A DNA stretch of 64,000 nucleotides from Mizuhopecten yessoensis (taxonomy: Eukaryota), in assembly GCF_002113885.1 (NCBI RefSeq), contig NW_018408679.1, forward strand, positions 420,324 to 484,323, given 5' to 3'. The stretch's first letter is position 1. The number at the start of each line of letters is the position of its first letter. This document shows positions 1 through 64,000 of this stretch, one piece after another. Under the pieces are notes generated by a model. That model did not search any database. It worked only from the letters and a program-made list of their open reading frames with translations, and was not told the DNA's origin. The position numbers and the translations under genes were made by a program.

Positions 1-387
1 CAATATTAACGATATTTAATAACGAACAATAAGTACGTCCCGATGTCGTATACAACTTATATTACGTAAACTATATCCCTTGGCTCCGTTTGGTCCGAGT
101 TGTTAATTGTCCAGTATTTATTGATCAATTCGTGCAAATGATGAACCGATTGTGTAAATCATAAACGAACCACTGTATATATATATGTTAAGACAGTTTA
201 TGTTCCTACTTTGCTTCATATACCTTTCAATCGTTTTTAATGTTGTTAATAATTTTGTGATTTATATAATCCTCTTAGTAAGGGGATTCCCGATCACCTG
301 TCCTCTAAGCTTTTGATTTCTATTGTATTTAACATAAATGTATTTTATTCATATTTGGGTTTTTTAATCATTACTTATATAATTGTA

Positions 388-1190
388 ACAAGAGGCCCAT
401 GGGCCTTAACGGTCACCTGAGTCTACAGTATTTTTTTTTTTTGTTAAAATATGTACCAATTTGAGTAAAAAATAGTATAATGTTAACTTAAGATCAGCCT
501 ATTAGAATTTAGTAGCAAAATAGCGGCCATGGCACCCAAATTGTATTTCTGATTGACCCTAAAAATAACAACACTTTGTCAGGACCATGAGCTGATTATT
601 CCTACAAAGTTTCAGTTCAATCGGCCTAGCAGAACTTGACTTTAAGTTTGAAATAGTTTTTCAAAATGGCGGCCGTGGCGGCCATATTGGATTTCTGAAC
701 GACCCGAAAAATAACAACACTTTGTCAGGACCATGAGTCTATGGTTCCTACAAACTTTAAGTTCAATCGGTCCAGCAGAACTTCGACTTTAAGTTTGAAA
801 TAGGTTTTCAAAATGGTGGCCGTGGCGGCCATATTGGATTTCTGATTGACCCAAAAAACAACAACACTTTGTCAGGACCATGAGCTGATCAATCCTACAA
901 AGTTTCAGTTCAATCGGCCTAGCAGAACTTGACTTTAAGTTTGAAATAGGTTTTCAAAATGGCGGCCGTGGCGGCCATATTGGATTTCTGATCGACCCGA
1001 AAAATAACAACACTTTGTCAGGACCATGAGGCGATCATTCCTACCAACTTTCAGTTCAATCGGCCCAGCAGAACTTGACTTTAAGTTTGAAATGTAAAAT
1101 GTTAACGGACGACGGACGACGGACGACGGACGACGACGGACGAAAACGGATAGCAATAGGTCACTTGAGCTAAAGCTCAGGTGACCTAAT
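388..1190 (-). mobile_element. Non-autonomous Helentron/HINE (DINE-1-like) element with about 4 internal ~147-bp tandem repeats
   Basis: One end reads ACAAGAGGCCCATGGGCC (palindrome) plus GGTCACCTGAG. The other end is the hairpin AGGTCACTTGAGC-taaa-GCTCAGGTGACCT, preceded by a (GACG)n microsatellite (1105-1143). AACAACACTTTGTCAGGACCATGA recurs every ~147 bp. Confidence 0.8.
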
Positions 1191-1265
1191 TAAATGGAAC
1201 TTTATCTTTCCTGTACTGTCATAAGAATATCCCTTCTGAGTTAATGTTTCATGTTATAATATTTA

Positions 1266-1400
1266 AGGTTTAACTTTCTATTTAGTTTAGGTTATCGGGT
1301 GATAAATAAACGGCAAAGCCGATAAAGATAAATTAATTTACCCAGGTTCCATTGTAGTTATCACCCGATAACCTAAACTGAATAGAAAGTTAATCCTTCT
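1266..1400. mobile_element. Short fold-back (hairpin) element
   Basis: AACTTTCTATTTAGTTTAGGTTATCGGGTGATAA is inverted as TTATCACCCGATAACCTAAACTGAATAGAAAGTT. Confidence 0.65.
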
Positions 1401-2490
1401 ATTTAAAGCCTTTTTTTTTTTACATAAAATGCGTCCTTTTACCGTAACATTCCATTCAAGCCCGATGTGTGATACGGTTACGCTTCACCAACAAAATCGG
1501 CTGCATTTCTTCAACATAAACATCACATCAGTGTGTATGTTCGATCTTAAATTTGTAATCATAACTCTAGCGATAATTCTTACTTCAATCACAGATTAAA
1601 TAAGTCTGTGCTTCAATTGTTTGTGCGGCTAAACCTTATTTCATTGCTCAATCTTCTAATTATGACATCAAGTAACAATGCTTTCCAATGTAAACTTCCA
1701 TTGTGACGTAACAGTTCATTGCCATTTTCCCCAAATCGCAAACAGAAATAATGTATTCCCAAGAGAAACAATTGGTTTTCTAGATATAATATCTGAAAGT
1801 TGTGGGAGAAAAAGGTTCCCAAACTAGTGATGGCTGATTATCATGTTTATGTAACTCTCATCACTTTATTTGCAAATTGAAAAAATTGGAATAAAAATGT
1901 TGGTAAACCAACACAATTATCCGGCAACAGAGAGATCCAACGTCCTACGGACAATGGTCTGTGTTCTGACTGGTACAGGAATCAGAGGTGGATACCACAA
2001 GGTATTCAAACAGAGCTCCATCCAACAGGTAAATCCTACCTTACTGGCCATCATTTTATTCAAATTGTTTAAGAAACTTGAAAACCTATTGTCTTTATAA
2101 ATTTGAAAATTTACTAATTCAAGTTAGATAAACGTGATAAGCATGTGTTGTGGAACCTCTGTGTATCCCACTCCACACACTAAATATAGATAATTAACAG
2201 CAGTGTATACTTTATAGTATGGATGTTTGAATGACAGCTTTCTCATTTCATCAGATTTTATTGACTTTATATATGTCAATTGGATTGGACATCAGGCTAG
2301 GCCTATTTAAGTCCTTTCCAAACTTGTTTACAAACATTACATATATTCTGTCATAACAATCCAATTAAACAGTGCAGGGGAGATAACTTCAATTTAGCTT
2401 GTGAAATGAGTAGTGATGTGTTGAGTGACAGCTTGACCAGTTGTCCACAAGGAAATGGATATGATGATCAAGGAGTTATACTTAGTTACC

Positions 2491-2581
2491 TTAACTCATT
2501 CACCCCTGAAGACACATTTGAACTCTTCGAATTGAAAGGTTGGAATAGTTCATTATAAAATTTCAGGGGTGAATGAGTTAA
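2491..2581. mobile_element. 91-bp TTAA-flanked MITE (copy 1)
   Basis: TTAA-CTCATTCACCCCTGAA ... TTCAGGGGTGAATGAG-TTAA. Related copies at 23266-23356 and 57482-57572. Confidence 0.8.
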
Positions 2582-2672
2582 TGCAGTGCTGAACGCATCA
2601 AAGAAGAAAACGGCTATGTTTCTCATCCCTGTGATAAAAAGATATAGCCCAGGGCTCCTAGCTGTACAATAC

Positions 2673-5600
2673 CTGTAACATAGGATACATCATGGATCTC
2701 AATGGATTGGTGTTCGTTTCCTTCATGAATCTTGTTAATTGCAAATTTGCTCTTGCATCTGAAAGAAAATAGATTGATACATTAACAATAACAAGTCAGC
2801 AGATTTCTGTGAGGCTCTATGCTCCAGAAATACTTGCAGCTTAACCAGCAAATATTCAGGTCGGAATTTAAAAGAAGAATTGTTGGTTTCTTTATTTAAT
2901 ATTCTATCATTTACACTGTCGCTCTTGCTTTGACTTTTTGTAGCTATATCTCTTCATGATATTTTGTGATTTGCTCGAATCACAATAGAGAAGTAAACAA
3001 AACGAAAACAAACTTGCTTTCTGTGTTTGCATACTTTTGTCAAGCTTTGTAATGAACCTATGTGTCAAGAAAGTTGACTGATCAGTTAGATATTTCAGGC
3101 AGATGTTGAAATGATCACTACAATGGACTATACTACTTATTATAAATGGATTGTTGACACAGTCTCAGCAACCAACCTCTTGTTGTGACAAATACCGAGA
3201 AATCAAGATGAGAAAGACAACTAAAACTTCAATCGATATTGTCGGACAATGTCTTTAATATCTATAATAATGATATGTATGAAGTATCCTATTGATTCAA
3301 CATGATTTGCTACTGACAATTACTGACATTTTTCACTTGCTCGGTTGGACAAGTAATAGCGACATTTAACTTGTACACGAGGTAAGACTTGCTCTAGGCA
3401 GTCGGGCATTAGTGCTTATTGTCAAGTCCTGGAGGAGACACATCAGAAGAGGGGATATAGCATGAAAATCTCTCTATCTACGTATGATTACGAAAGACAA
3501 AGACCCAATGTGATAACATTGTGATATTCGTAATGACTTACACTGTTCCATGTTTTTATTTAACTTGGCCTCGGAGAGCTTTTCCTGCAGTTTATCCATC
3601 TTGGGTTTATGGTTCATACTGTTTGCCGTAACCCTTTGAGACAAAACCGCCAATGGGATGGACAGTACTCGTACTAAAATGGTAGCTGCAAATAATAAGA
3701 AAACATTGAATGAAAGCAAATATGATGGCTATACAATACTTGAAACTTTTAACTAGACAAATATAGAAAGCTTTTCGAGAACATACAGATGTGTCTCCTT
3801 TAAATCCTTAATGATGCTTTGCTTTATTTGACCTCTTACCTGAGGTGAAGCTCATGGTGACCTAAATACTGACCAGTGCACACCATCTGTTGGTGATGCA
3901 TCTGCATATTTTATATATAATACTGCAAGTTTCCGTAAGTAATATTTATCGAGTTAGAACTTGTAGCCTGGAGAATATACATGTACCATAAGAAGAATTA
4001 TTATATGACTGGTGCTAATTCCCAGCCCTGATTGGAGGAGCGACGTCATGTGACGAGTCTGTAAATATGTTATAGACCTCTTTCTATGAAAAGAATAGAA
4101 AAGTGTCACAGACTGCTACTAAAAATAGGCCTAGGTAATTTCCCAGCCAGTCTGTAAATCTGTTACAAATTACACTACTGAATTCAACTACAAATGAATT
4201 GTCTGATCAAATTCTGAACTATGTGATGTTATTGATGATGTCGATTGTGCAAATTGTGTTTATTTTAAATTAAATATGACATGATTTGATGAATTGTGTT
4301 TGTTATTTTGTATTTAAGCCCTTCAATCTGTGATTCCAAATTGGTCTATGCAATCCATGTGGTTATGACTTGAAAAATGATTAATCCATTGTAAAATGAC
4401 ATATAATAAAACAATTGTGGACTTCAGTTTCAGTCTATCCCTGATTTAAGGACCTGGTCTAAACAATATTCACAGAGGCCGAATATTGTTCAGATCAGGT
4501 CCGTCAATCAGGGAAAGACCTCACCTGAGGTCTATAATTGTATATTGTGGTTCTGTATCTTTTATGACGCCAGGTCATGATCTAATTTGTTTTTGAAATT
4601 TTAAGCAAAATATTCAAAAAAGATTAGCGCGAAGCAATACATAATATGCCCATCATAATTCAACATACCTGGTACATCAATTAGTCCAATAAAACAGCAT
4701 GGAATGCATGTAGTATTGCATTAAGGAAACCAAGGGTAATAAGTCTATTAATTATGGTAAGATAACTGTGATTACAATCAACCCACTGAATATTACTTTG
4801 ATATTGAGAGGACACCATTTCGGAATTTGAATAAAGGGACATAACTCTGTAACTTAAAGTCAGATAATGGTAGTTATCAAAAACATCTGAGGTCTCGCGG
4901 TAATTCACCTTCTCATGAAGTTTGAAGTTAATCTGTTGAAAATAACTTGAAGTATAAAGTCGACACTGTTTTAGCAATTCATTAAAAGGGGCATATCTCA
5001 GTATATAACTGTCAGATAAATCCTACCTAACTGGCCATAGGCTGTCAGATCAGAGGTAAATTCTACCTTACTGGCCACAGGCTGTCTGATCAGAGGTAAA
5101 TTCAACCTTACTAGCCATAGGCTGTCAGATCAGAGATAAATCCTCCCTTACTGACCATAGGCTGTCAGATCAGAGTTAAATCCTACCTTACTGACCATAG
5201 ACTGTCAGATCAGAGGTAACTTCTACCTTACTTACCAAAGACTGTCAGATCAGAGGTAAATGCTACCTTACTGGCCATAGGCTGTCAGATCAGAAGTAAC
5301 TTCTACCTTACTGGCCATAGGCTGTCAGATAAGAGGTAAATCCTACCTTACTGGCCATAGGCTGTCAGATCAGAAGTAACTTCTACCTTACTGGCCATAG
5401 GCTGCCAGATAAGAGATAAATCCTACCTTACTGACCATAGGCTGTCAGAACAGAGGTAAATTCTACCTTACTGGCCACAGGCTGTCAGATCAGAGGTAAA
5501 TTCTATCTTACTGGCCAAAAGCTGTCAGATCAGAGGTAAATCATACCTTACTGGCCATAGGCTGTCAGATAAGAGGTAAATCATACCTTACTGGCCATAG

Positions 5601-8600
5601 GCTGTCAGATAAGAGGTAAATCCTAACTTACTGGCCATAGGCTGTCAGATCAGAAGTAAATTCTACCTTATTGGCCATAGGCTGTCAGATAAGAGGCAAA
5701 TCCTACCTTACTGGCCATAGGCTGTCAGATCAGAGGTAAATCCTGCCTTACTGGCCATAGGCTGTCAGATCAGAAGTAAATTCTACCTTACTGGCCATAG
5801 GCTGTCAGATAAGAGGTAAATCCTACCTTACTGGCCATAGGCTGTCAGATCAGAGGTAAATCCTACCTTACTGGCCATAGGCTGTCAGATCTGAGATAAA
5901 TTTTACCTTACTGGCCACAGGCTGTCAGATCAGAGGTAAATTCTACCTTACTGACCATAGGCTGTCAGAACAGAGGTAAATTCTACCTTATTGGCCATAG
6001 GCTGTCAGATAAGAGGTAAATCCTTCCTTACTGGCCATAGGCTATCAGATAAGAGGTAAATCCTTCCTTACTGGCCATAGGCTATCAGATAAGAGGTAAA
6101 TCCTTCCTTACTGGCCATAGGCTATCAGATAAGAGGTAAATCATACCTTACTGGCCATAGGTTGTCAGATCAGAAGTAAATTCTCCCTTACTGGCCACAG
6201 GCTGTCAGATCAGAATTAAATTCTACCTTACTGACCATAGGCTGTCAGATCAGAGGTAAATCCTACCTTACTGGCCAAAGGCTGTCAGATCAGAAGTAAA
6301 AAATATCCGGAAAATTGGTCCGCATGCCGTTTTTACTCGTTAGTCACCCAAGTCCCGAAAACGTTTGAATAAAGGTTAGGATTGAGATACAGGCAAGCGT
6401 TAAAATGATTATGACTTATTAGTCTTGTGTACAAATGGCGCTCATTTCAGTACAAATAAGGAATTGGGTGATCGTTATTCCTGTCTGGAACATCGTGGGG
6501 GGATTTTCGGAGGCTTGCTCTATGACGGGTCTCTACACAACTATAAAAAGAAAAGGTAATGTCCACAATGAACGTTTTACAAACTACACAATAAAAAAAA
6601 ATTGCCCTCGTCTCGTTTTTGCCATGTAAAATGAAAAAAAAAATGCCGCCCTGCCACATCTATTTTGAAAAAAATTGGCCTGAGAACCAAGTTATTAATT
6701 TTATTTGGCCTTACTGACCATAGGCTGTCAGATCAGAGGTAAAGTCAACCTTACTGGCCATAGGTTGTCAGATCAGAGGTAAATCCTACCTTACTGACCA
6801 TAGACTGTCAGATCAGAGGTAAATCCTACCTTACTGACCATAGGCCATTAGATCAGAGGTAAATTCTACCTTACTGACCATAAGCTGTCAGATCAGAGGT
6901 AAATTCTACCTTACTGGCCAAAGGCTGTCAGATCAGAGATAAAATTCTACCTTACTGGCCATAGGCCATCATATGCTGTCAGATCAGAGGTTACTGTTAT
7001 TGTTCCAGACATAAGCTGTTGGATTACGAGGTTATTGCTACTTCAGTTTTGAGATCATTACCAATAATGCCTGCAATTTACTTACATACAAGTATTGCTT
7101 CCCACCAGGGCATACCAACACCGACATGAAGAAACTCGAGGCCATGTTGATACAAGCCTGAAGGGGTGTAATTTCCTAGTCCCATACTAGCTAGAGAGGG
7201 TTCTCCGAGTGCATTCACAGTCTGTGACACATCGATAACATCAGGCAGAGATGGTGGCTCCAGTATATAACCAGAAGTGGCCGGGGTTGTCTGCAAAGGA
7301 ACATAACAAATTTTGTATTTGGCATGCATGATGCTGAGACATGATGTTGGAATATGTATGTTAAGACAAAATGTAACTGGACACATCAGGCAACAGCCTG
7401 GTCTGATGTTTCAACAAAACATATTTTGTCCTCGAAACCGACTCAATAATCGCATAACATATTCCATCAGAAAGTGGTTTCTAGATATAATTATCCAATC
7501 TAAGCACACACATTGATAAAGCAACAGGAATAATCAACTCTATGGAAATCTCCATGAGTTATATTTTATACCCCTTGTGTTTACATGAACAAAAATATTT
7601 ATGTCTCTGTAATTTGTTTATCAAAATTTGGAAATTGCACAAATAAGGACCAAGTGGGTCTATGTTTGCTCAACTATATTCTTTTTTAAATTTTATTAGA
7701 AAGAGAAAGTCTTCTCTACTGACTTTTTATATCCTTATACATGTTTCAATTGATGTTGCAGAAAACACTAACAATAGACAGCATATTCATCACAATATCA
7801 AGTGATTGTTGATACATAAAAGCAATGGTTGATATTGCTCTGAACTGTATATTTCTGTATTTGAGGTTAAAGGGGAAAAAACATCAGAGGTCAGGATGAC
7901 TTTATTTTGGTATACCGGTACATGTATGCCACAGTGCATTCTCATTTTGTACCTTCATAAGCAAATTTGATGTCTATACATACATAAAAAAGTTAATGAC
8001 CCAGATATGCTCCGGAAAATGGGGCAAGCAAACACTATAACTCAAGACTTTTTCAATGTGGCAGGGGTTGAAAATAAGTATTTGTGGCCACAAAGAATGT
8101 TTCCCAAGCGACCAAAAATTTAATTGCTAAATCAAAAACTTGCTGGCATAACTTTGTTCTTTTCATCGAAAATAATATGAACAAACATCTAGACACATGA
8201 AAGCAGTTATTGTTAAAGACAACTATCAATGATGCATTTAGGACAATAAGGAAATCTTTTAGACACATCTTGGGGAATTAATTTTTCAGAGAGGTAAAAA
8301 ATTGACTTACATAAATGTTTGAGTGAGAGACATTTAAGCAGGAACATTCTTAAAATCAACATACATTTTACTGGTAGAAATGTACTAGTTTCAAACCCTG
8401 AGCGAGTATGAATACATAGTGTACCTGTGTGGCATCTGTACTATTGTAGCGTTGTCTTTGTGCAGAAAGCACACTCCAGGTTGGTCCCACACCATAACGA
8501 CTGGATATTAGCCCTGCACTTAATGGACTGCTTTGAGTACCTGTGTCATGGAACTTCTTTAAATTTGTTGGATGGAACCATCTTTTCTGTATGGTCTGAA

Positions 8601-11302
8601 ATGTATCAAGTGAAATCTGGATTAACATATCAGAAATTCAGTTTCTTTTGATTTATAATATTCTCTTAAGTTTGATAATTTCTATTGTCACCCATGTAAA
8701 ATACTAGCCGCTTCCTACCGACTCCGCTAAGGAGAATTTCTCTTTAGCTCATTCGGTAGAGCGTAAGACTATATAAAGCAAGCCAGAGTTTGACTCCTGG
8801 CAGAGGCATTGAAAAAATAATTACCTCTGCTAGTCATTGGCACCCATGTAGGGACCGGGAGATTTAATAAAAATACTTAGCAATGCTGATGCTTACAAAG
8901 GAATCGCTACGACACTTGGAAAACTTGGGACAACTTCTTTCCTGGAGGGGGAGTATGTCACTCCGGTTATACAAGCTGCTTCCTACCAACTCAGCTAGGG
9001 AGAATTTCTCTTAAGCTCATTCAGTAAAGCGTAAGACTAGTAAGCCAGAGGTCCCGGATTCGACTCCTGGAGGAGCCATTGAAAAAACAATGACCTCTGT
9101 GTTACACTATAATTTATTAAATATAAATATACAAAATTTGATTTCAACCAAGCTCATATCTCGTGTGTCCGGCTCAGTTTGAACCTCAATTCTAAGTGTG
9201 CATATATTTAGGCATAAATGATTTTCAACCACTGTAGTGCAGTTACCAGGTTACAGTACGATACTCTGATCACTAATGCAACACATATTGCCTGCGCCTT
9301 CTATTAAACAAAATAAAGACTAAGGTCTCTTTCCCGTTTCGGGTTTATCTGTTTTTAATCGTAACATTTTCGTGTTTGAATCCTGGCAGACTTGCAAATG
9401 TTTATGTAGGCCTTGTTATGTTTTCTGAAGGCCTGCCTGTTAGCAGCATCAGAATACTAGGTCCAACCTTTTTTTATAAACAAACAAATCTGGTTGAACC
9501 GGTTGGATCGCGATAAATGAATGCGTCCTAAGTGAAGCATGCACTCCCATACTCAACCTAGCACAAGTGTTCTATCTATATGTTATACTCCACAGAGACC
9601 AAAATGGCTTTAATGTGGAGGTGTTAACAATTGAGCCACGTGCTTCTGCATAAATATGTAAAAGTATGACATAGTCTTCAAATTCCCTACCCTTATATAT
9701 TCACATTACAGTAGGGTAGGGCTGACCTAGTCTGCTAAAACTGACCATAATACAGGTCGTTCCGGCCCCCGAGTTGTTCTGTCCATAGTCGTTCCGACCT
9801 TAGTAGTTCCGGCCCCTACCCGGTCCAGCCCCGTATACTTAGTCGTTCCGGCCTCATATATTATATATATGATTCATATTTATTTGGAATTAAATTTTAA
9901 ATTAAATTTATTTATATAATGGATAATTCATGTTACTTATTCAAATAAATAAAATTAAAAATTGTACATTTGTTGACTTTTCATTTTACATGTTGTCTAA
10001 AACAAAATACACCTGTGTAAATATACGGAGTAAGATTGCTTTTAAAGACACATTACAATCATTCTTTTGTTTATTTTATAACCTCGTGCGTTTGAAACTG
10101 TATGGCTTCTAGAAAACGCTGTGTAAACACCATGCGTGTATAGTCTACCGACGTTTTTACTTTTAGTTGATGAAAGACGTTGAATTTTTTTGTCATCACA
10201 TCTTGTTAAAATCGATCTTCGTCGATCTTCCTAGTGTGAAGATGCAAATTTGTATGATTTCAACTAAACAGACAGTCGGCAACTTGAATAGAATAATTTT
10301 AATACGGATATCGGCATTCCTCCGGGCTGTGTCCAAGCTTTGTGCCCCAGGGTTTCCAGAGAGAAGTGTGTTAATGACAATGGACAAATAGTATTGTGAA
10401 TTAATTGTGATCGAAAATTGTGAAATTTAATATCGGTAATGCTATATATATATGTTATTAATTCATGTTCTGCTACATAATTAATAATGTATGAAAGTTA
10501 AATGTGTTTGGTCTGTCGTAATAATATGTGGACATATGTCATAATCTATTTTCACGAGGTATATTGTACTTTTCTAAACTAAGTTCGTAATTATTAAGAA
10601 ATACTGTAAGCTAACTTATTTGCTATACTGTAAGCTAACTTATTTGCTATTTATTAAATATATGTTGTTATTGTTGATTGCATTAAATATTAAATAATGA
10701 ACAAAATGTATCATGTTTTTTCTCGTCTTTTGATCAATGTATGAATAACTGTTACATCCGAATTTATATAAACATTCGATCCATTCATAAAACATAACAA
10801 TGGTGGATATGTAAAGGAAAACGTAAACACTATATAGAGCCGGAACGAATAAGGGGCCGGAACTGCTAGGGACGGACCGGGTAGGGGCCAGAACTACTAG
10901 GGGGCCGGACCGGGAGAGGCCGGAACGACTTGATACGGACTAGGTGCCCGTGACTGAACCAAACTAGGCAACATATCGTCATATATGTTAAGAAGCCGCT
11001 GGTGGTCTATTTTTTTTCGGACATTATCGCGCGGAGTACGATAGCGCTTGTCAAAAGTATTTCGCCGTGTAACCTCTAACATTGATGGAGTAAGCAACAT
11101 AATTAAAATGTTGATTATAAAGCTATCTGCATCGCATACACTGTAGTTGCCAACAATTAGAAATACGATTGATATAAGTATTTACATTCAATCTACCCTC
11201 TTTCAATGCAGTTTCATTGAAATGCCCAACTGAGCTCTGTCCGCCAAGCAAATTGATCCATTTTGACGTAAAACCGGTACGCACATGCCGGAGAGCCGCC
11301 AT
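2673..11302 (-). CDS. OXA1L: Mitochondrial inner membrane insertase OXA1L, 5' part (gene continues beyond the left edge)
   Basis: Exons 11302-11186 (MAALRHVRTGF..., presequence-like; boundary less certain), 8595-8425, 7290-7086 (LGEPSLASMGLGNYTPSGLYQHGLEFLHVGVGMPWWEAIL), 3685-3542 (TILVRVLSIPL...) and 2758-2673 (FMKETNTNPLRSMMYPMLQ). All introns are GT-AG with matching phases 0,0,1,1,0. Motifs match the Oxa1/YidC family TM1 and coiled-coil region. Confidence 0.9.
4400..4545. mobile_element. Long imperfect hairpin element
   Basis: ~60-bp arms, ACAATTGTGGACTTCAG...AACAATATTC and GAATATTGTT...CTGAGGTCTATAATTGT, around a short loop. Confidence 0.55.
5010..6990. repeat. 40-bp minisatellite (about 32 + 7 copies) interrupted by a transposon fragment
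   Basis: Unit GGCTGTCAGATCAGAGGTAAATCCTACCTTACTGGCCATA at 5010-6300 and 6710-6990, in OXA1L intron 3. Confidence 0.95.
6301..6710. mobile_element. DNA transposon end fragment (Zator-like GGCC/TTA terminus)
   Basis: 6420-6712 aligns with 41385-41682. Both end in ...TTTGGCC-TTA. Confidence 0.6.
8686..9106 (+). mobile_element. TRIM (miniature LTR retrotransposon) with tRNA-derived LTRs, Helenus-like
   Basis: 151-bp LTRs at 8686-8836 and 8956-9106 (TG...CA). PBS TGGCACCCATGTAGGG at 8838, PPT GGAGGGGGAG at 8944-8953, 4-bp TSD CTAT. Each LTR contains an A box (TAGCTCATTCGG) and a B-box-like motif. Confidence 0.88.
9753..10935. mobile_element. Non-autonomous DNA transposon with TIRs built from GTCGTTCCGGCC subrepeats
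   Basis: Left 9753-9860 has GTCGTTCCGGCC repeats; right 10835-10932 has the inverted GGCCGGAACGAC repeats. Interior is AT-rich. Confidence 0.75.
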
Positions 11303-11899
11303 GTTGCTTAAGCTCTCTAAACCATGCTAAGTGCTGTTGTTGTTTAATATGTAGGATTTTATCACTATGTCTTAGAAAGTGTATAACTTAACTAACCTTA
11401 AATAAAATCTTGCATTATATCATATTTATTTGTATCAATCGAAATTAACGCAAATTAGCAAATGATTGGTTTAGAGATTAACTTTAAACAAGAGGCATAT
11501 TTGGCCTGCTTATTCGTGTCGTATTTCAAATGAATTGCCTAGTTATTTTATGTTCAAATTCGGCATCCGCATTTGCAAGCCAATTAGGCTTTTGTCCTGA
11601 AATAACACTATTAAAAAATAAAAGTTCCATCTAGTTTTTCCACATCTTTTATTCCTTGACCGGTTGACATATTGGTGAGATCGGGGCAAACACCCTGATA
11701 GTTTCGTTCTTGAATAAACATTTACAATTTTGAGGATCTTAATTATCAGTTCACTTGACAGGAAGAAACATTCACACAACAATTACTTATAAAAAAGTAC
11801 CGAAATGTCAACAAATAATTCGAACGCTTAATCGTTTAAACTAGGACAAACCATGAACAAAAGAGATATTTACGTGGATACTCTTGAAAAAGTGCAAGG

Positions 11900-13720
11900 A
11901 AAATAAGACCATGCGTTCCTAAAGGGTACGCGTATTCTGCTTCATCGACGACACCTGATAGTGGAAACGTACGGAGAGAAATGAACATGTTGTGAACCGT
12001 GTGTAGATTACCGTTGAACTTTACTTGCTAGAGTTAATATACCTCATGTCCATTTACTATACAAGGGGACTTTGTCTAAATTAGGGTTATATTTATACAC
12101 ACATCAGTCGATCCATGTTAGTCCATTTCCTAAAATGTACTATAGTTATAATTGTCGTGTTTATGCTCATACCTCTAACAGACTGTTGGCTTCCAGGAAC
12201 CGTAGCCGCGCACTATGAATAGAATAAATGAGTTCCATGGAGAAAAATTCAATAAATGTCTGGAATCTGATTCGGAGATAATTGCATGTCAGATGATAGC
12301 TAGGAAATTATGTTGGGTACATCCGAGAAGCAATTTTGAGAAATATGTTTTGGGTCCTTAATCAAGTTGCTATGCTGTTATTGCTGTTTTGTACATCGAA
12401 GCAGGGTTGTGAGCTTGTCCATTGTAATGGGTCTGTGTGGTTCCAGTGCGACACATTCTGCAAAAACAAAGTGCTGTCGAGTCTCTGGCGCCTGGTTGGA
12501 GAGTTTGCATCTATCGTTTACTTAATTGGTGTGAATTGAACGCAGTCCTGTTTGATTGTAAAATTAAATTCCAGCTAATAACCTGACCTTGACCTCAGCT
12601 CGACATCCATCCATTGTGTTTGGTCTCACAGTCGTGTAGATTGTATGGTTTTCTTAGCTTGATAGACGTCTTGTTGATATACCTATATAAGTTATGCTTT
12701 CAGAGGAAGTTCTTATTTCCAATCAGATTATGTTTTTTTCTGCTATATGGCTAACCGTAGCATGCATGGCTTCCCATTCTGCCTAGGGTGGAGAGTTTGA
12801 TAGCAGTGGGTATGCAAATTGGAGGCCATTTTGTGAGATTATTTTTTTTTTTATGTTTTAACAAATTTTATTATATATATAAATAAACATATATAAATGG
12901 ATCAGATAACAGGCTAGGCGATTAATTTCACATCTCATTGTCTGTAGAAGATCCGGAATTCGAGGGATTTTTAGTTCCTCGTGACGTAATGAAAGACGTT
13001 CAGAATGTGTGTTTTTTTGTGTTAAGTTACGTAGTAGCAAGATAATGTGGTAGGAGTTATTGAGTTTTCCTCTGGGAGGCTACAATGTCTTACTGTTTCA
13101 AGTCGAGTGTTGTTGTACCGACGATTTGGTTTGTGCTGCGCGCCGTATGCCGATCGAGGTGTTCAGTATCTACTCTTACTTTAATTTCTTCGTCATGTAG
13201 CTAGCGTGAGCGGACTGCAGTTCCTTATTGCTGCCTTGGGTTGGTTCTGTATCTGTTCTGGGTGCTGAACTCTTCCACAGTGTTCACCATCACCCCCATC
13301 TCTATGTCAGAGTTAAAAAGTAGAGCTAGGTCGTCTGCACAATTGGTACGTGGTATTCTGGTGGTACCTATGGCTGCTCCGAAGCAGGCTGTCGTAGTAC
13401 ATTTTATAGTGACCTGTAGACATAACTCCGCCTTGTCGTATCCCTTGTAGTATATTGAAGGTTTTGGAATTATGTCCCTGACATTTGACAGACACGGAGA
13501 TGTTCTCATATACAGGTCTGTGAGGCTAGATTTGATGGTTAATCACATCACAGGCTTTTGGGGTATTAGGCGTGGTGACTAGTAATTTCCATTGGTTTGC
13601 TTTGGCTTCGAGAATGCAGTTGTGATGAGAAGGCCCGAGTTCAATGTGGATATAACCTTGCTAGGATTGTTCGTAAGACCCATCTTATATATGATCATCC
13701 ACACCGGACTCCAATATGTT
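11900..13720 (-). mobile_element. Decayed LINE reverse transcriptase fragment (CR1/L2-group-like)
   Basis: Frameshifted RT motifs NILQGIRQGGVMS (13313-13495 ORF) and CADDLALL (13225-13509 ORF). Boundaries approximate. Confidence 0.75.
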
Positions 13721-13869
13721 TTAAAGGATACATACATGTACCTATATACTGAAGTTCGGTTATGGACATCACGTGCACATGTCTAATAAAGTTTGTTATA
13801 CGGAACGCCAAATTAGCATATATAGGTACAATTCAATTGAAGATAGGTACAATTCCATTGAAGATAGGT

Positions 13870-14312
13870 CAATCTGATTAAAATCATCTGTTACATGGCT
13901 CCGCCTGAACATCTGAATATGCCGCGGTCAGGGTCACGTTCAAGTGACCTTTAGATGAACCAATCAGAGGCGCGCTGGCAAAAGTTTGCCATCGAATCGG
14001 AATATCATGGTTGATTAATAAATAGCGAGGGGTATCGAACAGATTAGTTTCCAAAACGAATATGGCGGCGGGGACTGACGTTTCTACGACGCCAAGGAAA
14101 ACGTACCCATTGGGTAATAATTGCGTAGGCAACACCGCCATACAGTCTTTCTTCTAAGCCCTTTTGAAAGAGGGTCTCTGATTGGTCAAAATTTAATGAG
14201 TATTTATAAATATAAAGGTCACCTGAACGTGACCCTGACCGCGGCACACTCAGATGTTCAGGCGTAGTACGAAGTTAACGAAGCCATGTGACATGTGATT
14301 TTAATCAGATTG
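13870..14312. mobile_element. MITE with long TIRs and 9-bp TSD
   Basis: CAATCTGATTAAAATCA ... TGATTTTAATCAGATTG, with internal inverted GCCGCGGTCAGGGTCACGTTCA. AAGATAGGT lies on both sides (13861-13869, 14313-14321). Confidence 0.85.
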
Positions 14313-14329
14313 AAGATAGGTACAATTGA

Positions 14330-17300
14330 ATTAACGCGTTAAAAATACTTATAACGCGTTAAATGCTATCACGTTAAATATAGACCTGTTTTTTTCAGGA
14401 ATCCTATCAACAGTGGATTACTGTTATCGTGTTGGCATTGACAGGGATGCTGACACAATGGACACACTATACAAACGTGCTTGTTTTATAGAATATTGTA
14501 TTACTAATCTTATCGTGGATGAAGGATTATTTTGGCAACGAACCATATAACCATGCCACATAACATTACTTAGGCCTAACGTTTATGCAGGCAAGTTCGT
14601 CACATTAGTAAAGGTTTCAGTTAATAATTTGTCTAAATACCAGTTAGTACAGAAGAACATTTGACTGAAATGCCTATAAATAAACATTGTTGTAAACACG
14701 CCTGAATGACGTCACGCAGCAACATTTGTGACGTCATTAGTCCTTCCGTGTTTTTGCTCAAAGGTGCAGGAGTTTCGCCATCTTCAAACATTTCACTAAT
14801 TTGAAAGTAATTTAAGTGTTTAAATGTAACATATTGTATGTTTATGCTTCACAAGTCGTACTGATACGAACAGCTCCAAATGTGTGTGTGTAACAATGAT
14901 TAACATTCAAATAAATGTTTTTTCTTAGTTGTGACTTTTGTATTATTTGTCACATGAACGGGAAACATCAGACGATAATTAAAAATCTGATCGCTTTACC
15001 TAGATTGTAGGATAAACATTCCGCTGGCCCTATATGATGCATGTAAATTTCGTTGTTTTGAACTGGTTGTTATTCACCTATTGGAGGATATATTGGCAAA
15101 CAATATATATACCATTAAAAAGCGTGATTTTTTGCTCTTTCAGATGATATAAAAATTATCTGTATTTAACGTAGATTTATAAGCAAATGACATTGGTTAA
15201 TCTTTTATAAAACTAGTTTGTTAACTGAAAAACGGCTAACTTTTTGTTAACAAATAACTAGCAGTAAATTGTAGACAATGTAATTGGTACATATATTGTT
15301 AAACGTCATGAGGTAGAAGCTCACGGTCACTAGATACAAACGAAACATAAAACATGACAAGAATCTGAATTTGCGAATTTCCATAAAAACGGTACACTTT
15401 TTGTTTAAAGTAACGCAAGGAATATTTACGAAAAGTTTCCATGTCACAGGGTCAAAGGTCAAGGTCGTGGACACTTGGGAAGACTGAAATTGCAAAGTTC
15501 CTAAAAAACAGTACACTTTTGATACACACATACATCGACACTTTGGAAGACTAAAAATGCAAAATTTCCCTAAAAAAAGGTACACTTTCTGTATATACGA
15601 AAAATGTTTTGGCAAAGTTTCGCAGTCATGGGGTTAAAGGTAAATGTCACTGACACTTCAGACGACAAAAAATGCTCAATTTCTCATTTACGGTACACCT
15701 TTTGTATACGCTTCTACATTTGCAAAATTGTAGAAAATAATATTTCAGCAAACTTGTAAGGTCACGTGGTTAAAGTTCAGAGTCACAGACACATCAGGCC
15801 ACTGAACATGCTCATTTTCTCCAAAAAAAAGTAGACTTTTTGTTTACACATATATATTAAAAAAAATGAAGGTAATTGTGCCAAGATTATTTTGACGAAA
15901 TTTCAATTTTCTCAGAAACCTAGGACCCATAAAATCTAGTTGCGGAAACAGGCGAAGACAGCTGGGAATTTAATAGCTTCAAAAAATAAACTAGTTCTGA
16001 AACTTAATGTGTGAATGATATTTTGTTGATAGGTCATATTATTCACATCAATGTAATTGTTTAGACTACAAAACTTGAAGAGAGATGTGGAACTAGGGAG
16101 CCGAGGGCAGAGTTTCTGACCGATGACCTATCTGAGAACATAATAGCGGCTGTAAAGTCCATGGAGCAGGAACTACTGTCTTCTTGTCGCGATTTAGGTA
16201 TGGTACACATAATAACTCCGACAGTACTTAGGTATGGTACACATAATAACTCCGACAGTACTTAGTAGCTGGTTTACGTAAGAGGTGGTGGGTGCCGGAA
16301 CTGACCACTCAAGTCAGGTTTCTAACTGTTCAATCATTTATGCACCCACCACACCAAATGGGCAGAGGTAGATAGTGTTAACCCTATCTCAACTTGGGTA
16401 CACTTTGCGTTTAGCTCCATTTATCATGGTTATCGAACTTCATGTGTATTCACCTTTAGAGTACTAGGTTGAGGCTACCCATAATGGAACACTTTTTAAA
16501 GAAAAATATAAAAAAAATCATATTAAGTTTCTGAAAGACTGATTTTTTTTACTATAATGAAACAATACATGCCTTAAGCCTTCATCTTACATTTGTATGT
16601 ATTTCTTGGGTATCAACAGCATGTGTGTCTATTTATAGAACTCATTATAGTGCGTCAGGTTCACTTAGAATTTGTCTGCTGGTCGAGTACCCGAAATGAA
16701 AGACTTCATCATATACTATTAGTAAGTCAGTTTATGAAAATGACTTGACAGTATTTTAATAATTTTCTTCATTAAACAAACTTTTCACAATTTCTGACAA
16801 ATTTTACTCATTTATTCTCTAAAAATTCATTTGAACATATAGTTTTCCATGTTTAAAAATATGATCGAAAATTTATGTTTTCGCTTCGTACTGTTTCCCT
16901 GGATTAGTAGGTGATCTTCTTTCATCGCAAGGGTGTAGGGTACGGGTACCCAAAATAGAACTGTACCCAAAATGGAATACTTTGATAAAAATGACACAGC
17001 AATAACTATTTTGTAATAAAAAATAATGGTATGCATTCTCAATCAAAATTTAAATAGTTTTATGCATTTTGAACAAATAGCATCTGCCTACTTCTTTAAC
17101 ATTGCTCATAACTCAATTGAAATAATAAAAAAAAATGAAATAAAAAAATCCAAGGAAACAGTACGATGCGAAAACATAGTTATATCATGGTTTACATCCG
17201 CTCCTCAGCAACTGTAAGTTGCATTTTGGTTTCACAATGCTGATATGCAAGACGCATCTGATTGGACGCGATAAAAATGTATATTTAACGTGATAGCATT

Positions 17301-17439
17301 TAACGCGTTAAAAATAGTTTTAACGCGTTAAATTGTTGTTTAACGCGTTAAATCCTTGTTTAACGCGTTAAATGATGTTTAACGCGTTAAATGCTAACGC
17401 GTTAGTTTATCTCGTTTTTGACATGAACGGCCTTTCATA
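14330..17439. mobile_element. Putative large non-autonomous DNA transposon with TAACGCGTTA subterminal repeats
   Basis: 14330-14385 is inverted at 17275-17330. The right end GGCCTTTCATA resembles an inverted TAYGG-type (IS3EU-like) terminus; a possible left terminus is TACGGAACGCC at 13799. No TSD found. Confidence 0.5.
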
Positions 17440-17519
17440 GTACTGTCCATCTAAACAATGAAAGTTAGTAGTGAAATGGTAAAATATATATACACATCGG
17501 ATTTTATATTACTCCTTGG

Positions 17520-20100
17520 TGTGGTCTTGTTCTCCTAACTTTTGCCGTTTGTAGGCTAAAATATATTCTGACTTTGTGTGATACAACTGAAAGCAGGGCT
17601 AGATAGACAATGGAACACAACACTGCTGGCACTGAAAGCAGGTTTCGTGTCCTGTTCTTTTTGGAGGTGCGATGCCTGGATTGGACGATTTAAAGATGTC
17701 GGCTTCAGCTGGCACAATGCACTGTCTCCTGCCATGAGCTCTTTTGTTTGTTGATGGTAAATGGCTAAGGAAATGCCTTGCTGTTAATCTTTGAACATTC
17801 TCCGCAGATTTCACCTTTCTCCTTTTTGACCCATTCTTGGAACTTCAGCAGCTTCAAGCATTTGGGCCACAAGCTCTCTCCTGAATACTCTTTGCTGAAC
17901 TGGTTGAGGGGTCCTGTACTTGAAGAGAAGGTACGAATTTAACACTGCTAGACCAAGCATATGGAAAAACACTTTCTTCCACCACTTTAAGGTCCGCCGG
18001 TTAAAACCTCCATAGGCAACCATCTGGTCACAGCGGTCAACAGTGCCCATGTGACAGTTATATGAAAGGACACGGTCTGGCTTACGAATGTGGTTGCCGT
18101 CATGATCTCGTTTCCCTGTGTCAACCATGCTACCTGTTTTAAAGCAGGGTAAAAGTATTGAATGCTGATATGCAAATGGTTACCAGATGCTGTAGTTAAC
18201 CTAAATACAAGTTTTGAATGTAGTTGTGAAATTCTATGCGCAACCTATTTTCCAAACGATTCACTGATCAATGTTTGTAAAATTTATCGTTTTTTGTTCA
18301 TAAAATAAAGTTCATATTTATTTAACCATATAAGCAGGGATTTCGATCTTTGAAGATTTTAATTAACCTGAAGTTTATAATACTGTACTGCACAGTGTAT
18401 CATATATACATCATTTCAACACTGCAATGTTATATACATGTATGCATAAATGTACATCTTAAAACTGATGTAAACATAATTTTGATGCTTTTACCTTCAT
18501 GTATTGTAGTTAGGAGACAGACATCCTTCTTATCAGCATATTTCATGCCAATAAGAGTGCCTTTAGCAGGTTTTGCAGATTTCAGACTCTGTGGAATACC
18601 CCGTCTGTTACTTCGCACAATTCCACATGCAAGTGTTGCATATAGATACAAGTTATATAAAATAAATGGGGACTGCTGAATTAATTGTCCATGTATAAGT
18701 GGTAGCCTTTATTCAAATATGGACTGACAAGGCGCACCACTAAGTCATAGGTAAGTCCAAATGTGCTTTGTGATGCCTGCCGCCCTTCACATCCAGTATA
18801 GAGTTCAAGTCTGCAACAGTATCCATTGCTTGAATCACAAAGCATGTATACTTTAAGTCCATACTTGATCGGTTTATCCGGACTGTATACTCGGAAGTTA
18901 AGGTTTCCCCTTCAAGGAATCATTCCTTCATCAATTGCAATATATTGTCCAGGACAATACCCTCGTTGAAAATTTGTTAGAATGTCTTGATATGGCTTTC
19001 CCAACTTCTGTGATAGGGAATAACCCACCTGTCCACGTTGATGGGCCTCTGTGTTGTCAGACAGCTGTAACCCACCTGTCCACGTTGATGGGCCTCTGTT
19101 TTGTCAGACAGATGTAACCCACCGGTCCACGTTGATGGGCCTCTGTGTTTTCAGACAGATGTAACCCACCTGTCCACGTGGATGGGCCTCTGTGTTGTCA
19201 GACAGCTGTAACCCACCTGTCCACGTTGATGGGCCTGTGTTTTCAGACAGATGTAACCCACCTGTCCACGTTGATGGGCCTCTGTGTTTTCAGACAGATG
19301 TAACCCACCTGTCCACGTTGATGGGCCTCTGTGTTTTCAGACAGATGTAACCCACCTGTCCACGTTGATGGGCCTCTGTTTTGTCAGACAGATGTAACCC
19401 GCCTGTCCACGTTGATGGGCCTCTGTGTTTTCAGACAGATGTAACCCACCTGTCCACGTTGATGGGCCTGTGTTTTCAGACAGATGTAACCCACCTGTCC
19501 ACGTGGATGGGCCTCTGTGTTGTCAGACAGATTTAACCCACCTGTCCACGTTGATGGGCCTCTGTGTTGTTAGACAGATGTAAAAATGACATTATAGCCA
19601 AGAATCTATCCCTAGACATCAATTTACCAAAAAATGGTGTATTGATAACTGGATCTGTTGACCAATAATCATGTATGTTTGCTTGCTTAACAAGTCCCAT
19701 AGCTATAGTCATTGCCAAGAATGCTTTCATTTCAGCAACTGAAACAAGAGTCCATTTTCTTATTCTGGAATGCAACGGCAGATTGGGATGACTTTGAAGA
19801 TATTGTGTTGCATATCAATTTGTCTTTATCACAATTATATTGATTACATTATGAGTTACAATACTTTGAAAATAGTCTAAGTAGCTCAAGTCATCGTGCT
19901 CATGTTCTGGTAAATGTATCCCTGCGTTCCCGATGAAAGTAGTTGGAGTGTGGGTAGCTTCATGCCAACTTTCCTCGGCAAAAACATCATTGTCAGCTGT
20001 TTCAGTCTCACAGTCGTCAGAATCGAACCCTTCAAAATCGTCACTATCATTATCGACAAATACTTCTTCAAAAATATCTCTAAATTCAGGCAAAACATGT
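17520..20100 (-). pseudogene. piggyBac transposase (PGBD4-like) pseudogene with one intron
   Basis: Acidic N-terminus; EMKAFLAMTIAMG, YWSTDP, MSRDRF; catalytic contexts IAIDEGM, LYMDN, MGTVDRCDQ; KWWKKVFFHML; C-terminal Cys-rich domain. In-frame stops (TN*YA, IP*RG, DN*FS), a frameshift near 17812, an intron at 18134-18494 and an internal minisatellite. Confidence 0.92.
19020..19580. repeat. 47-bp minisatellite, 12 copies, inside the transposase ORF
   Basis: Unit GTAACCCACCTGTCCACGTTGATGGGCCTCTGTGTTTTCAGACAGAT. Starts at 19020, 19067, 19114, 19161, 19208, 19253, 19300, 19347, 19394, 19441, 19486 and 19533. Confidence 0.95.
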
Positions 20101-21255
20101 TCTAGTTCGTTAACTGTTTATGTTAACTGACATGATATAATTGAATTAAATTTGTGGCATGTTTGTAACATTTTGAGAGTTAAAAGCATTTAGAAAGTTC
20201 TCCCACATATCAAGGCCCTAAAGTAACTTTAGTTACTATGAAATCATTGCAATTACCTCAAATACGTACTATCAAAGTTGTATTATGAAATAGCAAAATA
20301 TATGGTCGTGTTTAGTTTAAAAATCACCTATTCCAACTATACATCAAGATCAAGTGTACAGAAATGATAAGTTGAATAGTTCTCCTATTTGAATGGAAGT
20401 TGGGAGGATTTGCCTGCAAATTTAACAATATATTTCATACACTTGAACATCCACAATCATGTTTTCCTCTTTAAAGCTCCTCGATCTGATTATTTTCTGC
20501 TCCATTATATTGATCAAATGTAAGGAACAAAACTTTGGAATTATGTTTCATTAACCTAAATGGACCTATATATACGTATCAACATATGTAATACTATATA
20601 TGCTCAATACTACTTCTTCACAGGCCATACACATGATGTGGTATGTTAACTATTTGTGTCAGTGATATGGCTAATCCAGAAGTCATTACACACATTGAAA
20701 TGTTGACAATTGTTTTTATGCAAACTGTTCATGGTATTCAGCTATTTAGGTTAGTACTTTAACAACCTACATGTTAAAATAAGTTGTTAATTGTTGAAAC
20801 TAAATAACAGTGTTTTTTCGTTTCAAGATGCTTGTGTTTTTTATGCATGACCACTTGAAATAACGTCTATTTTTGATCATCTGTCTTTGATAACAGTTAT
20901 GACAGACACTTCCTGACTTGATGACCATTCACGTATTCCAGCATCCAGTAATATTGATGTATCAGTGTTTGCTATGACCAGTCAACATCACTTACTGATA
21001 ACAGACAGGACCTCCAGCAAGCAAAACTATATGTTTTCTCTTCATATACAAGGTAAGTAAGAAAAATAAAATTATATATTATGATATTATACTTTCCAGC
21101 CCCATAAAGAAAGGGTAGTTTAGGGATTGATCTCTATCTTTGATTTCAGTTATGACTGACACTTCCCAACTCGCTGAACCATTCACCTAACCCATCCAGA
21201 AGTAATGAGGTATCTCAGTGTTAGCTTTGACCAGCCACCATCACTTACTGATAAA

Positions 21256-21488
21256 GGGGCCGCGGTGGCAAAGTGGTAAAGGCGTCTGACATTCTGCTTC
21301 CACTAGCCCCCCGCCATTGGGTCGCGGGTTCGAGACCTACATAGGCTAGGGCAGTCGCCAGGTATTGGCTGTAGGTCCTGAGTGGTTTTTCTCCGGACCT
21401 CCGGCTTTCCTCCACCACCAAAACCTGGCACGTCCTTAAATGACCATAGCTGTTAATAGGACGTACTTAACACAAACAAACCAAACCA
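21256..21488 (+). mobile_element. tRNA-head SINE with V-like core
   Basis: A box GGTGGCAAAGTGG, B box GGTTCGAGACC, core GGTTTTTCTCCGGACCTCCGGCTTTCCTCC, (CAAA)n tail and flanking direct repeat CTGATAA. Confidence 0.85.
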
Positions 21489-23265
21489 TTTCTGATAACA
21501 GACAGGACCTCCACCAAGCAAAACTATACGTTTTCAGTTCTTATACAAGGTAAGTAAGAAAATAAAATGATGCATTATAATATAACAGTTTCCCAGGCTT
21601 GTTTAGGGGCAGGTAGCATACACTTAAATTCAACACTTTGTTTGTAACTAGTACAGAGAAATTCCAACATGTCAGAAATGATTATTTCTTGTGGAGAGAT
21701 GTGATCAGGTAGACATTTTACATGAATAATTATAACCTATATATTTACACAATATAAGCTGGTCCTTTTCATTTTGTGAGGTTTTTCAGGTAGAATTTGC
21801 TCATATTCATAAAAAACACTGTTGTTGGTGTATATGGACCTCCATACATCTGTCATAGAAAGTAGTTCCATACCAATGTCTTCCTCCATTTTCGTTGTGC
21901 AATGTCATTTGTAAACAAGGATATTGGGAGTTATATACATATATGGCATACAAATGGACCTGCATGCATTACATTTACATGTGACATGTTTATTTTTTTA
22001 CTTATTCACCTTTTTTTTTAAACTTGTCAAATATCTGTATTTTTTCAACGAAAAAGCAACATGAACAACACATATCTTTTATAATGCAGTACTAAATCAC
22101 ATCAACTATATCATATTTGAAATGTACATGAAATTCCCTACACCCTGGTATAGCGCGTTAGAGTGGCTTATGTTAGCTAGATAGGGCACTATATCAAATG
22201 TTGTATATTTATTTATTTTTTACTACATAAAATGTCATATATTTTGCACAAGTAAGGAAATATTTAGCATTTAACAGTTAGGCAAATTACCCTTAAGCAG
22301 AACCTTAATGACATGTAGTGACATTAATGCGAGTGTCGATCAGCAGCTTAATTATGTCAATAAACTGTATTAACATCATTTATTTGATTGTAGTTACTTT
22401 TTGTGTACATTCCCCATTATCACAGGACCTTAATGTAAAATAGGTACGGTAGATATTTTCTTGGTCTTCCTTTAGTTCAACTGTATATGTGCTTTTATAA
22501 TGGTAAACACTCGTCAGATTTTTTGTTTCACCTGGTAAAAAGTATGGTTGAGCTTACGCGGTAATATGGAATCTGTCATCTTTTCCTTAAAACCACTTCT
22601 TATTTAGAACCATGAAGCACTGTAGATTGTTGTGTTGAACTATTCAATACAATTACCTTGACCCTCTTTGAATGTCTCATTGGTCAAACATATCAAATCA
22701 TAGAAAATTTGCTTTCAAATAAAGTAATATTTTGAGCTAAAGTAACAATATCTCGTCGGGATTTTGTTTCAGTGGAGAGCTTACAAGTTGATGCAAATTA
22801 ATAATACTGATCAACAATCAAGATAACTGAGATCAGCTATGTTAAAAACTCAAAACAATAACTAAACAACTATAAAGCCATGAGTTATCATACTTGGCAA
22901 GTACTGAAATGCCAAAAACTGGTCATAAGAAAGCAAAACCCTAAAACAGAAGTTTGGTCTATAGGTTAATTTAGAGGTGGACTCAAAAGTTGAATAAGAT
23001 AATAAGCCCATTCTGCATATTGGGTTGAATAAAAAATTGAATAATTGTACATGTAAGTGTGAAATAGAGAATAATTAAGTTATTTCTTAGGACAGGACTG
23101 AAGGATTTATCACAGGTAAATTCTAGTATGGTTTAATCAGGTATGTGAGATGAAAATTATCTTGTCCAATCCAATGTTTTTTTTAACTAACAATTAATAT
23201 AAATATAAATTTCCACAGTGGTACAGTGAGCCCATATAATTCAGGTGATGGAGTAGATAACCTTA

Positions 23266-23356
23266 TTAACCTATCCACCCCTGAAGTCATATTTGAACCT
23301 TACCAAATTAAATACTGGGCAATTCCAGCTTAAAACTGTAGGGGTGAATGAGTTAA
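23266..23356. mobile_element. 91-bp TTAA-flanked MITE (diverged copy 2)
   Basis: TTAACCTATCCACCCCTGAA ... AGGGGTGAATGAGTTAA; same length as copy 1. Confidence 0.7.
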
Positions 23357-23423
23357 TTATGATACAGATCTTCTATCCAAAAGGGTTTGACATGAAGACA
23401 CTGGTAAATCATCTTAGTTATTG

Positions 23424-26400
23424 GACCACCTCTATAATAGACCACCTGTGTTAGGAAACTACTTCACAGTGACCACTTCTATAGGTAGACCACCTGTGTT
23501 AGAAAACTACTTCACAGTGACCACCTCTATAGGTAGACCACCTGTGTTAGGAAACTACTTCACAGTGACCATTTCTATACATGCAGGTAGACCACATGTG
23601 TTAGGAAACTACTTCACAGTGACCACCTCTATAGGTAGACCACCTGTGTTAGGAAACTACTTCACAGTGACCACCTCTATAGGTAGACCACCTGTGTTAG
23701 GAAACTACTTCACAGTGACCACCTCTATAGGTAGACCACCTGTGTTAGGAAACTACTTCACAGTGACCACCTCTATAGGTAGACCACCTGTGTTAGGAAA
23801 CTACTTCACAGTGACCACCTCTATAGGTAGACCACCTGTGTTAGGAAACTACTTCACAGTGACCACCTCTATAGGTAGACCACCTGTGTTAGGAAACTAC
23901 TTCACAGTGACCACCTCTATAGGTAGACCACCTGTGTTAGGAAACTACTTCACAGTGACCACCTCTATAGGTAGACCACCTGTGTTAGGAAACTACTTCA
24001 CAGTGACCACCTCTATAGGTAGACCACCTGTGTTAGGAAACTACTTCACAGTGACCACCTCTATAGGTAGACCACCTGTGTTAGGAAACTACTTCACAGT
24101 GACCACCTCTATAGGTAGACCACCTGTGTTAGGAAACTACTTCACAGTGACCACCTCTATAGGTAGACCACCTGTGTTAGGAAACTACTTCACAGTGACC
24201 ACCTCTATAGGTAGACCACCTGTGTTAGGAAACTACTTCACAGTGACCACCTCTATAGGTAGACCACCTGTGTTAGGAAACTACTTCACAGTGACCACCT
24301 CTATAGGTAGACCACCTGTGTTAGGAAACTACTTCACAGTGACCACCTCTATAGGTAGACCACCTGTGTTAGGAAACTACTTCACAGTGACCACCTCTAT
24401 AGGTAGACCACCTGTGTTAGGAAACTACTTCACAGTGACCACCTCTATAGGTAGACCACCTGTGTTAGGAAACTACTTCACAGTGACCACCTCTATAGGT
24501 AGACCACCTGTGTTAGGAAACTACTTCACAGTGACCACCTCTATAGGTAGACCACCTGTGTTAGGAAACTACTTCACAGTGACCACCTCTATAGGTAGAC
24601 CACCTGTGTTAGGAAACTACTTCACAGTGACCACCTCTATAGGTAGACCACCTGTGTTAGGAAACTACTTCACAGTGACCACCTCTATAGGTAGACCACC
24701 TGTGTTAGGAAACTACTTCACAGTGACCACCTCTATAGGTAGACCACCTGTGTTAGGAAACTACTTCACAGTGACCACCTCTATAGGTAGACCACCTGTG
24801 TTAGGAAACTACTTCACAGTGACCACCTCTATAGGTAGACCACCTGTGTTAGGAAACTACTTCACAGTGACCACCTCTATAGGTAGACCACCTGTGTTAG
24901 GAAACTACTTCACAGTGACCACCTCTATAGGTAGACCACCTGTGTTAGGAAACTACTTCACAGTGACCACCTCTATAGGTAGACCACCTGTGTTAGGAAA
25001 CTACTTCACAGTGACCACCTCTATAGGTAGACCACCTGTGTTAGGAAACTACTTCACAGTGACCACCTCTATAGGTAGACCACCTGTGTTAGGAAACTAC
25101 TTCACAGTGACCACCTCTATAGGTAGACCACCTGTGTTAGGAAACTACTTCACAGTGACCACCTCTATAGGTAGACCACCTGTGTTAGGAAACTACTTCA
25201 CAGTGACCACCTCTATAGGTAGACCACCTGTGTTAGGAAACTACTTCACAGTGACCACCTCTATAGGTAGACCACCTGTGTTAGGAAACTACTTCACAGT
25301 GACCACCTCTATAGGTAGACCACCTGTGTTAGGAAACTACTTCACAGTGACCACCTCTATAGGTAGACCACCTGTGTTAGGAAACTACTTCACAGTGACC
25401 ACCTCTATAGGTAGACCACCTGTGTTAGGAAACTACTTCACAGTGACCACCTCTATAGGTAGACCACCTGTGTTAGGAAACTACTTCACAGTGACCACCT
25501 CTATAGGTAGACCACCTGTGTTAGGAAACTACTTCACAGTGACCACCTCTATAGGTAGACCACCTGTGTTAGGAAACTACTTCACAGTGACCACCTCTAT
25601 AGGTAGACCACCTGTGTTAGGAAACTACTTCACAGTGACCACCTCTATAGGTAGACCACCTGTGTTAGGAAACTACTTCACAGTGACCACCTCTATAGGT
25701 AGACCACCTGTGTTAGGAAACTACTTCACAGTGACCACCTCTATAGGTAGACCACCTGTGTTAGGAAACTACTTCACAGTGACCACCTCTATAGGTAGAC
25801 CACCTGTGTTAGGAAACTACTTCACAGTGACCACCTCTATAGGTAGACCACCTGTGTTAGGAAACTACTTCACAGTGACCACCTCTATAGGTAGACCACC
25901 TGTGTTAGGAAACTACTTCACAGTGACCACCTCTATAGGTAGACCACCTGTGTTAGGAAACTACTTCACAGTGACCACCTCTATAGGTAGACCACCTGTG
26001 TTAGGAAACTACTTCACAGTGACCACCTCTATAGGTAGACCACCTGTGTTAGGAAACTACTTCACAGTGACCACCTCTATAGGTAGACCACCTGTGTTAG
26101 GAAACTACTTCACAGTGACCACCTCTATAGGTAGACCACCTGTGTTAGGAAACTACTTCACAGTGACCACTTCTATAAGTAGACCACCTGTGTTAGGAAA
26201 CTACTTCACAGTGACCCCCCCTATAATAGACCACCTGTGTTAGGAAACTACTTCACAGTGACCCCCTCTATAGGTAGACCACCTGTGTTAGGAAACTCCT
26301 TCACAGTGTCCATTTCTATACATGCAGGTAGACCACCTGTGTTAGGAAACTACTTCACAGTTACCACCCCTATAATAGACCACCTGTGTTAGGAAACTAC

Positions 26401-26546
26401 TTCACAGTTACCACCCCTATAATAGACCACCTGTGTTAGGAAACTACTTCACAGGGACCACCTCTATAGGTAGACCACCTGTGTTAGGAAACTACTTCAC
26501 AGTGACCACTTCTATAAGTTGACCACCTGTGTTAGGAAACTACTTC
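23424..26546. repeat. 48-bp satellite, about 65 copies, homogeneous core
   Basis: Unit ATAGGTAGACCACCTGTGTTAGGAAACTACTTCACAGTGACCACCTCT. Copies are identical from about 23600 to 26170, with variants only at the edges. Confidence 0.98.
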
Positions 26547-27682
26547 CAATGTGCCACAGGGATTTTATTGTTTTTCATGGACTTTCCATTAGTGATTTCT
26601 TACTAGTCTTAACTGTATTAAGTAGGTATAACAGAATACCTGCTTTAGAAATTCAGCTAGCTTCTATTTAGTTTTTAAAGAACACTCTGCTTAATTTCGA
26701 ATTTGACCTTTTAGAAGGATTTCTTTTAATATGACCCATGCTGATTTTACCCCAATCCTCTTTAAAACTGAAAAATAAATCTGTCTTGCACTGTATGTAG
26801 AATAATAGACATACCGTGAAACGCCATTCAAATCTTCTCTGTTTTTGTACCACGGAAAATGTTTTCAAAAAAGCAGACATATTATATAAATATTATTTTC
26901 ATCTTCTGAATCATTTAATTAGAGCTCTGAAAACCCCCAAAATAACAAGATACACGATACACATTAAGTCGCTTTATTTTTGTCATGAATCAACTCACAT
27001 TTCTTCAGCAAATTCATCACAGATGATATTAAACATAAATGGAGAATATGTATGCTCTTGTACATATAAATAGCACCAATTATTGTCATACGACTGTGTA
27101 TATAGCTATAAATAGCATACACAATATCTAAAACAAATCACAAACTAACACTCCAAGGCATAGAAAAATGTATGCTAAAGAGAAATATTGCTTAAAAAAT
27201 TATATATAACTTGCATGTTAAAAAAATATTTAATCAATGGGTTATGACTCAAAATATATGAAAACAATTTGTATGTGATTAAAATTGATACTCTACAAGA
27301 CTAAACTATTGATGTCATAAAAGCTGAGTTATCCAATATCTATATTAATTAGGTTCAACCTTTAGTAAATAAACAATAAATGTACACCAAAAGACATTCA
27401 ACCATTACAATTAAGAAGCATTGAATTAATGGTTATACAGCATACATCACTCACCGAGGTTCTTTCAGTTTTTAAATCCTTCAGTATAATTACACAAAAA
27501 AGTACTTCACAAAAAGATATGAAGCAAATTACTTAGTTAGTTTACAAAATGTAAAATCTGCACAATATTTAAATAAATACAATGGAGTGTATATTAAAGG
27601 GATAAAAGCTTGCAGTGTCTTTCCTGGAATAAATGTACATAATCTTTTTTCAAATAATTATAAAACATTAATTTTTCAGCTT

Positions 27683-27960
27683 ATGCTAATCACTCTTGTT
27701 AGCCCAGGTAGAAGTGTATAGAGGGACTTCATGCTAATCACTCTTGTTAGCCCAGATAGAAGTGTATAGAGGGACTTCATGCTAATCACTCTTGTTAGCC
27801 CAGATAGAAGTGTATAGAGGGACTTCATGAGGGAGAAAACCCACATGGTTGAGCAGGTGACCCAATACCTTTTCACGTCCGATCAGGTAGTTGAACCCTG
27901 GCCATCTTGGTGAAAGGCAAGTGCGCTATCTAGTATCCACTGCGCCACCAGACCACACTG
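27683..27960 (-). mobile_element. tRNA-derived V-type SINE whose tail is triplicated as a 51-bp repeat
   Basis: Minus-strand head TGGTCTGGTGGCGCAGTGG...GGGTTCAACTACC, similar to 35480-35690. ATGCTAATCACTCTTGTTAGCCCAG occurs three times in 27683-27828. Confidence 0.75.
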
Positions 27961-28754
27961 TCGGACATTTTTGTGGGGTTTTAATATTACTAGGATGAAA
28001 TTTCACTGTGTACATGATGTTAACAGAGATACTAAAGAATGTGTTATGTATTTGTATATTAGCACATCTACTTCTAATGTAACAAGTGTAGAAGATTGAG
28101 CTTAACATTACTTGACAGTACATTATGGTTGTTATATAAGTGACAGAGGTATTGATTGGTTATGTGCATGTACAGAAAACCAATGTCGTGTTACGTACGT
28201 CTTCCTCAAAATCTACACTAGGCAAGATTCAACCATACAATGTATAAATATCTATCTGACAGAACATTTAATGGAGAAAATGTATAACTTTCTCATAACA
28301 AAACATATCAAAACGAGACAAATCAAATAAGCAATCAAAATCAGGAAAACTCGAAACATGAACAGAGATGAGAGGGGATACCAGCGGAGTCATCTGTATG
28401 ACCCGATACTGACATAATGGGAGAGGGGGCTAGATCTACACCCTACCAGTAACCTATTTGATAACATGTGTATACAGTCCCTATCGATAGGCAAAACATC
28501 CCTAGTTGAGTGACATGAGAAATATATACAATTTTGTCACATAATTGTACAGGTGAACAATACAAACCACTCACACAGTCATAGCTTGACAAAGGGACCA
28601 GCCTGTCTTGAAACCATGTGACATGTTAAATATGTAAATTTTACATGGTTTGTGTAATAAGTTAAAATTTGATATGTCATAACTCTTTGCTGGAGTTTAG
28701 AAATCAGAACCTTTTTAATGAAAACAACTATAGCTACTATTACTGCTTATAAAT

Positions 28755-29005
28755 CCTACTCTTACCCCACTCCACTACCTCTATGACCTATGACCAATAC
28801 TCTAATCCAAATTTCTACACTATGACCCATACTCTAATCCCTGTCATCTACCACTATGACCTATGACCCACACTCTAATCCCATTCTTCTACCCTTACAA
28901 CCAATGACCTATATTTTATCCCCTTCCTCTACCCATACTCTAATCCCCTTCTTCTACCTCTATGAACTATGACCCATACTCTAATCACCTTCCTCTACCC
29001 CTACC
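28755..29005. repeat. Degenerate ~41-bp tandem repeat spanning the FBXL8 stop codon and 3' UTR
   Basis: TATGACCCATACTCTAATCCC...CTAC recurs about 6 times; the last copy overlaps the codons V-E-E-G-D-stop. Confidence 0.75.
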
Positions 29006-30183
29006 ACCCAGGGCTCTGGGTCAGCTGTCCACTTCAGTATGTAGTCCTTCTTTTCCTTAATCAGAGCTGAGGAGGCCAAAATCCCCTCCACAACCTCTTT
29101 CTTTAGCGCACAATAAACATATATGGATTTCAGCAGTTTGCATGTCCTTGCTAAGTTAAGGAGAGCTGCTCCAAGCTCGTCAGAATTTCTGGTCTGTAGG
29201 ACAAGCTTCTCCAAGGTGGAACTGTAGAAGGCTGCAGCAAGGTTCACCTCCTCAAAGATCCTTGTGAAAGTTTCAAGTCTGAGATCTCTAACCGGGATAT
29301 CTGGCTGCATTAGATCTTTCACTCTGTTAAGTGGACATGTGTGGTCAAATCCCAGACTGACCCTGAGGTTAGGTACAGCGGTCACCAGGCCTTGCCACAC
29401 CTCAGACGTCAGTGTTTTGTTGTACTTCTCTTCCCTTCTACACACTATTTCCAGATGTTCCACAGGGGTTCTGTCACTTTCCGCGAAACATGCAAGAATG
29501 TCGTCCGATAAACTGCAATGGTACGCCATTAGTTCTGTTAATTTTCTGCACTTCTGAACAAGATATAGTATCGCAGAGGGACTCACCTTACAAATCAACA
29601 TTCTGTTGAGAATGTTTAACGACTGTAAGTTTGGATGGTTTTCAGCCAAAATTGTAAAAACAGAATCGTCATATGCTGCAGTGAGACCACTCAGGTCTAC
29701 ATGTAAGATCTGTGACAATGGTGGTCTAATGGTAGGTGGAGTCGGACCAAACAACGCCCTCAAGGCAGCCACAAATTCAGCTCCCGCATAGAATAAAGGG
29801 TTCTCACCAGTAAACGTAACCGTAATGGCTGACAGCTGACGACCTGCCGAAGTAGCCAGCAACTCAATTACACGACAGGCGTAGTGTCTGTTCTCCTGGT
29901 CACTCTGATCTAGTGTGAGCCTTATACCCCGCAGGTGGTGCCCATGCTTGGCTAGGAACTGACTGTAGCCTAACATGTGGTCCTTTTTTGGGTTCACAGT
30001 AGACAGAAAACGGAAGTGAAAGTGGCGCCACAGACAGGGCTGGTTAAAGCAAGTCTGCCATGTGTGGCAGACAAGTGACGCATTGTAACGGTCGGTAGGG
30101 CCAAGATGCAGGAGTATTTGCACCACTATGTGGTCAGGAAGTGTTGACCAGCTCTGTAGCTCAAAGCAACTAGCAGCATCCAT
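28981..30183 (-). CDS. FBXL8: F-box/LRR-repeat protein 8
   Basis: 400-aa ORF with an N-terminal F-box (WSTLPDHIVVQILLHL...LVCHTW). FTGENPLFYAG, LMQPDIPVRDLRL and C-terminal LKWTADPEPW correspond to FBXL8 motifs. Splice acceptor at 30240; probable upstream non-coding exon ending at 32075. Confidence 0.88.
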   Translation of the reverse strand: MDAASCFELQSWSTLPDHIVVQILLHLGPTDRYNASLVCHTWQTCFNQPCLWRHFHFRFLSTVNPKKDHMLGYSQFLAKHGHHLRGIRLTLDQSDQENRHYACRVIELLATSAGRQLSAITVTFTGENPLFYAGAEFVAALRALFGPTPPTIRPPLSQILHVDLSGLTAAYDDSVFTILAENHPNLQSLNILNRMLICKVSPSAILYLVQKCRKLTELMAYHCSLSDDILACFAESDRTPVEHLEIVCRREEKYNKTLTSEVWQGLVTAVPNLRVSLGFDHTCPLNRVKDLMQPDIPVRDLRLETFTRIFEEVNLAAAFYSSTLEKLVLQTRNSDELGAALLNLARTCKLLKSIYVYCALKKEVVEGILASSALIKEKKDYILKWTADPEPWVVGVEEGD

Positions 30184-30482
30184 GTCTCATTAAAGAGGAC
30201 AGTCAGAAATGGGTCGGCATTCTATACAAGATGGACCGACCTGTGTGGAATAAAAGATAAATAAATATTAATTTCTTTTCTTGAATTGAACATTTTATCA
30301 TTTAATGAAAAAAAAATATGACCTGTTGAGGTAAATAGCTAACTGTGACTGTTGCAGCATAAAACCTGAGTGAGCCCATTATATATATATTTGGCCTATT
30401 AACTCTTCAACAATTGAGCTATACAGCTGTAAAGACCTACACTATAGCTATAACCACCTATAATTTATAGCTATATTGAGCT

Positions 30483-30682
30483 CAGTGTTCTCCCAAAATT
30501 GTTTTGAAAGAAGCATGTTATTTCAATATTTCTGTAAAAGCAGCACTCTATGAAAAATCAAAGCAGCATGGTAACTTTAGATTTACTATGAATATATAGC
30601 AGAGAAGATCTAGGATAGCAGCATGGCAAGAAATTATAGGAGCATGGTGCCATGCTGCAAATACAGCCTGGGGAGAACACTG
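30483..30682. mobile_element. hAT-like MITE with 5-bp TSD
   Basis: TIR CAGTGTTCTCCC / GGGAGAACACTG, with GAGCT on both sides. Confidence 0.75.
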
Positions 30683-31176
30683 GAGCTATGTTTTCTTAGA
30701 TTTTAGTTTTGATAAAAATTCAGCAAAGTTGCATAAAACTATACATATGTGAATAGGTTTTATGGAAATGTTGACAACGAAAAGCAATAACAGTAAGAGG
30801 TATATATTTGTTTTCCATAAAGGAAAAGTAAAAATTCAAACTTCTTTACAACATTTAAAAAAAAAAATCTGTTTTATTGAAAATTACGTGAAAATAGTTC
30901 AAAAGACTGACATTGTATTTCAGATAGGTCGATACAACTATTACAGGTCTTTATAGAGCTATATAGGTTTTTCAACAAAATCTTTGTTCCCAACGATGCA
31001 CAAGATCCTATACACTAGCTTATAAGCATCCATGGGTATTTTAAGTTGGGCATCAAATGTAACAAGAAAAGAAAATTGCAATGACCAGATGGGGTTCAAA
31101 CCAGAGACTTCCAATCTCTGGACTGCATGTATAAAAGATGTACGTGGATTGATTAGGTTGCCTTACAAACGTCAGA

Positions 31177-31656
31177 CATAAGGGATTTCCCTTTAGCTCA
31201 GCGGTAGAGCATCTGGCTGGAGAGCCAAGGGTCGTGGGTTCAAGCCCCAGCAACGGCACTATCTTTACCACTATTCCTCGTCCTACAACAAACTGGGTTG
31301 GTGTTTGAAAAAAGGGAGGAATAGTGTAAAAGATTTCCCATTAGCTCAGCAGAAAGAGTGTCGGGCTGGAGAGCCAATGGTGGTGGGTTGGAGCCCCAGC
31401 GACGGCACTATCTTTAATTTATCACTATTCCTCGTCCTACTACAAACTGGTGATGTTGACCCTCCCTGTTCAAGGTAGGAGAACCCTTGGCAGGGAGTCA
31501 AAGATTCTGGGTTGGTGTTAGAAGAAAGGGGAATAGTGTAAAGGATTTCCCTTTAGCTCAGCGGTTAGAGTGTCGGGCTGGAGAGCCAAGGGTTGTGGGT
31601 TCGAGCTCCAGCGACGGCACTATCTTTATCACTAACTAATTCCTCGTCCTACTACA
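31177..31656 (+). mobile_element. Tandem three-LTR TRIM with tRNA-derived LTRs
   Basis: LTR-like units at 31177-31290, 31325-31444 and 31537-31656 (TGTAA...TACA in units 2 and 3; unit 1 reads CATAA...CAACA), each with A and B boxes. TGG PBS-like sequence at 31448. Purine tracts AAAAAAGGGAGGAATAG and AGAAGAAAGGGGAATAG lie directly before LTR2 and LTR3. Confidence 0.8.
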
Positions 31657-32074
31657 TATGCCATGAACCTGGTCGACAGTGATCAACCCAGTCCACTCCA
31701 CTGCTACTGTTATAGAATATAAATTATATATAGATATACACTGGGAAATTGACATAATGTTAGAAACTTAAATTGCACATCACTATATATAGTACAGGCA
31801 TGTTTGGTAAAACGTGTCTATTTTGCAATCCTGCAAAAATACATAGCAAAACGAAGTAAAAATATATAGGCCTAATAAACCTTAAGTTTTACAGTTTTTA
31901 CAAGTTCCTGTGGTACAGTACAGTAAATAAAGTTAATGTTTAACAAACTAGGCTAAGCCATATAATGATTTACACCACGGAATTAGATTATCTAAGTCCG
32001 TGGTTACACTATATTGGCAGCAAATGATCCGATCTATAGCATTGCATAAGAAGAATAAAACATAGGAACTGTAC

Positions 32075-32241
32075 CTTGGACCTGTAACGCCTTAGACATA
32101 ACTGGATCCGCAGTGATCACTCCCTATGTTTTGACAGCACCCGGATCGGGCACATACATACGATTCGTATATTATACTACCCGGTACCGCTTCCGGCTAT
32201 ACTTTGCATTGCGTTTAGCGAGATTGGGTGTTTGGCTTACC
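32075..32241. promoter_or_regulatory. Probable bidirectional promoter of FBXL8 and MRPL52
   Basis: A minus-strand donor AAG|GTACAG at 32075 and the plus-strand MRPL52 ATG at 32242 are 167 bp apart. Local CpG enrichment and an ETS-like CTTCCGG near 32190. Confidence 0.55.
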
Positions 32242-35200
32242 ATGTATAGGCATTGTAAGTATGTTTTAAATAACTGATTAATGATTTTTTTTTTAATTGT
32301 GGGACTATTTTTTCGTACTGTGAGAGGCCACGGTGTTCTTAGCGTTCCAGCAAGATCGTACTCACCATTGGATATCGTCCACGATATCGGTTTGATCACA
32401 GGGACCTGCGAATTTGTTAGTTATATTTGGACCCAAGCTAATGTGTTAAAAGAGTATTTTTACACGTTTTAGCGATTTAACTAGTACTGTTGGAAAGATG
32501 GACAATTTTTCTTTTAAAAACCTCTTGTATTCACGAAAAATGTATTTTCGTTCCACAGACATGTTCTTGGTTTCCTCCAACACTGTACGTACCTTTCCAA
32601 TTTTTTTCACATTCATAGAGGTCGGTCATTCTTCTTCCGATTACTGCGACAGAGCTCATGGGTATGAGTGTAATTGTTGCAATCAGGTGTTCTTGAAGGT
32701 GGCATTTATGTATAATAACACATTTATATAATGATTTGCTTGGAGATGAAAATGATACATGGCAACAAATGTAGATCAGAAGAAAGTATATTTTATACTG
32801 GCAGAAGGCATGTGCAGGTCATAGAGCCACCTTTTGCATATTTTTGAGATTGATGCCGGCCACATGCTGATCGAAACCCGTGATGTGAGTGGCTGAAAGC
32901 GCAGCCATATTTCCCTAAAATAACCAGCCAATCAACACCATGTAATGTCTCCCCATCAAATGAACACAATAATGTTAGTATACTGGTTGTTTTTCTGGAT
33001 TTTTTTGGTCTTGCCCGTAACTTCTAAACCTTTAAGATATCTTGATGATATACCCTCACTGTCAATAGATCTCTTTGACCTTGACCTCAAAGGTCAAGGG
33101 GTCATTGGATCCTCTTTAGTTATATATCTAGTCTTGGTTGTAATTTTTAAACAACTAAAATGAATCTATGAATCTACCTGCATCACCCTCATAGAGTTTT
33201 GAAGTGCACTTTGAGTTTACGTCAAGATCAAAGGTCAAATATTAGCAGCTTTCAGGAAAAGCCTGCACAAGCCATAACTTTTACACTGTTTAAGATATCA
33301 TAAAGAAACTTGCAGTATACCTGCAGCACACATATAAAATGTGCAGTATAGTGAACTGTCAATTTTATATGAACGGTGGGCCCCAATAGGGGAAATAGAG
33401 GTAAAACCTTATAAATCCTTCTTCTACCATAGGGATTAAGGGATTTTATCCTTATTTAGTCTGGAGCATCCTTGTTTCAAAGGGTACTCAATTTTGTATA
33501 AACGGTTGGTGTGCCCCCTCTGGGGGCAGAGGGTTGGGTTCAAATGTGGGAAATAGAGGTAAACTTAAAATCCTTCTTCTAGCATAGGGATTGAAGGATT
33601 TCATTCTAATTTGGTCTACAGGATCCTTGGGTCAAGGGCACACAATTTGGTAAAAAGGGTGGGTGTGGCCCCCAGGGCAGAGGGGCATGGCCCAATAGGG
33701 GAAATAGAGGTAAAATCCTCTTCTACCATAGGGATTACAGGATTTTATCCCAATTTTGTCTCCATTAAGTTGTCTAGTATTGCCTGTTACTATTAGGGTG
33801 TATTCACTAAAACAAAATGGCCACCAGGCCGCCATCTTTGATTTTGACATTTGAAGTTAATGTTCTCGCTATATCTCTTTACCTCATATCAAGTACTTTA
33901 AACATATCCATATTGGCGATACAGGCCCTCTGGGCCTCTTTTTATCACATGGACCCGAGAATTAGTAACAGTAGATATGTCTGGGGCTATCCTGGTGTGT
34001 AGGGAGTAACAAATATCAGATTAGGGTTTAGATAACACATGGTAAAAATACTAAACACAAATACTATAAAGGTGAAAATTACTTAATGCTGAAATTTGAT
34101 CCAACCTTACTTTCTGGTTACAAAATCCTATTTCTGGTTGGTGTATATAAATTATTTGGTATCGGTGAAGAGATCATTTTTCTTTCCGTAACATTCTTCT
34201 TCCAGGTGTAGTTTGTATGGATTATGAGTTACACCAACAATACATGTAAATTATTATTTTTCTTTCTAGGTTTGAATAGATTAGTTCATTTGATAATTCC
34301 ACGTGAGGCAGCTAGAAATTTCGGTTCAACATCTGTCACATGCAGAAAGAGTAGTGGTGCAGAATGGAAGAGTTTAAAATTTGGTGGAAACTGGAGAATT
34401 AAGTAAGTACATGTACTTGTGTGGTCGGTTTTAAGAAAAAACAGCAAAACTAACACGTTAAGAATATTAACATGTAAGATAAAAGCAGAATTTGGTGTTA
34501 TATATATTGGAGTGAAAAGAATAAATACAGATAATTATTTAATGTAATATTAGGTTAGAGGTGCAATACAGAAGTTATGATTTTGTCAATTTTAGCATTG
34601 CAAATTAAAACTTATTCTAAAAAATAATAAGACTAGCTATCTTTAAGTAACAAAGTTTGGACCTAGATAAATAAGACATGACATTTCTTTGACTTTTAAG
34701 TGTGTCAACTATTAACCATCTAAATTCTTTCAATTTAAGTGTGGCAACTGTCTTGTCAATTTAATGAAATACTGTATGATATATGTTATAGGATTTTGTG
34801 TAATGTTCTCTAAACCTTGATATTTTATTATGATATTTGGTTTTGTTATACAGACAGGGTAAAGCTATGGACGGCTCCACTTATGGCCCCCTCACTGACC
34901 TGCCTGATTACACCTATCTAGGTAAATATCACCAGCAAGCTATACATTATCTACATCTCTAAACAGTTTCTGGACAAGAAAAGTGTTATACTGTGAACAG
35001 TTTTGAAGATAAGCATGGGAATTATATATCAATACATGTATTTGATAATGCAAAACCTTCAAGTCCTCCCTGTTACAGTTAACGTCTTCAAATTTGTAAG
35101 GATTTTCATAAAACCATGCTAAATACTGATTGACTGCTTTTTAATATAAACTGTTTCAGATTTAGATATTCAAACACAGTAGAATAAATTGTTCCAGATC

Positions 35201-36617
35201 TAGAAATTAAAACATAGGTTAACTTTGCTTAAGTTGCAGAATAATCATACTGTGTATTAAAGTATCCTGTTGTTATTGTAAACATTTGTAGATGGCAGAC
35301 CAACACCACTAAGTAGAGGACAGCTTCGGAGACGAGAGGAAAACAAAGAAATGGCAGTGCGTATACAACACCATATACAACACCTAAAACTACAAGTTTA
35401 CAACAAAACTGTTTACAAATGAGTGTTACGTTTGCACAACCCAACAAATATATATATAAACTTTATTTATTTTACAACAATTATGAAACAAGTTATTTCA
35501 ACTTCTATTATTCACTCTTGTTGGCCCGGATGTTAACGCGGGGGGGTCTTAGCGTGGGAGGAAATCGAAGTACCTTGAGAAACCCCACGTGGTCGGGCAG
35601 GTGACCCTAAACCTTTTCACGTCCGATTGGGGAATCGAACCCCGGACGCCTTGATGAAAGGCAAGTGCACCACCAGACCACCCAACGGATATCAAGTGTT
35701 TAGTTTAAGATGTCCCTCACTTAGAGATATTTTTTCTTTGCATACATAGTGTGTTTCCCAACAAACTAGAACTGTTTAGATGTGTACAAGATTATAACCC
35801 AATGCATATATGTCCCAAATACCATAAAGGTTGCTATCTGCAAATGCATTCTCCCTATTTCAATTTATTGGTTGAAGAAGGTATTCTCAGAATATCAATG
35901 CAATAACTAAGGAACTTTACAACATGCAAGATAAACACATCAAGGGGCATAACTCTATATCAGAAATAGATTTAGAACAACATGGCTGTTGGACAGGCAC
36001 AGGTTTATGCAATAGGTAAGATGTTTGCAAAGTTCATTGCATTCAGTCTTACACTTCAGGAGTAGAGGACCTGACAAGGCTTTATAAGGCTAGGTAAATC
36101 AAGGGTCACAATACTCTCTCACTGGAACCAGTTGTGTGATGAGGAAGATGTGCGGAATGATCCGTTAAACTTGATGAAGTACACTTTAGAAGGAAAAGTC
36201 GGACACAATTGTCAATATGAGGACAAACAATTACATTAAGGATCATTAAAAAAATTACGAACTCCAAGTCTGATAAAAGTGAGTTATAACCAACCATCAC
36301 TCGTTGGGGAACCTCTATTTCTATTTAACTTGTTATAAAATAAAGTTAATATTATTTGCAATCGAAATTTGGTGTTTCTGATCAGATCAGATACATAAAT
36401 ACATGTCGGTAGGCAAGAGCTTTATTTTGTGCTTGTATTTTGACAGAAACATGTTATGAAAATGATGACGGAACTGGACTTGGTCAAAAAGCCAGATCAG
36501 AAAGAACAAAACACAGCAGATAGACAGAAGAAAAGAGACAAGTCCAAGAACTTCAAAAATTTCAAATCTAAAGGACGACAATCTTACTATTCCAATAGAG
36601 AGAAAAGAAGCATCTGA
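32242..36617 (+). CDS. MRPL52: Mitochondrial ribosomal protein L52 (mL52)
   Basis: Exons 32242-32254, 34270-34402, 34854-34921, 35292-35356 and 36447-36617; GT-AG with phases 1,2,1,0. The spliced protein contains [44 protein letters not shown], the mL52 signature. It is largely missed by the ORF track. Confidence 0.92.
33290..33942 (+). mobile_element. Helentron/HINE-like element with ~155-bp satellite units
   Basis: Repeated CCCAATAGGGGAAATAGAGGTAAAA...CTTCTACCATAGGGATT; ends in GGCCCTCTGGGCCTCTT. Reverse-complement related to 55330-55920. Confidence 0.65.
35455..35690 (-). mobile_element. tRNA-derived V-type SINE
   Basis: Minus strand: GGTCTGGTGG...GGGTTCGATTCCCC...GGGGTTTCTCAAGGTACTTCGATTTCCTCCCAC...GGGCCAACAAGAGTG, followed by an AT-rich tail. 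Confidence 0.8.
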
Positions 36618-38862
36618 GTAGAATTTATCAATTAACATCTGTATGAACTTCATGAACAGTGTTCTTTTATCTACAATAAGTTGACTTAATCGTAGATTAT
36701 GGATGGCCCTGCAGTGTTTGTGCTGAACATCTCTTGTTGTGATGTTATCCTGGGTAACTATTATTCATGGTCCAGTTGTTGTCCAGATACACGAGTATAG
36801 TTCACTGGTGTGCACATATTCACAATTAAAATTCAAATACTTCTTTTTGTTTGTGTTATTTTGTGTAGAAAGATTGACATAAAATAGAACGTTACATTCC
36901 AAGGGGCAAAGACATAGACGTTTAAAATATTATTGCCCAGATCACACCCTCTTCTATACAACATGTATCAATATTACATATTCAAAAACAACAAAAAGAC
37001 CGAAAAATTCATTGATAATCAAATTTAATGATGATCATATAATTTGCATCTTAATTCTTATTTGGACCAAGTTTTAGGACACATTTTAAGACAAAATTGC
37101 AAGCCAATCTAGGATATTGTCATGAAAGTAGGAATTGCCTGCTCATCACCAATAGACTGGGACACTAACAGCATGATGTAATATACATCTCAATAACAAA
37201 ATGTTTGCTTCTACATCTGTAACAAATTCTATCACAGTTTTACTTCATACACAAACAATGTACATATTAATGTATTAAAGGGACCACTCGGTCTTGAAAT
37301 GTCGCGACACGTTTAATAGGTACATTGACATTGTTTGAGCTTAACGTAAAACTTCCATGTTATATATTTCCAAACTGATGAATCTTATTGAAGATCTGTA
37401 ACATTTGTCTCGCATATTTTTGAGGCGAGATGAAAAGCTTCAAAATGATGCTGATCGAATTCCATTCATAGCCCTATGAACGTAATTCCTTCTGGTAATG
37501 CTTACTGAGGAACTTGCAGTGGAAATGTAAACATATATAGATTACCATCCCATCCCTATACTATAAGCTAAAATTTACTAATACCTGTAATATCAAACAT
37601 AAGGCATCGTGCTGAACAGCTTTACAACATCAGAGTGAAGCGATATCGAATGTGCAGATGCATGTAACACTAAACTTTGCTGTTATAAATGTTCACATAA
37701 CAAGTCATTCAACAAACTTTACTGATTAGCAGGAATTACCTGAATTCTGTAGGACTGTGCTCTAATTTTTAGAGTGATTCCTGGGAGACAATTTTTTTCT
37801 CTTATCAAATTAAAAAGATCTGATCTAAAAATATATATCCCTGTCCCACCCATCATTTTCTAATATTTCAAATATTAAATTGCATCCCACTAAACGAATC
37901 TGGAAAAATCCTAAATTAACAAACAGGTCTTCCAACAGTAAAACAATTATATAAAGATTAACAAAAGCAATGTATCTCAAAGCCAACATCTGCTCTACCT
38001 AGCATGTATTGCACAGATTTATGTTCACACATGCATTTCTTGCTGATTTAGTACACATGAACTTAGCAACAATTTCTACCTTTACTATCAACAGAACAAA
38101 AACTGATTTCTCATCTAACACCCCATTCCCCTGTTATTGGGACCAACATCCTTTGGGCAACATACACAAGGAAAGATGATTAATTCCTCTTTTAATAAGA
38201 TCATAAATAAAATGTTCTTTTTGACACTAGCAATAGTCCCGAAGTGTTCATTCTGCACAGGAAAACGGGTGAACTGACCTGTTACTGAGGTGAGAAATGC
38301 TGAGCATCATCATCATCATCATCGTCACAATCCATCTAAACGTGGCATCCAGTATTACTAAGATAGTTAACTGTTACTGATGAGATTCTCAAACTAAATT
38401 ACTGATGAGATTCTCAAACTAAACTATACATCAACAGCAGACCAGGAATCTTATATAATCAGCAAAGTTGATATATGTAAAAAGCTATGTTGAGCAATAT
38501 CAAATATCACAAAAATCCTCAAAGGGCATTTCATGCCCAACTAAAAGAGAATAAAAGTTTAAGTTATTACGTATTGTGAGGTATGAATTCAAATTTTACA
38601 AATATCAAAAATCTCTCGAAACCAAATATGACTGCATGTTAATAAAGTTATTCCTTGCAGAAGTAATCTGTAACAAGTTTTTAGCACTTAGAATGTTATA
38701 CCGTCGGAAGTACCCTCGATTATGTGTTTATTGTACATATTGGGCGTAGAAATGTTGCTCATCACCTCTATATATCCAACTGTACATCCAGTAATGTACA
38801 GTGTCATTCAAATTGGTCTTGTAAAGGTCAAAAGGTCAATAAATAAACATGTGCCAACTCCT

Positions 38863-58530
<19,668 letters not shown>

Positions 58531-58643
58531 CTTCAACTGTTTTTTCCTTGATGGTTGTTGATAACCTGGAAATCAGCAAACAGGGTTTATTTGGCTGTAT
58601 AGTATACGCAGCTTTAAAAATAATTAAAGTATATTACACTTAA

Positions 58644-59393
58644 GGTATTTCATACATGCCTTTGTCAGTGTATATAGTATGAGATGGGCTCATAACTTTT
58701 CCTCAAAATGAAAAAAATATGGAAGTTGGTTGGTATACCCATGTCAAGTACAATGTCAATAATGCCCTTTGCAGAAATTAATTGTCGTAATTCATGAAAA
58801 CACTTACCTGTACATGCATTTCTGAAGTATCCGTGTATTGAATATTATCGAGAAAAATGTAAGAAAATACTTCAAATCTCAAGAATGATGGCATGTATTT
58901 TCATTGGATATTTTACAATAATTCATGAAGCTAACAAGGCTATTGATACTAGTCAAGCCAGATTATCTGAGTGAGAACCTGAAGGTGTTTTGAATGGTGT
59001 ACAGGTAAAATCGCACTTGCTTTGCATGCTTTCCCCAGACTTCAGGCAGCTTAAGCTTGTTGGCTTTATGCTCAGTTGTGATTTATTCAGTGGCAATATA
59101 TGCTATTATTCTGGAGATTTGACATATTTTCTTACATTTTTCTCGATAATAGTCAATAAATGGATACTTCAGGAATGCATGTTCAGGTAAGTTTTTTCAT
59201 TAATTCCATTATTCCTTGCAATTTTGCACCACTAGAATTCTGCATTCAAATGTAACTTTTCAGACAAAGTCAACAATATTTTCAACAAATAATTTCTGCA
59301 AAGGTCATTATTGACATTTTTCCTGACATGGGTATACCAACCAACTTCCACATTTTTATCATTCAAGTTATGAGCCAATCTCATACTAATACC
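58644..59393. mobile_element. Kolobok-like MITE
   Basis: TTAA-GGTATT ... AATACC-TTAA, with long subterminal inverted repeats (TAGTATGAGATGGGCTCATAACT and TGGAAGTTGGTTGGTATACCCATGTCA). Confidence 0.75.
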
Positions 59394-60591
59394 TTAAAGC
59401 TTCAGTATCAATAATGTACTGATCATATAAATTGACAGCTCTATAAACATTTAAATCCTCCATGAGAAATGTGAAAAGCGCAACTGTACCTATGACTTTT
59501 ATACTTGTAATCAACCTATCCTAACCACTATTTGAAATGATGCAAGCTATTGAAATAAATATGAACCTATTTTTATACACACGTGACACCGTTACAGATG
59601 TCACAAAAGCAATCATCTTGATCCGGTATGATGCAACTCGCTAGAACATGGCTGCTTGTCATTTCAACCGTTATCCAAATGAAATATGAGAAAATGTGAA
59701 CATGTCACAATGCACAGAGAGTTTTCATAATGTTTACAAAGCTTATATAAAACACGACTACTCACAAATAAGTTTTGGTCCGAGTTACCGGCACAGCCTG
59801 TCCAACGTGCTCCTTTTTTGTGTTAGGGCAAATTTGACACCTGCAATTTTATTCCCCTACTTTTTGTTGATAACGAAATTAGTTTAAAGAATATGAATAA
59901 ATGTTGCCGATTATGATAGATTGACATTTTATCAATTATCATTTATTTTGTATATTTCTAGTAGGTTGAATAATCAAACAAAATAAAAACAAAACAAACA
60001 TATGTTACAGTATCTGTATATAGGGTCAATTTTACTGGACACACCGTGTATTTTCATTATTAGACAATCACAATGTTATCATACAATGCTGCTTTTACTT
60101 ACTTCTTGGGAAAAAAACGAAATATTTAAAATGGTTAATACATCTGCTTCTAATGTTAAAAAGTATTTTTTTATTGACTTTGTGAAAAAAATATCTTGTT
60201 TTTATACTGCTTGCGACTTCTCTCCCTTGCCAAGCACTGGGAGTTTATTTTGGATCTTATGAATGTTTGATTTGGAAGTAATTTTGGGTTTGAAGGAAAG
60301 CAAATTCCATCACAACGATTACGCAAATCTGTTGTCAAAAGCTGTCATAATATCACCGTAAAAACAATTTGTAGAGGTGACTGGTCAACTAGTGATTGAC
60401 TACATCCTTTTCAACACCAACCAGCAAGTGCCAAGTATGTACAGGTCTTCTTTTAATTATTTTTATTCGCTTAAATTATTCAATGAGAAATTTTACAGCT
60501 TGACATTGCTCGCTGCTTAGGACAGTAGGACGTGTTCATGTGTTACTTAGCATATAATCATGTCATGTATGTCATTAACTGATTAACGGTG

Positions 60592-61515
60592 AAAGGTCGT
60601 TTCGGTAACAAGACTAAAGTCGTTTCGGGACTTTTTCGGGTCGTTTCGGGACATGTCAAAAGTCGTTTCGGGATTTATCATTTTCTTTTCCTCTGTACTC
60701 AGGTACTAACATTGCCATTTTTCTTTAAACATATTTTAATGTCAAATACATTTTAACAATGGATTTGTTCAAAGTTATTTCAACTTATCATAGGCATAGG
60801 CCTTCTCTCGTCATAAATTTACCATTACATGACTTTGATAAAACATGAAGTAAATATACATATAATATTCACACAGACACAAATATACAACATAAAAACG
60901 TCGTTCAAAATATATTGCTGAATTTGATGAATTGATTCACATGTCTAAAGCATATTTAACGTGTTTCACGTTTTTACTTTCATGAAATTTTATTTCAATA
61001 TAGCAAAATAAAATGCTTAAAACATTGTTAGAAACAATGTTAACTCCTTGGTCTCTTAATGTCAATAATGGGGAATAGAGTGAATTGAAAACATAATAGT
61101 ACAAAATTGCAATATCAAACAAGGAACCTATTATTAACGAAAGAAAGAATGAATGTTAAATTTTATAATTTCCTCAAGATCTGTATTTAATAATGAGATT
61201 AGTTTCACCAGGTACCAACACACTGTCAATCAGATAAATGTTGGTAGGTATCCCCTGAAGCACTCACAATCTGTTTACACTAATGATCTCAAGCACAGGT
61301 AAGTTGTGACACAGGTCATAGACTCAAAACATTCTTGTGTCTTTACAGGACTATATATGAAACAGGAGCGAAATGTAATTTATAAGTGAAAATTTTATAT
61401 GTCCTGAAAATGACTTGATTAAGTCCTGAAACATCTTGTGCCATGTCCCAAAACATCTTATGGACTCCGAAACGACTTGTTACCGAAACGACTTGTTACC
61501 GAAGAGACTAGCATT
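60592..61515. mobile_element. Non-autonomous DNA transposon with GTCGTTTCGG subrepeat TIRs
   Basis: Left end has GTCGTTTCGG four times; right end has inverted CCGAAACGAC repeats. Confidence 0.7.
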
Positions 61516-61619
61516 CTAATAAACAGGTTGGGCACAACGGCTCATATGGGTAATAATCCTGCATTTGGGTAACAGTTTCCCATTTGAGTAACAATTTTAT
61601 TACTGAAATGGGGAATAAA

Positions 61620-64000
61620 GTGAAATGAAAACTCACAAAGTAAACAGCTGCGATTCTATTTCCATGTTAAAAACTCGGGACTTATCGACCCATGACGGTG
61701 TACCTCCAGCAACTGAGAAACAGCAGTGTGAAGAACAAAATAAAAAGCATCGATTTGAAAACAGAAACAACGCAATAGATAACTCAGTTCAGGATTCGAT
61801 ACATGTTCATACCGAAAACTGGCGTCGGGTCTTTCTGATTACAGACACGAAGACATTAACGAGTACCCTTCTTACAACGACAGTGCGGCAGACGACTGGG
61901 AGGATAATAATTCAGACTACTACAACCAATATAATTTGAATAGAGATTCCAGCCATTATTGGTCCACCGATCATTAAAAATCCAAAGAAGTAAAACCGCT
62001 TATACCAACAATGTGTAACATTACATTTTACTTCATGTTTTCTGCCCACCATGAACCTGAAGCTTTTGACTTGGAATGCTAGGGGAATTTCCACATCAGC
62101 AGCATGTATTGGACATCTAGATCTGTTGTCCATGCCAGAATATCAAAGTGACATTGTCATTCTCACAAAGTTGTGGCTTTGATAAAGAAAGACCTATTCT
62201 ATAGTGTTTCTATCCTCAATAATGTCAGCATTGATAGACTAATAGCAATAAAGATACATACTAATAATACTGAAATGATCACCATATTAGACGTTTATAT
62301 GCCAAGTGACAGTAATTTACAGGATTACGATCTATTGCTTCAACAACTGTGTGATGCATATGTTTATTATTCGCTGTCATGAAAAGTGATTCTTTGTGGC
62401 GACTTTAACGCAAAGATAAATGAAAACCCTCAATACCCTGTGTCAAAACACAATTCTACAGCACTTATGAAGGTAATCTCGGACCTTAATTTAGTTCCAT
62501 TAAACTGTCTTAGTAGCTGTCGAGGCTACAGATACACGTTTATTCCCTGTCAGACAATGCTGGACTATATATTCACTGACAAAACTTTTGTCTACAACTC
62601 TGCTAACTATTGTGAAATATTCACTACCTCAGAAACGGACATATCGTCAGATCATCTCCCGATCATTTGCACATTTATTGTGCCGATAAAGTGAGATCAT
62701 TCAAGTAGAACACCACTATCGGACGACTTCCGAGCCTGGAACAAAGCCTCTGTCAACGACCTGATTAATTATCAATTAGTGCTTACGGACAGACTGAAAG
62801 GGCTACTAGATATGCCATTACAAACGCAATGTGATATAGATACTTACGCTGAAATTATGACTCTCTCGGCAATTACAGCGGCTAATAATACAATTCCATT
62901 GAGAAATCATAATCCCCACCATAAACCTTACTGGTCTCTCGAGGCAAAGTCTGCACACAAAAATTCTTTACAAAAACGCGTTTTGTGGATCAGTGAAGGA
63001 AGTCATTGCGGTCTACAGTATCAGAGTTATAAATCTTAGAAAAGAAAATATTCAGAGAAGTTCATGAACATGCATATAACACGTATTTACTAGAATGTCA
63101 ACAAGAATTAGAACTAACAGCGGAAGTTGACATTCGTCTATTCTGGAAGGTTATTAGTTGACGAAAATCCGTAAAAGCTGATCCATTCCCCGAATTAGTT
63201 TATAACGGAAACTCCCTACAGAACCCCAACGATATCTGTGAAGCTTTCGCAAACTACTTTGAACAGATTTACACTCAACCTGATGCTGACGAATCATCTC
63301 TAACACATGATAACACAGTCTTGGAAAACTTCGATATTCATAATTACAAGTTTACACTCGATGAAGTGATAAATGCCATCAAGGACCTGAAACTAAACAA
63401 AGCTCCTGGAGTTGACAATATCTGTAGCGAACATTTGCGTTATGGGGACGTCAGCTGTTTCTTTGTATTATGAAACTTTTTAACGCAATGTTAGACAAAG
63501 GATATATACCAAAGACGTGGAAATGTGGCATTGTCATTGCAATTTATAAAGGAGGGCACAAGCCCAAAAATAATCCAGATAATTACCGCCCGATTACATT
63601 ACTTCCGGCAATCTACAAACTGTTAGAAAAACTCATAAGCAATAGAATCCAGAGCTGGTTGTCGTGTATCGCGAACCCACTTTGTAAACAACAGCAAGGA
63701 TTCCAAAGAAACCTCAGCTGCTCCACAGTTGCGTTTAACTTGCGAGAGGCCATTTACTATAACTTGGAAAACAACAGTAAAGTATTCGTGGCATTCTTAG
63801 ACACGCGAAAGGCATTTGACACTGTGTGGCATCACAGCCTTATGCAAAAGCTATTCAAGTTGGGTGTGCGAGGGAAAATCCTAACTTTAATTAATAATTC
63901 ATATATTGATATATATATATAGCACAGTTATGACACACGGTACAAGATCAAGATGGCTGCCGGTCAAATCTCGAATTAGACAAGGAGGAGTGATCTCCAG
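61620..64000 (+). mobile_element. Decayed LINE (APE endonuclease plus RT, CR1/L2-group-like), runs off the right edge
   Basis: ORF2 starts at 62051 (MNLKLLTWNARGIS); VYMPS, ILCGDFNA, LDYIF, SSDHLPI, KAPGVD, NYRPITLL, QQGFQ, FLDTRKAFDTVWH, IRQGGVIS. Multiple stops and frameshifts. Confidence 0.92.

What the first reader, a model, noticed from the sequence alone, without database searches (positions are those of the whole stretch)
31177..31656. Second tRNA-LTR TRIM family arranged as LTR-int-LTR-int-LTR
Seen: three ~115-120-bp repeats, each with an A box (TAGCTCAGCGG in LTR1 and LTR3), a B box (GGTTCRAGC in LTR1 and LTR3, GGTTGGAGC in LTR2) and a CT-GGA-GA loop at the anticodon position. The second spacer has a PBS-like TGGTGATGTTGACCC, an internal hairpin (GACCCTCCCTG...CAGGGAGTC) and a PPT. 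The first spacer is a deletion derivative that keeps only the PPT. Tandem shared-LTR arrays are known for Cassandra TRIMs. The LTR flanks, PBS and loop differ from the 8686 family, so two Pol III-driven TRIM lineages coexist here. A minus-strand tRNA-like fragment ending TTACA (31068-31130) may be a third. No TSD is visible.
Basis: partly seen in the sequence, partly recalled or inferred. Interest (0 to 1): 0.7.

Follow-up and report, generated by a model that had tools for sequence, protein, structure and literature searches.

The report
Decayed triple copy of Helenus retrotransposon
This is an old, damaged copy of a published miniature jumping gene (Helenus-4) that landed inside another such element and was likely duplicated in place, so the locus is ordinary, but rare hybrid copies elsewhere in the genome likely record which tRNA and which larger retrotransposon copy these elements.

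Summary
The repeats are real but belong to a published family, Helenus-4_MiYe (Kojima 2024), a tRNA-LTR TRIM; an intact genomic copy has the published 157-bp LTR and 94-bp interior. The true element is 31130-31656: full LTR1, interior lacking 60 nt, then two LTRs sharing a 43-nt U3 deletion found only here. It has a 4-bp target duplication (3 of 4 match). Among sampled copies 35 of 63 have exact 4-bp TSDs; solo LTRs and two-LTR copies dominate and arrays are rare (3 of 91). The array most likely arose by local duplication. The minus-strand 'third family' is the host: an uncatalogued Lys-primed Helenus LTR split by the insertion. New, and outside the window: nine Helenus-2/-4 copies carry a 16-20-nt perfect copy of host tRNA-His instead of their own primer site, and one is fused to the pol of a His-primed Gypsy family, a candidate helper. 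Pol III transcription was not shown. A split primer site was tested and stayed unsupported. The scan's earlier notes held nothing on this.

The parts
31126..31129 (+). left target-site duplication (CATG)
   Evidence: 3 of 4 match to 31657-31660; lies exactly at the break in the host LTR
31130..31290 (+). Helenus-4 LTR1, full length (161 bp), tRNA-like A/B boxes
   Evidence: 86% to the 157-bp LTR of copy L023; Rfam tRNA 23.2 bits, below cut-off
31291..31324 (+). interior 1, 60 nt deleted (primer site and hairpin lost), PPT kept
   Evidence: alignment to L023 interior; junction found in no other Helenus copy at <=1 mismatch
31325..31444 (+). LTR2, 43-nt U3 deletion
   Evidence: PPT/deletion junction occurs only twice in the genome, both here
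31445..31536 (+). interior 2, complete: decayed tRNA-His primer site 31448-31461, hairpin 31458-31499, PPT 31520-31536
   Evidence: 85% to L023 interior; host tRNA-His gene
31537..31656 (+). LTR3, same 43-nt U3 deletion
   Evidence: 106 of 115 aligned bases as LTR2; shares an extra D-loop base and a CA>TG change with it
31657..31660 (+). right target-site duplication (TATG)
31657..31708 (-). 5' half of the host LTR (further Helenus family, 127-bp LTR)
   Evidence: aligns just upstream of the other half in 17 of 17 copies tested
31058..31129 (-). 3' half of the host LTR
   Evidence: 75% to positions 62-127 of the LTR of copy L068
30971..31057 (-). host element interior with decayed tRNA-Lys primer site; PPT and 3' LTR not found
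   Evidence: alignment to L068 interior; host tRNA-Lys(CTT) gene

Best explanation
The feature is one old, decayed insertion of the published TRIM family Helenus-4_MiYe, sitting inside the 5' LTR of another Helenus element, and it likely became a three-LTR array by local duplication after it landed. Shown: family identity, ends, 4-bp target duplication, nesting, and that both deletions are private to this locus. Inferred order: a two-LTR copy integrated; its 3' LTR lost 43 nt of U3; the interior+LTR unit was duplicated by unequal exchange or slippage, giving LTR2 and LTR3; the first interior lost 60 nt between short matching words at the foot of its hairpin. How the family moves (inferred, partly evidenced): a transcript predicted to start at the tRNA-like A/B-box promoter in the 5' LTR is packaged by an autonomous Gypsy element, primed by tRNA-His, and integrated with a 4-bp duplication. 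tRNA-His priming is evidenced by copies that carry a tRNA-templated primer site; the Gypsy link by one chimera of the sister family Helenus-2; Pol III transcription is untested.
For: Motif-by-motif match to Helenus-4_MiYe in the paper's Data S1 (read by eye); published sizes 157/94/408, TSD 4 equal copy L023. 302 exact matches of a 21-mer, control 0. 91 loci drawn from the first 100 listed: 44 solo LTRs, 34 two-LTR, 2 L-I-L-I-L, 1 L-I-L-I, 10 other or fragmentary; exact 4-bp TSD in 35 of 63 end-intact copies, 50 of 63 with at least 3 of 4 (shuffles: mean 0.7 and 6.4). LTR2 and LTR3 share three derived changes that LTR1 lacks; the U3 junction exists only here. One RNA template should give all LTRs the same U3 (established LTR replication model), so a full LTR1 beside deleted LTR2/3 points to events after insertion. 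Array L111 also has two interiors with shared derived bases inside one TSD (read by eye). tRNA-His copy. Gypsy chimera.
Against: LTR2 and LTR3 (106/115, 92%) are not clearly more alike than LTR1 and LTR3 (104/114, 91%), and ordinary two-LTR copies show the same spread (139/155 to 147/157 in 10 copies), so the substitutions do not date the duplication; the case rests on three shared changes. It needs three local events. The two interiors share no derived base in the 32 positions left (30 alike). RNA-seq shows family reads on both strands, 77% running on into unrelated flanks, and no pile-up of starts or ends: no sign of a discrete transcript, though the library could not be expected to show one.
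Confidence: 0.8

Rival explanations
1. The three-LTR form was made during reverse transcription (template switch between two co-packaged RNAs, or a mis-placed plus-strand jump) and integrated as one piece; the U3 deletion came from a now-lost source copy or spread later by gene conversion.
For: One TSD bounds the whole array. Mis-placed plus-strand jumps do occur in this family and land at the same interior site where interior 1 resumes (L178; L186, L189, L193 in Helenus-2). Template switching is a proposed route to Cassandra arrays (PMC7215508, passages).
Against: Interior 1 carries no tRNA-templated bases beyond the shared TGG; no other copy has the U3 deletion junction or the interior-1 junction.
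Confidence: 0.13
2. Two separate Helenus-4 insertions nearby recombined between LTRs and lost the DNA in between.
For: Mechanism cited for bivalve and plant TRIM arrays (PMC6934838, PMC7215508, passages); would explain why LTR1 differs from LTR2/3.
Against: The two flanks are contiguous halves of one host LTR with a matching TSD, so no intervening DNA was lost.
Confidence: 0.04
3. The units are a tRNA gene cluster or tRNA-derived SINEs.
For: A and B boxes; weak Rfam tRNA similarity.
Against: No ARAGORN call here or in copies L013, L020, L023; TG..CA ends, primer site, PPT, solo LTRs and fixed 4-bp TSDs.
Confidence: 0.01

Closest known systems
Helenus-4_MiYe (Helenus / TRIMp3; Kojima 2024, PMC10886601; main text parts 1-5 of 6 read, supplement passages searched)
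   Same: Same family: LTR and interior motifs, 157/94-bp sizes, 4-bp TSD, tRNA-His-type primer site, A/B boxes.
   Different: This copy is decayed, has three LTRs, two private deletions and is nested. The main text has no 'nested', 'inverted' or 'hairpin' and infers primer and helper from sequence similarity only.
Helenus-2_PeMa / Helenus-1_ArIr (same paper, supplement passages)
   Same: The host element resembles their LTR and Lys-type primer site (by eye).
   Different: A 127/88-bp family with 1259 first-look candidates here that is not among the four MiYe families of Table S1; Repbase itself could not be searched.
Cassandra tandem arrays (PMC7215508, passages) and biv-TRIM (PMC6934838, passages)
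   Same: Non-coding TRIMs with solo LTRs and shared-LTR arrays; Cassandra has a small-RNA promoter in its LTR and a predicted fold closing the interior.
   Different: Cassandra uses 5S rRNA, is a plant element and has shown Pol III transcripts; biv-TRIM has no canonical primer site.
Ty3/Ty1 priming (PMC5371799, passages) and retroviral plus-strand strong stop (PMC8599865, passages)
   Same: In Ty3/Ty1 the primer site is usually not rewritten from the tRNA, which would let an imperfect site persist; retroviral RT copies 18 nt of the primer up to m1A58, the length seen in the rare copies here.
   Different: Those are autonomous elements; Ty3's bipartite site spans about 4800 nt. A bipartite site in Helenus was not supported by the shuffle test.

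Membership tests
Helenus (TRIMp3) | Two LTRs around a short non-coding interior, under 1 kb | tested here: met
   34 of 91 sampled loci are LTR-interior-LTR; 157+94+157 bp in L023
Helenus (TRIMp3) | tRNA-derived sequence with A and B boxes in the LTR, not a functional tRNA | tested here: met
   boxes seen; Rfam below cut-off, no ARAGORN call; tRNAscan-SE not available
Helenus (TRIMp3) | Primer-binding site complementary to a tRNA 3' end | tested here: met
   13 nt with one bulge pair with host tRNA-His in cofolds of L013 and L020; the window's own site has two further substitutions
Helenus (TRIMp3) | Polypurine tract before the 3' LTR | tested here: met
   31520-31536 and end of interior 1
Helenus (animal) | 4-bp target-site duplication | tested here: met
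   35 of 63 exact, shuffle mean 0.7; 5- and 6-bp lengths 1 and 0 of 41; window 3 of 4
Helenus-4_MiYe | Sequence identity with the published family | tested here: met
   exact motif hits and by-eye agreement with Data S1; sizes equal Table S1; no computed alignment to the published sequence
Helenus (TRIMp3) | Transcription by RNA polymerase III | tested here: inconclusive
   no T4 run on the sense strand of L023, L020 or the window's LTR2-LTR3 unit, one in L013 (absence expected often by chance); RNA-seq shows passenger reads only
Helenus (animal) | Mobilised in trans by Gypsy | tested here: inconclusive
   one Helenus-2 LTR fused through a tRNA-His copy to pol of a His-primed Gypsy family; no such fusion found for Helenus-4
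Cassandra | 5S rRNA sequence in the LTR | tested here: not met
   Rfam scan gave tRNA-like hits only

The most novel reading that the evidence does not exclude
The genome keeps a fossil record of Helenus replication: plus-strand strong-stop DNA carrying an 18-nt copy of the primer tRNA sometimes jumped to the wrong place or onto a co-packaged element. These chimeras prove tRNA-His/tRNA-Lys priming and name the helpers: a His-primed Gypsy family for Helenus-2 and -4, and several different Lys-primed LTR families for Helenus-3, so Helenus hitch-hikes on any element sharing its primer. A stem pairing U5 with the PPT/U3 junction in three of four families tested is the RNA signal that replaces LTR homology with the helper.
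Probability: 0.4. Interest if true: 0.6.

Novelty: already known. Interest (0 to 1): 0.33.

Why it matters
The locus itself is an ordinary decayed copy of a catalogued family. The by-products matter more: Kojima 2024 leaves open which autonomous elements move Helenus and how they recognise it. A simple search for 'LTR + perfect 18-nt tRNA complement + foreign DNA' gave direct, sequence-level evidence of the primer and a candidate helper, and can be run on any genome with Helenus, Cassandra or other TRIMs. It also adds an uncatalogued family whose copies can be mis-called as tRNA genes (ARAGORN calls two in L064).

Tried and rejected
(1) Bias of U3 deletions to the 3' LTR, suggested by the first search: an artefact of the deleted query; in the pattern-drawn sample 6 of 34 5' LTRs and 4 of 34 3' LTRs lack 10 nt or more, 3 both. 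(2) Ty3-like targeting of Pol III units: 12 of 19 neighbouring Helenus/tRNA-like hits lie within 300 bp (37% of flank, p 0.019), 8 of 13 without same-family hits (p 0.065), only 1 within 50 bp; weak clustering, no sharp targeting. (3) Split primer site (first box, hairpin, second box): the second box reaches its score in 101 to 1336 of 2000 shuffles in four His-type interiors, and the Lys-type family's best match lies elsewhere; cofold gives it 0.02-0.65 pairing probability; the prediction that the host family would have tRNA-Lys-copied, hairpin-less copies failed, 0 of 11. Left as a lead, resting on four natural copies joined at that box and by-eye conservation in oyster and scallop families. 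(4) A subfamily with the U3 deletion or the interior-1 deletion: none. (5) Expression of this locus: no RNA holder listed; 68 reads laid, 1 at 99% or better, none on the flanks: uninformative. (6) Foreign DNA behind L191 and L205 and before L197: no Pfam family in the frames scanned; L198 runs into an assembly gap. (7) Literature searches for a PPT/primer-site long-range pairing in non-autonomous elements (0 papers) and for aberrant second-strand transfer (0 papers) returned nothing; Helenus appears in 4 listed papers. The library lacks most subscription journals, and the supplement's figures were seen only as extracted text, so a drawn structure there could have been missed. (8) Earlier notes of this scan: 3 returned, none on Helenus.

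Full report
Observation. The three repeats, their A and B boxes, the primer-like site, hairpin and purine tract are in the sequence. They are not tRNA genes: ARAGORN finds none in the window and Rfam's tRNA model scores two units below its cut-off. A genome search with the LTR2-interior-LTR3 unit gave 1099 first-look candidates, 40 scored, 45 matches; a 21-mer from the LTR has 302 exact matches and its control 0. Against one intact copy (L023: 157-bp LTR, 94-bp interior) the window reads LTR1 31130-31290, interior 31291-31324, LTR2 31325-31444, interior 31445-31536, LTR3 31537-31656. Contigs from three DNA studies cross four junctions of the array without differences.

Identity. Kojima 2024 (PMC10886601; parts 1-5 of 6 of the main text) defines Helenus as TRIMs with tRNA-derived LTRs, 4-bp TSDs in animals and 51 families in pteriomorph bivalves. 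Searching its supplement with window motifs returned Helenus-4_MiYe, which agrees by eye along LTR and interior, and Helenus-1_MiYe for the element at 8686. Table S1 gives 157/94/408 bp and TSD 4, and lists four families for that scallop. The paper also reports co-existing families and tandem arrays. The finding is therefore a known family in a known arrangement.

Family behaviour. I took 91 loci from the first 100 of the 302 listed matches (second hits in one element merged, one place not fetched): 44 solo LTRs, 34 two-LTR copies, 2 three-LTR arrays, 1 L-I-L-I, 10 other or fragmentary. Of 63 with both ends, 35 have an exact 4-bp TSD and 50 at least 3 of 4; shuffled flanks give 0.7 and 6.4. 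The primer site pairs over 13 nt, with one bulge, with the host's own tRNA-His(GTG).

The host. The DNA on both sides of the array forms contiguous halves of one minus-strand LTR in 17 of 17 copies compared, followed by a decayed Lys-type primer site and most of an interior; no 3' LTR was found. This family (127/88 bp, 1259 candidates) resembles Helenus-2_PeMa and Helenus-1_ArIr and is not among the four listed families. Nesting does not show targeting: clustering of Helenus copies is weak.

How the array arose. LTR2 and LTR3 share a 43-nt U3 deletion, an extra D-loop base and a CA>TG change that LTR1 lacks. The deletion junction occurs twice in the genome, both here; the interior-1 junction is also private (8 matches, 4 control matches, only the window's is Helenus). 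By the standard LTR model one template gives all LTRs the same U3, so I infer deletion, then local duplication of interior+LTR, then loss of 60 nt from interior 1 between short matching words. Against this, pairwise identities (106/115, 104/114, 100/114) do not separate the LTRs and equal the spread in plain two-LTR copies. A reverse-transcription origin remains possible; recombination between two insertions is excluded by the intact host LTR.

How the family moves. Looking for Gypsy elements with a perfect tRNA-His site, I found 22 matches and fetched 20; 9 lie behind Helenus-4 or Helenus-2-like LTRs and match the tRNA for 16-20 nt although the families' own sites differ; 4 of the 9 have exact TSDs. 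Retroviral RT copies 18 nt of its primer before m1A58 (PMC8599865, passages), and in Ty1/Ty3 that copy is normally not inherited (PMC5371799, passages), which fits an imperfect family site with rare tRNA-templated exceptions. In L175 the tRNA copy leads, after 14 other bases, into 1.3 kb of pol from a decayed Gypsy-order family; next to the joint that family reads AGGAT like the end of the tRNA copy, and 2 of its 4 copies show a tRNA-His-type primer site that is not the perfect one. The Lys search gave 11 matches of 17-18 nt, 6 behind Helenus-3-like LTRs (by eye), none behind the host family; one is a foreign LTR joined to a Helenus-3-like interior and LTR inside a single TSD. I read these as plus-strand swaps between co-packaged elements. 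Limits: one Gypsy fusion, in Helenus-2 rather than Helenus-4, without a 3' end; the foreign LTRs were not traced. Searches found no report of this for Helenus, in an incomplete library.

RNA. U5 can pair with the PPT/U3 junction in three of four families tested; function untested. A split primer site failed its shuffle test and its prediction. RNA-seq reads of the family (701 and 948 in two runs, 19% of each read) fall on both strands, mostly run into unrelated flanks and show no start site, so Pol III transcription stays an inference from the boxes.

Verdict. Already known family, decayed copy, ordinary locus; interest 0.33, carried by the tRNA-copy chimeras, which make the open helper question directly testable.

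Noticed in passing
L175/L216 (G000:C2051, primer site near 781426) and L228-L231: Helenus-2 LTR + 18-nt tRNA-His complement + 14 other bases + 1.3 kb of decayed pol (PF00078, E 9e-10). The piece has 4 other copies at 82-88%; they belong to a decayed Gypsy-order family (zinc knuckle, protease, RT, RNase H, integrase) with a tRNA-His-type primer site in 2 of 4 copies and AGGAT next to the joint. No 3' LTR or TSD seen.
   Followed up: yes
L206/L219:8786-9245; L205; L197/L204: Foreign LTR + 18-nt tRNA-Lys complement + Helenus-3-like interior; in L219 followed by a Helenus-3-like LTR and bounded by one TSD (ATCA/ATCA). Three different foreign LTRs; their families were not traced.
   Followed up: partly
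L178, L180 (Helenus-4); L184, L186, L189, L190, L191, L193 (Helenus-2-like): Perfect 16-20-nt tRNA-His complement in place of the family primer site; L178, L186, L189, L193 resume right after the same interior box; 4 of the 9 such loci have exact 4-bp TSDs. Rare: 1 of 34 two-LTR copies in the sample.
   Followed up: yes
window 31261-31279 vs 31316-31334; L023, L020, L173, L066: U5 is complementary to the PPT/U3 junction in Helenus-4, Helenus-2 and the host family (0-8 of 500 shuffles in 6 copies, 33 and 66 in two others) but not in register in Helenus-1; the predicted transcript folds with this stem closing the interior, z -2.4.
   Followed up: partly
L066, L068 (host family): A T5 run on the sense strand in U5 would be expected to stop Pol III in the first LTR, which sits badly with the Pol III template model for this family.
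   Followed up: no
window 8686-9104 and 43428-43563: Two-LTR copy and a solo-like LTR of Helenus-1_MiYe.
   Followed up: partly
window 28981-30186 (-): Single-exon F-box gene (PF12937, E 3e-14); the nested complex lies about 0.8 kb upstream, perhaps in a 5' intron (splice-acceptor-like sequence seen by eye near 30245).
   Followed up: partly
window 30420-30963: Block bounded by 19-nt inverted arms (79%) right where the host element's interior breaks off; perhaps a MITE-like insertion; single in the window.
   Followed up: no
L017, L191: LTRs that look mosaic between Helenus-2 and Helenus-4 (by eye and partial BLAST hits).
   Followed up: no
L007, L020, L025, L111, L133; L066 and L169 in other families: Other arrays: three identical LTRs beside an assembly gap (L007), four LTRs (L020), three LTRs in one TSD (L025, L111), six partial LTRs (L133).
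   Followed up: partly
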